Positions 1 through 64,000 of a stretch of 64,000 bases of DNA are shown piece after piece; positions within the stretch are counted from its first letter, which is position 1; every line of letters begins with the position of its first letter. Source of the DNA: Candidatus Thorarchaeota archaeon (lineage in GTDB: Archaea > Asgardarchaeota > Thorarchaeia > Thorarchaeales > Thorarchaeaceae); contig JBHLRS010000001.1 in the NCBI GenBank assembly GCA_048882325.1, forward strand, positions 32,001-96,000. The letters are read 5' to 3'. The position numbers and the translations under genes are program-made. Under the pieces are notes generated by a model. That model worked only from the letters and a program-made list of their open reading frames with translations. It was not told the DNA's origin and did no database searches.

Positions 1-878
1 AGATGACTGGTATACTTGCAGCCACCATGGCATTCACAATGAGTCGCGCCTATGGTGAAACAGTTCACCTATATCCTGATGGAATCCTCTCACCTGGCAA
101 TACCAGGGTCTATCACATCGCGATGACAACATCTACGATAATGAACATCACAAGTCGTTGGTACGGAGGGGGCGTGGCATTTCGACTCTACCAGCCTAAT
201 GACATCCTTCTGGACTCAGCAATATATCCCAGCGCCTCTCCTTGGGAACCTAGTCTTGCTCTATCCACCAGCATCACTAGTCCTGGTCTTTACCGCTTGG
301 AAATTGACAATATGAATTCTGAATCAATCGGTTTCGAAGCAGAGATTGTCTATGAATCCGATATGGATAACAATGGTGTTTTAGACGATGAAGAGTACTG
401 GCTTGATTCTTCACTTTTTGAGATTGACTCTGATTCGGATTCACTGAGTGATGCAATGGAGATTGTCTTGGGTACAGATAGTAACGAGATAGATTCAGAC
501 TCTGATTCTATGCCAGATGGGTGGGAATACGATCAAGGTTTTGATCCGACTGACCCCTCTGATGCCGCTGATGACGAAGATCAGGATGGACTTAGTAATG
601 CACAAGAATATAGTGGCGGTCTAAACCCTTTGTCAGCAGATTCTGATAATGACTCTCTACCGGATCTTTGGGAGCTAGAGAATGGGCTCGATCCTTTGGT
701 TCCTGATGCTGAACTCGATCCTGATGGGGACGGTCGAACAAACCTCGAAGAGTATGAGGCTGGAACCAATCCGCAGTTGGTAGAGACCGAACCCCTCAAC
801 CTCACATGGACTATAATTCCTTTTGGAGCGATAATCCTTGTTTGTATGGCAGTATGGGGTTATCGAAAGTATTCGTAA
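1..878 (+). CDS. Membrane-anchored surface protein with acidic Ca-binding (TSP3-like DxDxDG) repeats; probably 5'-truncated by the window edge
   Basis: Repeated [12 protein letters not shown] / [12 protein letters not shown] / [12 protein letters not shown] / [12 protein letters not shown] / [12 protein letters not shown] units; C-terminal hydrophobic helix followed by basic tail YRKYS. Confidence 0.8.
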
Positions 879-976
879 GTAATTTTGTGCTTTTGCACGC
901 AGAAGTAAATCGTAAATATAGCACAGAGCGATTACTCACTAGGGCATCGCGACGATTCGCGAGGAGAGAGTTTCAT

Positions 977-1669
977 ATGCCAACATTATACTCGTTAACA
1001 TACGACCTTCTAGAGAATCAGGAGAAATACGGAGATTTCTTGAAGTCGATTAAGAACTTGGAAAAGAAAGTCAAAATGGCTGAACCTTACGTAGTACAAG
1101 CTGTTGAGCGGCTCCAAAAGTTTCTTTCGACTATAAAGGAAGCAAAGCAAGCACGGATTCAGCAGGAGCTTCAAAGTATTTTAGATGATGAGATGTTCAA
1201 AAGAGGTGCAAGTGTAATTGAATTCTCTAAAGGTGTTACTATCGGAAAGACGCTAAAGGTAGAAAATACGAAGCAATTAGCATTCTTCCAGAAAGAAAAA
1301 CAGACCTTGAGGACTCTAAAGAGATATACAATAGACTCAGTTAAGGAAATCCCTGTGCGAGATGGTCCTGATAAAAAGATATGTAGAATTATTGAAGCAA
1401 CAAGGAAGACCAAAGAGCGATTCACATTTTATGATTATCTTGACTCATCGACTTGGACAGAAGAGGTTGAACACCACAGAACATTGGACGATATCAATGA
1501 TCTCTTTCCTGTGAAGGGAATTTCAATCCTAGAGGGGAGAGTCATTTTAGGGAATAAGGATTATGCACTAGATATCACCGAGTCTGTACGACAAAAAGCA
1601 AAGGAATCATACAAGAAACTCCTGAAGGTCGAGGGCAAATTCATCGGAAAAAGGGGGAAAAGTGAATGA
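977..1669 (+). CDS. Hypothetical Lys-rich soluble protein
   Basis: Long ORF; ATG at 977 follows GAGGAG; stop overlaps the next start (ATGA). Confidence 0.7.
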   Translation: MPTLYSLTYDLLENQEKYGDFLKSIKNLEKKVKMAEPYVVQAVERLQKFLSTIKEAKQARIQQELQSILDDEMFKRGASVIEFSKGVTIGKTLKVENTKQLAFFQKEKQTLRTLKRYTIDSVKEIPVRDGPDKKICRIIEATRKTKERFTFYDYLDSSTWTEEVEHHRTLDDINDLFPVKGISILEGRVILGNKDYALDITESVRQKAKESYKKLLKVEGKFIGKRGKSE

Positions 1670-2583
1670 GCGATGATATTACACCTGCTATCGATTCTCT
1701 CTTGGTTTTCATTCTCAAAGTCGGTGATGGCGACAGCATTATTGTGCAACTCCCTAACCCAGACACCAACGGTCACATGGTTATCGATTGTAAAAGGGCA
1801 AAAGACACTACGGATTGGTTACGTGCCATCAATGCAAGTAGACTCGCTTTAGTGGTCGCGACCCATCCGCATTATGATCACATTGCTGGCTTAGAAAGTG
1901 TCATTGGGATGTACTCTGGAAAGATAGACCAGTTTTGGGATAGTGGTTTCAGACACACCTCAGTGACTTGGGATAATCTGACAGAAGAGGTAAACAAGTC
2001 CCAGGCACTGTTTCTGCGACCTACATCTGGAATGTATATCACATTTGCTGACGTGAAAGTGACAGTTCTCGCTCCCTCAATATATCTACGGAACCGGTAT
2101 GACTCCTACGGAGTGAACATCAATAACGCATCAATCGTCTTGAAACTGGAATATGGCGGGAAATCAATCATCCTTGCTGGAGACGCACAATGGGATAGTT
2201 GGAGCAAGATGGTAGAGGAATTCCCACGCTATGAGAAGACAGAGAATCCTGACCAACATGTGCAGATTGACAAATCTCATAATCCGCTGAGATGTAATGT
2301 CCTGAAGGTTGCACATCATGGAAGCAAACACGGAACTGCGCTCGAACCACTCGAGGTCCTAAATCCCAAATATGCCATCATCACTCACGCTCAAAATAGC
2401 AGGTATGAATTCCCACATCATATTACCAGCATGACCTTAGAAGAGATTGATACTAGTGTGTTATCTACAGCAATTTGTGGTAATATCATGGTTGAGATTA
2501 CTAAAAGTGGTACATTGAATGTCTATGAAGATGTAAGTGTAAATCAACAGGATTCCAATAAGTTTCAAGGGCGAGTACGCTAG
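1666..2583 (+). CDS. ComEC/Rec2-type metallo-beta-lactamase-fold hydrolase (no membrane domain)
   Basis: VGDGDS, THPHYDHIAG, NNASIVLKLEYG, LAGDA, LKVAHHGSK motifs. Confidence 0.85.
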   Translation: MSDDITPAIDSLLVFILKVGDGDSIIVQLPNPDTNGHMVIDCKRAKDTTDWLRAINASRLALVVATHPHYDHIAGLESVIGMYSGKIDQFWDSGFRHTSVTWDNLTEEVNKSQALFLRPTSGMYITFADVKVTVLAPSIYLRNRYDSYGVNINNASIVLKLEYGGKSIILAGDAQWDSWSKMVEEFPRYEKTENPDQHVQIDKSHNPLRCNVLKVAHHGSKHGTALEPLEVLNPKYAIITHAQNSRYEFPHHITSMTLEEIDTSVLSTAICGNIMVEITKSGTLNVYEDVSVNQQDSNKFQGRVR

Positions 2584-3241
2584 GTTGGTATTTGCGAATG
2601 CTTCTTAGGGATGAGTCTGGGAGTTACCCATTGTTGTCTTCTTCGATTTACTACCTCGAAAGAATCTGTGAGTTCATTCAAGGTCATCGATGAAGAATGA
2701 TAACGGAAGTGTGGTTGGTTGCCTTTATGCTTTGATTGGTGGTTTGTTAAAAGGGTATCAATCTGGTGAGTCTTATCTATGCAATGATGATTATGAGCTT
2801 ATGTTCTCTATCACTTCGCATAAATCTAAGAAAGGTAGTCTCCGTACTGTGGTCGATAGAGTGGCAGGGACTAGTTCTTACTTGGTGTCACATTACACAG
2901 CTCCCCCCGTCCTGGTTCTACCACATACATTGCTCTGCTGAACCTTCGACCACACCTATTCTGCTGGAAAAGGAAGGCTGATAGAGCAGTTAGTAATCAG
3001 TGTCTATCTGTTCATTCACACAAACAGTAAATGCAAACTATGCAGCATAATCGACGTGTGTGTAGCTCTGATTGTCACAGGTAAGAAAGCGTGGTCTGCG
3101 AGGGGTTGCATACACACCTCTAACTACAGTTTCTCGGTCAGTCCATCAAGACAATATACTCACCGATTGCTTCCACAGCTGATCCTCTTCTGGACTACTC
3201 CCACGAAACTTGCGAGTCAATCAGTGGAACACTTGTTTCTT

Positions 3242-3277
3242 GAAAAAGAGAAATGTGTGGACGGCACAACCGTCCAC
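3242..3277 (-). terminator. Hairpin + U-tract terminator of the SPFH gene
   Basis: GTGGACGG-N5-CCGTCCAC stem followed on the minus strand by TTTCTCTTTTT. Confidence 0.7.
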
Positions 3278-3288
3278 TTACAATTTGT

Positions 3289-4173
3289 CTATCCTACTTT
3301 TGAACCACAGTTGGGACAGAACTTTGCACCTTCCAGTGCAGTTCCACAATTAGCGCAGAACTTGGCACCAGCAGGGGTTCCAGCTGGGCCACCCTGACCC
3401 TGTCCACCTTGCATCATGCCTGCAGCGGCACCCATGAATCCCATACCAGCTCCAAAGCCAGCACCTGGACTTCTACCTAGTGATTCTGCAGAGTCTTTGA
3501 CTGTTTCAGCGCCCATGACTTGCTGTCCACTGACGCCACCTGTCTTCAGCCAGAATAATCTCTCTCTGTACTTCTCTGTGGTATCGATTCCTTCAAACTT
3601 CAGGTCCACTAGTTCTAGACCAATCCTCTCAAAGTTCATGCGAACCTTGGTCTTTACCTTGAGAGAGGTCTCATCTAGTTGTGTGAAGACTGCCTGTAGA
3701 TCATAATGAGCGAACTCGTCAATGATACGCTCGTTCATGAATGAGCGTAGGAAATCGTTTACCTTCTTGGTTGAGAAGGCATTTTGATTACTGACTACTT
3801 CATTAGTGAAGATCTTTGGCTCTTTAACTCTGAACCAGAAGTTTCCATGGAACATTAACGGGGCTAAGTCACTTGTCTGACCTCTTCCTCCGAACTTACC
3901 TTGAAACTGTGAGCGGGAGATGAAAATGCAAGTGGCTTCAAAGACATCGCCCTTGACCTTCTTCTGCAACCAACCCACGAGGCCAGGCATACTGCTCGTG
4001 GTCAACTTGTGACGGCCAGCAAGGAAAGTATCCAGAGCCTTACCATCCCTGTAGAAGATAGCGGCCTGGTTTTCCATAACAATTAGCTGTGATCCCCATC
4101 TAATCCTATTATCTGGATAACGCCAAACAATGTGATCCGGACTGGCGTTAGTCCACTCTATCGCGTCGGCCAT
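3289..4173 (-). CDS. SPFH (band-7, YdjI-like) domain protein with C-terminal double zinc ribbon
   Basis: IVWRYP..I.WGSQLIV.ENQ.AIF..DGKALDTF..GRH.L.T signature; Gly/Met-rich linker; KFCANCG..AKFCPNCG. Confidence 0.85.
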   Translation of the reverse strand: MADAIEWTNASPDHIVWRYPDNRIRWGSQLIVMENQAAIFYRDGKALDTFLAGRHKLTTSSMPGLVGWLQKKVKGDVFEATCIFISRSQFQGKFGGRGQTSDLAPLMFHGNFWFRVKEPKIFTNEVVSNQNAFSTKKVNDFLRSFMNERIIDEFAHYDLQAVFTQLDETSLKVKTKVRMNFERIGLELVDLKFEGIDTTEKYRERLFWLKTGGVSGQQVMGAETVKDSAESLGRSPGAGFGAGMGFMGAAAGMMQGGQGQGGPAGTPAGAKFCANCGTALEGAKFCPNCGSKVG

Positions 4174-4419
4174 GATTCATCGACTCGTAATGTTGTATCG
4201 AGTTCTGTTTTGGATAGAGTTCTCATATGTTTTAAACATTGACATGGTATGTTCCGTAAGCCAATTTCTGTTTTGCAAACTCATTCTCTGCCTGTACTAA
4301 CGAGGATATATTGTAACACGTCATAATGGTGAAACTGACAGGTGAAACAATAAAAAGGTCGTACTTTTGCTCCTAAGCGTTTAGTTATATGAGACCTGAT
4401 AAATTCCAATGTGTGAGTT

Positions 4420-4854
4420 TTGATGAATGAGGAATCGAGCAAAACCGTTAAACATAGATCTCGACCCTTCAATCCCCTTGCTACTTATGCGATTTACACT
4501 GGACTAGTACTAGTTGGTTACATCCTCTTCTGGCTTTTCCATTATCCTGCCTTGATTGCATTCACCATGTTCTTTGTCATCATTCTGATTAGAGACACAT
4601 TTCATGTAGTGAAAACATACGAACTTCCATTTGCTAGAAAGGCTGCAGTAATTAACCTCTGCTACTCACTCACCTTCTTTGTAGTTCTTGTGGTCAACGG
4701 TACGGCACTTAGTCAGGGACTACCTCCTCCCATTTGGCCGGAATTCACTGAACTTGCTTCTTGGTCGCCAATGTTCATTCTTGGTGGCGTTTTTGGAATG
4801 GCAAACATCAAGCGCATGTATGGACCAAGGAAGACTGGTTTTCAATATCCCTGA
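4420..4854 (+). CDS. Hypothetical membrane protein (about 4 TM)
   Basis: Four hydrophobic segments. Confidence 0.65.
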   Translation: MMNEESSKTVKHRSRPFNPLATYAIYTGLVLVGYILFWLFHYPALIAFTMFFVIILIRDTFHVVKTYELPFARKAAVINLCYSLTFFVVLVVNGTALSQGLPPPIWPEFTELASWSPMFILGGVFGMANIKRMYGPRKTGFQYP

Positions 4855-4856
4855 GG

Positions 4857-5612
4857 TCATAGCTCGAGAACCATCATATCCTCACCCATCACAACCTCTG
4901 CATTTGTCCGTCTACTAATTATATCTATGACCTTGTTCTTTTTTGCTACAACCTCTGGTGAAACATGAGTCATCACTAGTTTCGATGGGTCTGCTTCTTC
5001 AACGATATTTGCAAGCTCACTTGGGCTTGTGTGTACACCCTCTGGATGCGGTCCATCTAGCCAGTTGCACTCATGGACAAGCACATCCGTACCTTTTGCT
5101 AGGTCAATGACTTCCCTGCAAGGTGAAGTATCTGACGAGAATGTTAAACTCTTCCCATTATACTCAACCTTGAAAGCTCTAGTGTCATACTTGCTATGAA
5201 GCGTAGGTGAAGATACAATCGTGAGATTCCCAATAGGTATTACTTGATTTTCCTGAAGTGCAGTCGTTTCAATGCCAATTTTATCCCGGAGATATTTGAA
5301 AGCTATATCATTGACTCCCCTTGACCATTCCCTCACAGTGGGAGGTGCAAATAGCTTCAAGGTCTTGTCATAACCGGACAACCAAAGACTCTGATACAGG
5401 GGTAGGAAATCTGAGCAATGGTCAATGTGAAAGTGACTGATGAACACTGCATTCAACGTCTTGATATCAATCTCAAGCTGAGTAAGTCGATGGAGAACAC
5501 CTGATCCAATGTCAAGTAAAATACGATTGTTTCCGTCTTCGACCAGAATTCCGGACTGAACCCGATTAGGATCTGGAACAGATGTGCCAGTTCCCAATAA
5601 GACAACTCTCAT
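4857..5612 (-). CDS. RNase Z/BN-like MBL-fold metallohydrolase
   Basis: LLGTGT, LLDIGSG, SHFHIDH, SSDT, LVHEC, HTS, MTH motifs. Confidence 0.85.
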   Translation of the reverse strand: MRVVLLGTGTSVPDPNRVQSGILVEDGNNRILLDIGSGVLHRLTQLEIDIKTLNAVFISHFHIDHCSDFLPLYQSLWLSGYDKTLKLFAPPTVREWSRGVNDIAFKYLRDKIGIETTALQENQVIPIGNLTIVSSPTLHSKYDTRAFKVEYNGKSLTFSSDTSPCREVIDLAKGTDVLVHECNWLDGPHPEGVHTSPSELANIVEEADPSKLVMTHVSPEVVAKKNKVIDIISRRTNAEVVMGEDMMVLEL

Positions 5613-5670
5613 TGCAATCAGTCAAATCTGCTGCTCCCCTTGTATTCAGTCTTCCTTTCTAACACAGGTC

Positions 5671-6054
5671 CTAGAAATCGTAATGCGTGCTCTTTGGCTT
5701 GATTACATAGGTAAAAGCGTTGACCATCAACCTGAGGTCTCTGATTATCTTTCGGTGATCGATTTCAGGAGAACGAAGTCTTCGACTGATTTCTGGACAA
5801 GACACAGCGCGTGCTGTTCTGAGTAAGGGAAGACAATCAACTTGAATATCTCCATTCTCTACACCGTTCCAGATTTCCTCGAGAGCCTCGACGACATTTT
5901 CATGCTGTTTAATGAGAAGGTTCCTGTCGATTCTATTACCAGCATCTTCCATAACAAGCCCAGTCATGCTCTTGGCTTCTGTCACAAAACGAGAACTCAG
6001 ATTCTCACCTGATTTGGTTGACCGATGCAATTCTTCACTGAATCGGTGGTCCAC
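5671..6054 (-). CDS. Hypothetical protein
   Basis: 127-aa ORF co-oriented with neighbours, protein-like composition. Confidence 0.55.
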   Translation of the reverse strand: MDHRFSEELHRSTKSGENLSSRFVTEAKSMTGLVMEDAGNRIDRNLLIKQHENVVEALEEIWNGVENGDIQVDCLPLLRTARAVSCPEISRRLRSPEIDHRKIIRDLRLMVNAFTYVIKPKSTHYDF

Positions 6055-6232
6055 TCCCGGTCACTAGAAAATAACACTGTAAAGCACTATATATTTCCCT
6101 CTTTTTCCAAGGTTGCAATATCAATAAGATAATCCGATAAATATCAGCAATTGTCAATCGGGACAAAGAAAAGGTGAGCCAGAGCAGATGAACTCGGACC
6201 ATTTCTCTCTACTCTGACTCGATGTGTGGGTT

Positions 6233-8179
6233 TTATCCCCTCCTATTTCGTGAGATAAGGAGAACAATTCCAACGAATAGTCCAACAAATCCAAATATAC
6301 CAACAGAGCCTACAAGGAGCGAATCAAATGCTGCTGGCGGAGCTGGATAAGTTGCAGGCAAGGTTGTTGGCTGCGTAGCAGTGGTGGTGCAGGTGTAAGT
6401 TGTAGCTGCATATGCTTCTTCAGTTGATGATGATTCATATGCTGTAAGCGCTATGGCTGTGTATCCACCAATTGCAATCCCGTATTGCATGCCAACACCA
6501 ACGATCATCTCCCTAAGAGTTTCGTTCTCTCCATAGAGCTGTACTTGTTTAAGTAAGAAGTTGATTCTTTGTTGAGCCCAGATGAGTTCCACATGTTCAA
6601 ACTCATCTGTCCCCTCTCCCACAGTGTCTGTGTATGTTTCAGTTCCTGTGACATAATCAATCGACGTTGTGACGGTCATTCCTTCATGATATCTTCCAGA
6701 TACTAGAATTTCTGTACCATTGAAGAAAGCTGTTTCGCCTAGGGACGATAGCGAGATGACCTCTATAGCTCCACTAAAGCCAATCTCATAGTTTTCAGCA
6801 ACTGGCGTTGAAAATGTTGCATAGAAATCAAGTAATTCCGTGCTTGCATCTTCATCAGGCTCAATGAAGACAAAGAACCCATCATTTTGCGCAGCGATAT
6901 TCGCCATTAGGTTCTCGTCAGCGTCTGACCCGAAAGCAACCGTAGCTATTGACACACCAAGAGTGTTTGCCTCATTGATAGCTTGCAGAATGCCATTTGA
7001 ATCTGTTATAGAACCTGCAGTTGGAAGTCCATCAGAGAGCATTAACATGGCTTTTGCATTTGCTCCGTCTGTGAAAGTTTCAAGCCCACGGATCGCTGCA
7101 CCATGGAAGTTAGTTGAACCTCCTGCATCGATCAAGTCTATCCAAGTTTGAGCAGCCTCAATGTTGGCTTCAGAGCCCGAATGAGGTTCATCCCACAGTG
7201 TAAGAATCTGGTTATCAAATGCAATAACACTGAAAATGTCTATTGAACGCAGTCCACCAATCATAGTTCTAAATGCGAGCTTTGCCTGCTGAATCTTTGT
7301 TCCGCTCATCGAGCCTGATCTATCTAACACGAAGACGAATTGTCTTGGCGCACTTTCTACATCCTCAACTATGCTAGGTGCGAGTAGATACACAAAGAAA
7401 TTGTCAGTGCCATTATTGTGCGTTAGGAGCTGAGCCCCTGCAGTCTGTCTATCTAGAGTGTATGTTACACGTATCAATTCCTCCAGTGTCAATGAATCCG
7501 TTTCATATTGCAGATGAATTCCATCTGTAATGTCAGTGACTTGCAGACTCGGGAGTCCGTGAACGGAATATCCCATGACTGGTTCGAAGTTTGATATTAC
7601 TCTGAGATCAAAAGCAAATCCAGTATTCTCAATGCCTGTTCGACCAACTGGAAGTGCCAGAGAATACAGTCCTGAATGTCGAGTCAGCAATCCTTCCACG
7701 AAGATTCTGAGGAGTGCTGTAGCACCAGCTTCGACATTCATTCTTAGGTTGTATCCATCATACAACCTTTGAACTAGAACTGCACTTTTTCCCGCCTCAA
7801 CGCTGTCATTATAGATTCTTACAGCCTCGACTTCGGGGTGTACTCGGCCCCAATACGTTTTGCCATTCAACTCGACAGATATGTTACTTAATCGAAGGCC
7901 TTCCTGAAGTCCAAGAAACCATTCGATCTCTGAAGCCAGAGATGCAGCTTGATTGTCGTAGAAAACACAGTAGCTAATGTTCACGAAATTATCCACAATG
8001 CTTCCTTGAATAGAAACCTCAAATGGTTCAAGCTTCTCATCAGCCAATATCACCTTCGACGGATTTGACTGTAATTCAAATATCACTTGGTTTTGGAGCA
8101 GTGATCCTCCTAGAAGTACTGCTATAATACCGACTAGTATTGCCACGCGATCTCGTTCAGTCACGCAATCCACTCCCAT
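6233..8179 (-). CDS. VIT + vWA domain protein (inter-alpha-trypsin inhibitor heavy-chain-like), with signal anchor and C-terminal TM
   Basis: VIT-like 'EAVRIYNDSVEAGKSAVLV'; MIDAS FVLDRSGSM, GGSTN, LSDGLPT; LIWAQQRI; Thr-rich linker and TM-RNRRG. Start uncertain (8251/8179/8164). Confidence 0.85.
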   Translation of the reverse strand: MGVDCVTERDRVAILVGIIAVLLGGSLLQNQVIFELQSNPSKVILADEKLEPFEVSIQGSIVDNFVNISYCVFYDNQAASLASEIEWFLGLQEGLRLSNISVELNGKTYWGRVHPEVEAVRIYNDSVEAGKSAVLVQRLYDGYNLRMNVEAGATALLRIFVEGLLTRHSGLYSLALPVGRTGIENTGFAFDLRVISNFEPVMGYSVHGLPSLQVTDITDGIHLQYETDSLTLEELIRVTYTLDRQTAGAQLLTHNNGTDNFFVYLLAPSIVEDVESAPRQFVFVLDRSGSMSGTKIQQAKLAFRTMIGGLRSIDIFSVIAFDNQILTLWDEPHSGSEANIEAAQTWIDLIDAGGSTNFHGAAIRGLETFTDGANAKAMLMLSDGLPTAGSITDSNGILQAINEANTLGVSIATVAFGSDADENLMANIAAQNDGFFVFIEPDEDASTELLDFYATFSTPVAENYEIGFSGAIEVISLSSLGETAFFNGTEILVSGRYHEGMTVTTSIDYVTGTETYTDTVGEGTDEFEHVELIWAQQRINFLLKQVQLYGENETLREMIVGVGMQYGIAIGGYTAIALTAYESSSTEEAYAATTYTCTTTATQPTTLPATYPAPPAAFDSLLVGSVGIFGFVGLFVGIVLLISRNRRG

Positions 8180-8460
8180 CAACGGTTGGGATAGCTTGCA
8201 TAAACCTCCGCCTGTGCTCCTCGATACACATGATGAATGATATTCATTCACTCAACTACCCGATATCAGAATGGTATGCTTTCATGAAACATAGGTCTAA
8301 TCATTGAACAAATCGTTCTACAAGTCGAACGGCGCCAAAAGCTCATGATTTAACGAGTAAAAAACCGAGTTTCGCGTTGAAAAGTCGGCATTTGTCGAAT
8401 TCTTTTTTTCAAAAACAACACCGATTTATACTACTTCGTGGCACTTTATGCTACTGCGTG

Positions 8461-8480
8461 AGCCTTCGGGCTAAGGAGTG
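8461..8480 (+). promoter_or_regulatory. Short cUUCGg tetraloop hairpin directly before a GGAGTG ribosome-binding site
   Basis: AGCC-TTCG-GGCT followed by AAGGAGTGAAATG. Confidence 0.4.
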
Positions 8481-8482
8481 AA

Positions 8483-9313
8483 ATGAGCTTGAGTGAACCG
8501 TATGATTTCAAGACTCTAATTCAATACCTAAGCGCTATAGCATTGGCAATATTCTTCTTGATGTACATGCCATGGACATATTTGTCTTCAGCTGTACTTG
8601 ACAATGCCGCACTGACTTGGGTATACTACTTTACTCTAGTAATCGGACTTCTGTTCCCGATGTACTATGCTATTGGAGAGGAGAACACTGCTTGGTTATG
8701 TTTGGGTCTATCCTTGATAATTAACGCTGTTATCTGGATGGCTTTACCGAGTGCAAATATAGTTGCAGCATTCCTTGTTTTATTAGCTGGTTTGCTGTTC
8801 TTCCTTGCACCTTTTCTGGAAAACAGAATGGGTAATTGGGACCTTATAAAGAACGTATTCCATTTCCTGAAAGGTCTGTTTCTGGTGCTCGCTGTGGCGA
8901 TACAGGCAGAGTTCCTGCTAGATGACATGATCGGCGATACTAGTGCTAATCATTTCATGCCTCAATTCATCTACATGGGTGGAGGTATCATGATTGCATT
9001 TGCCTTTGTCCTCATGTGCTATGGTCTCTTCAACATCCTCAAGATGTACACGGGCGACACTATTGGTGGATTCTTCGGGAGTCTGGCCAAGATATTCTAC
9101 ATGCTTATGGTCCTCGTGTTCCTACTAGGTATTCTCTTCAATGTGACCTACTACATTGGGGCAGGTTTGAACTGGACGCCGACGGGAACATCAGCGTCAA
9201 TTGCCTTCTTTGCGGGACTAAACACATTGGCAGACTCAAACCTGACAGCTATCCTGATGTTAATCCTGTTCATCTATGGTATGGGCAAGATTGCTAAGAA
9301 GTTCGAACAGTAG
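8483..9313 (+). CDS. Hypothetical polytopic membrane protein (about 8 TM)
   Basis: Hydrophobic segments throughout; good SD. Confidence 0.75.
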   Translation: MSLSEPYDFKTLIQYLSAIALAIFFLMYMPWTYLSSAVLDNAALTWVYYFTLVIGLLFPMYYAIGEENTAWLCLGLSLIINAVIWMALPSANIVAAFLVLLAGLLFFLAPFLENRMGNWDLIKNVFHFLKGLFLVLAVAIQAEFLLDDMIGDTSANHFMPQFIYMGGGIMIAFAFVLMCYGLFNILKMYTGDTIGGFFGSLAKIFYMLMVLVFLLGILFNVTYYIGAGLNWTPTGTSASIAFFAGLNTLADSNLTAILMLILFIYGMGKIAKKFEQ

Positions 9314-9324
9314 TTTTGGATTAT

Positions 9325-9364
9325 GGAAAAGGAGGTTCTCCTTCTTTTCCTTTCTCTTTCTTTT
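9325..9364 (+). terminator. Hairpin/pyrimidine-tract terminator
   Basis: GGAAAAGGAG-GTT-CTCCTTCTTTTCC followed by a long T/C tract. Confidence 0.55.
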
Positions 9365-9375
9365 GACTCTGCAAA

Positions 9376-10245
9376 TTAATATCTCTCAAAGAGTTTTTCG
9401 AGAATAACAGTCGTACAATTCGCCAACTCAACAAACTGTTCTGCATGCCATCTAGTGCCTTGATTATACCCCCAGTGGATAGGAATAGCATAGGCCAAAT
9501 CCGACGACTGTTTGATATCCTCAACTGCACTTGCCGCCTCATCTGGCTCCATCCAAGCATATCCACTCACTGGTAGCAAAGCAATGTCTGTAGAAACACT
9601 CGTCATCTCTGGTATTCGGTCGGTATCACCAGAATGATAGATCCGTGTACCGTTGAAATCAACAATGACTCCAATGTAATCATATTCTGGCGGATGAAAC
9701 AGGGTTGTTGTTCCTGGTCGATACTTGTCCACATTGTAGGAAGGAACGAATTCAAAGGAGACATCACTAAATGTTAGGTTGTCGCCTGGATAGACTGTAT
9801 AATCTGGATGGAGGAATCCAGCTGGTATCCGTGAGCTAATTGTGAGAGTATCGTCATCTGAGAGTGAATAGATGTCAGCAAGAGAGAAGTGTGGACTGTG
9901 ATCGTGTGTGATGACGATGTAGTCAGCTGTTTCCAAGACCGGATCGTCAATGTTGTCAATATTGTAAGGGTCAATGTATACAACTGTGTCATTGAATTTC
10001 AACTTGAACCCCCCGACAATGATCCACATGAGGTCTACTCCCTCAAACGTGAAGATGTCAGGATTAATTTCCACTTCAGGTTCCGTAGGTTGAGTCGTTG
10101 TACTGGTTGTAGATTCTGATGTAGATGTATTTGTCGAAAAGCCATCTGTTCCGGGAGCAGTGATAGACATCATACCAATGTAGACTCCAAAACCAACAAT
10201 AATCGAAACGATGACTAGTGCCAGTACTTTCGTTTTCTCAGGCAT
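9376..10245 (-). CDS. Membrane-anchored MBL-fold metallohydrolase (UlaG/UPF0173-like)
   Basis: N-terminal TM and Ser/Thr linker; YIDPY, ITHDHSPH, YHSGDT, DIALLPV, IPIHWG. Confidence 0.8.
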   Translation of the reverse strand: MPEKTKVLALVIVSIIVGFGVYIGMMSITAPGTDGFSTNTSTSESTTSTTTQPTEPEVEINPDIFTFEGVDLMWIIVGGFKLKFNDTVVYIDPYNIDNIDDPVLETADYIVITHDHSPHFSLADIYSLSDDDTLTISSRIPAGFLHPDYTVYPGDNLTFSDVSFEFVPSYNVDKYRPGTTTLFHPPEYDYIGVIVDFNGTRIYHSGDTDRIPEMTSVSTDIALLPVSGYAWMEPDEAASAVEDIKQSSDLAYAIPIHWGYNQGTRWHAEQFVELANCTTVILEKLFERY

Positions 10246-10543
10246 AACGGCAAACCTCAAGATATGAAGTGAAAAATCGAAACTCTAGAACCATGAGAGT
10301 TACAATATCTATTAACCCACTTTCCTTGTACGCAAGCGGAGCGACAAATCGACTAGGCAGTACGTTGTTCTAGAGCTGTTCAGTATTACCCAGTCTTATA
10401 GCAACACTTTCTGTGACATGTGCAATGAATGGTGTGTAAGAATGAGACTGACAGGACATCGCGACGCCAAACTGAGCAACAGAGTGCACATTGAGGACGC
10501 CAAACCCTTTGTGTCTGTAACTGAAAGATTTCTCTCATCATCA

Positions 10544-10705
10544 ATGACTAGAATGATTAAGTGTCCACACTGTGGTACAGTCATAGACTTCGCTGAAAAG
10601 GTCAATTGGGAAGGTCCCGACACATTCACCTGCGAAAGTTGCAAACATCACTTGAGTATGCGCCTAATTGACAGGGCACTTCGTGATCTTGGAATCGACC
10701 CATAG
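10544..10705 (+). CDS. Small zinc-ribbon protein
   Basis: CPHCG...CESC; likely start at MTRMIK. Confidence 0.6.
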   Translation: MTRMIKCPHCGTVIDFAEKVNWEGPDTFTCESCKHHLSMRLIDRALRDLGIDP

Positions 10706-10738
10706 CCAAGTATTTAATCATAATCTTTTCTTTCGTCT

Positions 10739-11140
10739 GTGGCAAAAATGCAGAAGTCACTCTTTGATATCATCAGCGCATGGACACTATTTTTCAACCT
10801 CGATGAGATGGAAGACACACTAATTCAGGTTTCTACACAGTTTAATGATAAGAAAGTCAAATTCAAGCTTCTTGAGGATCTATCGGACTTGCATGAGTTG
10901 ATGTATGACCCTAATGAGTCAATGACAGATACACGCATGTCGATCCTGATTGATAGATTTATTTTTGAAAAGGAGAAACAAGATGTAGCACAATTTGTTA
11001 AAATTGAGAGTTCAGGACCGCCAGAATACAGATTGGAAGTTCTGAACATTGAGGAGACAATCGCCAAGTTTCCTGATTGGTTTGAACCTTTTGAGGGCAT
11101 GACATGGGATGATACAAGGTCGAGATTGCTTGACAAGTAG
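10739..11140 (+). CDS. Hypothetical protein
   Basis: 133-aa acidic ORF with typical composition. Confidence 0.65.
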   Translation: MAKMQKSLFDIISAWTLFFNLDEMEDTLIQVSTQFNDKKVKFKLLEDLSDLHELMYDPNESMTDTRMSILIDRFIFEKEKQDVAQFVKIESSGPPEYRLEVLNIEETIAKFPDWFEPFEGMTWDDTRSRLLDK

Positions 11141-11176
11141 CAGATTTATCTTACGTAATTGAGAACTTTTCTGATG

Positions 11177-11602
11177 TCATTGTTTCCTCATCCGTTCGAA
11201 TTCTGCAGCAATACTTCCAGCTCTTCCAAGTGATAGTATTGTTAGAAAAAACATCCATACTGGGAAGAGTACCCACCAAGTATCGGGTCCTGATATCATT
11301 GCCATCGGGATGAAAACAACAATCAGTATGATCGTTGTTGCAACAAAATATGGGAGTTGAGTGATAATACCTAGTCTTCTTGGATTATTGATACTATGCA
11401 TGTAGAATCGTTGCCATCTCTCCATCTGGTCTTCAGAGAGGTGTTTGATTTTTCTTCCTTGATACTCCTCGACTCCTTTCTTGATGCATTTTTTGAAATA
11501 CCATTTCAACACACGCTCCAAAATGATTCCACTGACAAAGAGGAGGATTGTGAACAGAAGGATAAAGAGAACTCCTATGTCTCCTGATATCGTAATTTGC
11601 AT
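11177..11602 (-). CDS. Hypothetical membrane protein (3 TM)
   Basis: Three hydrophobic helices; GGAGGG upstream. Confidence 0.65.
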   Translation of the reverse strand: MQITISGDIGVLFILLFTILLFVSGIILERVLKWYFKKCIKKGVEEYQGRKIKHLSEDQMERWQRFYMHSINNPRRLGIITQLPYFVATTIILIVVFIPMAMISGPDTWWVLFPVWMFFLTILSLGRAGSIAAEFERMRKQ

Positions 11603-11620
11603 CTATTCCCCTCCCAAATG

Positions 11621-11656
11621 AAAAGAAGTAAAATTCCGGAGCCAAAGCTCCGGAAT
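11621..11656 (-). terminator. Hairpin + U-tract terminator
   Basis: 10-bp stem ATTCCGGAGC-N4-GCTCCGGAAT, then TTTACTTCTTTT on the minus strand. Confidence 0.7.
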
Positions 11657-11667
11657 AGCTAAATAGA

Positions 11668-12228
11668 CTACTCTTGATAGCCCTTCATGTAGCCCTCGCG
11701 TTGATTCCATTTCTCCTCGAGGCGCTGCATGATAGTCCACATTTGATAGGTGTAATTCCAGGCTTCGTCAAACTTACCCTGATTCATGTCGTCTTGGAAC
11801 TCCTCCACGACATCATTGATTGCACCTATGTCATCGATGATGACTGCATCAAACTCGTACACTTGGTCGAGCTCTTTCTCGTTGATCTTCTCCTTTGAAC
11901 CCCAGGCAGCGTATCCATAGTCGGCGTATCTGATGGCTGATTCAATCTTGTCTGTCAACGCGAGCATTCTATCGAATGTTTCCCACGTCTTAGTGAGATT
12001 GTAATCCACTGCCATCATCTGCAGCTTCTCAAGGTCTTGCTTGACAAGTCGTAGCTGGTCAGCCATGAACTCACGAAGGACCTTGTCTGCTGCGCGGCGT
12101 TCTTCCTTCTCTTGATACCCGTGCCAGCCGGGGATGTAGTGAGTGATCTTACCGAAGAAGCCTCCCTTGATGTCCTTGGCAGCCTTCTTTCTGATTCTCT
12201 TGGCAATTGGGTCAGTTACTTTACCCAT
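11668..12228 (-). CDS. Conserved hypothetical helical protein
   Basis: YIPGWHGYQEKEERRAADKVLRE...IRYADYGY...LDQVYEFD pattern, recalled from uncharacterised archaeal and bacterial proteins. Confidence 0.7.
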   Translation of the reverse strand: MGKVTDPIAKRIRKKAAKDIKGGFFGKITHYIPGWHGYQEKEERRAADKVLREFMADQLRLVKQDLEKLQMMAVDYNLTKTWETFDRMLALTDKIESAIRYADYGYAAWGSKEKINEKELDQVYEFDAVIIDDIGAINDVVEEFQDDMNQGKFDEAWNYTYQMWTIMQRLEEKWNQREGYMKGYQE

Positions 12229-12405
12229 GCTGATGATTCTCCTGAATGTTTACAACCCCCTAGGCATGACTAATGGGGTTGACCTGCTTGGGACTATACT
12301 TGAGTCCTTAAAAAACATGTCACAACATGTTTAGCCTTATTCTGATGCCCTCAGGAATCGCCGACAAGGCGTTCCTTAAATATGATTAATTGTTGGTCGA
12401 CAATC

Positions 12406-14388
12406 ATGACAGAGCAGGGTGTAATCCGCGATATAGACTGGAACGTTGAACCTGCAAAGATGAGGTCTATTGTGGATGAAGAAATTGAGAATGCAAAGAA
12501 GAAACTTGATGAAATTGCTGGGACGGTACATGACCAGGTGACTCTTCAGACGCTCAAGGATTTCGAGGAAGTATTGGGCTCTTTTGGTGAGAAAATTGGT
12601 CAGATATTCTTCATGAAGAACGTGTCTCCAGATAAGGATCAGCGTGATATGGCTGATGAGATAGAGAAGGATGCAAGGAAATTCCTCAACGAGATTTGGG
12701 GGAGAAAGGACATCTATGATGTGATTGTAAACCTCGAACCCAAGATGGATTCTCTGGATCCTGAAGAGAAGACTCTACTCGATTTGACACTGAAGGAGTT
12801 TCGACATAGAGGGGCTGCTCTAGATGATGAGAAGAGAAAGGAATTTCTCGAGATTGCCAATAATATTACTGTCCTTGAAACCGAATTTGCCAGAACATTA
12901 AATGAAATTACTACTACTGTTCCCTTCACGGAAGAGGAGCTTGAAGGTGTACCATCCCATGTCTATGAGAACTTGGAGAAAGATGGTAACAAGTTCTTGT
13001 GTTCTCTTGATTATCCCGTCTTCCTTCCTGTAAGAACATATGCGAAGAATCCTGAAACCAGAAAGACGATGCAGATAGCATTTTTGCAGCGTGGTGGAAA
13101 AGAGAACACCGAACGCCTTTCGGATGCTCTAGCCTTAAGGGAAAGACAAGCAAAGCTTCTTGGTTTCGCTAATTACGCAGAGTATGGAATCAGCAGGAAA
13201 ATGGCCAAGACTCCTAAGAGAGTCATTGATTTTATGGATGAGTTGAAGGATAAACTTACTCCACTCAGTGACAAGGAAACCCTTGTCCTTCGTGAGATGA
13301 AAGCAAAAGAACAAGGTATACCACTCGAAGAAACTAAGGTTGAGATTTGGGACTTGTTCTACTATCATGAGATGCTCATGAGAGACAAATACGCAGTCGA
13401 CCAGAATAAGGTGAAAGAATACTTTCCGATGGATCGTGTGATCAAAGGTGTTCTTGATGTCTACCAGGCTGTTCTCAATCTCGAGTTCAAAGAACCCGAC
13501 AAACCTAATGTGTGGCATGAAGATGTCATACAATACAAGGTGATTGACAAGACAAATGGCAAGACACTCGGAGTATTCTATTTGGACCTCTACCCACGAG
13601 ATGGAAAGTACAAACACTATGCTGTGTTTGATTTCATGGACCGTCGTGTCAAGAATGGGAAGGAACTACTTCCTATCTGTTCTATGGTGTCCAACTATGA
13701 AAAGCCAACTAAGGACAAACCTTCTCTTCTCAACCATTCAGAGGTCGAGACATTCTTCCACGAGTTTGGTCACCTTATGCATGTGATTAGCAATCAAGCG
13801 AGTTATGCACGGTTTGGATTGGATGGAGTATTGAAGGACTTTATTGAAACTCCATCGATGATGTTCCAGAATTGGGCTTGGAAGGACGAGGTTCTTTCAG
13901 GTCTATCTGGTTATTACAAGAACCCAGATGAGAAGCTACCCAAAGAGACCCTCAAGAGTCTCATTGATGCCAAACTACTCAATATCGGAACCCTGACACT
14001 CAGACAGGTTGCTTATTCATTGATCGACATGGTATACCACACTAAGGGAGCTGAGGATCCGAATGCAGTGTTTAGGAAACTCTTCACGGAGGTCACAAAA
14101 TACGACCTTCCTGAAAACACTCGTTTTGAGGCTGGATTCAGTCATCTCATGAGTCAGCTCTATGCTGCTGGATACTATAGTTACACATGGTCTCAGGTGT
14201 ATGCTGAAGATATCTTCACTAAGTTCGAAGAGAACGGTTACATGGATCCCGAAACTGGGACCGAGTACCGTCAGAAGATTCTGGCTCCTGGTGGAAGCCT
14301 AGACCCCGATGACATGGTTCATAGTTTCCTCGGGCGCGACATGAAGATTGATGCATTCATGAAGTCCCTTGGACTCGATGCCAAGTAA
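12406..14388 (+). CDS. M3A family metallopeptidase (thimet oligopeptidase-like)
   Basis: FYLDLYPRDGKY.H, FHEFGHLMH, DFIETPS, F.HL...Y.AGYYSY.WS. Confidence 0.93.
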   Translation: MTEQGVIRDIDWNVEPAKMRSIVDEEIENAKKKLDEIAGTVHDQVTLQTLKDFEEVLGSFGEKIGQIFFMKNVSPDKDQRDMADEIEKDARKFLNEIWGRKDIYDVIVNLEPKMDSLDPEEKTLLDLTLKEFRHRGAALDDEKRKEFLEIANNITVLETEFARTLNEITTTVPFTEEELEGVPSHVYENLEKDGNKFLCSLDYPVFLPVRTYAKNPETRKTMQIAFLQRGGKENTERLSDALALRERQAKLLGFANYAEYGISRKMAKTPKRVIDFMDELKDKLTPLSDKETLVLREMKAKEQGIPLEETKVEIWDLFYYHEMLMRDKYAVDQNKVKEYFPMDRVIKGVLDVYQAVLNLEFKEPDKPNVWHEDVIQYKVIDKTNGKTLGVFYLDLYPRDGKYKHYAVFDFMDRRVKNGKELLPICSMVSNYEKPTKDKPSLLNHSEVETFFHEFGHLMHVISNQASYARFGLDGVLKDFIETPSMMFQNWAWKDEVLSGLSGYYKNPDEKLPKETLKSLIDAKLLNIGTLTLRQVAYSLIDMVYHTKGAEDPNAVFRKLFTEVTKYDLPENTRFEAGFSHLMSQLYAAGYYSYTWSQVYAEDIFTKFEENGYMDPETGTEYRQKILAPGGSLDPDDMVHSFLGRDMKIDAFMKSLGLDAK

Positions 14389-14432
14389 AAGAAAGAACAT
14401 CGTAGGGCAGTCAGTCTGCCCTACTCATTTTT
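14386..14432. terminator. Bidirectional hairpin terminator between convergent genes
   Basis: GTAGGGCAG-N5-CTGCCCTAC with an A-rich 5' flank and a T-rich 3' flank. Confidence 0.7.
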
Positions 14433-14442
14433 GTAATATTGG

Positions 14443-15642
14443 TTACCAGAGCTGATACTGTCTCTTAACAAATCCTTCCCAGACTCTCGGGAGTTTGGCA
14501 ATGACTTCCTCTGTTATTGACTCTGTGGAGGCCTTCACCTTCTCAATGTCACAGTCTCCATAGAGCTCGACATTGATTGCCAACGGCTCAGTAATGGGTG
14601 CACCAATCTGACTCACAAGATAGCAGTAGACCTGGGAAAGGTCTGGATGTTCCTTATAGACTCGTTCGGTGATTTCCCTTGCGGCTACATTGTAAGTTTT
14701 TCCTACGTGTGACACAGGGTTCTTTCCAGCAGCTGCTTCAAGAGTCATTGGTCTGTAAGGAGTAATCAGACCATTCGCTCGATTACCTCTACCAACTTGA
14801 CCATCATCGCCATGTTCAGCTGATGTGCCAGTTACTGTCAAGTAAAAGAGACCATCTTCGGGACTATCTGCAGTGTTAACACTAACCTCAGTTTCCATGT
14901 CCGTAATCTTGACAGCGAGGTCCTTCACAAGATCAGTGATTCCCTCCATGACATTGGCATACTCATCCTTGTCCTTTGTCTTACTGGAGATTATGGCTGC
15001 CGCAACCTGAACATGGATCTTGTCATCAATTCGAGTTCCCATGATTTTGATGTCTTCTCCAATCTGCGGCCACTGCTTCTTCACCTTCTCACTATTCAGT
15101 AGTTGTTCAGACTCGAGGGTGATTAACTCAGTAGGTGAGAGTGGTGCATAGCCAACACCGAAGCTTGTGTCATTGGCTCGTGGGATACCAGTTTCCAGAT
15201 CAAAGTTACCAACGAGATCCGTGCTTCCAGCTCGTATCTTGTAATCAATGATCACATCAGAGTTTACATCAAGATTCGGGAGGTCCTTACTCAGCCATTC
15301 TCTTGTGTGCTCAACCGCGAACTTGCCAACTGGAACTTGTCGTTCGTAGTCTTTGTCAACAACATCAACAGCTCGTCCACTCATCAAAATGTAAATTGGC
15401 TCAATTACATCACCGCCGCCAAACTTGGCGTTTGACTGTCCTCCGACCAACAGGACCTTGTCCACGTTGTGATGTTGAACCTGATCAAAAGTCTCCATGT
15501 AATATTCGCTAAGGCGAACCGATAATTCCTCTGCAGCTTTGTCGCAAAGGGTGTCGGGATGCCCCTTACCTTTCCTTTCAACAATCTCCACTGGGAGCTT
15601 GTCAACAGAAGGTCCAGCACCGGGCGTGACTTTCAAATTCAT
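14443..15642 (-). CDS. mat: Archaeal S-adenosylmethionine synthetase
   Basis: VEIVERKGKGHPDTLCD, ANDTSFGVG, GEDIKIMG, GDDGQVGRGNR.NGLITP.RPM.LEA.AGKNPV.HVGK. Confidence 0.95.
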   Translation of the reverse strand: MNLKVTPGAGPSVDKLPVEIVERKGKGHPDTLCDKAAEELSVRLSEYYMETFDQVQHHNVDKVLLVGGQSNAKFGGGDVIEPIYILMSGRAVDVVDKDYERQVPVGKFAVEHTREWLSKDLPNLDVNSDVIIDYKIRAGSTDLVGNFDLETGIPRANDTSFGVGYAPLSPTELITLESEQLLNSEKVKKQWPQIGEDIKIMGTRIDDKIHVQVAAAIISSKTKDKDEYANVMEGITDLVKDLAVKITDMETEVSVNTADSPEDGLFYLTVTGTSAEHGDDGQVGRGNRANGLITPYRPMTLEAAAGKNPVSHVGKTYNVAAREITERVYKEHPDLSQVYCYLVSQIGAPITEPLAINVELYGDCDIEKVKASTESITEEVIAKLPRVWEGFVKRQYQLW

Positions 15643-15738
15643 TATAAATCAACTCATCTTTTTCACTCGGCGCAGTGGTGTTAATATAAAAGAATTGCGT
15701 TAAGTGACGAAAAAATACCGTAGGGTAATTAAAACTAA

Positions 15739-15763
15739 ATATTCATATTACTTAGAGGAATAT
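15739..15763. promoter_or_regulatory. Candidate operator (inverted repeat) in the divergent mat / HTH-CBS intergenic region
   Basis: ATATTC-N13-GAATAT just upstream of the regulator start. Confidence 0.35.
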
Positions 15764-15770
15764 CCTGGGT

Positions 15771-16304
15771 GTGATTCTCACAGCAGATGACATCCAGAAA
15801 CTCAGACAAAGAAAGGGTCTGACTCAGTCAGAACTTGCTGCCAAGGTTGGTGTTTCACAATCATATATTGCGAGATTAGAACGTGGTTCGCTCGATCCCA
15901 AACTCTCTCTTGTCAAGAAAATAGTCGACATATTAACAATTGAATCTGGAAGAGTATGTTCTGAAATCATGACAACAGATCCAACCACAGTGGATGCTCG
16001 TGATGTGGTTTCTACTGCTGTTTCCCTGATGCAGGAACACAATTATTCTCAGCTACCTGTTATGCGTGGTACACAAATCGTTGGAATCATCACGGAATGG
16101 GACATCATACAAAACCTGCAACATAATCTTCATGAGATTTCAGTGCAGGCTATTATGAGTCCCAGTAGTGTACTAATGGTTGACGGGAATAAATCCATCG
16201 ACGTCATCATACCTCTTTTCGAGAACTACCAAGCGGTACTTGTCCAGAACCAAGGGCGTATCCAAGGCATCATTACAAGGTCAGACCTGCTTAGACTTAT
16301 CTGA
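15771..16304 (+). CDS. XRE-HTH + CBS-pair transcriptional regulator
   Basis: LRQRKGLTQSELAAKVGVSQSYIARLERG; CBS motifs YSQLPV..VGIITEWD and GIITRSDLL. Confidence 0.92.
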   Translation: MILTADDIQKLRQRKGLTQSELAAKVGVSQSYIARLERGSLDPKLSLVKKIVDILTIESGRVCSEIMTTDPTTVDARDVVSTAVSLMQEHNYSQLPVMRGTQIVGIITEWDIIQNLQHNLHEISVQAIMSPSSVLMVDGNKSIDVIIPLFENYQAVLVQNQGRIQGIITRSDLLRLI

Positions 16305-16350
16305 AAATATGCACAGGAAAAATCGGTGGTTTGAGGTGAGCAGTCGACGA

Positions 16351-17307
16351 ATGGCTCGCATATGGCCATATACAAGGTTTACAGTATATCAACGCGAGTT
16401 GAGGAAAGCTGCCGCAAGATGGTTTTCCAAGAAAGGCTATGTAACTGATACGAAGATGCGCTATTGTCTGAAATCTAGAAATGATTGGTCATTGAATATA
16501 ATCTGTAAAGACGTAGCAGAGTATATCCAGAGGGAAAATGAACAGAGTATGGGTGAGAAGTTTTTCCCTCTTCACAAGTATCTCCATCACGGACTTAGTA
16601 GTCAAGCTTTGATATTCAACCTTGTTGGACCTCTCATTGTGAGAAAGGATTTAGAACCTCTTCGAATAGCAATTGAGAGGGCAGGCATTGACTGGCCTGA
16701 AGGGGAGATTACCACAGAGTTTGAGTATGATAATAAGACCATCTTCAATGAAGATTCTGGACAACCCACATCAATGGACCTCGTAATTTCGGGCGAGAAC
16801 GGAAGAATCTTTGTCGAGTCAAAATTCACAGAACAGGAATTTGGTGATTGTTCTGTCTTTACTGGGGGTGATTGTGATGGCAGAAATCCCCTAGTTTATG
16901 GACTTGACACTTGCTATCTCCACCACATCGGAAGGAAATATTGGGTCCTGATGAGTGAGTTTGGCTTCGGAGATTCTGGAATCGCTTCTGGTTTCATCTG
17001 TCCGTTCACAAACTACTATCAATTCTTCAGAGAGGTTTTATTCTCATTGAAAGAAGAGGGTTGCTTCCTTCTTCTCTATGATGAGAGAAGCCCTGTGTTT
17101 GTCAAGACCTCTAAGAATGGTATTGAATCTGGTCTGTGGCCATTTCTTTTGGAATCTGTTCTTAGTCAACATAAAAGGAAAATCGGACGGGTGACTATTC
17201 AACAGGTAGTCCAAGCAATCTCTGAATCTGGACGGCATAGCGATTGGTTGGGTGAGTTCAAGCAGAAGTATGGCATCGATACTCACATTCAGACCAAGTT
17301 GAAATGA
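16351..17307 (+). CDS. Putative PD-(D/E)xK restriction-like endonuclease (PGN_0703-like)
   Basis: LSSQALIFNL..PL, EFEY, QPTSMDL, FVESKFTE.EFG.CS, CPF..YYQ. Confidence 0.7.
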   Translation: MARIWPYTRFTVYQRELRKAAARWFSKKGYVTDTKMRYCLKSRNDWSLNIICKDVAEYIQRENEQSMGEKFFPLHKYLHHGLSSQALIFNLVGPLIVRKDLEPLRIAIERAGIDWPEGEITTEFEYDNKTIFNEDSGQPTSMDLVISGENGRIFVESKFTEQEFGDCSVFTGGDCDGRNPLVYGLDTCYLHHIGRKYWVLMSEFGFGDSGIASGFICPFTNYYQFFREVLFSLKEEGCFLLLYDERSPVFVKTSKNGIESGLWPFLLESVLSQHKRKIGRVTIQQVVQAISESGRHSDWLGEFKQKYGIDTHIQTKLK

Positions 17308-17383
17308 CAATCTCATTTGAAGCTCAAAGGTTTATTTACCTGTGATACACTCGAACTACCGTCGTGTGGAGATCGCGCTGACC

Positions 17384-19822
17384 ATGAAGAATCTTGATCC
17401 TTCTCTAGCCCGAGTCATTCGTGCACTTGGTATTTCTCATCTTAATGAGGTTCAGCAGACTGCATCAAATGGTGGTCTCTTTTCAACTCAAGATGACTTT
17501 GCTTTAGTTTCACAATCTCGAACTGGAAAGAGCTTTGTTGGTGTCTTACTAGTTGCAAATGAATTGTTCAAATTGAAATCCGATGACGGGCTTGCAATCA
17601 TTATAGCCCCATTTCATGCTTCAGCTCGTGAAACCGCCACACTTGTTTCACAGATTTTTGGCTGGTTCTTGAGGCCTTTAGTCCTTGTCGGTGAGGTTCA
17701 GCAGACTGAGATTGCATTAAGACTCTCTAAGGGTATGGCACCGAACGTGATTATTGCTACACCCGATGCACTTCGAGATCTAATTCGAGGTAATACTACT
17801 CGTGAGTGGCTCCTTTCCAGAAATGTGGCTGTTACTGTGTTCGATGATGTGCATTCAATTCTGCACGACCCATCCAGAGGAAGCATGTTGATTGAACTCA
17901 GTGATTTCTTCAAGGAGAAATGTTCTCAATCCCCACGGCGACTGTTTCTGTCAGCAGAATTCGATAACCCGGAACGCTTGAAGCAGCTCTTTGATGTTCG
18001 TATTATCAAAGACAAGAACAAGTATGTATCTCCCACATTTGACCTTGTGAAGTACTCAGCCCCTAAGGACAAGAAGAAGCAACTTGTTCAACTTATTGAG
18101 AATCTTGCGGAAGAAGGAAAGAGAACTCTCGTTTACATGAAACCCATTGGTACAATCACCAAATTCCTTGATGAGCATGGTTCCAGTATCGCGGAATTGG
18201 CATCCTACGACATAGACCCACTAGTCAGATCACGTCTTGAGAAAATCGCGTGTGTCCTTGACGAACTGGAATACGAGTATGATCATCTGGTTACACATGG
18301 TATTGGTTGCTATCACGGACTGATGCAAGAAGAGCACCGCTGGTTCATTGAGTGGGCATTTAGGCGAAAACATCTTCGCTTCCTCTTTGGTACTGAAGCA
18401 CTTGCATATGGTGTGAACACTCCAGTTTCACATGTGGTTATGGAGTCCCCTGGAATCGATGAGATTTTCAGACAGTCTATGATGGCACGCGCCATTCGTA
18501 TGCGACGGGGTAAGGGTCATGCAGGAAGATGTACAGTCTATGCCAAAAGTATCAAAGATGTAGGTTCTCTCCAAAGAGTCTATGAGAATCCTAACCTCCC
18601 TGTACGGTTCATCACTAACCATAACATCTCAAATCTTCTTCTAGGTCTGATTGGTCTAGATCTCTTGAACAATGAAACTCAGCGAACTGAACTTTCTGAA
18701 AGACTAGAACTTCTCTTCAAGAAAGGATCAACTGGAAGAGTCCTGAATGAACTTGTGAGAGCTAAACCACCTCTTGTAGAAAAAGTCGAAGACACCAAAC
18801 TCAGGTTGACTCCACTGGGCGCACTAGCATTCGAGTCGGTCCTATCAGGAGAACAGGTAGAAAGAGTAGTTGAAGGACTGCAGCTATTATCCACAACCAG
18901 CACTCTTCCTACAATCTATGATCTCCTTCTAATCTTGAATCATGCTAGTATCCTTGAAAGTGAGTCAGCGAAATCCAAGAAGGAAATTGATGAAGATCAC
19001 AAGAAGTATCTCAAGAAGTCCGTAGACTCTGTACTTCTCAACAGCATTCTTGATACCAAGTTGGAACCTCAATGGCAGAAATCAGTAGAATTCTCAACTC
19101 TGTTGCTGAATGCGATAAGCAACACGTCAGAATTTGAACCATCAACTAGAAAGAGTGTCGATCGACTTGTTGCTGAAATCAGACTCTTCTCAATGAATCT
19201 TGTTTCTTTCCTGTCAGGGTTACAGCGAATTGATGAATTTGTTCAAGATGAATCGAAACTCAGGACTATCACAACACTTCTAGACCTATTGAACAATGAA
19301 TCATTCATTGATCTTCTATTTGGACCAGAATCAGAATCTGCAAGCTTGAGGTTTCGTGATTTGTCTTTTGTCGACTTTGGGGATATCGAGAGAACAATTG
19401 ATTTCACATTGACCTCCGACCTTACATCAGCTGAGAAGATTCAGCTACTCGAACTATTGGATACTGTTGAATCGACTACCTCTGCTTTTATTGATCTCCT
19501 TGAGAGGTCTCAAGATGATGAAGATGCTCGGGCTGCATTGGAAACTGTTCTCGAATTTAGTAAAGAGGGTATAATGGGTAAGAACTTGATTCGAGCACTC
19601 GAGGAAGAGGGATTGGTCGAACGTGGACAGTTGGACCAGCTGATGCATAGTTTCTCAACTCGAGTTGACAATTTACAGAAGAGGACTGATGCCCCTGCGA
19701 AAGCTGCCAAAGTCATGATTGCCCTGTTCTCGGGGGATGTAGTCGGTCTTGCCACTAGTGGATATAATGCTCTTCGCATGATTCTAGGTCGACGAAAAGT
19801 TGACACACGTGGAATGTCTTAG
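17384..19822 (+). CDS. Hel308/Ski2-like SF2 helicase homolog with degenerate motifs
   Basis: Q motif LNEVQ, SRTGKS, DDVH, RG..LIE, LSAE, GIGCYHG, GTEALAYGVNTP, QSMMARAIR, winged-helix LTPLG. Confidence 0.8.
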   Translation: MKNLDPSLARVIRALGISHLNEVQQTASNGGLFSTQDDFALVSQSRTGKSFVGVLLVANELFKLKSDDGLAIIIAPFHASARETATLVSQIFGWFLRPLVLVGEVQQTEIALRLSKGMAPNVIIATPDALRDLIRGNTTREWLLSRNVAVTVFDDVHSILHDPSRGSMLIELSDFFKEKCSQSPRRLFLSAEFDNPERLKQLFDVRIIKDKNKYVSPTFDLVKYSAPKDKKKQLVQLIENLAEEGKRTLVYMKPIGTITKFLDEHGSSIAELASYDIDPLVRSRLEKIACVLDELEYEYDHLVTHGIGCYHGLMQEEHRWFIEWAFRRKHLRFLFGTEALAYGVNTPVSHVVMESPGIDEIFRQSMMARAIRMRRGKGHAGRCTVYAKSIKDVGSLQRVYENPNLPVRFITNHNISNLLLGLIGLDLLNNETQRTELSERLELLFKKGSTGRVLNELVRAKPPLVEKVEDTKLRLTPLGALAFESVLSGEQVERVVEGLQLLSTTSTLPTIYDLLLILNHASILESESAKSKKEIDEDHKKYLKKSVDSVLLNSILDTKLEPQWQKSVEFSTLLLNAISNTSEFEPSTRKSVDRLVAEIRLFSMNLVSFLSGLQRIDEFVQDESKLRTITTLLDLLNNESFIDLLFGPESESASLRFRDLSFVDFGDIERTIDFTLTSDLTSAEKIQLLELLDTVESTTSAFIDLLERSQDDEDARAALETVLEFSKEGIMGKNLIRALEEEGLVERGQLDQLMHSFSTRVDNLQKRTDAPAKAAKVMIALFSGDVVGLATSGYNALRMILGRRKVDTRGMS

Positions 19823-19908
19823 TGAATGTTCCATATCGTACATTCCTACAAATTGTGCCCCCGCAGAATGTCTTATATGGCGAAAAAAGTAGGAACATTC
19901 GGAATAAC

Positions 19909-20565
19909 ATGGCATATTACCTAGATACACTTGACGACCTTCGTGAGGGCCTCGACACATTTGTCGAGAAGTGGGCAAACATACAAAGGAAGTCTGTGAA
20001 AGCCATCCAAGCAGTTACAAATACCATTATGCAGATTGAGCATTTGGACGGACCAGTAGGTAAACTTGAGAGTTTTCAAAATATCCGTGAGAATGCAAAG
20101 GGAATTCTCCTTGTCACCCTCTATGATAAATTAGTACCAGCATTGGAAACCTCCATCCGAGAGTTCACCAAACTCATGCATATGTTCGAGAATCTTCGTC
20201 ATACATCTTCGAAGATTCAAACATTGACCGAGACCATGCGTGGAAACCTTGAAGACTCCCCTGAGCTCGATGATCTTGTGGGATTCCTTGACTTGATCAT
20301 GATTAGTGTACGAGAAGTTCTGAATATGTATGAGTCTGAGTTTCTCGTGAAGCTCACAATCTTCCGAGACTTTGAGGAAGGCGCAATAGAGATTGGTGTT
20401 GTCAGCAATTATCTTACCATTTGGGGCATTGAACCCAACATCGAGGTCAACGCACGTGACAAGCTTCTCAAAGATCTAGATGAGCATGTTGAGCTGCTGA
20501 GAGATGTGTTTGCTGGTAAGACAGGTATTAGGATACCTGACCAGTACAAGAGAATACAACTCTAA
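19909..20565 (+). CDS. Helical protein resembling CINP/C1orf109 family
   Basis: EKWANIQ...TN; LNMYESEFLVKLTI; YLTIWGIEPNIE, compared with recalled CINP LEMYRKELLLKRTV and YLSMWLHQPYVE. Confidence 0.6.
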   Translation: MAYYLDTLDDLREGLDTFVEKWANIQRKSVKAIQAVTNTIMQIEHLDGPVGKLESFQNIRENAKGILLVTLYDKLVPALETSIREFTKLMHMFENLRHTSSKIQTLTETMRGNLEDSPELDDLVGFLDLIMISVREVLNMYESEFLVKLTIFRDFEEGAIEIGVVSNYLTIWGIEPNIEVNARDKLLKDLDEHVELLRDVFAGKTGIRIPDQYKRIQL

Positions 20566-20576
20566 TTCTCCACATC

Positions 20577-23438
20577 TCAAGAAGATCTTCTTGAAGCAAT
20601 TGCTTTTCTTATCTCCTCTATGATTAGGACCACAAATCCAAGAAGAACGATCTCTAGCCACTCAAGAATTCCAAGAGGTACCAACCTGAATATTTCCGTC
20701 ATGAAGGGGATAAGAAATAGAATTCCTACTAGAAATATATCAATGACATAGACTCCGAAGATGAATCTATTTCTGAATATTCCCATCTCACGAATTGACT
20801 TAGTCTGAGATCTGCAATTCTGCACACTAAACCACTGAACTATAATCAGAGTGACGAACATCATTGTTCTCAACTTGTTCTGAGCTAAGAGTAGGTCTGT
20901 TTCATTCTGTGCATTTGCGATAAATCCAAGGTTTTGGTAATATACAACCAATACGATTGCAGCCATGACAATTCCATAGAATATGGCTCTGCCAAGGCTC
21001 TGACGTGAGAGAACACGATCTTTCAGGGATCCTGGACTTTGATCTAAGAGACCCTTCTCCTTAGGCTCAAGAGATAACGCGATGTCTAACATACCATCCG
21101 TAACAAGATTGACCCATAAGATTTGAAGTGGCAGAAGAAGTACCAAATTGTTTCCAGTGAATAGAAGAAGAATTGACAATATTAGAAAACTTTCAGCAAG
21201 ATTAGTAGCAGTTAGAAAGAGCACAACCCGCTTAAGAGAACTCAGGATATTCCGTCCCTCTTCTATTCCATCAACTACAGTTTCGAACCTCTCATCTTGA
21301 AGGACAATATCTGCTGCTTCTTTGGAGATGTCTGTCCCAGTAATTCCCATAGCTATGCCTACATTCGCCTGACGAAGTGCAGGACTATCATTAACACCAT
21401 CCCCAGTCATACTCACAACCTTGCCCGTTTCCTGAAGCGCTTTTACAACTCTTAGCTTGTGAAACGGATTTGTCCGAGCCAACACGGTCGCACCTTTTTC
21501 CAGAGTGTTTTTGAGTTCTTCATCATCCATAGTATCAATATCATCGCCCTTGATTGCGATATCACCCCGTTCTTCATCAAACACTCCCACTTCTCGACCT
21601 ATGGCTTGTGCAGTAAATTCGTTGTCACCAGTAATCATAATGACATTTATACCCGCTCTGTTACTCTTTTTGATATAATCAGATACTCCTTCTCTGGGTG
21701 GATCATTTATTCCACATAATCCTACAAACTCCATACCTACAAGGTCTTCGTCTGAAATCAGCGTATGATTCTTAGGAACGTACTTGATTGCACAAGCTAG
21801 CACGCGAAGACCTTGAGATGCAAATTCACTCACTACTTCTTCTGTACCTGACGCAGTTGTAAGGAATGACTCAATTCTCTCAGGTGCCCCCTTTACAATC
21901 AATAAGTTCGACTCATGAGCATCCAGTTTCGGACCAGGTAGGTGTAAGGTTGCCATGTATTTTCTATCACTAGAAAAAGGAATCTCAGCAACTCTAGGCC
22001 ATGCCTCATCAAGAACATACTTGTGAAGTCCTACTTTTTCCAGACTGACAAGCAATGCTGCTTCAGTTGGTGAACCCCTAATTTGCCACTCACTTGCATC
22101 TCCTGTGCATTTTCTTATTGAGTCATCTTCATCCAAGCAAAGCGAATATAGTTCTGAGTCATTACAGAGTGCAAAATATGCCAGTAGTTTTTCAAGGTCC
22201 GGAAATTCATTCAATCTATCGCCAAGAATAGGTTCCTTTGAATCAGGATGTAACTCCAGATCTACCTCCTCATGGAGTTGCGTAGATCGGAGACAACCAG
22301 TTGGTCCGCATCCTTCGATGAATACACCTCCAACCCTGGGATTGAACCCCGACCCACTGACTTCAAAATAATTATTAGGAGTGAATAGTCTACGGACCAT
22401 CATCTGGTTTCTTGTCAACGTGCCTGTTTTATCAGAACAGATTACATTGATCAACCCAAGAGTTTCAACAACCCCTAGATTTCTAATAATGACCTTCTTT
22501 CTAGATAGTCTATAGACTCCAACAGAGAGTACGATTGTTATAACAGCGATGAGTCCCTCTGGAATAGCTGATACCAACGCAGATAGCGCAAAGAGAATGA
22601 ATTCACTGAGTCCGACCTGACTTGGGATATCTCGATAGAACCCAAGTAGCAATGTTGTTACAAGGAACACTCCAGCGAGAGCAATGAAGAAGATGCTCAA
22701 TCTTTCTAGTCGAATCATAACAGTTGTTTTCTCTTTCTTTATACTTTGAAGCTCCTTGTTAATTTCTCCAAGAACCGTATCATCCCCGGTATTCTCAACT
22801 AATACTCTTGCTTTGCCCTCTGTTACATAGGAGCCAGCAAATACTTGGTTCGTCTTTTCATAATAATGGGGATTTTGAATAAGACAGACAACATCTTTCC
22901 TTATTGGAACACTTTCTCCTGTGAGCAAGCTCTCATCCACATGAAGATTACTTTCAAAAATGATTCTTCCGTCAGCTGGTACTTTGTCACCAGTCCGAAG
23001 GAGAAGTAAATCCCCTGGTACAATCTCTAAAGATCTAATCTCGAGTTCAGTGCCATTTCTGACCACGACTGACTTCTCTTCTATAAGTCGCTTGACAGAT
23101 TCAATTGTCCTCTCTGCTCTCCATTCCTGAACGAATCCAATTATTGAATTGATCAAAAGGATGACTGCAATAACTATTGTATCTTCAGCATGGCCACCAA
23201 TGTATGATATAGCAGCAGCAAGGAGCAAGACATAGACTAGAGGTGATTTGAACTGCCGAAAGAACATGATTAGAGGACTGTCTCCCTTTCCCAAGGTAAG
23301 AGTGTTTTCACCAAACTCAGCGCTCTTCTGGATCACTTCATCATCAGTGAGTCCCTCTGGATTTGCTCCAAGACTTAGTAGACACTCTTTGTAATCTACA
23401 TACTCATCTGATGTTTCAGTCCTCTCGCTAGTCATCAT
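20577..23438 (-). CDS. P-type IIA (Ca2+-type) cation-transporting ATPase
   Basis: TGES, PEGL, DKTGTLT, KGAPE, DPPR, TGDN, GDGVNDSPAL, QILWVNLVTDG. Confidence 0.95.
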   Translation of the reverse strand: MMTSERTETSDEYVDYKECLLSLGANPEGLTDDEVIQKSAEFGENTLTLGKGDSPLIMFFRQFKSPLVYVLLLAAAISYIGGHAEDTIVIAVILLINSIIGFVQEWRAERTIESVKRLIEEKSVVVRNGTELEIRSLEIVPGDLLLLRTGDKVPADGRIIFESNLHVDESLLTGESVPIRKDVVCLIQNPHYYEKTNQVFAGSYVTEGKARVLVENTGDDTVLGEINKELQSIKKEKTTVMIRLERLSIFFIALAGVFLVTTLLLGFYRDIPSQVGLSEFILFALSALVSAIPEGLIAVITIVLSVGVYRLSRKKVIIRNLGVVETLGLINVICSDKTGTLTRNQMMVRRLFTPNNYFEVSGSGFNPRVGGVFIEGCGPTGCLRSTQLHEEVDLELHPDSKEPILGDRLNEFPDLEKLLAYFALCNDSELYSLCLDEDDSIRKCTGDASEWQIRGSPTEAALLVSLEKVGLHKYVLDEAWPRVAEIPFSSDRKYMATLHLPGPKLDAHESNLLIVKGAPERIESFLTTASGTEEVVSEFASQGLRVLACAIKYVPKNHTLISDEDLVGMEFVGLCGINDPPREGVSDYIKKSNRAGINVIMITGDNEFTAQAIGREVGVFDEERGDIAIKGDDIDTMDDEELKNTLEKGATVLARTNPFHKLRVVKALQETGKVVSMTGDGVNDSPALRQANVGIAMGITGTDISKEAADIVLQDERFETVVDGIEEGRNILSSLKRVVLFLTATNLAESFLILSILLLFTGNNLVLLLPLQILWVNLVTDGMLDIALSLEPKEKGLLDQSPGSLKDRVLSRQSLGRAIFYGIVMAAIVLVVYYQNLGFIANAQNETDLLLAQNKLRTMMFVTLIIVQWFSVQNCRSQTKSIREMGIFRNRFIFGVYVIDIFLVGILFLIPFMTEIFRLVPLGILEWLEIVLLGFVVLIIEEIRKAIASRRSS

Positions 23439-23503
23439 CCCACTCTCTCAATCTTGGCTGGGTTGAATTCCATGCGGAATTTAAAACACGCGATTCATCC
23501 CTT

Positions 23504-25231
23504 TCATTGAGTATCGCTATCAGGTGACATGTCCTGCTCTTGCATTCTCATTCTGTTAATGACCTCTTCAATCTCTGCTTCAAGCTCACTTTTTAGATCT
23601 TGATAGATTCCTTCTGAGATCTTGCCGGATTCAAATTCCTTCTCATAGAACTCGAGTTTCTTTCTATAGATTTCTTCACGGAAGCCAAGCTCTTGTATTC
23701 TTGCCCTTCTCTCCGACACAACCCTTCTCAATTCATCTTCAAGAGTGAAGATCTCTTCCTCTAACTCAGATTTGAGTCTTGTATACATGGCTGAATCTAC
23801 TTTCCCTTCCGTATATCTATCAACAAGAAGAAGTAATGCCTGCCGGGTGGCATCTCGATGTACAGTGATTTCCGTTGCTCGATCCTGCTTTTCAATGAGC
23901 CCTAAGAAATTCGCAAAATAAGATGTTGTTAAACCTTGTACAATTAAGCTTACAAACAGTACAATGAAAACAATGGCATATATTGTCGGTACAACTGGTT
24001 TAATGGAATCAAGAAATACTGAATCTGTCGAAACGTGTACGATGAAAGTAACAGCAATTGCAGCAAGAGCTGCACTAGCTACACCCTTGACTCCCGCCCA
24101 ACTAAGGAAGATACGCTCCTTATATCCCATTGCTCTGTCTCTAGCAGTAACCAGAAACACAGAGATTGGTCTTGCAACAAGAATGACTAACACTGCGGTT
24201 AATAGACCGATTCCAAGAATTCCAGGATTGGCAAATAAGAATGCGATTGTTTCAGTTTCAGCGTCACCTGCAATGAGGGGGACACTCAATGTGTAACCCA
24301 AAAGAATGAAGACAACGATTTCAAAAAAGAATGAAACGTTCTTCATGACACCTCTCATCGACCGTTGGGGTAGTGGTTCGAGACCAATCATTTTTGAATT
24401 TGCCAAGAAGATTCCAGCGAAAACAGCAGCTAGTGCGCCTGGATGGATATAGAAGATGACAAAAAGTTCTCCAAAGCCATAGGCAAGAAACGGAGCGGTG
24501 GCTGTCAGAATTGTGACATTGGTATCGTCTCCAGCTCGAGGTATCAACCATCCAATTATGAGCGCTACAATATATCCAAGAAACACACCAAGACCCATGC
24601 TTGCAAGAAATTCTGCAAAGATGATTCCATAATTTATACTACCAACGATGCCTGCTAGTGAGGCTACCACTATTGGTTCAAAAACAAGGATTACAAGAAT
24701 CACTGAAGTAGCATCGTTGAAAACTGCTTCTCCCTCTAGTATTGAAAATAGTTTGCGTTTGACTCTTACTCCTCCCGTTTCTAATACAGAGAACAAGGCT
24801 GCTGGATCCGTGGGAGCAAGGATAGCTCCAATCAGAAATGCTGCAATCCCAACAGGCACTCCGAGAGCTGCTGTTGAGGTTTGTATTGCGAAACCCCCAA
24901 TTACTGCTGTGGCAAACACCCCTACTGTCGCCAACAACATTACATTCTCAATAGACAATCTGAGCTCTCTGAGATTCAAAGTGAGACCCGCATAGAATAG
25001 GACTGCTGCCAGTGTCAGTTGAGCAATGAAGTCAAATCCTGCGATCTGAACCAGCGACTCTCCCGGATTAAAGATAATTAGGATACGACCCATTACTAGA
25101 CCGGTGAGTACAAGTGGGATTGGGTGGGGAACTCTATACCTCTCAGCAATCTTCGCTATTGCCACACCAAGGATTAGTATAATAGCTATCAGAACAAGAA
25201 TTGATGTTGATAGTTCCTCTCCCTGCATCAA
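23504..25231 (-). CDS. CPA1 family cation:proton antiporter (NhaP-like) with helical cytoplasmic tail
   Basis: APTDP, EGEAVFNDA, ARP, WAGVKG, VQGLT; about 13 TM. Confidence 0.9.
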   Translation of the reverse strand: MMQGEELSTSILVLIAIILILGVAIAKIAERYRVPHPIPLVLTGLVMGRILIIFNPGESLVQIAGFDFIAQLTLAAVLFYAGLTLNLRELRLSIENVMLLATVGVFATAVIGGFAIQTSTAALGVPVGIAAFLIGAILAPTDPAALFSVLETGGVRVKRKLFSILEGEAVFNDATSVILVILVFEPIVVASLAGIVGSINYGIIFAEFLASMGLGVFLGYIVALIIGWLIPRAGDDTNVTILTATAPFLAYGFGELFVIFYIHPGALAAVFAGIFLANSKMIGLEPLPQRSMRGVMKNVSFFFEIVVFILLGYTLSVPLIAGDAETETIAFLFANPGILGIGLLTAVLVILVARPISVFLVTARDRAMGYKERIFLSWAGVKGVASAALAAIAVTFIVHVSTDSVFLDSIKPVVPTIYAIVFIVLFVSLIVQGLTTSYFANFLGLIEKQDRATEITVHRDATRQALLLLVDRYTEGKVDSAMYTRLKSELEEEIFTLEDELRRVVSERRARIQELGFREEIYRKKLEFYEKEFESGKISEGIYQDLKSELEAEIEEVINRMRMQEQDMSPDSDTQ

Positions 25232-25237
25232 AGAAGA

Positions 25238-25864
25238 TCAAATCTCCGCCACAATCTCCGCACATTCTTTTGCATAATCTGATACATGTTCTAATTCACC
25301 CACAATCTTTCGCAGAATGTAACTCGCGAAGTCGCAATCTCTTCCACCAGAAGCAATTGATATCTGACGACAGATGACAATGTTATCCTCGTCAATCTCC
25401 CTTTCAAGTCTAATTAGAAGTTCAAGTGAGTGGTCTGCTTCTTCTAGATTATCCGCCCTCTGTTCTACCATTCTCTTCAGGGTAGCCATCATCTCATTCA
25501 CTTTCTTTGAGATTGTAGACATGGAATCCATGAATATATCATTGAAGACCTCATCCTGCAAGATATCAATAAGAACGAGAACCCTGAGGAAAGTGTGTTG
25601 GATGTTTAGCATGTAAGAGATAATTGACTGAGCCAAGATTCCCAGTTCATCGTGAGGAAGTCTTTTTGAAAATGCATACTTGTCAATCAAGCCACGGACG
25701 AACTTGAAAGCTTCTTTTCGTTTGTTCATCCACTCCTCCTCCGCAAGCTCCTCACATTTCAGACACAGTCTTTTGTGAATATACTCGCTGAGTTTCTCCT
25801 GAACTTCAAGTATGCTTCTGATGTTCTCCATGATGGTGCTTCTATCCAGTGGTTCCGCGGCCAT
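25238..25864 (-). CDS. PhoU/DUF47-like helical-bundle protein
   Basis: LEREID...LEHVSDYAKECAE motif. Confidence 0.6.
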   Translation of the reverse strand: MAAEPLDRSTIMENIRSILEVQEKLSEYIHKRLCLKCEELAEEEWMNKRKEAFKFVRGLIDKYAFSKRLPHDELGILAQSIISYMLNIQHTFLRVLVLIDILQDEVFNDIFMDSMSTISKKVNEMMATLKRMVEQRADNLEEADHSLELLIRLEREIDEDNIVICRQISIASGGRDCDFASYILRKIVGELEHVSDYAKECAEIVAEI

Positions 25865-25867
25865 CTT

Positions 25868-26119
25868 TCAATCCTCCTCTGGTTCTCTTCTTCTCCATGC
25901 TAAAGCAAAGTCTACATGGATGAAGTGACGGCGAATCGTGACCTCGATACCAGTTTCGATAGGTTCACCAAGAGGAACCTCGATTACTCCCTCTCTCAAC
26001 GTTGGCATGGGAAGCTCAAGTTGATCTCCAGCTCGAATTTGTTCAGCAACTTCGACAAGAAGATCCGCTAGACTACTAAGCGTTTTCTCCTCCTCGAATT
26101 CATACTCTTCAATACGCAT
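25868..26119 (-). CDS. Amphi-Trp domain protein
   Basis: About 80 aa; LADLLVEVAEQI helix, then beta strands ending in a near-terminal Trp (FALAW). Confidence 0.65.
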   Translation of the reverse strand: MRIEEYEFEEEKTLSSLADLLVEVAEQIRAGDQLELPMPTLREGVIEVPLGEPIETGIEVTIRRHFIHVDFALAWRRREPEED

Positions 26120-26276
26120 CTTGCATTCTCCTTTGATATGCAGTGCAATTACTCGCGAAATTGTGTATCAGGCCTTTTTAGAGTAGCTCTTTAGCTAAAA
26201 ATCCTAATTTCAACCACCATCCTTAATTGGAAATCCAGAATCTCTTGCTTTGGAAATCTCAAAGGAAGTACATCCA

Positions 26277-27434
26277 ATGGGTGAAGACAAGGAAGACTTC
26301 GTGGTAACTCCCTGGGAAGTGAGTGGAATCATGGACCAGTCGGTCTATGATCGTCTCATTGAGAAATTCGGAACCGAACGAATCACGCAGAAACTTCGAG
26401 AAAGAATCTACAAGATCACAAAGGAGAAGCATGTTCTCCTAGAGCGTGAACTCTTCTTCTCACATAGGGATCTCGATTGGATCCTCGATGAATATGAAAA
26501 AGGCAATAAATTCGTTCTATACACTGGCCGTGGACCTAGCGGCATTACTCATATCGGCCATCTGGTTCCTTGGCAATTCACCAAATGGATGCAAGACAAG
26601 TTCGACACTCCTCTCTACTTTCAAATGACTAACGATGAGAAATACTTCTTCGAACCTCATCTCAGCCTAGAGGATGTTAGGAAGTACACCTATGATAACA
26701 CTCTAGACCTACTTGCTCTTGGGTTTGAGCCAGAGAACACCTACATCATTCAAGACATAGAGCATATAGACCTCCTTTATGAGATTGCAGTTGAGGTCGC
26801 CAGAAAGGTGACCTTCTCTACAGTGAAGGCTGTGTTTGGTTTCGACAACAGCACAAACATCGGTTCAACTTGGCATCCTGCTATTCAGGCAGCTCCAGCT
26901 TTCATTCATTCATGGATCTATGGAAAGAAGACTCCCTGCATCATTCCGTCTGCAATTGATCAGGATCCTTTCTGGCGTATAACTCGTGATGTCGCAGAAC
27001 GTCTTGGATACCACAAACCCGCTGCCATCCAGTGCTCCTTTGTACCGGGACTGAAAGAGGGTGGAAAAATGTCATCGTCTGATCCGATGTCAGCTGTCTT
27101 CACAACTGACACGCCGAAGCAGGCAAAGAAGAAAGTGATGGCTGCTTTTACTGGTGGTCGGACCACTGTTGAAGAGCAACGAGAACTCGGTGCCAATCCC
27201 GATATCTGCAGTGTCTTCAAGTACTACACATTCATCTTCATGCCTGATGACAATGACCTAGCAGACATTGAGAAGAAGTGTCGTGGTGGAGAGATACTCT
27301 GTGGTGAGTGCAAGCAGATACTTGCTCCTATGATGATGGAGTTTCTTGAGAAGCATCAAGCAGCACGGGAAGAAGTGAAGGACAGGGTTGATGAATTCTC
27401 TGCCGCTCGACTGCGTGATGAACTTCGGAAGTAG
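26277..27434 (+). CDS. trpS: Tryptophanyl-tRNA synthetase (archaeal/eukaryotic type)
   Basis: VTPWEV, YTGRGPS..HIGH, AIDQDPF, KMSSS, AFTGGR. Confidence 0.96.
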   Translation: MGEDKEDFVVTPWEVSGIMDQSVYDRLIEKFGTERITQKLRERIYKITKEKHVLLERELFFSHRDLDWILDEYEKGNKFVLYTGRGPSGITHIGHLVPWQFTKWMQDKFDTPLYFQMTNDEKYFFEPHLSLEDVRKYTYDNTLDLLALGFEPENTYIIQDIEHIDLLYEIAVEVARKVTFSTVKAVFGFDNSTNIGSTWHPAIQAAPAFIHSWIYGKKTPCIIPSAIDQDPFWRITRDVAERLGYHKPAAIQCSFVPGLKEGGKMSSSDPMSAVFTTDTPKQAKKKVMAAFTGGRTTVEEQRELGANPDICSVFKYYTFIFMPDDNDLADIEKKCRGGEILCGECKQILAPMMMEFLEKHQAAREEVKDRVDEFSAARLRDELRK

Positions 27435-27499
27435 GATGGTTCGAAAACCCGAATATTTATGTCATAGTATGCTTCTCTTTTTTTGGAGAGGTGGTTGTT

Positions 27500-28183
27500 A
27501 TGGCATTAGAATCAATTCCAACTCCTATTGATACCAGCCCAAGTCAACTTGATAGAAGAACTCACCAGGTGTTGATAGCATTAGGTGTCTTCGGCATCCT
27601 AAGTACAATGGTTATGTACGCTGTACAAACAGGTGTATATCTAGAATATCTACGACTCATGAATATTGATCCATTCAACTATGAAGCTTATATATATCTC
27701 ATAGACATTCTTCAGCTCGTTGGTGATCTCTATATCATTCCGGCCATGATGATAGCACTAGGTTTCTATGCGGTCATTGTTTCGTCTGGAGGAAGGTTCA
27801 GTTTGATATTCGTTTTCATCTTTCTTTTTCCATATACGTACAACCTCTATGAGGAGCTAGGATCTTTGTTTGAATACGAGTTTCTACTTTCACTTGATAC
27901 AGCAATTGCGATATCTATAGCTTTCATTTTGGGTATGATTCTATTGACTACGAGATATCAGATTAAGAAGAGATTACTTCTATACTTCGCAATCATAATG
28001 ATGCTGGCGAATCCTATTGTTGTCATTGTGCACTACTTCCTTGTGTGGGTAAACATCAGTAGTCTGATACTTGGAACACAATACTTTCTGATCACCCTGC
28101 CGGTTACGATAGTCTACTACCTGCGATTGGTGACTATAATGGTGTTATTCTCCGTTGAATTCAAAAGAGACAATGTGATTTAA
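27500..28183 (+). CDS. Hypothetical membrane protein (about 6 TM)
   Basis: Very hydrophobic ORF; GAGGTG upstream. Confidence 0.65.
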   Translation: MALESIPTPIDTSPSQLDRRTHQVLIALGVFGILSTMVMYAVQTGVYLEYLRLMNIDPFNYEAYIYLIDILQLVGDLYIIPAMMIALGFYAVIVSSGGRFSLIFVFIFLFPYTYNLYEELGSLFEYEFLLSLDTAIAISIAFILGMILLTTRYQIKKRLLLYFAIIMMLANPIVVIVHYFLVWVNISSLILGTQYFLITLPVTIVYYLRLVTIMVLFSVEFKRDNVI

Positions 28184-28333
28184 ACAAGATTGAGCTGGTA
28201 GGTCCTGAACTTAGGTGGGACCTACTCGCCTTGTGTTCTCTATTAGCAATAATTGGCTGTTTAGCCATGTGACGAACTCTTAAATGCCTACAACACGAAT
28301 GGCCTTCAGATACAGACTCCGGAGAGTTTGATA

Positions 28334-29380
28334 ATGGGTTCAGAAGCAGAAGCAGCGGACATGTTCAAGTGTCCAGTCTGCAATGGCAATGTAAAGACCG
28401 GACCCGACGACGTTGTTATTTCATGTACCTATTGTGGCAGTACAAGCACAATTGATGGCAAAGCTATTGGAGACCATCTTATGGAAACCGCTGTCGACTC
28501 AGATGAGCGACAGCAAGGTTTCCAGTCATTCCTTGACAAGAATAAGGGAATGAACAAATCCCTAGTTCGGAATGCAAAAGTGGTTGAAAATCGATTGATC
28601 TATGTACCTGTGTGGACTGCGAAGGTAAAAGCAGATTCCTACTACAAAGGTTACAGAACTGTCCAAGTTCCGGTTCAAAAGACTCGGACCGTTAGAGATA
28701 GTGAAGGACACACACGAACTGAAACATATACTGACTACGAAACAGGTTATGAACCAGTTCAGGATGAAATCCACTCTGACACAGATGAGCGATTATTAGC
28801 CAGAAAAGGCGCTCGCTTCTATGGTCTCGAGGAGTATCTAGACAAAATAAACCTGGCAAAGACAATCCCATATGACTTTGAGAAGATCAAGGATTTGGAA
28901 CCAGATATGCTCAATGCTGAGATTGGTCAAGAAGAATATGAGAAAACTGTCCATGGTCGTGTGGCTGACAGACACCGCTCGCAAGCTGCGAGTGGACTGA
29001 CAGAGTTGTTTGATTGCAGGACTACTACCAACGTACGAGGAACTACATACCTTCAGGCACCATTCTCACTGATACGATACAAGTTCGAGGGTGACCTCTA
29101 TAAGGCTGCGATTGACGGTAACACGGGCAATGTGGTTCTTGGCGAAATTCCAATCACACGTGGTCAACGTATCATGTGGACTCTAATGGGTCTTATTGGA
29201 ATAATCGTGTCAGGAGTTGGTGGCGAGTTCTTCATGGGCGCAGGGATGGGAATCAATTCGGTCCCAGAGGGTGACACAATGCAAATTGTCCTTGGGCTTG
29301 CAGCAATAATCATTGGAATCATAATGACCTTTGCAGGGTTCAGGGTGCTGATTATGACTCAGCGCACCAAGAAGGGGTGA
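28334..29380 (+). CDS. Zinc-ribbon protein with C-terminal two-TM anchor
   Basis: CPVC..CTYCG; YVPVW; PF..IRY.F.G..Y...IDG.TG; two TM helices. Confidence 0.75.
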   Translation: MGSEAEAADMFKCPVCNGNVKTGPDDVVISCTYCGSTSTIDGKAIGDHLMETAVDSDERQQGFQSFLDKNKGMNKSLVRNAKVVENRLIYVPVWTAKVKADSYYKGYRTVQVPVQKTRTVRDSEGHTRTETYTDYETGYEPVQDEIHSDTDERLLARKGARFYGLEEYLDKINLAKTIPYDFEKIKDLEPDMLNAEIGQEEYEKTVHGRVADRHRSQAASGLTELFDCRTTTNVRGTTYLQAPFSLIRYKFEGDLYKAAIDGNTGNVVLGEIPITRGQRIMWTLMGLIGIIVSGVGGEFFMGAGMGINSVPEGDTMQIVLGLAAIIIGIIMTFAGFRVLIMTQRTKKG

Positions 29381-29385
29381 TTGAA

Positions 29386-30369
29386 ATGGCAAGATGTGCG
29401 TTTTGTGATGCAGATTTTCAAACTGGTCCTGGCGATGTCCTGTTAGTCTGTCCTTACTGTGGTACTGCACAGACTACTGATGGTGTAAAGTTTCAGGATC
29501 ATTACATGATTCGTGTTCATTTCGATCAGCATGAGGCACAGACAACACTGCTTGATTGGATAGCAAAGCAACTTGGTGTACCTGAAGACCTCAATGTAGG
29601 TGCAAAGTTTGTCAAGTACCAACAGGTCTGGTATCCATTCTGGATTAGCAGAGTTGATGCCCACACAGAGTACCGAGGAATGGGTCGCGACGCCAATTTC
29701 TATGATGAATGGCCTCAGAGGAGAGGTGCATACAAGCGTATTGATTTCTTCTGGAAGCCTGAATCAGGTGCTTTCACTCGAAGACATGAGATCAATATTG
29801 CAGGTGTAAAAAACATCGACCCAGATGTTCGCAGTCATCCGATACCGACTCGTGCCAAGGAATACTTCAGTCATGCACATGCTGAGGAGTTCGATGGTCA
29901 AGTCCTACACAGTAATATGACTGAAGACCAAGCCAAGAAAATGGCTCATCAGATTGCTCACGACAGACAGACAAACCTTGTGTTGCAAGAAGTGAGTAAG
30001 ATTGAGTCCAGAGATGACAAGATTGATGTCGGCGAAACATTTCTGATTCATGTCCCTGTTTGGGAGCTTGAATACAGATATGGCAATAAGAAATACAAGG
30101 CATCGGTTTCAGCTCCAACCGGTTATGTGATTGAGAGTGAGTATCCTCGCTCTATGTCTTTCAGAGCCGGAGGTATTGGAGTCGGTCTGATCATGCTCCT
30201 CCTCGGAGCAGGTCTAATCATGCTTGCGACGGGTATCCTTGCTGACCTACTTGGTATAGGTCCAATGCTTCAGGGTGGGGGCCTATTCTCGGGTGGTCTT
30301 TTAGCCATCATTGGTCTAGTTTTAATGTATAAAGGCGCTTCTAGCAAAGAAGCAAAAGAGCGAGTGTAG
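29386..30369 (+). CDS. Zinc-ribbon protein with C-terminal two-TM anchor (paralog of upstream gene)
   Basis: CAFC..CPYCG; WYPFW; PVW..EY.YG.K.Y..VSAPTG; two TM helices. Confidence 0.75.
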   Translation: MARCAFCDADFQTGPGDVLLVCPYCGTAQTTDGVKFQDHYMIRVHFDQHEAQTTLLDWIAKQLGVPEDLNVGAKFVKYQQVWYPFWISRVDAHTEYRGMGRDANFYDEWPQRRGAYKRIDFFWKPESGAFTRRHEINIAGVKNIDPDVRSHPIPTRAKEYFSHAHAEEFDGQVLHSNMTEDQAKKMAHQIAHDRQTNLVLQEVSKIESRDDKIDVGETFLIHVPVWELEYRYGNKKYKASVSAPTGYVIESEYPRSMSFRAGGIGVGLIMLLLGAGLIMLATGILADLLGIGPMLQGGGLFSGGLLAIIGLVLMYKGASSKEAKERV

Positions 30370-30397
30370 GTCATCCTACACCCTTTTCCTTTTTTTT
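30364..30397 (+). terminator. Hairpin + U-tract terminator
   Basis: GTGTAGG-TCAT-CCTACAC followed by CCTTTTCCTTTTTTTT. Confidence 0.7.
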
Positions 30398-31551
30398 CAA
30401 TCTAGTAAAGTTGAGCTTGTAACAGTCTTGAATACACCACCGAACTCGTCGAGAAGTGATTCCTCCTTTGTCCAGACACTGATGTCTGGGGAGAGAAGAG
30501 AGTCTAGTACTGTAATCGCATTTTCTTTTGTATCAAGGATTACTTGGTCTGACACGAACGCGGAATTAACTCCAGCTCGAACTAGCCATGGTCCAATTAC
30601 AATATTGCTATTGTTTCTAGCATAATGGAAAACTGTTACATGAGCCGCCTCTTTCTGTCCAACAAGGTTTCTATATGCTGAAAATCGTGCATGGTCTGCA
30701 AAGACAGAGGTCCTTGAGTCGATAGTGACGTTCTTAATCCCCTCTAGGCTCACATCTCTGGCAAATCCCTGTTGGGTTCTTTCAATTCTGAAATAATCAA
30801 CCTTAGGTCTACCAGGTTGAATGAAGATTGTGAAATTTTCACCATGAATCTCAGACCTTCCAATTCGGTATGAAAATGCAACAGGTTTGTCTGCGAGCTC
30901 GATCAAACAACGACTGATGTAGGCATCAATCACAGCTTTGTATGATCCTCGAGTTGGAACGAATCTTCTACTATCCAGTCGACCAAGGAGCCCGACTGAC
31001 ATCAGTCGTGCAACTTGATCCAGAGAATAATCATACTCCAAAAGCTTCCATGCCGCCTCTGAAGCTGGGATGTCTAGCTCCGTAATTCTCTTTGCTACTC
31101 TACTAATCTCAGGTTCAGAAACAATTTCAATGGAACTGATATCTACCTGAGAACTTGCTGGGAGCTGACCTCCCAGAGCGTAGAGTCCCCGTGGGGGAAG
31201 GTTGGCAATCTCGAATTCAAGAGCGACTGGACTGACTGACAGGGCTATGGTCTGCAGTGCCTCTACGAAACTTGATGGCTCCATAGATCGAGCATCAATA
31301 GGAACTGTGAATCGATACAACCTTCGTCGCATGGACAAGATAGCTTCTTTGTCCAAGCCCATCCATGACGCTGGGTGATCGAAGATAGAGAGATACTCTG
31401 AAGGTTCCTTCGAGGCCAATACCCCTGCCATCACGACTGGGTATTTCGCAGCCTCAATAGTAATGCCGGGTGGACTGAACGCTGTTACGTGGCGACGTGA
31501 CTCAACTTGTCTTAGCTGCATTTGAGTCGTTTGAGCATGATCGAGTGCCAT
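30397..31551 (-). CDS. Divergent Nre-family DNA repair protein (NreA-like)
   Basis: SPP......YP.V.AG, DHPASW, RLMSVGLLG...RRFVPTR.S.KAV, GPWLVR. Confidence 0.7.
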   Translation of the reverse strand: MALDHAQTTQMQLRQVESRRHVTAFSPPGITIEAAKYPVVMAGVLASKEPSEYLSIFDHPASWMGLDKEAILSMRRRLYRFTVPIDARSMEPSSFVEALQTIALSVSPVALEFEIANLPPRGLYALGGQLPASSQVDISSIEIVSEPEISRVAKRITELDIPASEAAWKLLEYDYSLDQVARLMSVGLLGRLDSRRFVPTRGSYKAVIDAYISRCLIELADKPVAFSYRIGRSEIHGENFTIFIQPGRPKVDYFRIERTQQGFARDVSLEGIKNVTIDSRTSVFADHARFSAYRNLVGQKEAAHVTVFHYARNNSNIVIGPWLVRAGVNSAFVSDQVILDTKENAITVLDSLLSPDISVWTKEESLLDEFGGVFKTVTSSTLLD

Positions 31552-31731
31552 TGCCTTCCCCTTTCTTATGTAGACCCATATATTCATTCAATGAGTTTGC
31601 TAAGCCAATTCTGCACTATATTGGTTCTATAGAAAGGATAAGACACGTCGTGAGAGAGATGACCGAAAGTATCTCTCACGAAAGACATATAGTTTCTATA
31701 TGCGTGGCGACGCTCAAGCATGGTTTGAGAG

Positions 31732-33342
31732 ATGATCGCGCCTTCTGAGAGTACTGAAACTGATTCGACTGATTTTGATGAGAAAGTTGGTTTTGGGTAT
31801 TTCCTCAAATGGAAGCAAAGGAATCGATGGAACATCCATCTTTTCATTGCAGCTTTGATAGCGACGGGTTTCAGCTGCATTCATTATCTCTTAACCATGT
31901 TATCATATACTCATCCCGGCTTTGCTTTGGATGACTCATGGATTCACTTGCAATATGCACGTACAATATACGAAGGAACACCTTGGGAATACTCACCAGG
32001 TTATCCGAGTACAGGCTCGACAAGTCCTCTCTGGTCTACAATACTCTCAGTCTTATTTTACGTCTCAGCTGATCCAGTCAACCTAGCCTGGTGTATCTAT
32101 TTCATCTCGACTCTCTTCTACATATCTTCAACATTCATGGTGGGTAAGATAGTAAGCACATATACTGAGAATCTTCAATGGGGTACACTTTCAGTTCTTG
32201 GATTTGTCTTGATTCCTCGTAATACTTGGCTCATGCTCTCAGGGATGGAAACGCCTCTGTTTGTCTTCATATTACTTCTTTCTATCATAATCATGGATAG
32301 AATCGAGCTGAAATACGACCTTGTTATTGGTGTGCTAGTTGGTTTGGCTTATCTGTCAAGACCTGAGGGTCTTGTAATTGCCCTTGGAGTGCCAGTAAGG
32401 TTAGTTATCATATCATCAAGGGGCAGTCTTGATAGAAATCGAGTCGCTATGCTGTTTGTATCTGCGGGTCTTGCGATACTAGTTGCACTACCGTGGATCC
32501 TGCACTGTTTCAATATTACTGGACTACCTTTGCCTGACACATTTTATGCTAAAGTTCATGCTCCTACAGTGTCTGAAATTGAAACTTGGAATTACTTCTG
32601 GTTAGTATTCCTAATTGAGATGCCATTCCTACTTGTGGGGATGTTTGTAGGAGTTCTTTTGGTGTTCAAGCGAATGCCTTTTCCATGGTTGTTTCCAACT
32701 ATCCTTACCATCATGTATCGGTTGTCAATTCCATATATTTCACTGATAAACAATGGTCGCTACCTTCTGCCTATCTTTGACCTCTATTTCGTCGCAGCAA
32801 TTGTAGTAATGGGACTGCGGCTGGAAAAATTCCTCACTGGAAGACTGAGGTTCAAAGACGGTCGAGACAGTCACCTTACAGCAATTGCAATCGCATTTCT
32901 TCTTGTTATTATGCCACTCATCCCCACATATGTTTGGCAAGCAACAAACTATGGCCGAGCTGTAGAAAATATTAATGACCTGCAGGTCAACATAGGTACT
33001 TGGCTTGCTGAGAACACACCTGAGGATGCAGTATTCGCGACCCATGACGCAGGAGCTCTTAGATTTATCTCGAACAGGACTATGATCGACATGGCCGGGT
33101 TGGTCAGTCCAGACATAGTTCATGGAAATATGACCACCAGGGAAAAACTATCCTATCTTAGGATGAAAGGTTGTACCTACATAGTCTTCTTCAACGACCT
33201 ATTTCGACATATCAGCCGCCTTCTCCCTACTCAAGCTTATGAAACAGTCTATACAGTTACAGTACCTCCCGAAGTTCATGTTGTAAGTGGTCGATCAACA
33301 ATGTCTGTCTACCAAATCTATTGGGAATACACGAGTTATTAG
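31732..33342 (+). CDS. GT-C fold polyprenol-linked glycosyltransferase
   Basis: DDSWIHLQYAR, GSTSPLW, SGMETPL, RPEG, P.TFYAK, RYLLP, DAGA..F...IDMAGL; about 12 TM. Confidence 0.75.
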   Translation: MIAPSESTETDSTDFDEKVGFGYFLKWKQRNRWNIHLFIAALIATGFSCIHYLLTMLSYTHPGFALDDSWIHLQYARTIYEGTPWEYSPGYPSTGSTSPLWSTILSVLFYVSADPVNLAWCIYFISTLFYISSTFMVGKIVSTYTENLQWGTLSVLGFVLIPRNTWLMLSGMETPLFVFILLLSIIIMDRIELKYDLVIGVLVGLAYLSRPEGLVIALGVPVRLVIISSRGSLDRNRVAMLFVSAGLAILVALPWILHCFNITGLPLPDTFYAKVHAPTVSEIETWNYFWLVFLIEMPFLLVGMFVGVLLVFKRMPFPWLFPTILTIMYRLSIPYISLINNGRYLLPIFDLYFVAAIVVMGLRLEKFLTGRLRFKDGRDSHLTAIAIAFLLVIMPLIPTYVWQATNYGRAVENINDLQVNIGTWLAENTPEDAVFATHDAGALRFISNRTMIDMAGLVSPDIVHGNMTTREKLSYLRMKGCTYIVFFNDLFRHISRLLPTQAYETVYTVTVPPEVHVVSGRSTMSVYQIYWEYTSY

Positions 33343-33345
33343 CAA

Positions 33346-34545
33346 TCAGGATATCTGCTTTCGGACGTACTCAACTAGCTCCTCATACAAGGCATTTGGC
33401 TCAGATACATCGACAAACCCTCCAGTGAAAACCTCCCCTTTCCCTCCCCCTTTTCCTCCAAGTTTTTTGACGACGGAAGATATGTAATGAGCTGCTTCAT
33501 GATGTACAGCATTGACTCGAAGAATGACCTGTGATTTTTGTCCAGATCCAAACAGAAGAATGATTGTTGGTCCTGAAACTTTCAATTGATTTGAAAGTAC
33601 TCTAAGAGAACCCGCATCAAACCCAGGAAGAAATTCTGATCTAAAGTTCACATTGCCTATCTCAATAACAGATGGTCCTTCTGAAACCATTTGTACGATT
33701 TTCTCAATCATCATTTGTTTGTCCTCAATTGCTATCTTAGCCCGGTCGAGAACTGGTCCTAACTGTTCCATTTCAAAAGGATATGAGTACTTTCTCGCTA
33801 GTGCTGCATTATAGACGGAAAAGACATGGAGTGCAGCGTTCATACCTGCCATGAATTCTACTCGTGTCCTCTTCTCACCTGACTTGACATCTATCACCTT
33901 GAAGAATCCAATATCTCCGGTCTGTTCGACATGAATTCCTGAACAGGCCGAACTATCCATCTCCCCAACTCTAACTATTCTCAGCCTGTCATGTTTCTGA
34001 GCCAGTCCATCTCTACTTCTTACTGATGAATCAAGACTGTTGGAATCCACAAAACTACTTTCAACTGGAAGATTCCGCTCAATCGCTTGCATGACCTCAA
34101 GCTCCGCTTCAAGGATATTCTCAAGTGTCAAATCAGCACCCAATATCTCCACTGACCCATATTTTCCATCTATCCATAATTCTCCTACCTTGATGACATG
34201 TTTTTTGTTGATGATTGACACGAAGAGATGTTCAGCTGTATGGTTTCTCATCAACGAAATCCGCCACTTCATGTCGATATTCAGGTGGCCCATTTCACCC
34301 TGATCCACATATCCATCAGCAACCAGAACAGTTCCTTCTAAATCACTGATGGTGTCTTTCACTGAAACACAAGTGTTTCCGACAGTGAGACTTCCTCTTT
34401 CGCCTGCCTGTCCTCCTCCCGCCGGTCTTATGACATCTTCACCGATTCTAACGTGATAGTTATCATTAATTTTCTCGACAGATTCGATGGAGACCTCAAA
34501 CTCTCTCCTGGATGTATCATCCCAATACGGAGGAATATCAGTCAT
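33346..34545 (-). CDS. alaX: Alanyl-tRNA editing protein AlaX with C-terminal DHHA1 domain
   Basis: PAGGGQ, MRNHTAEH, CSGIHV..TG.IG, GGKGGG. Confidence 0.85.
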   Translation of the reverse strand: MTDIPPYWDDTSRREFEVSIESVEKINDNYHVRIGEDVIRPAGGGQAGERGSLTVGNTCVSVKDTISDLEGTVLVADGYVDQGEMGHLNIDMKWRISLMRNHTAEHLFVSIINKKHVIKVGELWIDGKYGSVEILGADLTLENILEAELEVMQAIERNLPVESSFVDSNSLDSSVRSRDGLAQKHDRLRIVRVGEMDSSACSGIHVEQTGDIGFFKVIDVKSGEKRTRVEFMAGMNAALHVFSVYNAALARKYSYPFEMEQLGPVLDRAKIAIEDKQMMIEKIVQMVSEGPSVIEIGNVNFRSEFLPGFDAGSLRVLSNQLKVSGPTIILLFGSGQKSQVILRVNAVHHEAAHYISSVVKKLGGKGGGKGEVFTGGFVDVSEPNALYEELVEYVRKQIS

Positions 34546-34684
34546 AATCTACCACCATCGCAATTACATTATCGTTTCAAAACTGTTTCCACTAGAAGTT
34601 GAAATTCCGATATCTGCCGAAACCGATATAGCCAGTGTTGATTGAACAACTGGTGTTCAGATATTCAACTCGAGGCATCATCTT

Positions 34685-35935
34685 ATGTTTAAGTTTCTAA
34701 AATCCGATCCAGTCAAGAAAGCCAAGAAATACATTGAGAAAGCCCTCATCGAGATCGAGGAAGGATATCCAGAATATGCAAGCGCTGAATACGAGAAAGC
34801 AGCTCGCCAATTCCTTGAAGTAGACCAAACAGACTTCGCTGTCAAGTACTTCCGAGAAGCTGCATATTGCGCATTAGAGGTGAATGATCACTTTAGATGC
34901 TCGGATATGAAGATAGCAGCAGCTGAGTGTTTATTGCAAGAAGGCCGATATGATGAGGCTGGAGGTCTCTACTCTGAGTCATCAGACCATCTACATAGAG
35001 AGAAGAAGACTAAGGAATCTAATAGATCCCTGGGGGTAGCCATCATTGGTTACTTGGCGGCCAGAAATTTTGGAACTGCTACAAATCTGATGCGAAAGGC
35101 TGAGAAACGAATCAAGGATAGTTCTGCCAAGAAAGATACATTGTATGTTCTTGCAGAACTCTGTGTCAGGATACTTTGTGAGGGCGAAGATATCCCTCTT
35201 GACCGATTCAACAAAGCAGCGAAGAGTGCAAAACCTAATGCTAAAGAACAACCCCTGTTCGATTTTCTCGTGACATCTACACGTCTAGCTATTCAGACTG
35301 AGATTATGTTGGAATGGGCTGGGGCTCCACAGAAAGAGGTCAATGTCAAAAAACCTCTCGAGATCGAGCTTAGATACAAGTGTCCTGCTGAGGTTCAGAT
35401 TGTTGACCATAGACTATCTCTGTCGAATAGTGTCATTATGACCAAGGAACCCGAATATACGCAGATTCCATCAAAAGAAGAGTCCTGGTTGCTGGAGTTT
35501 AAGCCCGTCCTGAGTGGAATGGGAAGCATCGGTCCTTTGACAGTGACACTTGAGGGTGACCGAGTTCTAGTCAACAAACATAGCAACACTATCGAATTCA
35601 GTATTGCTCGAGCTCCTTCAAGTATTGCATTGGATGTGAAACCAGAACGAGTTTCCTGCAATCTTGGCGAAGAAGCTGTACTTGAGATTACTGTTCTGAA
35701 TGAAGGAGATGGACCAGCTGAGAACATTGAGGTGACTGTGGAATTGTCCGACGGTCTCGAATTGTCTTTAGGGATTGAAGTTAAGACGATTAACTTTCTA
35801 GGCAGTGGAGAGAACGTACGTTTCCAAGCATTTGTAAGAGCAGTTGGACAAGGAGATGAACTTGTCACAGTTAAGGTCGTAGATGGTCGCTCAGGCGATG
35901 AGGTTGTGAAGACGACAATGGTGCGAGTAGGTTAA
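34685..35935 (+). CDS. SNAP/TPR-like alpha-solenoid fused to two Ig-like (CARDB/BatD-type) beta-sandwiches
   Basis: PEYASAEYEKAARQF..A..YF.EAA helical repeats; C-terminal IGPLTVT and LEITVLNEGDGPAENIEVTVELSDGLEL...L.SGE. Confidence 0.65.
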   Translation: MFKFLKSDPVKKAKKYIEKALIEIEEGYPEYASAEYEKAARQFLEVDQTDFAVKYFREAAYCALEVNDHFRCSDMKIAAAECLLQEGRYDEAGGLYSESSDHLHREKKTKESNRSLGVAIIGYLAARNFGTATNLMRKAEKRIKDSSAKKDTLYVLAELCVRILCEGEDIPLDRFNKAAKSAKPNAKEQPLFDFLVTSTRLAIQTEIMLEWAGAPQKEVNVKKPLEIELRYKCPAEVQIVDHRLSLSNSVIMTKEPEYTQIPSKEESWLLEFKPVLSGMGSIGPLTVTLEGDRVLVNKHSNTIEFSIARAPSSIALDVKPERVSCNLGEEAVLEITVLNEGDGPAENIEVTVELSDGLELSLGIEVKTINFLGSGENVRFQAFVRAVGQGDELVTVKVVDGRSGDEVVKTTMVRVG

Positions 35936-35937
35936 TT

Positions 35938-36672
35938 CTAACTTTTCCTCTTCTTTCTCTCTGTTTCAGCTCTTATACTCAAACATGCACTCATGACCTG
36001 TTCGATTGCTTCTTCTTCCTTGAACTCCTTCAGCATGTCTTCAGCATCATCAAGGTCGTTCTTTGCGAGTGCATCACTAAAATTAAGGAGGGTTTCAAGC
36101 CATTCCCATCTTGTCTTTGAAATGATCTTCTTCGCTTTCTCTATGCGCTCCTTGGCTTTATCCATCTTCTCGATAGTTGCAAATCCCATAGCTGCTAGTG
36201 ACAGGTTGATTACAGCTCGTTCTGCATTCCCATCATCAATAGCCTTGTCTGCAGCTTTGTCATAGAGGTTCCCCATGTTCTGAGCAGCAGTAAGGAAATA
36301 CTCACTATTTCCTGTTTTGTGACATGCATAGGCCGCCCAGAGGTAGGCTTGAGCCGCGGTCTCAGTCATTCTTTCAAGGAGAGCTTCTTTAGCAGCATTC
36401 TCGTAGAGTGTCAAAGCTGTAGAGAAATCACTAATTTGTTTGTACTGCGTTGCCGCTTCAAGATATGCAGTGGCGGCTGCTTTATGATCATCTTTCTCCA
36501 CTCGGTCTTCTGCATACATGTGATAGTACTCAGCGGCTTTCCGTGTCATCTCAAGAACTCTATCGAGAAAACAGATTGCTGCGTTCTTGAACTGGTTAGC
36601 AGCTTGATAGTAGTTTTCAACCTCGAGAAACTCATTGGCTAATCGTTCCCATTGAGCACATTCGTCTTCCAT
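35938..36672 (-). CDS. Alpha-SNAP-like TPR protein
   Basis: YQAANQFKNA, DDHKAAATAYLEAATQYKQ, ALTLYENAA helical hairpin repeats. Confidence 0.6.
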   Translation of the reverse strand: MEDECAQWERLANEFLEVENYYQAANQFKNAAICFLDRVLEMTRKAAEYYHMYAEDRVEKDDHKAAATAYLEAATQYKQISDFSTALTLYENAAKEALLERMTETAAQAYLWAAYACHKTGNSEYFLTAAQNMGNLYDKAADKAIDDGNAERAVINLSLAAMGFATIEKMDKAKERIEKAKKIISKTRWEWLETLLNFSDALAKNDLDDAEDMLKEFKEEEAIEQVMSACLSIRAETERKKRKS

Positions 36673-36906
36673 GCTATCTCGACCTACCTGTCCTTCTCTC
36701 TGATGGTGCATTCTCTGAGTCCAAACAGGATGTGCCTAAAGTGATTGTGCTCTACAAAAATGTAGCTCCGACGTAAAAAGCACCATTTATCGACACCACA
36801 ACTCTCACTTATGTCGTCACAGCATTTACTCCTGAAAAAGAGCCCAGCATTACGATTTTTCTCTTACAGCTTATTAATTACAATCCGAATTTGAGCTTAC
36901 GTGTAA

Positions 36907-36914
36907 TTTAAATA
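36907..36914 (+). promoter_or_regulatory. TATA-box-like element for a putative + strand small transcript
   Basis: TTTAAATA about 25 nt upstream of a structured region. Confidence 0.4.
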
Positions 36915-36935
36915 CAAGTTACGCTAATATTTGTC

Positions 36936-37073
36936 ATCGAGCTGTGTAGGTTTCGCGAGAAGGGAGCGATGTAAGAGATTGGAGAGAACTAGCCCTGCTG
37001 GCTAAATCCTGTTTCCCTAACTAGGAACCAACTCGTCGGGAACTCTGCGGTGTTCCCGACACCTTTTCCTTTT
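36936..37073 (+). ncRNA. Candidate structured small RNA of unknown class
   Basis: Nested complementary segments, upstream TATA, + oriented terminator, no convincing ORF. Confidence 0.4.
37035..37073 (+). terminator. Hairpin + U-tract terminator oriented for a + strand transcript
   Basis: GTCGGGAAC-N8-GTTCCCGAC followed by ACCTTTTCCTTTT. Confidence 0.65.
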
Positions 37074-37075
37074 GG

Positions 37076-38335
37076 TTATTTGAGTTCCTCAAGAAGTTCC
37101 TTGGCACGCTCGACCTTCACGTTCTTCTCTTTGACCAACTTCTCAGCGATGATGTCAACCTGGTCACCGCGGGCTCCTGCAGTTGCAGCAACGTTACGAG
37201 CATGTAGCGCCATATGTCCCTTCTGAATACCTTCTGAAGCTAGAGCTCGAAGCGCAGCAAGATTCTGTGCTAGCCCTACACTTGCAATGATGTGTCCTAG
37301 CTCAGTTGCAGTTTCCACTCCGAGGATCTTTACGCTTGCTCTGGCGACAGGATGTACTTTGGTTGCACCTCCAACCAACCCTACAGCCATTGGGATTTCG
37401 ATACTACCCAGTAGATGACCTTCTGGTGACTTCTCATATTTGGTCAACGAACTATATCCGTTCATCGCTGCGTAACTGTGAGCTCCAGCTTCGATTGCTC
37501 TGAAGTCATTTCCAGTAGCAATAACGACAGCATCAATACCGTTCATGATTCCCTTGTTGTGTGTTGAGCATCTGTAGGGATCTGCCTCTGCAAACGCCCA
37601 GGCTGCGATTATATCATCAACTACTTCTTCTCCACCCAGCAATTCTTTGTCAAAAGTCGCTTTTGACCTGACAAGTCTAAATTCAGCGAGGTTAGAGAGT
37701 ATTCGCAAGATTACTCGTCCACCTGTTATTTTCTCAATACGTGGTGCAAGCGCTTCAGCCATTGTGTTGACCGCATTGGCTCCCATGGCATCGCGAGTAT
37801 CTACTATGAGCTCTGCAACAAGCATGACACCGACTTTAGAATCGAATATTCTTACTCGGATGTCGCGTGCTCCCCCACCGAATCGCACAAGGATTGGGTC
37901 CTGCTCGTTTGCATACTCCAGAAGCGAATCCTTTGCGTCCATAATCTTTGTCTTGGCATCCTCAGGGGATGCGACCTCTACAACCTGTATCTGTCCAATC
38001 ATATTCGGGCCCGTATCAGTAGCTGTAAATCCACCATGGTTTCGTGTCATTCGAGCTGCATTACTTGCAGCGGCTACTACGGATGGTTCTTCGAGAGCCA
38101 TTGGAACAAGATAGTCCTTCTCGTTGACTCGAAAATTCGTTGCAATACCAAGTGGGAGAGTCATTGAACCGACCACATTTTCAATCATGTGGTCTAGAAC
38201 TCCCATGTCTACGTTGCATGGATCCACCAAAGGTCCCAGATCGTCATCTCCAAGTCCAGTGACTTCTTTCAGTTTCTTCACACGGTCCACTCTAGAGAGC
38301 TTGAAGAAGCCAGAAATCCTCGAATCATCAACCAT
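37076..38335 (-). CDS. mvaA: HMG-CoA reductase, class II
   Basis: SRISGF, MIENVVG, EEPSVVAAAS, DAMGAN.VN.M.E, ILSNL, THNKGIMNGID, GIQKGHM.LHA. Confidence 0.95.
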   Translation of the reverse strand: MVDDSRISGFFKLSRVDRVKKLKEVTGLGDDDLGPLVDPCNVDMGVLDHMIENVVGSMTLPLGIATNFRVNEKDYLVPMALEEPSVVAAASNAARMTRNHGGFTATDTGPNMIGQIQVVEVASPEDAKTKIMDAKDSLLEYANEQDPILVRFGGGARDIRVRIFDSKVGVMLVAELIVDTRDAMGANAVNTMAEALAPRIEKITGGRVILRILSNLAEFRLVRSKATFDKELLGGEEVVDDIIAAWAFAEADPYRCSTHNKGIMNGIDAVVIATGNDFRAIEAGAHSYAAMNGYSSLTKYEKSPEGHLLGSIEIPMAVGLVGGATKVHPVARASVKILGVETATELGHIIASVGLAQNLAALRALASEGIQKGHMALHARNVAATAGARGDQVDIIAEKLVKEKNVKVERAKELLEELK

Positions 38336-38439
38336 GTTTTCAACCTCGCTTGATAGATACTTCACATCGTGGTACCCATAAAAGTTCGACCATAGGGTTT
38401 AAGACTCGAACAGCTGAGGATGCTGAATAGTTGAGCACG

Positions 38440-39957
38440 ATGAGTTCAGAGCGAGATTTCAGTGACATCATCACAGGCCTAGCTAAGAAACGCGGATTCT
38501 TCTGGGGACCATCTCCGGAAATTTATGGAGGCAGCTCTGGATTCTATGATTTAGGTCCGCTAGGCAAGTTGTTAAAGAATCGACTTGAGAACCAGATTCG
38601 AGCGGCCTTTGTGCGAGCGAACTTCTGGGAGGTCGAATGTCCAACAGTCAGTCCTGCTCAGGTCTGGAAGGCCTCTGGCCATCTTGATGGTTTCATTGAC
38701 CCTGTCACTCAATGCACAAAGTGTGGTCAGGTCTATCGTGCAGACAACCTCATTGAGGAGAAGTCACCTGGCACTAATATTGCAGGTCAGACAGTTGACG
38801 AGCTGACAGAGACAATCAAGAAAATTGGTCTTGTGTGTCCATCCTGCAAGGGTGCACTTGGTCCTGTGGAAACCTACAACCTCATGATGCGGACGCGGTT
38901 GGGTCTTGATCAGGAAGCCTATCTGAGACCAGAGACCGCTACTACGACCTATCTTCTATTCAGACGTTTTCTTACATTCTTCCGTGACAAGCTCCCAGCT
39001 TCAGTCTTTCAGATTGGCAAAGCTTACAGAAATGAGATATCTCCACGTCAGGGCATGTTGCGTCTACGGGAGTTCACACAGACTGAAGGCCAGATATTCC
39101 TTCTCGAGAAGGATGAGATGGAATGGCGTCAGTTTGAGGACATTAAGGATGAGAAACTTCCTCTGGTGACATACCAAGCTCAGGAGAAGGACAAGTACAA
39201 TCCTGTCATGACTAAGATGTCTGATGCCATTAAGAAGGGATACTTCCAGAAACCCGCTTACGCTTGGTGTGTCTATATTGGGTATGACATCTTTCGAAAG
39301 ATGGGTTTCTCTGAAGACAAAATGAGACTACGACAGCATCTCCAGACTGAGAGAGCTCACTATGCAGCAGATGCATGGGATATTGAGATTCACACAGACA
39401 GTTTTGGTTGGGTTGAATGTTGTGGTGTGCATGACCGAGGTAACTATGACCTGTCTCGCCATCAGGAATTCTCCAAGGAGAAACTACATGTCAAGGTAAA
39501 CAAGAAACCTGTTGTACCAGAGGTCCTCGAGATTGCTTTCGGCATTGAAAGACCCCTCTTCTGTCTGATTGATAACTCATTCAGACCCGAGTCAGAAGAT
39601 CGTGATACTGATTGGCTTCAGTTTCCGCCCGAGGTTGCCCCCATTCAGGTGGCAGTGTTTCCACTCATGGGTAAACCTGAGCTCTTGGAACCTGCCCAAG
39701 AAATCTACAACGACATCATGGATGCAGGCTTCATCTCTCAGTTTGACCAAGGCGGATCGATTGGAAAGAGGTACAGACGTCAGGATGAGGTAGGAACTCC
39801 CTTCTGTGTCACCATTGACTACACTACACTTGAGGATGGTACAGTAACAGTTAGAGACCGTGACTCAATGGAGCAGATACGTGTTCACAAGGAATCACTC
39901 ATCGAGACCCTCAGAGGACTTATTCGAGGGAAAACACAGTTTGTTTCTCTCGTTTGA
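38440..39957 (+). CDS. glyS: Glycyl-tRNA synthetase (alpha2 type)
   Basis: EIYGG..GFYD.GP.G, YLRPETA, QIGKAYRNEISPR, RLREF.Q.E, ERAHYA, SIGKRY.RQDE.GTPF. Confidence 0.96.
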   Translation: MSSERDFSDIITGLAKKRGFFWGPSPEIYGGSSGFYDLGPLGKLLKNRLENQIRAAFVRANFWEVECPTVSPAQVWKASGHLDGFIDPVTQCTKCGQVYRADNLIEEKSPGTNIAGQTVDELTETIKKIGLVCPSCKGALGPVETYNLMMRTRLGLDQEAYLRPETATTTYLLFRRFLTFFRDKLPASVFQIGKAYRNEISPRQGMLRLREFTQTEGQIFLLEKDEMEWRQFEDIKDEKLPLVTYQAQEKDKYNPVMTKMSDAIKKGYFQKPAYAWCVYIGYDIFRKMGFSEDKMRLRQHLQTERAHYAADAWDIEIHTDSFGWVECCGVHDRGNYDLSRHQEFSKEKLHVKVNKKPVVPEVLEIAFGIERPLFCLIDNSFRPESEDRDTDWLQFPPEVAPIQVAVFPLMGKPELLEPAQEIYNDIMDAGFISQFDQGGSIGKRYRRQDEVGTPFCVTIDYTTLEDGTVTVRDRDSMEQIRVHKESLIETLRGLIRGKTQFVSLV

Positions 39958-40036
39958 TCGAGTTGTCATTTCTAAATCAAAGGACTTTTGTTGGCGACCT
40001 CCTAGTTTAGATATAGTCGGGTGGAGGAAGTCGACA

Positions 40037-40462
40037 CTGAACGATGATGAAAGACAATCTCGATGGGTTGTCAGGAATAAACAGCGCATTCAAGTTGGGG
40101 GATTCATCCTACTCATTGCAGCAATCATCTGGGAGATTCATGAGGGTGTGACAGGTATAGTAATGGTCATCTCAATGTTGCTTATCTTCTCAATTATTGG
40201 CCCGGTAAAGGGCGATCCCTATGATAAGACAAAGGATCTTGGATCATACATATCACTCACCGAGAGTATGCTCTACAGATCTGACACGCCAGTCGAGGAA
40301 TTTCAATATCTCATCTACCGATTCGTGACACTTGACAAACTCTCCCAAGGTCAGACTGATACTATCCTCAGGCACTTTGCAGGTCGAGCTGACAATGTTG
40401 GCGTTGAAGCAAGAAGACTGCTTAGAGATGAGGAGGAGGAGGAAATAGTTAGTGAGGATTGA
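40037..40462 (+). CDS. Hypothetical two-TM protein (probable CTG start)
   Basis: GGAGG 9 nt before the in-frame CTG at 40037; the ORF-track start lies inside glyS. Confidence 0.55.
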   Translation: MNDDERQSRWVVRNKQRIQVGGFILLIAAIIWEIHEGVTGIVMVISMLLIFSIIGPVKGDPYDKTKDLGSYISLTESMLYRSDTPVEEFQYLIYRFVTLDKLSQGQTDTILRHFAGRADNVGVEARRLLRDEEEEEIVSED

Positions 40463-41096
40463 TCCACAAACACACTATAGAGATGAGATCTGTGAAGCTA
40501 TTGAGGCTACTCTACGTACTAGTTCTGAATTTGATGAGTGGACCGTACACCGGTTGAGGATTGATAGAAAATTGGCTAAACCCCATCCTGAACTTCATGA
40601 TCCCTTTGATGTTCGGAACCCTGAAGGGAAACATATGACTTGGTTATTTGAATATGAGCTGGAATTGCTTGACAGCCCTGAGTTACTCGTGGCATACATC
40701 AGGGGCAATTCGGAGAGAATTGAAATTGCTGGTAAGTTAGATCGGCAACTTGCCATTATTGTAATCGCTGTGATGTTAATCTCTCCAAGTATAATCTTCT
40801 TTCCTTGGAGACCTGATTCTCTGTTTCGTTTCACATGGGGCGTAGTGGAACTGGCACTTGCAATTTCACTTATGGCTTATCTTGTTCGTCGGAGGAACCA
40901 AGCATTAACTAGAATGGACGTTATCAATGCTAGAAACGATCCGTCTTTTCGTGAAGCACTCCGAATTCTATCCATACTTTCTGATCGTAGTGAACTGGGA
41001 GGTATGGAGGAATACTTCAAGAGGTATGAAAGAATGGACTTGCACTTAGTTATTGATTCCAATGCAAAAATAGAAAATCATGGGAAAGAGAGATAA
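40452..41096 (+). CDS. Hypothetical two-TM protein
   Basis: GGAGG upstream, overlap with previous stop, two TM helices. Confidence 0.6.
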   Translation: MRIDPQTHYRDEICEAIEATLRTSSEFDEWTVHRLRIDRKLAKPHPELHDPFDVRNPEGKHMTWLFEYELELLDSPELLVAYIRGNSERIEIAGKLDRQLAIIVIAVMLISPSIIFFPWRPDSLFRFTWGVVELALAISLMAYLVRRRNQALTRMDVINARNDPSFREALRILSILSDRSELGGMEEYFKRYERMDLHLVIDSNAKIENHGKER

Positions 41097-41134
41097 GGTC
41101 TGCAGCATATCAGAGGTCTGAGAGAGGGTGCCTG

Positions 41135-41584
41135 ATGAACAACACAGACGACCGCGTTGACATCAAGAGTATTCTAGTAGCAGTGGATGGTTCAGAGCAC
41201 TCGCTTAAGGCTGTCCGATACGCTTGCGCGATGGGTCCTTCATTAGGCGCTGAGATTGTTCTGCTACATGTTGTTCCGATGCTTGTTTCTGCTACACCTT
41301 ACCATGACACAGTTTCAGATCAGCCGTTCCTAGCGTTGCAAAAAGTTGGAGAAGACATTCTTGCTCGCGCAAAGACGGTCGCAAGTGACCTTAACTGTCA
41401 GGTCATCGATATGATATCTCATGGAGACCCTGCTGCTAAGATCATTGATATTGCCAGCGAGAGAGGAACTGATATCATCATATTGGGATCACGCGGACTC
41501 AGTGGCATCCGTAGGTTGTTTGTGGGATCAATCAGTGACAAGGTTGCTAGTCATGCTCATTGTCCTGTGATGATTGTTCGATAA
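41135..41584 (+). CDS. Universal stress protein
   Basis: ILVAVDGSEHS.KA, GDPA..I, GSRG......VGSISDKV...AHCPVMIVR. Confidence 0.93.
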   Translation: MNNTDDRVDIKSILVAVDGSEHSLKAVRYACAMGPSLGAEIVLLHVVPMLVSATPYHDTVSDQPFLALQKVGEDILARAKTVASDLNCQVIDMISHGDPAAKIIDIASERGTDIIILGSRGLSGIRRLFVGSISDKVASHAHCPVMIVR

Positions 41585-41610
41585 TTCACCACATAGTGAG
41601 GTTTCTTCCA

Positions 41611-42867
41611 GTGGTCGATTCCAGCAGATGTGGAATCTCGGTTGACATAGGAACTACCAACCTGACCTTTCATCTGACTAGGCATGAAACTGGAGAACTC
41701 GCGGGAGTACTGACACTTGGAAACCCTCAACGTGATTATGGTGAAGAAATCATATCTCGAATCGATTTTGCCAGGAAACCAGAAAATGCATCCCTGCTAA
41801 CTGAGGTTGTTCGTGACACTGTGAATGATGGTATAAATGAAATTCTTCAGAAATCGAATTGTGACCTAGAATCGGTTGACTCTGTTGTGATAGTTGGAAA
41901 CACTGTCATGCACCATCTCTTTTTTGGACTCTCGACCAGTTCTTTACTAAGCCCTCCCTACAGAGCTGAACATAAGGACAGCATTCTAGCCAAACCTTCC
42001 GACTTCGAATTAGAGCTCCCCGATGAAGCACTTTGCTACTCGCCGCCCATAATTGAATCATTCATCGGAGCAGACGCTGTAGCCATGATGCTTGCTAGTG
42101 AGTTTGTCAATTCGGATTCTCGTATCGTTTCAATCGATGTTGGTACTAATACAGAGATTGCAGTCCTAAATGATGGAAAGATTTGGATAGCGTCAGCTGC
42201 ATCAGGTCCAGCATTTGAAGGGATGTCGATAGAATGCGGAACTTCTGGAGATGTGGGTGCCATATACAGAGTCCAGATTGACCCAATCGACTTTAGTCCT
42301 CATTATGAAGTCATTGGTGGAACAAAACCTACTGGTATCTGTGGAACTGGTGTGATTTCCGCGATAGCTGGTCTCTTGGAAACAGGAATGCTTTTTCCAA
42401 GAGGCTCATTCAATCGCAGCCGCATAAGTCCCTGGCTTGTGACCGAGGCACCGATAATTCACTACATACTTACACCAGCATCTGAATCAGCTACTAACTC
42501 AAACATCGTCTTAACTCAGCCAGATGTAAGAATGTTACAACAGTCAAAGGCATCTATTCGTTCTGCATTGGGTATGGTACTTCAATACGCACAATTGCAT
42601 CCCTACGATGTGGATGTGCTGTACCTCACTGGTGTGTTTGGTTCTGGACTAATGATAAACGACGCGATTAGAATCGGTCTGTTACCTGAGATGATTAAAG
42701 CTGATGTGCACCAGATTGTTGGAGGAGCCAGCATAGGAGCTGACCTCATGCATAAACAGGAATGCAGGGAACATGCGGTGAATTTGGTTTCCAAAACTAA
42801 TTATATTGAACTGACTGACAATCCCGAATTCAAGAGTCTGTTTGCGAAGAATCTTCCTTTTCCTTAG
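41611..42867 (+). CDS. ASKHA-fold ATPase, RACo/RamA-type corrinoid reductive activator homolog
   Basis: VDIGTT, G.EIISRI, VGNTVMHHL, FIGADA, IDVGTNTEI, ASGPAFEG, GICGTG, LTQ.DVR..Q.SK. Confidence 0.88.
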   Translation: MVDSSRCGISVDIGTTNLTFHLTRHETGELAGVLTLGNPQRDYGEEIISRIDFARKPENASLLTEVVRDTVNDGINEILQKSNCDLESVDSVVIVGNTVMHHLFFGLSTSSLLSPPYRAEHKDSILAKPSDFELELPDEALCYSPPIIESFIGADAVAMMLASEFVNSDSRIVSIDVGTNTEIAVLNDGKIWIASAASGPAFEGMSIECGTSGDVGAIYRVQIDPIDFSPHYEVIGGTKPTGICGTGVISAIAGLLETGMLFPRGSFNRSRISPWLVTEAPIIHYILTPASESATNSNIVLTQPDVRMLQQSKASIRSALGMVLQYAQLHPYDVDVLYLTGVFGSGLMINDAIRIGLLPEMIKADVHQIVGGASIGADLMHKQECREHAVNLVSKTNYIELTDNPEFKSLFAKNLPFP

Positions 42868-43361
42868 TATACTAGCTCATCCTCGTGAAAGATTTCTCCG
42901 CGGCGAATCCTTGAGGACGAGAGTGGTCTGCCGTCCTTTGTCCTGACTCTTGGTATCACGATGATATGGAACCGCTTGAGTCCATTATCAATACGCATCT
43001 GGTTAATATCAAACGCGTTCTGCACAACCCCTATCTCATCAGAAACAATTAGTGCCTCCAAGTCCTTCATCTTATCCGCACCACCTTCTGTGGTTTCAAT
43101 TGGGAAGATACTTGCTCGCTTGAGGTCAAACTCTGATGCTATGAATTTCTCTAACTCAGTGTACCGCTCAGCATAAGGCTGAATGAGTCTTCTATCACTC
43201 TTGTAAGCTAGCATCTGATCCGTCGTTAGACCGAGTGCTACAGTTCTGCTCAGTTTGAAGGCTGTACGTATGATATGTTTGTGACCTTCGTGGAGATGGT
43301 CGAATGTTCCCGCGAATACAACCTTATTGTAATGGCAAGCATTCGACTCATCTGTTTCCAG
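42864..43361 (-). CDS. coaD: Phosphopantetheine adenylyltransferase (archaeal/eukaryotic type); N-terminus missed by the ORF track, probable CTG start
   Basis: In-frame upstream extension reads LETDESNACHYNKVVFAGTFDHLHEGHKHII...GLTTD; C-terminal LIVSDE and LSSSRIRRGEI. Confidence 0.88.
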   Translation of the reverse strand: METDESNACHYNKVVFAGTFDHLHEGHKHIIRTAFKLSRTVALGLTTDQMLAYKSDRRLIQPYAERYTELEKFIASEFDLKRASIFPIETTEGGADKMKDLEALIVSDEIGVVQNAFDINQMRIDNGLKRFHIIVIPRVRTKDGRPLSSSRIRRGEIFHEDELVY

Positions 43362-43364
43362 TGG

Positions 43365-45365
43365 CTACACACTCCTAGATTCTATGACTCCTGCGTCTGT
43401 AAGGTCCTTTACAATCTGCATCATCTTCGCTGAGTCTATTTCCTTAAATTGGAAACATATCATATCCCAGATAAGATCCAGAGATGTCCAATCTTTTGCC
43501 ATGTTCAACATTTCATCGATTGAAGAGAGAATCTTCCCGTTCTCTTCGCTCAGCTTTCGATATTCTGCCGCCTTTTCGCCAAGGTTGTTCATGATATATC
43601 CCGGTGACATTGCATAGTCATAGATTCGCTTCACCTCGATACCAAAGCTGATTGTATCTAGTGAGATTTGGTCTTCCCGCATAGCTTCAAGTCCAACTTC
43701 AGCACAGGCACCTTCATACGCCTTTCGTGCTACAACCATTTCTGTAGTATAGACCATCTGAAGACTGGTCTTGAGTGATTCACGTAACGATTCCTGTTCC
43801 GATATCAGTGACCATTCATTAGCTGCTTTGTCTAGAGTTTCTTGGCCTAGATCGTGTGCGAGTCCTAGCCAACGAAGAACTCTCGGGTATAGTTTTTCCG
43901 GATCGCCCAAACATCGCGATAGCTCAGTCACACCACGAAGACTTACCGCTTGCATTAGTTCGACAAACTCGTTCCTGCTCTCTGTGAGGATAGTTTCTTC
44001 ATAGACATGATTTGGAAGTGCGTATGAGAGTGCCGATAGAGCTCCAATACGCGAGGCATATCCCATTTGTCTTGCATCAAGTTTGTCCGCAGTATCAGTA
44101 GAAGTGTGGTAAAATCTATCTGGGAACTGATTGAGCATGACTGCTGGGATACCAACAGTACTGTCCGTCAACATGAAGTGGTCACTACCGGGCGAGTAGC
44201 GGTTATACTCGTGAGGCAATGGAGCAACCATTCCACCCTCGCGCCTTTCATCTTTTCTTTTAGCTTCAGACTGCAACCAATACCTTACGACATTGTTCAG
44301 TGTAGTTGGCAATGAGAAAGGTGTCCTGTAAAGATGAAGAACCGAACCAGACTTCGTTGGGTCCGCTCCCACCATGTCCAGATTGATCATCCCTGTGCAA
44401 CGCTTGAGAATGTCCTTCTCATTCTCAATGAATTGAATAGTACCAGACCATTCAGGAATCCATAGAAATCTGATGGAGTAGACCAGTTTGGGTATCTTCT
44501 CTTCCTTGATAAGTCGTGAGAGTACGCGGAGAATTTCCAGTAATGCGCCACTTCCAGAAGCATTGTCGTTTGCTCCTGGATGTGGGTGACAAACGTGGGC
44601 TGCTAACCATATCTCTTTGGACTTGTCTTCTCCAGGCAGTAAAGCTGAGATGACTTGTGTCTTCCCAACTGCTAATGAAGCATCAACTTTGGCTTTTACA
44701 CGAACTACTTTGTTCTCTTCCAACCACTGCTTCAGCTTGATTCCATCTCCCTGTTTCAAGGCGAAACCAAAGGTAGCTTTGTCCTTTGCATCAGCATCCG
44801 GCCAAATTGCATCATATCTTCGCAATTCAGCAAGTTCATCTATGCCCTTTGGAGGTACGAAGGTTAGAACTCCAGCTGCACCATGTTCTTCCACAGCGAC
44901 CTTATGTACAATGCGCGCCAGACTCTCAGTGAGGACAAGATTTCCTTTCACAACTTTGTTATCGTAGTCTGACGGACTAAGACCTTTACCAACATACACA
45001 ACATCCGTTTCAATATCTACAGATGTTGAGTGTGCAATCAGGGAGATCGGTTCTGCATTGAAGTCTGCAAGTGTCTTCTTTTCAGGCTCAAGCAGCTCAA
45101 GTTTTCCATATCTTCCTTCCCACCCGAATGGGTTTTGCCAAGTACCAATTGTCCTTTTCCCATCGGCTGGGTACTCATACACTTTGACTTTGGCATCTGA
45201 AATTGACTCGATTCTATTCTTTAGGTACTCAATAGCCTCTGAGAACCCCGGGCTTGCTTGAATTCTATGGAATGCAGAGATTGCGGTAGCGTAATCCTTT
45301 GCACTGATTCCAGAAATGTTGTCTGTAACGACTTTGACGATATCGTCTGGTAGCATAGTAACCAC
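43365..45365 (-). CDS. M28-family aminopeptidase with PA domain (DUF4910-like)
   Basis: FHRIQASPG, AHVCHP.PGANDNASG, FLWIPE..G, NLDMVG, GSDH, YHTS.D. Confidence 0.85.
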   Translation of the reverse strand: MVTMLPDDIVKVVTDNISGISAKDYATAISAFHRIQASPGFSEAIEYLKNRIESISDAKVKVYEYPADGKRTIGTWQNPFGWEGRYGKLELLEPEKKTLADFNAEPISLIAHSTSVDIETDVVYVGKGLSPSDYDNKVVKGNLVLTESLARIVHKVAVEEHGAAGVLTFVPPKGIDELAELRRYDAIWPDADAKDKATFGFALKQGDGIKLKQWLEENKVVRVKAKVDASLAVGKTQVISALLPGEDKSKEIWLAAHVCHPHPGANDNASGSGALLEILRVLSRLIKEEKIPKLVYSIRFLWIPEWSGTIQFIENEKDILKRCTGMINLDMVGADPTKSGSVLHLYRTPFSLPTTLNNVVRYWLQSEAKRKDERREGGMVAPLPHEYNRYSPGSDHFMLTDSTVGIPAVMLNQFPDRFYHTSTDTADKLDARQMGYASRIGALSALSYALPNHVYEETILTESRNEFVELMQAVSLRGVTELSRCLGDPEKLYPRVLRWLGLAHDLGQETLDKAANEWSLISEQESLRESLKTSLQMVYTTEMVVARKAYEGACAEVGLEAMREDQISLDTISFGIEVKRIYDYAMSPGYIMNNLGEKAAEYRKLSEENGKILSSIDEMLNMAKDWTSLDLIWDMICFQFKEIDSAKMMQIVKDLTDAGVIESRSV

Positions 45366-45435
45366 TCACAGTGGAAAATTCGGGTGATTTTCTCACATAA
45401 GTAGTCTGCGACTCGAACAAAATGATGACTCTGAG

Positions 45436-45477
45436 AAAAAAATACTACTACCGGAGGTGATCTTAGCATCCTCCGGT
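45436..45477 (-). terminator. Hairpin + U-tract terminator of ferritin
   Basis: ACCGGAGG...CCTCCGGT stem, then TTTTTTT on the minus strand. Confidence 0.65.
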
Positions 45478-45495
45478 CATGTTCTTGAATACAAA

Positions 45496-46023
45496 CTAAG
45501 GCGCAGTTGAATCTGCAGGGATTGGTGGTGCTGGCGGACGTGTTCCAAGCTCAGCATCAAGCTGAAGTAGAGCGGGAATTGAGTCCCCAATCAGTTTCAA
45601 CTTGTCGCGAATTTCCATTGTGTTTGCTTCTTCCTCTGTTTGCTCATTGTAGAACCAGGTTAACATTGACTGAGTTGATCTATCACCTTGGCTGTCAGCA
45701 GTGTCACCAATCTTGTAGATTCTCTCAGTAACAATGGTTTCATGATGATAAGCATCAGCAAAAACTTCGTGAGCTGATTTGTATTCTGTCTTTGGTCCTT
45801 CAATTGGTTTCATTAGAACTCGTGCACCACGTTCAGTAAGATGTCTGTAGAATCTCATGGCATGTCCAAACTCTTCCTGATATTGAACCTCCATCCAGTG
45901 GGCCATTCCGGTGAGGTTTTGATCCTCAAACCATGCTGCCATGGCGAGGTAGATGAATGCACTGTACAATTCAAAATTCAGTTGGTCATTTATTGCGTCA
46001 ACTAACTCTTGACTAATCTCCAT
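45496..46023 (-). CDS. ftn: Non-heme ferritin
   Basis: INDQLNFELYS..IYLAM, Q..EE..HA, HE..VT..I, WF..EQ.EEE. Confidence 0.93.
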   Translation of the reverse strand: MEISQELVDAINDQLNFELYSAFIYLAMAAWFEDQNLTGMAHWMEVQYQEEFGHAMRFYRHLTERGARVLMKPIEGPKTEYKSAHEVFADAYHHETIVTERIYKIGDTADSQGDRSTQSMLTWFYNEQTEEEANTMEIRDKLKLIGDSIPALLQLDAELGTRPPAPPIPADSTAP

Positions 46024-46034
46024 AATTATGCACC

Positions 46035-46070
46035 TCAACTTCCATGTTGAATTTCTCAACTCTCAGTTGA
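46035..46070. repeat. Tandem palindromes TCAAC-N6-GTTGA and TCAAC-N5-GTTGA in the ferritin leader
   Basis: 46035-46050 and 46056-46070; the start-proximal copy overlaps the GAGGTG SD. Confidence 0.55.
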
Positions 46071-46238
46071 TTTCACTTCACTATAGCTAATCGACTGTCT
46101 TTAAACTTTCGGTAGGACATTGACGGTTTATACTCAATCTGATTCATTCTTCACGAATTGAATACACCTCTTACATCCAACGAACCTTTTTCTTTTGGAA
46201 AATGAAGTTTCAGTTCTATATATAGCCCGGAGTGAGCT

Positions 46239-48977
46239 GTGAAAATGGTACTTTCAGACCTTACAACTCTGACCATTATGTTTGAGTTTGTTCCCCCTCT
46301 CGTAGTAACTTTGATCTATCTCCTCTTCTTCGGAAATCGTAAGAGTAAGTTCATTGAAGCTTTCATTATTCTGATGTATCTGAAGACCGTGACCTATTTC
46401 TTGATGAATATGGTTCTGCTACCAGTCTCTGTGGGAAGCGGTTTCGACCCATTCGTAGACACTCGAACACTCTCATGGCTTCTTCTTACCGATTTGTTGT
46501 TCCATTTTGTGACTTCACTCCAGGAATATATGATGTGGGTAATGGTGTCATTCTTTGCTGTTATGTTTGGAATGGTCGTTCTCGCAGCCAAACTAGCCCT
46601 CCAGGACCCCTTGAAGATGCGGTTCAAGAATCTAATTCGAAGTATTACTAAACGGGAACCAGAAAGTGATGGTTACACAGGCTTCAGCGATCGATTAGCA
46701 AACATTCGCTTCGAAGGTCTTGAACCCCAACCTCTGAATCCAGAGGTTCAAGATAGAGCATGGAGAGATGCTTGGAGAGATTATCTCATCATTGGTCTTG
46801 CTACACTTATTCCATCGATTCCCATCTATATCGGAGGTGTAACCGCCTTTGTGAATGGATACTCACCTGATGTCTACCTTTGGAATATTATGATTTTTCT
46901 AACCTGGATATACAGATTCGGATATCCAGCATCAAACCGAATTGCCAAAGGTGCGGGTCTACGCCTAGGAAATCGCGATGTTGGTGGAGAAATGATGCGT
47001 GGGGTACTTGGTTGGTTCTTCAGACTCAACCTTGTCCTTAGTTTTGGTCTTGTTGGATTCCAAGTATATCAAGCCTTCACTACTGGAGTTGCAGTGTCAG
47101 AGATTCTCAATGTTTTGTTTGCCTACTACACAGCTGGCCTCATCTATGGTGTACCTCCTATCATTTTTGCAATCTTGCTTCTACCACTTGTTGAGGACTT
47201 TGCAGTTGTTTTGTATAAGAAAGCATTTGACTCAATTACTCAAGCAAGAACAAAAGTATCTAAGATGAACATGGGTGGCGTAATTCGGAATCTAAGCTTG
47301 AGTATAGGAACAGGTCTTGCAGCTACAGCAGCATTTACTGGCTCAGTATTCGCTATCACTTCAAATTACGCAATAGAACGCAGATTATTCCTCTTTTTCC
47401 CTAGAGAGATTGATGATGAATTTGTTGCGGGTGTTCTAATCAATCCAGTAAGTAATCTAGGGATGATGGGCGAAACAATTTGGTTGTTAATGCTCCTGGC
47501 AATACCTTTCGCTATGATTATTGTTCTTGGAATTATAGGTCACTTTGTTTGGAAACGCTCAAAGGGTGGAATAGAATCATTTGCACTATTCTCAGGTTTG
47601 ACTCTATCCATGGTGACCTACTATGTGTTTCCAGGTTTAGATTACATTGTCAATTTTAGCTTAACCCCAGCATATTATGCAGGTGAAGTATTCAACAGAT
47701 TCCGCCCTGTTCTTTCATTTCCACAACCAGAGCAACAATGGGTGCGCCTAGCTTCTCAGTTCATTATCAACATGCCATTGTTCATATTCAGTACACTCTT
47801 CATTCTATACTTCTTCAAGTATAGGGAAAGCTGGAGGAATCAGGTTGGAGAAACTGCTGGGCCTCTATTACATGTCCATCAGAGAGACATCTTCCAGTCT
47901 GCAGTGATGTTCTTTGGAGGTCTCGTACTTTCTATTATTGGTGCATGGGGATTATCAGTACTGATTGCAGACCCGGGGCTAGTTTATAATCTACTTACTG
48001 GTCTATTTAACCAGATTTCTCGACCTGAGGGACTAGAGGCTGTTCTAGTTCCATTCAATCTTGACAACATGATTCCAAGATGGGATCCAGCAGCAGACCC
48101 ATTTGGATGGTTCATCATCTTCGCAGAACACAACATGGTTCGGATTCTCTTGATGTTGGTCCTCGGTCCTATGTTCTGGTCTGCCGCTTTGTGGTTGACT
48201 GGCGTTGAAAAGACTGATAGTGAGAAGAGCATCGGTACTTGGAGTATTGTTACTCTAATAATAGGCGGAGTATTAACTTACGTATGGACGGTTCACGATG
48301 CGAGGATTGGTCTCTTCAACCCCTATAATTTACGGTGGGGCGTTGCTGCACAGCTTGGGCTTCGAGCACTCGTAGTCTTTGGAGCACTGTTTCTTATTGT
48401 AGGTTTGATTGCAATAATCCGCAGTCGTGGAGGAAAAGGTATCGGAGCTTGGTGGTTCCCACTCTTTATCTTCATCTTTGCAGCTGAGTACTTCATCTAT
48501 GATGACCAATTCACCATTATAGCATTGGTCGTACTTCCAATCATTCTAGCCGCGGGATACAAGCTTACTGGACGAGGGCGTGGAGAGGACTTTCTCATCT
48601 CCTACATCAAATTCAGTATAATGTCCTTGGCTATATCAGAAGTGCTGTCAACTGCACTGACTCTTGGGGGAATTGCAATCATCGAGCTCCAGTTCATTGG
48701 GATAAGCCCATTAGAGCTTCTTGCAAGAATTATTCCCCATGCAATTGTAGAGATACCCACCTTCTTGGTTGCTGCTGGTGCTGCGATTAGGATATCGAAG
48801 GATCTATGGCCGATTATAGAGTCCGAGGAATGGGAATCAGTTCCATCCAAGACCCGTGCATTACTTGGTGATGCTCGTACCTGGAGGACATACGCCCTAA
48901 TTGTGTTCTTCCTTGTGATTGCCGCTTTGATTGAGGCGTTCATAACTCCGATTGTCTACTGGATGGTAGTTCTATAG
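46239..48977 (+). CDS. Large polytopic membrane protein with C-terminal SpoIIM (DUF95) domain
   Basis: About 20 TM; C-terminal IIPHAIVEIPTF...LVIAALIEAFITP. Confidence 0.75.
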   Translation: MKMVLSDLTTLTIMFEFVPPLVVTLIYLLFFGNRKSKFIEAFIILMYLKTVTYFLMNMVLLPVSVGSGFDPFVDTRTLSWLLLTDLLFHFVTSLQEYMMWVMVSFFAVMFGMVVLAAKLALQDPLKMRFKNLIRSITKREPESDGYTGFSDRLANIRFEGLEPQPLNPEVQDRAWRDAWRDYLIIGLATLIPSIPIYIGGVTAFVNGYSPDVYLWNIMIFLTWIYRFGYPASNRIAKGAGLRLGNRDVGGEMMRGVLGWFFRLNLVLSFGLVGFQVYQAFTTGVAVSEILNVLFAYYTAGLIYGVPPIIFAILLLPLVEDFAVVLYKKAFDSITQARTKVSKMNMGGVIRNLSLSIGTGLAATAAFTGSVFAITSNYAIERRLFLFFPREIDDEFVAGVLINPVSNLGMMGETIWLLMLLAIPFAMIIVLGIIGHFVWKRSKGGIESFALFSGLTLSMVTYYVFPGLDYIVNFSLTPAYYAGEVFNRFRPVLSFPQPEQQWVRLASQFIINMPLFIFSTLFILYFFKYRESWRNQVGETAGPLLHVHQRDIFQSAVMFFGGLVLSIIGAWGLSVLIADPGLVYNLLTGLFNQISRPEGLEAVLVPFNLDNMIPRWDPAADPFGWFIIFAEHNMVRILLMLVLGPMFWSAALWLTGVEKTDSEKSIGTWSIVTLIIGGVLTYVWTVHDARIGLFNPYNLRWGVAAQLGLRALVVFGALFLIVGLIAIIRSRGGKGIGAWWFPLFIFIFAAEYFIYDDQFTIIALVVLPIILAAGYKLTGRGRGEDFLISYIKFSIMSLAISEVLSTALTLGGIAIIELQFIGISPLELLARIIPHAIVEIPTFLVAAGAAIRISKDLWPIIESEEWESVPSKTRALLGDARTWRTYALIVFFLVIAALIEAFITPIVYWMVVL

Positions 48978-48984
48978 AAATTTG

Positions 48985-49022
48985 GGGAGTGGCTAGACCA
49001 CTCCTACTTCTTTCCTTTTTTT
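48985..49022 (+). terminator. Hairpin + U-tract terminator
   Basis: GGGAGTGG-CTAGA-CCACTCCT followed by a T-rich tract. Confidence 0.7.
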
Positions 49023-49045
49023 ACATTCAATCTGTTCAACGTAGG

Positions 49046-49208
49046 CTTATATTCTAAGTTTCGGACATAAGAGAAAAGCGCCGCTGCTAGGGATATGACC
49101 AATCAAGACTGTTGTCCGGAAACAGTTCTCTTTTGGAACAAGAATGCATCGCACGGTTCTATGCATTTTGAAAGCAGCTGCGGTCGCCAATCAAGTTAAC
49201 TTGAGGTG
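49046..49208 (+). promoter_or_regulatory. Promoter and structured 5' leader of the giant surface-protein gene
   Basis: CTTATATT at 49046; closing stem 49078-49088 with 49173-49187; internal hairpins; palindrome TCAAGTTAACTTGA overlapping GAGGTG. Confidence 0.45.
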
Positions 49209-52200
49209 TACACGACGAAGCTATTCACCAAAGTATTCTCTCTCGCTGTACTGGCTCTATTCTCCTTATCACTTTTCATGACTCCTCCTATTGCAGACAT
49301 CTCAACTGAGGAGTCACTCACAGCTCCAATTTCTTATTCTAGGTATAATCCATACTCAATCGCTGATTACCCTGAGAATTATACCAGAGTCGATTGGGAT
49401 CTAGGGACAGTAAACGAAGAAAACACACACAATTGGAGTTCGAGTCATTATCGATTTGGACCAACAATTAATTGGCATACAAGAAATACAACTGATTCTA
49501 CATTGATTACCTGGAATGATGAAATCGCAATCAATGAGTATGTCGATTTCAGAATTGAGATACCATACAGCTCTCTTGGTGGACAGACCCCATTTGGAGT
49601 CTATCTCATGGGACAATACTTCAACATGTCTGCATTAGCAAACAGTGAAGGTCAGTTCTATATGAGCGGCAACTCACCCATAATGTTCATGGTCTGGTAT
49701 AACATATCGGGCGGCAACTGGCTCACTTTCAGTAGCACAAATACAACCTGGCCTGAAGCGCCACCTGCTGAGCTGCCACCTGGTTTTGCATTGAGTGACG
49801 TCTTTGGAACAGAAGTTTCCCCCTTCATGGAGATGAACATGGCGGCATCGGGATATGTCGCAGGAGCAGAGTCCTATTGGGCCAATGTTCGACTGAGATT
49901 CAATTCATCCACTATTGGAGGGTTCTACACAATCTCTTGCGGGGTGCAGGATACCCAACTGCAGACTATTGCTGAGAGCAGATTTGAGGAATTCAACAGT
50001 GGAAGAATCATCGGGACAACATTTGACTTCCTCGTGGATCAAGCTGTTGGTGGGTATTATGACTGGGAAAGAGTTTCTGATGATGGCTTTCCTCTATATT
50101 CCGCCACTCGTGGTGTAGACTTCAACATGACTGCTACTATTACCAATGGGACAAACCTGAGCACAGCTACAGTGCTCTTTGAAATTCCCAATCAGATCAG
50201 GACAAAGAACTGGGTCTATGGCCCATACACAGTGACCGAAGAAGTCACTGGAGTCTGGGAGTTTGATGATGTGAGTGAAACTTACTTCTGGAATGCAACA
50301 AAGACGGTCAACTGGACTTCTCAGAAGGAGGGTTTCCATTACGAGGATGGATACACTTGGTTAGATACTGGAAGGGAATACAACTTCAACGATTATGGCT
50401 TCATTCAGACGAGATGGACAAGTGGTCAGGCTGCAATAGTCTACAATTTCACAACTGGTACATTCACAACTGTTCTTGCTTATCACTACGATAACATGAC
50501 AGAGGTAACAGACCAGTATGGCACGCATTGGGAGAAAATCAACTGGTTCGAGTATGAACCGTGGCCTGTAGATGGCAGTATTCCTCTCCCTTACATCGTG
50601 AACCAGACCACAAGTGAGTCTTATTGGGCAAATGGAAAACTTGTGGTTACTTTCCGAGGTCATATCAGTGACAATATTCGTCCAACAACTCAAGACGATG
50701 GGAATTGGCCACTCAATGTTTGGGAAATTATCACAGATATCCATGGTCGCGGTCTTGCTCCTGCAGCTCGATTGCCATTGTCTTCACCAGAGGACGCAGC
50801 CCAGTATGACCTGCTGAACTCTCTGGCTGTCGAATCACCAGTTTCAATCGTGACTTTGACTCATGGTGGTGAACCATACGAGCCAGATTGGATGTTTTAT
50901 AGCGATATTGGTGTGCCCTTCACTGTAAAATCATGGCTGCAGGGTGGTGCTGATTACATCAATGAGATTGACGGCATAGGATTCTTTATGACCGCCTATG
51001 AGGACAATCGGGGCTTTGATGGCATGTTTGATTGGCACCAGTGGTCTGAAATTGAGATTCAGATTCGAATAGATCCTCATGGTGCAGTCGATGTAGCTGT
51101 CTATAACAGGACTGTTCGAAACCAGTGGATCAATGGTACTTACTGGGACTGGGTCATGGTTGAAGTCATGCCTGGTCGATGGGAGCCTCAATGGAAACTT
51201 ATCGACGACTGGCACTGGGAGGAGTTGACCTGGGACTTTGTTGCAGATGATTGGACTTCAGGATGGCTGTCGTTCGAATCACCAAATCTCAGAATGCCAG
51301 TTCACTGGCTTGATGTTGCTGGTCTCATGATAGATCCTTTAGGCAACGACCTCAGAATATCATTCGATATTATACCTACTCCTGAACTACCGCAGCTAGA
51401 ATGGAGATGGAAGTACTTCTATGGTGATCTTACCTGGGTTATTGACTACGAGTCTGGTTGGGGTGAACACACCGTACTCGGTTGGAACGAGAACACAGTA
51501 TACAGTTACATCAATGGCACATCCAAGCTATACATGGATGAACCAGTTAAGGCTGAAATCTTCAAGGACCAAATAACTCCTGATCTCTATCAGCGTGATA
51601 AGATTCCATATGTCGTGATAAATGGTCAAGAGATTAACCTTGACAAGTATTTGATGACAGATATGGAATACAATTGGGAAGAGACCGTCCGGTCCGAATA
51701 CAACTATTTGACTGGTGAAGAAGAATACTTCATCAAATTTGCAAATGGAACCGAGATACAGGTGTATTCAGGTAGTGCTGGGGTCATTTTCAATATCACA
51801 TTGCCAAATCTGGGAAATGCAAACTTTCTAGCTTGGGGCGATGGACCACAATATGCGGGTATTGATGACCTCTACTACATGCTTGCTGTAAATGGAACTA
51901 TGATTATTCAACCGTGGTTCATCTGGGATCTGTGGATAGCTCAATTCTATGAGGTGGTTGAGGTATCTCAGGTTGAGTATACCTATGTGACTTACCTCAA
52001 TGGTACAAAACCGTTCTATATGAGAGGTTGGCCCGAGTATTTAGGGTACGATCATTATGTGATGTATCGGAATGAAACATATGAACCAGTAGAGTTCTGG
52101 TATGATCCAACGTTTGGATATCACTACTGGAACATGACAGATGGGAAGTTGTACATGTTTGATTGGCCATGGGAGTTGATGACAGGAGTCTACAACTCAC

Positions 52201-55200
52201 AACCATTCTTCATACCACAGTTCATGACTCGCTCTCATGTATATACAGTTGTTTCAGGTAAGGAGTTCCAGCTTCCAGCACCCGGAATTCCCATGTGGAG
52301 TCCTTGGGAATTGAATGATCTTGAAAATATCATCAATCCTGCAACAGGCCGCTACTTTGCAAAGGAGTACGCTATCGTTGATGGTGTACCCTATGAGGCA
52401 ATTAAGTTGCCAATGCAGGAGTGGGAACCAATCTTTGGTTACTGGTATGATATCTATCAGATTGATACCGGAGTAATCCGCAATCTAACTGATTGGAGTA
52501 TGAATCCAGCAGGTAGGTTCAACTATGATGTTGGTGACTACATGAAGAACCTGCCATGGACCACAGTCGCAAACGGAACTATTTGGGTGCCCACTGTTGC
52601 TCAAGAGGACTGGACCGTTGCTGTCGGTCATCGCGACACGCAGACTTACGAGTTTGTTGCTGATGGCTGGCTAGACCTCCAAACTGGGTATTATGATGGA
52701 GATTATCAAACAAGCATGATCTCTGATTGGAACACGACTGGAGGATATGACTATGTCCTGACAATGAGTGGGGAGAAGTTCTTCTATAACGAAACTTGGA
52801 GAGCAACATTCCTCAACATCTCATTGTCTAATGGTACATTCTTCTATTCGCGAATGGACAATCCAGTCGCAGAGCCAATTGATATTACACAACCAGAGAT
52901 TGACCGCTATTTTATGATTGACATCTACGGCAACTATCAAGGATGGCGAGGATGGATGGACTTCACGGCACAGCTAGTGTTCGTGGAAGATGTCTTGGGA
53001 GACCCATTCCCTGGTAGTGGGTCATTCTTCTGGAATGGCACTTACCAACCCATCATCCAGTATCCTGTTGATTACTGGGAATGGGATGGATCCATGTGGT
53101 TCAACAGGACTTTCATTGAAGACAATATCGTGCCGCATTACTACAATTTCCTACAGTCTGCTCTGAATGGATCAATGTACGAAATCGTGTCATTGCAGCA
53201 AATCCCTGAGAGTTACAAATTTAACTTCCCCTCATGGGCGTTCAATGTGAGTGGAACCGAGTATCATGCTTTCGGAGCGAAGGAGCTGCTTTATCAAGCC
53301 TTTAAAACTCAGGGCTATAGCAGGAAGCTGGATTATGCGCCTCTTCCAATTTCGATTGTCCGTTCTCAGGAAGTTATCGTATATGGTGTTCCTGCTTATG
53401 GAATGTGGGATCACGAGGTCTGGACAATTGATCCTCTAACTGGAGCACTTGATCTAGATGGCGATCTTAGTACCACTGTAGATCAGTTTTATGTGAAGGA
53501 GATTCACTCCAGCACAGACTACTTCAACATAACTCAGCAGTATCTTGATGTTTCTATCCTCTGGGAACCTGATAATACCACCTATGCTGATGAGTTCTAC
53601 CTACACTCATACACAGGAATGGTCACATTCAACTGGACCTATGACTGGAGTGAGTTAAACATCTGGACTCATGCAGACACTGGAGCGACCTTGACTTCAG
53701 GTGAATACGCAACAATTTACAATGTGTTGTTCGATTCATATGGGAATCCACAACCAGGGTATTGGGGCATAGCATGGATGTTTGAGAATCGGACATATGC
53801 TGATGTGATCAATCAGGCTAAGGATGAAGGTTGGGACTGGGTAGAAGACAATTCTCAGGAATGGAGTTGGCTTTGGTGGGAGCTTGATGAGCAATACAGC
53901 ACTGTGGTGAGCAATGGTACTCATTCAGATCTAATGGATATCAATCTCGCATACCAGTATGCAGGTATGTTTGCGTGGAATGACACAAACAGTGACAACT
54001 TCATGGACATCTCTTCTGAAAGTTTGGGTGACGCAGAGCTAACCCACTATTGGATGCCTATAAATGTCGAATCTGTGAGTTTCACCACGCCCGGTGAAGC
54101 TTGGGGCAATCTCAACACAACAGATTCAGAGTATCGATCCGTTGATGAAACAATAGACTTTGGCGTCACATTCAACAACGTGACTGGAGAGGTCTATCCA
54201 TTCGGTGTACGATCATACTTTGATTGGTACGAAGATGCATACTATGGCTCTGACTTTGTTGACTTTGATGAACGACCCACCGAGTGTCTTACAGAAGAGT
54301 TCTCGATTGATGTACACTTTACAGGTGCAGTTAACCAGACCGATGACTCTGGTATCGCAGAGGTCAAGTTTGACATCACCGTAGGAGACTGGGAGATGTA
54401 CACACCTGGTGGAGATGATGCTCTAGATGGGCGAAGTCTCGCAGTTTCGTTTTATAGTGACATCACTATCCTCACGAGTGGTGGAATGACTGCTAATGCT
54501 ACCTACATTGATGACTTAGGTCAGACAGTAACCAATGACCAAGCTGCAGCATCTTACAACTTCACAATGGCTAGTGGCCTGAGTGATGTCGCTTTGATGA
54601 GCTTGGGTGGTTCACCCTACACCTGGACAAAGAACACGTCTATGCCAGTTACAGTTGACGCTCAGACAATTCCAGTCGATGCGTTCAGTGCAATCTATGT
54701 GTCTGGTGGAGGACATTCAGCTACGACATTCTCAGTAGCATCCACACAGTTCTACACCGTAATTGGTTTCCCACAATGGGATGGTTGGGCAGTAACAGTT
54801 GACCCAATCTTTGTTGGTTACATCTCACCAGGAACTCCAGATAGTGAGGCACCGAGTTTCGGTACTACAATACACTCAGCTGTTCAGATAACAGGTGTGG
54901 ATAATGTCCACATTGAAGCAAGCGTCACAGATGGTGGAGGTTCTGGTCTTGCGGGAGTCAAAGTTTGGGACATTGACAACAATATTAATCATACAATGAC
55001 CTACGATGAAGGCCGAAGTGTGTGGGAGGTTGACATTGCTCGAACGATTGATGGTCGTTACAACTTCAACTATAGAATTGTAGCTGAAGACAATGCTGGT
55101 AATGAAGCCACAACCACAATTCAGTCCTTCCTGTTCAGAGATAATCTTCCTCCAACGATAGACTCCCTGAACATTGTCAATGGAACTGATATCTACGGTG

Positions 55201-55931
55201 ACGAGATTGCTACAGTCACTGCAACTGCATCTGACACTGGTGGGTCAGGTATTGACTATGTTGTCTTATCTTACTGGAACACAACTGGAGTATACAACAT
55301 AACCATGGCATACTCCGCAGGTGAATACAGTGGTGAGATTCCAAACCATGCACCTGGAACCATTGTACAATATGGTATTACCGTGTACGACATTGATGGC
55401 AACCTCGACTGGAGTGGATGGGACACGTTCACCTTTGCAACTGGCGGAGCTCCTGATACAGTAAGTCCGTCGATTACGCTGGTGTTTCACGACCCAGCTA
55501 GTCCAGCATCAACTGATGCTGTTACTGTTTCAGCTGACATTCAGGATGTTTCTGGAGTTGCATCAGCTGTTCTACAGTACAAGGTTGATGGTGGAGCATG
55601 GAACAATGTGACAATGACTTCAGTAGGAACAACCTACAGTGCTACCATTCCTTCGCAGGCTGATGGCGTAACTGTCACATACCGAATTGTTGCATATGAT
55701 ACAGTCGGGAATGAGGCAGTTTCTGGTGAATTCTCCTACAATGTAGAGGATGTTGCCACAACAACTATACCAACTGGGCCAACAACCACCGAAACTCCAA
55801 CATCACCAACCGAACCAACAGGACCTCCTGGTCCCGGACCTGGTGATCAAGAAACCCTGCTCATGGTTTACGGAGCCTTTGGAGCACTTGTTGTGATTGT
55901 TCTGGCTCTAGCAGCTCGTAGACGTAAGTAG
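49206..55931 (+). CDS. Giant (2241 aa) secreted, C-terminally anchored cell-surface glycoprotein
   Basis: Signal peptide; many NxS/T sequons; Trp/Tyr-rich beta region; three Ig-like repeats (D.xxP...A.D.AGN); Thr/Pro linker; TM + RRRK. Confidence 0.85.
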   Translation: MYTTKLFTKVFSLAVLALFSLSLFMTPPIADISTEESLTAPISYSRYNPYSIADYPENYTRVDWDLGTVNEENTHNWSSSHYRFGPTINWHTRNTTDSTLITWNDEIAINEYVDFRIEIPYSSLGGQTPFGVYLMGQYFNMSALANSEGQFYMSGNSPIMFMVWYNISGGNWLTFSSTNTTWPEAPPAELPPGFALSDVFGTEVSPFMEMNMAASGYVAGAESYWANVRLRFNSSTIGGFYTISCGVQDTQLQTIAESRFEEFNSGRIIGTTFDFLVDQAVGGYYDWERVSDDGFPLYSATRGVDFNMTATITNGTNLSTATVLFEIPNQIRTKNWVYGPYTVTEEVTGVWEFDDVSETYFWNATKTVNWTSQKEGFHYEDGYTWLDTGREYNFNDYGFIQTRWTSGQAAIVYNFTTGTFTTVLAYHYDNMTEVTDQYGTHWEKINWFEYEPWPVDGSIPLPYIVNQTTSESYWANGKLVVTFRGHISDNIRPTTQDDGNWPLNVWEIITDIHGRGLAPAARLPLSSPEDAAQYDLLNSLAVESPVSIVTLTHGGEPYEPDWMFYSDIGVPFTVKSWLQGGADYINEIDGIGFFMTAYEDNRGFDGMFDWHQWSEIEIQIRIDPHGAVDVAVYNRTVRNQWINGTYWDWVMVEVMPGRWEPQWKLIDDWHWEELTWDFVADDWTSGWLSFESPNLRMPVHWLDVAGLMIDPLGNDLRISFDIIPTPELPQLEWRWKYFYGDLTWVIDYESGWGEHTVLGWNENTVYSYINGTSKLYMDEPVKAEIFKDQITPDLYQRDKIPYVVINGQEINLDKYLMTDMEYNWEETVRSEYNYLTGEEEYFIKFANGTEIQVYSGSAGVIFNITLPNLGNANFLAWGDGPQYAGIDDLYYMLAVNGTMIIQPWFIWDLWIAQFYEVVEVSQVEYTYVTYLNGTKPFYMRGWPEYLGYDHYVMYRNETYEPVEFWYDPTFGYHYWNMTDGKLYMFDWPWELMTGVYNSQPFFIPQFMTRSHVYTVVSGKEFQLPAPGIPMWSPWELNDLENIINPATGRYFAKEYAIVDGVPYEAIKLPMQEWEPIFGYWYDIYQIDTGVIRNLTDWSMNPAGRFNYDVGDYMKNLPWTTVANGTIWVPTVAQEDWTVAVGHRDTQTYEFVADGWLDLQTGYYDGDYQTSMISDWNTTGGYDYVLTMSGEKFFYNETWRATFLNISLSNGTFFYSRMDNPVAEPIDITQPEIDRYFMIDIYGNYQGWRGWMDFTAQLVFVEDVLGDPFPGSGSFFWNGTYQPIIQYPVDYWEWDGSMWFNRTFIEDNIVPHYYNFLQSALNGSMYEIVSLQQIPESYKFNFPSWAFNVSGTEYHAFGAKELLYQAFKTQGYSRKLDYAPLPISIVRSQEVIVYGVPAYGMWDHEVWTIDPLTGALDLDGDLSTTVDQFYVKEIHSSTDYFNITQQYLDVSILWEPDNTTYADEFYLHSYTGMVTFNWTYDWSELNIWTHADTGATLTSGEYATIYNVLFDSYGNPQPGYWGIAWMFENRTYADVINQAKDEGWDWVEDNSQEWSWLWWELDEQYSTVVSNGTHSDLMDINLAYQYAGMFAWNDTNSDNFMDISSESLGDAELTHYWMPINVESVSFTTPGEAWGNLNTTDSEYRSVDETIDFGVTFNNVTGEVYPFGVRSYFDWYEDAYYGSDFVDFDERPTECLTEEFSIDVHFTGAVNQTDDSGIAEVKFDITVGDWEMYTPGGDDALDGRSLAVSFYSDITILTSGGMTANATYIDDLGQTVTNDQAAASYNFTMASGLSDVALMSLGGSPYTWTKNTSMPVTVDAQTIPVDAFSAIYVSGGGHSATTFSVASTQFYTVIGFPQWDGWAVTVDPIFVGYISPGTPDSEAPSFGTTIHSAVQITGVDNVHIEASVTDGGGSGLAGVKVWDIDNNINHTMTYDEGRSVWEVDIARTIDGRYNFNYRIVAEDNAGNEATTTIQSFLFRDNLPPTIDSLNIVNGTDIYGDEIATVTATASDTGGSGIDYVVLSYWNTTGVYNITMAYSAGEYSGEIPNHAPGTIVQYGITVYDIDGNLDWSGWDTFTFATGGAPDTVSPSITLVFHDPASPASTDAVTVSADIQDVSGVASAVLQYKVDGGAWNNVTMTSVGTTYSATIPSQADGVTVTYRIVAYDTVGNEAVSGEFSYNVEDVATTTIPTGPTTTETPTSPTEPTGPPGPGPGDQETLLMVYGAFGALVVIVLALAARRRK

Positions 55932-55938
55932 AATATAT

Positions 55939-55970
55939 GGCGGGCCTTGTGCCCGCTTTACTCTCTTTTT
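55939..55970 (+). terminator. Hairpin + U-tract terminator
   Basis: GCGGGC-CTTGT-GCCCGC followed by TTTACTCTCTTTTT. Confidence 0.7.
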
Positions 55971-55986
55971 CAAGCTCTGAGTCATG

Positions 55987-56385
55987 TCACTCGAGTTGAG
56001 ATTTTAACTTCTCATGGAAAAATCTTACACCTGCAAGGTGTGCTTCATAAGTGCAGTTGAAAAGGTCATAGGAGATACCAGTAACAGGTATGGCATTGCG
56101 AATCATCAGAAAGTCTCTCTTATCAATTCCAAAATTGACCTCAACAAGTGTCGCATTTGATTTCAATAATTTCTCATAGATCCCTTTCTTGCTCTTGGTA
56201 GGAACATTAGATAAGTCCATTAATCTAGTTGTGAGTGTGATCCAATTTTTTCCGGGAAAGACTTCAATAATCTTGGCTTCAATTGGTCCATATGGATACA
56301 GACTGAATGTCTTTCGACCATGCTCTTCAAAGTCAATCTCTAATCTTTTCAGATACTCTTTCGCAATGAACCATGTTGTGCTCAT
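55987..56385 (-). CDS. YbjN / type-III-chaperone-fold protein
   Basis: 132 aa; 'IYEKLLKSNATLVEVNFGID...L' pattern. Confidence 0.6.
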   Translation of the reverse strand: MSTTWFIAKEYLKRLEIDFEEHGRKTFSLYPYGPIEAKIIEVFPGKNWITLTTRLMDLSNVPTKSKKGIYEKLLKSNATLVEVNFGIDKRDFLMIRNAIPVTGISYDLFNCTYEAHLAGVRFFHEKLKSQLE

Positions 56386-56526
56386 CTATTCTCGTTCCTG
56401 CCTGAGGACTCTCCTCACTTCACCAATTGTTTCCGCAGTTTAGACTAGTGACCTATGGGCAAATACTAGTAAAAGTCTTCGCTTTTCCAGAAGGCTAGGT
56501 TTCTAAGGTATATTCTTTTTCGTTCT

Positions 56527-57762
56527 TTATGAGGTTGGCAGTCGGATGATGAATTTTGTACCACCTAGGTCTGGATCATCAACTAATTCAATGGAACCTT
56601 TGTGAGATTCTAGGACAAATTTAGAGAGATATAGTCCGACGCCCCCTTCCTCTGATTGAGATTTTGATCCCCGTCGAAAGAGAAATTCTCTCTTTTCAAT
56701 AGGAATGCCCGGCCCATCATCACTTATAGAGATTACAAAGTTATCTTCTTCAAGAGAAATATCAACAAAAACAGTTGGTGATTCTCCAGCATATTGCGCC
56801 GCATTTCTGAAGATATTTTGCCAAACCATTGGAAGAAGTCTGCTTGCAGTGAAAGCACACTTGCTAACTTCTTTTTCGCCAGTGACTTTTATTTTCAGAT
56901 GTCTATGTGTCTTTTGAGAATCGAGTGCAACTTCCTCTATATGTTTGACTAAATCCATTTCTGGTAGCTCAAGTGGCATAGAAAAGACATGAAGTAATTG
57001 CACCATTCTATTGCCAAGGTCAATTGATTGAGTGAGATTCTGATTGACTTTATTGATGTCGATATCAAGAAACAGCTGAGCCAGCTCAATTGAGCTTAGA
57101 ATGGCCTGCAAATCATTCCTTAGATCGTGTCGCAACAGCTGGGTATACACCTCAAGCTCCCACTGTTGTCTTGTCAAGTCACTATTGCTCTGCTCAACCT
57201 GCTCAATGTATTGCTCCAATGTATAGGATGCTACAAGAATGAAGAATGTAACAACGATAGCAGTACCAATGTGACTGTCAAATTCCGTAATTGGAATGCC
57301 AAATATGACATTCACAATGAAAACCATTGTTGAAATCATAACTACTCCTTGAGCAAAAACAACAGTAGTCCTTGTGAGTAATGCACCACCCACTAGTGCA
57401 ACCATAAACCAGACCATTAATCGAGGTAGATCATTTGGTTGCCAGCTAGTCCCAAATAGAAAGATGGTGACTGGTAATATTGTGATTGCAGCTACCGTAG
57501 TTGTCTGAACCACATCATAATACTTGGTTCTTGTTCCCAAATACATGAAGAACACTAGTAGAATCGCACTAAGATATGTGGGAGTGGAGAAGAAAACGAG
57601 TTCACTTGTGAATTGCGCGAAGGAGAATATTGGAATTGCGATGAGAAGAAATGACGAGAGGAGACGTGATTGCTGTCTTTTTCTCAAACCCTGTACGGAT
57701 GGATGTGGTTCGATAAGACTGGAAAGGAATTTACCCACATCACTGAGAAACCCCTCATTCAT
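56527..57762 (-). CDS. Membrane sensor histidine kinase
   Basis: About 6 TM; H-box LRHDLRN, N-box NIFRNA, G1 DDGPGI, G2 GVGLY. Confidence 0.92.
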   Translation of the reverse strand: MNEGFLSDVGKFLSSLIEPHPSVQGLRKRQQSRLLSSFLLIAIPIFSFAQFTSELVFFSTPTYLSAILLVFFMYLGTRTKYYDVVQTTTVAAITILPVTIFLFGTSWQPNDLPRLMVWFMVALVGGALLTRTTVVFAQGVVMISTMVFIVNVIFGIPITEFDSHIGTAIVVTFFILVASYTLEQYIEQVEQSNSDLTRQQWELEVYTQLLRHDLRNDLQAILSSIELAQLFLDIDINKVNQNLTQSIDLGNRMVQLLHVFSMPLELPEMDLVKHIEEVALDSQKTHRHLKIKVTGEKEVSKCAFTASRLLPMVWQNIFRNAAQYAGESPTVFVDISLEEDNFVISISDDGPGIPIEKREFLFRRGSKSQSEEGGVGLYLSKFVLESHKGSIELVDDPDLGGTKFIIRLPTS

Positions 57763-57927
57763 ATTAGCACCTTTTTCATTGCTCAGTCTAAATCAGAGTT
57801 TGTGAAATATAAGGAAAGTTCGTCTAGTTCTTCTAATCATAAAACAGAATCTGGTAAAATGGGATAGAGAATACGACCATCCATACAGTAACTAAAGATA
57901 AATCAATGACATCAATTTCGTTTTACT

Positions 57928-58947
57928 ATGGACTCATCCGCCCTCTTAAGATATCTTCAATCAAAATTCACCGATCGTAACTCTCTACAAATCGTAAACT
58001 ACAAAGACATCACTAGCGGATGGGAAACTCAAATCTACGCATTCGATTTGAGGTGGGAAGTCAATCAAAAGGAAGAGAGCGAGCATCTTATTGTGAGGGT
58101 GTATGCTCCTGGAATCAGCGAGAAGACTGAACATGAAGCTAGAGTCATGAAGCAACTATCCACGATGGACTACCCTGTACCAATGGTACATATCACAGAA
58201 ACTGATGAGTCTCTACTCGGTAAACCCTTCATGATAATGGACAGAATAACTGGGAGTACTCTTGAAGACAAAATATCGGTGCCTAATGCTGACTTCTCAA
58301 AATGGTTGCGAGTTTTTAGTGAGTTGTTTGTTAAACTGCACAATCTTGACTGGACAGTCTTCCTTTCTGATCCTAACATCATACCTAAAGATGACCCTTA
58401 TTTCATAATCAACACAATGCTCTCAGACTATCGAGTCAAGATAACACAATATGATAAGGAGGAGCTCTTGCCTATTGTTGAGTGGCTTGAAACTAATGCG
58501 AATCGAGTGCCATGCTACAGGCCCTCTGTCACTCACGGCGATTTCCATCCAATGAACATCATGATTGATGACGATGAACTTCCATATGTGATTGATTGGG
58601 GCGCAGCTGGCGTGAGAGATTTTAGAATGGACCTTGCGTGGACATTACTACTTACTAGAGCATACTCGACTCAAGAGAATCATGATTTCATCCTCAAAGG
58701 GTACGAGGATGAGGTAGGGCATCAGATCAATGAAATCGAATATTTCGAAGTTCTTGCCATACTCCGTCGTCTGTTTGATGTACTAGTTTCTATGGATGAG
58801 GGAGCAACTTCGCGAGGAATGCGAGAAGGTGCAGTAGAACTAATTAGGGAACAAATGGGTCACGTCAAGGTCGTTTACTCTTTGCTTGTTGAGATGACTG
58901 AGATTCAAATTCCAGAAGTGGAATCTTGGATTGACAGCTTTCTCTAA
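57928..58947 (+). CDS. APH/choline-kinase-like phosphotransferase
   Basis: GWET, YPVP, PFMIMDRI.G, HGDFHPMN, VIDW. Confidence 0.88.
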   Translation: MDSSALLRYLQSKFTDRNSLQIVNYKDITSGWETQIYAFDLRWEVNQKEESEHLIVRVYAPGISEKTEHEARVMKQLSTMDYPVPMVHITETDESLLGKPFMIMDRITGSTLEDKISVPNADFSKWLRVFSELFVKLHNLDWTVFLSDPNIIPKDDPYFIINTMLSDYRVKITQYDKEELLPIVEWLETNANRVPCYRPSVTHGDFHPMNIMIDDDELPYVIDWGAAGVRDFRMDLAWTLLLTRAYSTQENHDFILKGYEDEVGHQINEIEYFEVLAILRRLFDVLVSMDEGATSRGMREGAVELIREQMGHVKVVYSLLVEMTEIQIPEVESWIDSFL

Positions 58948-58986
58948 TTATTGAGGTCGTTCCTGCTATCACTATGATTTATCACT

Positions 58987-60288
58987 ATGTTTCGAAATGC
59001 AATGAATGGGATGGGTTTGATGAGTGATGACAGATCTCTTGAGTATCTAACTGTAAAATCATTGCACTTGGTTGAGCAGGGACGACTAGGTGAGGCTGAG
59101 TCGCTTCTTGCAACAGTTGTCAAGGAAACTCCAAATTCTGCAATACATTGGTCATTATATGCATATGTCGCAAGCTGCTTTGGCCGCAAATCTGAGTATG
59201 ACAAGGCACTCGAATCAGCAAAGAAGCTGGCCGAGAGTAATGCGGTTGTACACTTCAATATTGGAGTAGCAATGAAACGCATTAAGGACCCTTCATGGAA
59301 AGGCATGCTAAAGAAAGCAGCAAAACTTGATGACGGACTCAAGGACCAAGTAAAATCCGCAATGAAAGTTGATTATCCTACCCCTCTCATTGTATATCCA
59401 ACTGGATCTGAGGAGCTACTAGCTCAAATAGCAGAAGGTGAACCCTCAGGACCTCAGCTCTCTAAAGCAAAACCAGTTGATCACGATGTGGATGTCATTT
59501 CTGGGATGATCCGAAAAGTTAGAGGTCGTCTCTTGAGAGATGATGTAGAAGAGCGAGCAGGATATCTCATGGGTGGAGTCGTAGTACGTTTGGAAGATGT
59601 GACTCTTGAGATGAGGTATGGTCCTGAGAGCAAAGGAGAGATATATCCCGCAGGAACCATGGTCACGGTCACGATTGAGGATGGTAGAGTACCAAGAATC
59701 ATTGAGATAACAGATAATACAGAGGAACCACTTGAAGGACCTGCTTACGTTGAGGTTCCAAAGTTCTCCTACCAAGCTAGATGGCCAAAGATGTGCTGTG
59801 GTTGTGGCGAAACTCAACTGAAGCAGCTTAAACTGCAGGGTGTGAATTGGGATGCAGAGTTCACACTTCCAAAAACAGAAGTCGTTGAAGTGGCTGTTCG
59901 AAGACTCAACTGGAAACGAATTGGTGCTGTTGCTCTTACATATGTCATAGGAACGATATTTGGTGTTCAACCAGCTGTCACAAGCTCATTTGCGCTTGAG
60001 ATCTCTTCTGAGATAGAAGACAAGTACGACTATTACCTGAAAGAATTGGAAACACTCAATGAGGTTAAGATGCATCTCTCCATGAATCTCTATCTCTGCA
60101 AGGAATGTAAGAAAGAGAAGAAAGACTATGGAGCATATGTTTCAGTCACTCCTCGTGAGTTTGATGATGGCTTTCCAGCATTGATTATTGAGTTTGGTAA
60201 TGAAGTGTTCATGAGAGTCTTTCATGATCACAATCCAGGAGATATCTTTGCCACGGTCACTAGAGAGAAGATTCAGATCCTATCCTAA
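58987..60288 (+). CDS. Hypothetical protein with N-terminal TPR, split CxxC pair and one hydrophobic segment
   Basis: TPR-like GRLGEAESLLATVVKETPNSA; WPKMCCGCG...LCKEC flanking a TM-like segment. Confidence 0.6.
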   Translation: MFRNAMNGMGLMSDDRSLEYLTVKSLHLVEQGRLGEAESLLATVVKETPNSAIHWSLYAYVASCFGRKSEYDKALESAKKLAESNAVVHFNIGVAMKRIKDPSWKGMLKKAAKLDDGLKDQVKSAMKVDYPTPLIVYPTGSEELLAQIAEGEPSGPQLSKAKPVDHDVDVISGMIRKVRGRLLRDDVEERAGYLMGGVVVRLEDVTLEMRYGPESKGEIYPAGTMVTVTIEDGRVPRIIEITDNTEEPLEGPAYVEVPKFSYQARWPKMCCGCGETQLKQLKLQGVNWDAEFTLPKTEVVEVAVRRLNWKRIGAVALTYVIGTIFGVQPAVTSSFALEISSEIEDKYDYYLKELETLNEVKMHLSMNLYLCKECKKEKKDYGAYVSVTPREFDDGFPALIIEFGNEVFMRVFHDHNPGDIFATVTREKIQILS

Positions 60289-60297
60289 ACAATACAA

Positions 60298-61113
60298 TCA
60301 CTGATTTGAGAATCCACCATGATGGAACTCTATTTTGCATTGTACTTTCGTCAACGCACAGTAGCTCTCAATATCCTCTTCCATCTCATTCCACATTAAG
60401 GGTCGATTTCGAATCTTCTTATAATAGTCTTTTAACTCTGGAAATCTATTTTCAACTAGACTCATTATTCGAGAAATATTATGTGATCTGAAGTTCAGAT
60501 TTTCAAAACGAAAGTCATCTGTTGTTTGAACTGCTGCTTTTATTATCGCTTGCCAATCAGTTATCATTGGAAAGATTGGGGAAACAAAAACATATGTTGG
60601 TATTCCTGCTTGCGAGATGGTCTGCAATGCTTCAAGCCGTTCCATTGGTTTCGAAGCTCTTGGTTCAATGACTCTGCTAACTCTCTCATCAAGAGTACTT
60701 ATGGAGATTCCAATACGGATTTTTCCAAATTGTTCGAAAAGATCAATGTCTCTTGTCACCAGTTTGGATTTTGTCAATATCTGTATTGATGCCGTCGTGC
60801 CAATGAGCTTCTCTAGAACTCGCTTCGTGTTCTCGTACTTCACCTCTAAGGGTGTATATGGATCAGTAACTGAGCTAAAAAGGAGGGTTTTGCCATCGTA
60901 TTTCTCAGGTTTTATCCGACTCATATCATACTGTTTCACATCAAGAAATTCGCCCCATTGATCACCGCTATGATTGGTGAATCGTTTCATGAATTCTGCA
61001 TAGCAGTAGATACAGCCATGCTGACATCCAATGTAAGGATTAATCACAAAATCTATTCCTGGTATCCTGCTTTTTGTAATGATACTCTTTGCTGATACCC
61101 TATTGACCTTCAT
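60298..61113 (-). CDS. Radical SAM protein, spore-photoproduct-lyase-like family
   Basis: INPYIGCQHGCIYCYA, SSVTDPY.P.E, LTKS, IEP.A, SPIFP. Confidence 0.9.
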   Translation of the reverse strand: MKVNRVSAKSIITKSRIPGIDFVINPYIGCQHGCIYCYAEFMKRFTNHSGDQWGEFLDVKQYDMSRIKPEKYDGKTLLFSSVTDPYTPLEVKYENTKRVLEKLIGTTASIQILTKSKLVTRDIDLFEQFGKIRIGISISTLDERVSRVIEPRASKPMERLEALQTISQAGIPTYVFVSPIFPMITDWQAIIKAAVQTTDDFRFENLNFRSHNISRIMSLVENRFPELKDYYKKIRNRPLMWNEMEEDIESYCALTKVQCKIEFHHGGFSNQ

Positions 61114-61174
61114 CGACTTTACAAGATACAGTAGGCTTCAAAACTTTGCCTTAACAGTTTTCATATTCAATCAA

Positions 61175-61603
61175 CTATGAAACAAAGATTTTGTCAGCAA
61201 TGTGTCTGACTATGGCTCTAGTGATACCACTAACAAAACCCGTCGCAATTGTTTTGTCTAAGCATTCTATAAGTACGGGATTTTCCACCACCTTTCTGAC
61301 AAATTCATTCAGACTTTGAATAGCATGTGATGTCTGTCCCTTGAAGACATAACTAAACAAGAGTGAGGATTCATGTTTCATAATCATGGTATATTCACCA
61401 ATAGTGACACTATCAAGAGGTCTTGCGAATATCTTGTCAGTCAGAAAAACAAGGGCAGTCAAAAAACTAGAAACAAGATTTTCATTATCTTTCAGGTATG
61501 GGTGGAACTCTACAGACGCAAGATTAACACCTGTTTGGGCGGCTGAGAGAAACAGTTGAACTGGCTCTTCTTTCATGTTTTCCACGTCAGTAATTGCTAA
61601 CAT
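61175..61603 (-). CDS. Longin-like domain protein
   Basis: beta-G-beta (LFLSAAQTGVNLASVEF), helix LVSSFLTAL, strands VTIGEYTMIM / LLFSYVF, C-terminal helices. Confidence 0.65.
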   Translation of the reverse strand: MLAITDVENMKEEPVQLFLSAAQTGVNLASVEFHPYLKDNENLVSSFLTALVFLTDKIFARPLDSVTIGEYTMIMKHESSLLFSYVFKGQTSHAIQSLNEFVRKVVENPVLIECLDKTIATGFVSGITRAIVRHIADKIFVS

Positions 61604-61700
61604 TGTTCACACCTTGCCAAATGGGGTATGGGAGGAGAGAAGGAGTAGAGCCCTTCTCTGTTTGTATGAAGCTCAACTCACAACTCCTCCTAGATTTAGT

Positions 61701-63095
61701 TCACAGTCTGGTGGATGCTGTTGTTGTTATCCGATCCAACCTCCCAGTCAGTGCAGACCAGAACAATAGATAGCTTACCACAACCCAACCGTAGCCATAG
61801 TCAATTCCTGCAAGTCCAATCACAATTGGAGGCAATCTGATGACGAAGAAGAGGATTATTGCAATAGCTACTCCCAAGGGTTTTAGACTACCAGAAGCAC
61901 CACTTTTTCTCATACGCCTCCAAACTCCGAGGAATATCACGGAAGGCAACAACATAATCCCAATGGTCGGGAGAATGATGTATAGGAGATCCAGGAACGC
62001 TTGGCCAATACTTGTTGGATAAGCTTGACCGATAAGTAATGAGATCGGTGCATAGACAATCATAGGTCCTAATGCCGCACTCCTCCACCCAGCAGCATAA
62101 ATGGCTCCCACTGAGAGGAATGTCAATGCGTATCCAGTAAGGATGAATTCTATGTAAATCCCAAGTGGATCCGGAAACATCGAGAGGTTCTGAAGCATCC
62201 CCGTCATCTGTCCAATTCCTAACATAAAGAACGCAATCATGAACATGAGCGTAGGAATCTGCTTTGTTTCAGCCCACCTACCAAAGAGATATGATGCTGT
62301 TCCTATTGACAGGAGAATTGCTACTGCTCCCATCGATGTGATGCTCAAGAGGAAGAAGTCTGATGTGAACCCTGCTGATTGGATACTGACAAGAATAAGC
62401 ACTGGAAATGCAAAAGAGGCTCCATAACCAACCAGTTCAAAAGTGATTTTCTGGTCCGGTCGCAAGAATGTGAAGACAACCATTGCGGGACCCATTAGTG
62501 CTATGAATAAGGTTACTAATGACTCAGGTCCAATGAGCAAGTCGAAGTAAAGTACCGGAAGACCAGCTATTTGGGCAATGAGTGCAAAGGCGAGAGATGC
62601 ACTTGTTCCACGCTTGGTCTCTCGTGTTATGTAGACAAACAATCCTCCCACAACAATGAGAATTACTGATGGAAATAGAACTCCTATCAGTAGTAGGAAA
62701 TCCCCTGTCTGCGGATACATTTCTGCGAGTGCAAACAGCAAAACCGAAACAAGTCCAGTTGATGCTGGAATGGAATAGAATTGTCTTGCATTCAGAATCA
62801 TCGCTGCGGCTACACCTAACAAAACCACCTCTACAGCTGATGCAGCGTAAAAGGCATAATAGGTGTCAACCAAGATGGCTTGTCCAATTGTTTCTTCGAT
62901 GAATGTTGCCATTGCACCAAGGCTAAGGACAACAAAACCGACTGCGACAACGTATAGTGGTCGAAAAGCTTTTCGAGACTCTGAATCCATTCCAGCAGAT
63001 TTGGATCTGCTGTACATGATAATGGTCAGAGCAGCCACTAAAGTTGCCAATCCAAGATAGAGTTGAGTTGTTTCATATATTCCCATAGCTAACAC
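61701..63095 (-). CDS. Polytopic membrane protein, about 15 TM, apparently two 7TM units joined by a linker helix
   Basis: 15 hydrophobic segments counted by eye; PSVI motif in both TM5 and TM13. Confidence 0.65.
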   Translation of the reverse strand: MLAMGIYETTQLYLGLATLVAALTIIMYSRSKSAGMDSESRKAFRPLYVVAVGFVVLSLGAMATFIEETIGQAILVDTYYAFYAASAVEVVLLGVAAAMILNARQFYSIPASTGLVSVLLFALAEMYPQTGDFLLLIGVLFPSVILIVVGGLFVYITRETKRGTSASLAFALIAQIAGLPVLYFDLLIGPESLVTLFIALMGPAMVVFTFLRPDQKITFELVGYGASFAFPVLILVSIQSAGFTSDFFLLSITSMGAVAILLSIGTASYLFGRWAETKQIPTLMFMIAFFMLGIGQMTGMLQNLSMFPDPLGIYIEFILTGYALTFLSVGAIYAAGWRSAALGPMIVYAPISLLIGQAYPTSIGQAFLDLLYIILPTIGIMLLPSVIFLGVWRRMRKSGASGSLKPLGVAIAIILFFVIRLPPIVIGLAGIDYGYGWVVVSYLLFWSALTGRLDRITTTASTRL

Positions 63096-63098
63096 ATC

Positions 63099-63542
63099 CT
63101 AAAACACAGTTTTTCCCCAGTCGCTAGCGGATTTCTTAGCCTTTTCAACCTGCGACTCGGTCCATTCCTTCACACTCTCAGTTACCTCTGCAGAAGCTTC
63201 CTTATCATCCGAGAATAGCTCTCTCATCAAGGCGAGAGTACCATCATCGAACTGCCCACCATTCTCTTGAATCAGTTTGACTACTTCCTGGTTTGCAGCT
63301 AATGCGCTTGCCTCATTGGCTTCATGGAGTGTGACGATATGGTATTCATCGGAATTGCCAATCAGCAGTTTCATGTCTCCAAAGCGGAGTTCTTCCACTC
63401 TTGTGCCACCAGCGATCTTCTTGATGAACATCTGCACAGCTGACACAAAACCTCCAAACAGGGTGACGTCACCCTCTAGGTGTTCCCACCCAACCGATGC
63501 AACGGTTTCCCCTGCTTGGTTCACCAACATAATGCCGTACAT
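63099..63542 (-). CDS. Longin-like domain protein
   Basis: GIMLVNQAGETV, D.TLFGGFVSAVQMF, VEELRFGDMKLLI pattern typical of Asgard longin/roadblock-type proteins. Confidence 0.7.
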   Translation of the reverse strand: MYGIMLVNQAGETVASVGWEHLEGDVTLFGGFVSAVQMFIKKIAGGTRVEELRFGDMKLLIGNSDEYHIVTLHEANEASALAANQEVVKLIQENGGQFDDGTLALMRELFSDDKEASAEVTESVKEWTESQVEKAKKSASDWGKTVF

Positions 63543-63590
63543 TTCGTTTTTCTCCGATTGATAGCTAACTGTGTTATCATGATCAAGTTG

Positions 63591-63860
63591 TTACAATGAA
63601 CTGAACCAGTCCTCCGTCTTCTCGATGGCATCCTTTTTGCCATCATCTTCCCCTGAAGTTCCCAAAGCAGCTTCAACGTCCCTGATTTTGAATTGACCAT
63701 CCACGAACAAGACAAGTGTATGATTTTTCGAGCAGCTCGTCGTGACCATTGCAGGCAAACGTTTAGCTTTCTTTATCGAATCTTCATCAACATCAACTTT
63801 TACTAGAGTTCCGTCTTTGCATTCTGGACATGTGAATGGACTCAATGACACTTTCGCCAT
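63591..63860 (-). CDS. Small Zn-binding protein (CxxC...CxxxH)
   Basis: FTCPEC...CSKNHTLVLFVDGQFKIRDVE. Confidence 0.7.
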   Translation of the reverse strand: MAKVSLSPFTCPECKDGTLVKVDVDEDSIKKAKRLPAMVTTSCSKNHTLVLFVDGQFKIRDVEAALGTSGEDDGKKDAIEKTEDWFSSL

Positions 63861-63863
63861 TTT

Positions 63864-64000
63864 TTACACCCCTTCTAGATGCTCTTTGATTAGTCCCTGA
63901 GCAATGAGATCAAACATATCTGAAATTCCCTCACCCGTTTTTGCTGAAACCTCTACACAATGAGCACCATAATTCTGTGCGAACACTACTCCGTCCTCGT
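63864..64000 (-). CDS. Rab/Ras-superfamily small GTPase, C-terminal 44 aa only (truncated by the window; absent from the ORF track)
   Basis: Manual translation from 63998: EDGVVFAQNYGAHCVEVSAKTGEGISDMFDLIAQGLIKEHLEGV*, with G5 motif EVSAKTGEGI..F. Confidence 0.85.
   Translation of the reverse strand, partial: EDGVVFAQNYGAHCVEVSAKTGEGISDMFDLIAQGLIKEHLEGV

Follow-up and report, generated by a model that had tools for sequence, protein, structure and literature searches.

A 15-helix membrane protein with two predicted seven-helix bundles, encoded in one operon with a Rab-like GTPase in Thorarchaeota-type Asgard archaea

Introduction

Conservons of Actinobacteria are four-gene operons, CvnA-CvnB-CvnC-CvnD, encoding a membrane protein, a small regulator of Roadblock-superfamily type, a small protein whose role is unknown and a GTPase of the Ras superfamily (PMC13343842, PMC4316618). 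The Asgard module described here shares this system logic of a conserved prokaryotic four-gene operon, but differs in host and in parts. CvnA is a histidine-kinase-like sensor (PMC13343842), whereas the membrane part of the module is a double seven-transmembrane (7TM) protein without a kinase domain. CvnB matches Robl_LC7, which the 147-aa protein of the module does not; CvnC is a domain of unknown function, in place of which the module has a Zn ribbon; and CvnD is MglA-like, whereas the module GTPase is Rab-like, with eukaryotic Rabs and a Thorarchaeota Rab as its nearest relatives. A small Ras-superfamily GTPase is likewise found beside a Roadblock/longin-type regulator in MglA-MglB and in the Asgard Rab-Roadblock-longin repertoire (PMC4316618, PMC10933270, bioRxiv 10.1101/2020.10.19.343400). 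Rab-, Arf- and Rag-like GTPases, together with Roadblock/longin proteins, number in the dozens in Asgard archaea. Most Asgard GTPase and ESP genes lie outside conserved operons, the named exceptions being the ESCRT operon and a LAMTOR1-like/Rab-like/DENN operon (PMC10933270; bioRxiv 10.1101/2020.10.19.343400).

On the membrane side, one comparison is LYCHOS/GPR155, a multi-pass protein with a GPCR-shaped 7TM domain that uses no heterotrimeric G protein and acts on RagA via the GATOR1 GAP complex (PMC11525196), whose subunits NPRL2 and NPRL3 have longin domains. LYCHOS combines 10 PIN-like transporter helices with 7 GPCR helices, a DEP domain and a long ICL3, whereas the 15-TM protein of the module follows a 7+1+7 plan, has only short loops, lacks a DEP domain and shows no similarity to LYCHOS in sequence. 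Like-oriented bundles in one chain are also seen in the R1-R2 tandems of bestrhodopsins (PMC10962995), although these carry retinal on a Lys and a fused bestrophin channel, unlike the 15-TM protein. SWEETs hold two repeats of odd helix number parallel by one linker helix between them; those repeats have three helices each and serve sugar transport. Neither bestrhodopsins nor SWEETs are linked to a GTPase operon, and no homology of either to the 15-TM protein was detected. No description of a double-7TM/Zn-ribbon/longin-like/Rab-like operon, or of a 7+1+7 Asgard protein, was found in the literature searched.

The gene and its upstream junction

The window is a stretch of 64,000 nucleotides of a Candidatus Thorarchaeota archaeon contig (JBHLRS010000001.1), and positions below are counted from its first letter. 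The features of the locus are as follows, with residues numbered as in P0005 where the 15-TM protein is concerned.

61175..61603, minus strand: 142-aa downstream protein (P0003), weakly related to the 147-aa protein, fast-evolving and no constant part of the module
61701..63086, minus strand: coding sequence of the 15-TM protein (P0005), 461 aa from the ATG at 63086, stop codon at 61701-61703
61749..62357, minus strand: second 7TM bundle, residues 244-446, TM9-TM15, likewise N-out/C-in
62373..62462, minus strand: cytoplasmic loop after TM7 and linker helix TM8, F-L-R-P-x-Q ... E-L-x-G-Y-G; TM8 is residues 217-238
62463..63086, minus strand: first 7TM bundle, residues 1-208, TM1-TM7, N-terminus outside
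63087..63101, minus strand: junction of the 147-aa and 15-TM genes, with a TAG stop, an overlapping SD-like AGGA and a 12-nt spacer to the ATG
63099..63542, minus strand: ORF of the 147-aa small cytoplasmic protein (P0002), called longin-like by its beta-beta-alpha-beta-beta sequence pattern only
63591..63860, minus strand: Zn-ribbon protein of 89 aa (P0004), C-P-x-C ... C-x3-H, with a conserved C-terminal D-K-T-x-x-W-F-x-S-L
63864..64000, minus strand: 3' end of the Rab-like small GTPase gene, which extends beyond the window; the protein has about 178 aa

The ORF at 61701..63095 on the minus strand is confirmed as that of the 15-TM protein. Database copies and orthologues place the probable true start at the ATG at 63086, three codons inside the ORF, and the GTG at 63095 is probably not the start; the database copy is 461 aa long and 100% identical. 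Between this ATG and the TAG that ends the upstream gene are 12 nt. The TAG overlaps an AGGA(G)G-like ribosome-binding site, an arrangement (TAGGAGG plus a 12-nt spacer) common to most of 31 orthologous junctions. The overlap of the stop with the ribosome-binding site suggests translational coupling of the two genes.

The 147-aa and 15-TM genes are in frame and parted by a single TAG in 23 of the 31 junctions, and read-through of this codon to give a fusion was considered. It was rejected because the TAG belongs to the TAGGAGG ribosome-binding site with its 12-nt spacer, and because a fusion would attach a cytoplasmic protein to a helix whose N-terminus is outside.

Topology and family range of the 15-TM protein

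Hydropathy over a 56-sequence alignment (A1) gives 15 hydrophobic segments, and the AF2 model has 15 membrane-length helices (pLDDT 90.2, pTM 0.88). The Lys and Arg residues are strongly partitioned, with 22 of 23 in the alternating loops of one side of the membrane, none in those of the other side and the last one within TM14; from this 22/23 bias the chain is oriented with its N-terminus outside and its C-terminus inside. Seven helices in the same N-out/C-in sense are predicted for both halves by hydropathy, the positive-inside rule and the AF2 helices, the linker TM8 (helix 217-238 in the model) returning the chain to the outside between them. The 15-TM topology is shown; the arrangement in two bundles is a prediction, although a confident one. 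No loop is longer than about 20 residues, and there is no soluble domain.

The family is found almost only in one Asgard family, in 36 of its 76 genomes, with distant members in two other Asgard families. With only about half of the genomes of that one family carrying it, the protein is therefore no general Asgard GTPase anchor. Among 1.84 billion proteins there are 48 cluster representatives, all of 491 aa or fewer; the longest homologue is about 505 aa, and no family member has a fused output domain. Pfam (E <= 1) and NCBIfam scans of the 15-TM protein found no domain. Pfam gave no HisKA or HATPase domain, and none of the 7TM models 7TMR-DISM, 7TM-7TMR_HD and HisKA_7TM matched in Pfam or NCBIfam, with no fused output. 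A sequence-profile search of the PDB with alignment A1 returned one unrelated chain (E 3.1) and nothing else.

All seven Lys of the protein are in cytoplasmic loops, with none in TM7 or TM15. This bears on a first alternative, that the protein is a tandem retinal-binding rhodopsin working as a light sensor or pump. Neither seventh helix has a Schiff-base Lys, which argues against it, as does the lack of any match to the Bac_rhodopsin and heliorhodopsin Pfam models at E <= 1, and this alternative can be almost entirely ruled out.

A sequence-only reading made before these analyses had proposed about 15 hydrophobic segments in a 7+1+7 order without a soluble output domain, no fused kinase or cyclase, and no retinal-binding rhodopsin. 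All three claims held: the first with hydropathy, AF2 and the family lengths, the second with the family-wide absence of an output domain, and the third with the Lys-free TM7 and TM15.

Fold comparisons

Both halves of the 15-TM model match identical 7TM templates across all seven helices. The best rows of the eukaryotic GPCR fold are the adhesion (class B2) receptors ADGRL3 (8jmt_A) and CD97 (8ikj_R), the class C receptors GABA-B and mGlu, and a designed GPCR-like fold (8oyx_B). In Foldseek searches of the PDB, neither model had a row at E <= 0.001, and the best row for the whole model, LYCHOS/GPR155, is weak, with E 0.036 and a TM-score of 0.27. No GPCR family model (7tm_1, 7tm_2, 7tm_3, Frizzled and others) is matched in Pfam at E <= 1, and no DRY, NPxxY or CWxP motif was seen in the sequence, TM3/TM7 and TM11/TM15 included. 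Compared with eukaryotic GPCRs, the chain has two bundles and a linker helix, and the module includes no heterotrimeric G protein, the co-encoded switch being a Rab-like small GTPase instead. The likeness to GPCRs is one of shape only, and the shape is itself a model prediction. A 2026 preprint reports Asgard-eukaryote structural clusters that include unspecified "7TM proteins" and a "class C GPCR"; their overlap with the 15-TM family is undetermined.

A second alternative is a transporter or transceptor, in which the parallel 7TM repeats form a substrate path and the GTPase, longin-like and Zn-ribbon proteins regulate or read out transport, by analogy with SLC38A9 or LYCHOS reporting to Rag GTPases. 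In its favor, a parallel repeat with a single inversion-linker helix is the principle known from SWEETs (3+1+3), a few conserved polar residues (E86, Q172, Q293, R417) are inside the membrane, and the best whole-model row is a transporter-GPCR hybrid, albeit a weak match. Against it, no transporter fold was matched, the MATE, MFS and MurJ Foldseek rows for the whole model being weak (E > 0.1, TM-score 0.12-0.17); each half alone is a closed GPCR/rhodopsin-like bundle; conservation is on cytoplasmic loops and not along a membrane-spanning path; and no transporter family is found in Pfam or NCBIfam. There are no transporter folds among the top 50 VIA rows for the halves either, although this absence does not exclude transport. 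The transporter reading is considered unlikely. Two outcomes would have refuted the sequence-only reading. A 12-14 TM protein matching a transporter fold did not occur, as there are 15 helices and no such match, and halves that fail to superimpose were not observed, the basis for this being that both match the same 7TM templates.

Internal repeats and the question of duplication

Similar strings in the two halves had been taken as internal echoes, and all of those quoted are present. VLFPSVIL (136-143) in TM5 and MLLPSVIF (378-385) in TM13 are, as claimed, 8 helices apart and each followed by a basic loop. However, only 21 of 56 relatives keep the TM5 Pro; the Pro and Phe of TM13 are invariant. 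The pairs RETKRGT (155-161) with AETKQIPT (272-279) and RPLYVVAV (42-49) with KPLGVAIA (402-409) are real and belong to strongly conserved motifs (T-K/R-R-x-T with E-T-K/R-Q-x-P-T, and R-P-L-Y with R-P-L-G). They are not echoes of a duplication of TM1-7 into TM9-15, because they are 4 and 12 helices apart, the wrong spacing for one half copied onto the other.

There are 21 8-mer echoes between the halves compared with 7.7 +/- 4.6 in segment-preserving shuffles, 1 of 200 of which reaches 21, but the count is inflated by overlapping windows and the echoes are spread over several registers. An hhalign comparison of half against half is not significant (E 0.042). With two-helix windows, 8 of 12 best matches are at offset 8 (E 0.07-0.5), none of them significant. 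An origin of the halves by duplication is possible, and remains an inference resting on the half-against-half hhalign value only.

A four-gene module

In all 29 loci with usable flanks, a longin-like gene of 130-150 aa is directly upstream of the 15-TM gene and a Rab-like GTPase gene is adjacent (29/29 each); the Zn-ribbon gene is present in 28 of the 29 modules. The GTPase gene is at the head of the operon in 18 loci and at its tail in 9. The distant members from two other Asgard families share this gene context, and a second complete paralogous module is present in the genome from which the window comes. Linkage, gene order and a spacing of 0-12 nt are retained over 21-76% identity and through duplications of the whole module. 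Pairwise identities of the 15-TM protein correlate with those of the longin-like protein (r 0.94), the Zn-ribbon protein (0.89) and the GTPase (0.80), with the caveat that related genomes are not independent samples, and each of the four proteins divides along the same line into two module types. Strict operon linkage and co-divergence of the four proteins are thus shown.

The module GTPase, its sequence beyond the window taken from the same genome, matches Pfam Ras (5e-41), and its best PDB sequence matches are Rab18, Rab14 and Rab35 (~3e-32), followed by the Thorarchaeota Rab 7ezb (1e-28). Its G1-G5 motifs are intact, G3 being WDLGGQ with the catalytic Gln, and there is no conserved C-terminal Cys; Asgard Rabs have been described as lacking prenylation signals (PMC10933270). 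The Zn-ribbon protein has a paralogue of 42% identity in the second module, and the Zn ligands and tail Trp are conserved in 21 of 22 such proteins.

The 147-aa protein belongs to a narrow Asgard family and ends in a tail (..A-S-D-W-G-K-T-V-F) with an invariant C-terminal Trp. A longin/roadblock fold for it is inferred from sequence alone and has not been demonstrated. Pfam and NCBIfam scans gave nothing for it, none of 48 family members matched Robl_LC7 at E <= 1, and a sequence-profile search of the PDB with the family alignment (A3) returned only designed helical proteins (E >= 0.14). Comparison of the family by hhalign with the genome's own Robl_LC7 paralogues gave E 0.048 in a plausible register, with 2 of 9 template ORFs seemingly in the wrong frame.

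The downstream protein P0003 scores 14.6 bits (E 1.5e-5, in a search of 10 sequences) against the profile of the 147-aa family, and E 0.1 in the same register against P0002 by BLASTP. Its Pfam/NCBIfam scan was empty and a homologue search returned only itself; a gene of this type is downstream of the module in only one other locus.

Conservation and predicted complex

The most conserved part of the 15-TM protein is the loop after TM7 together with TM8, where the invariant columns of the family are F207, P210, Q212, E217, L218, G220, Y221 and G222. Conservation is higher in the cytoplasmic half than in the outer half (0.70 versus 0.58, Mann-Whitney p 1e-10), and 42% of the positions in cytoplasmic loops score > 0.8, against 14% of those in outer loops. 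The bias toward the cytoplasmic face is shown. The poorly conserved outer face argues against one common external ligand, and a passive anchor fits as well as a receptor.

A complex of the 15-TM and 147-aa proteins was predicted with weak support (ipSAE 0.41, against 0.01 for the best control) and with no interface returned; the runs agree in at least 84% of contacts, with a partner pLDDT of at least 64. In calibration, 58 of 80 solved complexes attained the mark, as did 2 of 110 mismatched pairs; among those that attained it, scores of 0.60 or below account for only 7 of the 80 solved complexes and for both mismatches. The sequence-only reading had supposed that any signal must pass to a separate partner such as the adjacent longin, and this is strongly backed by gene context (29/29 loci, r = 0.94) but only weakly by the complex prediction. 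Its description of the two bundles as sensors remains an inference, as does the longin fold of the neighbor.

A third alternative is that the protein has an independent function in the membrane, for example in lipid or envelope biology, and is merely co-expressed with the GTPase system or a downstream target of it, without forming a complex with the small proteins. The fold does not reveal function, the complex prediction is weak, and no catalytic or binding motif can be assigned, all of which leave room for this reading. On the other side are the kept linkage, order and spacing and the strongly correlated divergence of the protein and its neighbors, and the lack of any invariant His or Cys in the family speaks against a 7TM hydrolase of PAQR or ceramidase type. 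This alternative also appears improbable.

Proposed role

Since it is always in one operon with the Rab-like GTPase switch, the 15-TM protein is probably the membrane partner of that switch. The reading favored here, with moderate confidence, makes it a subunit of a four-part small-GTPase switch in Thorarchaeota-type Asgard archaea, serving as membrane receptor or anchor; sensing, binding and the longin fold of the neighbor are not shown. One chain would form two GPCR/rhodopsin-shaped bundles, TM1-7 and TM9-15, both held N-out/C-in by TM8. The conserved cytoplasmic loops and the TM7-TM8 linker would be a docking surface for the co-translated 147-aa longin-like protein, with the Zn-ribbon protein probably docking on the same surface. 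Through these two, the 15-TM protein may recruit its cognate GTPase, a Rab-like protein without a lipid-anchor motif, or determine the nucleotide state of that GTPase. Inferred here are the physical binding, the sensing of a ligand or membrane state as opposed to mere anchoring, and the role of the small proteins as GEF, GAP or scaffold. Against the switch-subunit reading, there is no experiment or strong prediction of binding, the complex score being in the weak band, and operon linkage alone could also reflect regulation of a transport or enzymatic activity.

A bolder reading, which is regarded as unlikely, is an archaeal receptor-to-small-GTPase pathway in which the double 7TM protein would respond as a sensor to a cue from outside or from the membrane. 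The cue would pass through cytoplasmic cavities to two adaptors, one per bundle, which would dock by their similar C-terminal Trp-containing helices, in the way the G-alpha C-terminal helix enters a GPCR, and would then act as exchange factor or GAP for the Rab-like GTPase that lacks a lipid anchor. If true, the GPCR-shaped proteins that control small GTPases by way of longin complexes (LYCHOS-GATOR1-Rag) would have a counterpart in prokaryotes, and possibly a related one.

Significance

Which regulator serves which Asgard GTPase, and how GTPases without an anchor reach membranes, are largely unknown. The module has been found mainly in one Asgard family and every functional step in it is inferred. 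It is nonetheless a defined set that travels and diverges together, of one GTPase, two candidate small regulators and one receptor-shaped membrane protein, and is therefore open to direct expression, co-purification and assay. If the switch-subunit reading is correct in its binding and regulation, this would be an archaeal 7TM protein working via a small GTPase, such as was not found described in the literature searched, and it would bear on the origin of receptor-GTPase coupling and of membrane identity systems.

A conserved four-gene module

Gene context is the strongest functional clue for the 15-TM protein (P0005). It is encoded in a minus-strand operon with a Rab-like GTPase, a Zn-ribbon protein and a longin-like small protein (together, the module), and the genes are read as follows.

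Genes in minus-strand order
First, extending beyond the window end, minus strand: Rab-like GTPase
Second, minus strand: 89-aa Zn-ribbon protein (P0004)
Third, minus strand: 147-aa longin-like small protein (P0002)
Fourth, 61701-63086, minus strand: 15-TM protein (P0005)
Fifth, 61175-61603, minus strand: 142-aa protein (P0003)

Among the fetched loci were 31 full-length family members, 29 with usable upstream DNA. In all 29, some of which are distant members belonging to other Asgard families, the small protein gene is immediately upstream of the TM gene and a Rab-like GTPase gene lies alongside (operon head in 18, tail in 9); the Zn-ribbon gene is found in 28/29. Pairwise identities of the TM protein correlate with those of the small protein (r 0.94), Zn-ribbon (0.89) and GTPase (0.80), although these values are only descriptive, the genomes being related and hence not independent. 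The same two module types were recovered for all four proteins. An unrelated membrane function, merely co-expressed with the GTPase module, is considered unlikely.

A second complete module is present in the same genome (contig 12, locus L005:6049-8650, minus strand), in the order Zn-ribbon (84 aa), longin-like (129 aa), 15-TM (460 aa) and Rab-like GTPase (178 aa), with the GTPase at the tail rather than at the head as in the window. Aligned identity between the two copies is 21% for the TM protein, 33% for the small protein, 39% for the Zn-ribbon and 59% for the GTPase; BLASTP gives 32% for the 129-aa small protein and 42% for the Zn-ribbon.

In some relatives two modules lie side by side: those at L028 (G069 contig 119) are divergent, and L029 (G152 contig 3) is a tandem array of Zn-ribbon, longin-like, TM, GTPase, longin-like and TM genes, with one GTPase between two TM genes. 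In some tail-type modules (L031, L032) the GTPase gene is followed by another longin-like gene. Beyond the window end, directly upstream of the GTPase gene, is a 273-aa protein (L004:6394-7215, minus strand), whose N-terminal region is similar to that of a 614-aa protein with PAS-like repeats, encoded divergently (L004:7384-9228, plus strand); both are possible regulators of the operon. The window also encodes a 411-aa protein (56527-57762, minus strand), which begins with a multi-helix membrane region and whose C-terminal part, by eye and without a domain scan, looks like the ATPase domain of a histidine kinase. In other genomes this protein shows no link to the module.

The ORF at 61701-63095 on the minus strand was confirmed, and the start in an identical database copy and all orthologues is the ATG at 63086, three codons inside it, giving 461 aa (P0005 numbering is used for all residue positions of this protein). 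The upstream gene ends in TAG, 12 nt before this ATG, and an AGGA(G)G-type ribosome-binding site overlaps the TAG, a layout that recurs in most related loci. On the basis of these starts and this layout, 61701-63086 is taken as the gene. At the junction (63087-63101) and across 31 related junctions (L004-L035), the longin-like stop is TAG in 23/31, embedded in TAGGAGG 12 nt ahead of the TM start; as a consequence of this spacing, the two genes are in the same frame in 23/31. Judged from sequence alone, the junction probably reflects translational coupling and not read-through.

Partner proteins

The module GTPase has intact G1-G5 motifs and is nearest to eukaryotic Rabs and a crystallised Thorarchaeota Rab; no conserved C-terminal Cys was found in it. 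The 147-aa protein has no Pfam or PDB match, and its family aligns with the Roadblock paralogues of the genome at an hhalign E of only 0.048. A beta-beta-alpha-beta-beta sequence pattern is the only basis of the longin label, which is therefore unproven. The sequence-only reading had proposed that any signal must pass to a separate partner such as this adjacent longin; the partner role is well motivated by gene context, but remains an inference. The 142-aa protein matches the 147-aa family profile weakly (14.6 bits), has no other detectable homologues and is likely to be a fast-evolving extra copy.

Despite their unrelated folds, the 147-aa and Zn-ribbon proteins each have a conserved C-terminal tail with a Trp: ..S-D-W-G-K-T-V-F (window 63099-63125; Trp in 48/48 family members) and ..D-K-T-x-D-W-F-S-S-L (63591-63617; Trp in 21/22), respectively. 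As the tails and the 7TM bundles are equal in number (two of each), one tail might conceivably dock into each bundle.

Topology, fold and distribution of the 15-TM protein

Hydropathy averaged over the alignment gives 15 hydrophobic segments, and an AlphaFold2 model from 56 homologues (pLDDT 90.2, pTM 0.88) has 15 membrane-length helices. Of 23 Lys/Arg, 22 fall within one alternating set of loops, none within the other and one inside TM14, placing the N-terminus outside and the C-terminus inside by the positive-inside rule. No loop exceeds about 20 residues, and thus a soluble domain is absent. The earlier observation of about 15 TM segments in a 7+1+7 arrangement (bundle 1, TM1-7; linker TM8; bundle 2, TM9-15) without a soluble output domain therefore held, the architecture being supported by confident models, as did its exclusion of a retinal-binding rhodopsin. 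The Schiff-base Lys is absent, and a rhodopsin is all but excluded.

The protein is predicted to be GPCR/rhodopsin-like in shape. Homology is not demonstrated, as Foldseek returned no match at E<=0.001 for the models and the halves were not superimposed directly. A transporter or transceptor is unlikely: the MATE, MFS and MurJ rows in Foldseek all have E>0.1 and TM-score <=0.17. A match to MFS or another transporter fold, which would have refuted the initial reading, was not obtained in that search.

Pfam, NCBIfam and PDB sequence searches returned no match. When 1.84 billion cluster representatives were searched exhaustively with HMMER, 48 proteins were retrieved, none longer than 491 aa. A word-indexed search returned 68, none of which has a name beyond "hypothetical"; they come from Thorarchaeota, Promethearchaeota, Hodarchaeota and Odinarchaeota bins and from a single bin with a Thermoplasmata label. 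In a set of 301 genomes from the phylum, 36/76 genomes of the window's own family and 3/22 of two other families contain matches, with up to three copies per genome; the roughly 200 remaining genomes searched have none. Fused forms were not seen.

Internal repeats and conserved motifs

Profile-profile comparison of the two halves gave a single alignment, pairing TM2-5 with TM10-13 in the register expected from 7+1+7, but with weak support (E 0.042). With two-helix windows, the offset-8 register was chosen in 8/12, every one at E 0.07-0.5. The internal echoes initially proposed held only in part. The Pro of VLFPSVIL in TM5 is kept in only 21/56 relatives, and the RPLYVVAV/KPLGVAIA and RETKRGT/AETKQIPT pairs are conserved yet out of register: near-invariant R-P-L-Y (42-45) and R-P-L-G (402-405) pair TM2 with TM14, and loop 5-6 is matched to loop 9-10 by near-invariant T-K/R-R-x-T (157-161) and E-T-K/R-Q-x-P-T (273-279). 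Being out of register, both pairs are conserved cytoplasmic motifs, not duplication relics. Bundle 1 has R-P-L-Y in loop 1-2 and T-K/R-R-x-T in loop 5-6; in bundle 2 the order is reversed, with E-T-K/R-Q-x-P-T in loop 1-2 and R-P-L-G in loop 5-6. The pairs thus exchange places between intracellular loops 1 and 3 of the two bundles, an arrangement for which we offer no explanation and which simple tandem duplication does not account for.

A conserved cytoplasmic face

The cytoplasmic half is better conserved than the outer half (0.70 versus 0.58, p 1e-10), with 42% of positions in cytoplasmic loops scoring >0.8 versus 14% in outer loops. The most conserved stretch comprises the end of TM7, the next loop and the start of TM8. 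Such a pattern is more in keeping with a conserved docking surface in the cytoplasm than with a ligand site shared on the outside. Sensing is not shown, and as the outer face is poorly conserved, a passive anchor fits equally well.

Complex prediction for the TM and 147-aa proteins gave weak support (ipSAE 0.41, best control 0.01); runs share >=84% of contacts with partner pLDDT >=64, and no interface was reported. In calibration, the tool's mark was reached by 58/80 solved complexes and 2/110 mismatched pairs, and scores <=0.60 included only 7 of those 80 complexes and both passing mismatches. Given the strong gene-order prior, the prediction raises the odds of binding slightly, and proves nothing.

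A putative small-GTPase switch

The module is similar in logic to the actinobacterial conservon, a G protein system of membrane sensor kinase, Roadblock protein, unknown protein and MglA-like GTPase (PMC13343842, PMC4316618). However, it is not a conservon member, as each component belongs to a different family. A second resemblance is to LYCHOS/GPR155, a membrane protein with a GPCR portion, which acts via the GATOR1 GAP complex on Rag GTPases (PMC11525196), although the structural match is weak and the architecture different. The 7+1+7 principle is paralleled by the tandem rhodopsins of bestrhodopsins (PMC10962995). SWEET proteins have a 3+1+3 architecture, another parallel.

Operons reported in published surveys of Asgard archaea are those of ESCRT and LAMTOR1-like/Rab/DENN; according to these surveys, GTPase genes mostly do not share operons with their regulators. 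No description of a four-part double-7TM/GTPase module was found in the literature searched. A 2026 preprint mentions Asgard "7TM proteins", without specifying them, and a structural cluster termed "class C GPCR"; overlap with the 15-TM family is possible, but not established.

A function as membrane partner of the GTPase module is well motivated, although inferred. The reading we favour, with moderate confidence, assigns the 15-TM protein the role of membrane subunit in a four-part small-GTPase switch. Both small proteins would bind to the cytoplasmic side of the double 7TM platform, which would recruit or regulate the anchor-less Rab-like GTPase by way of them.
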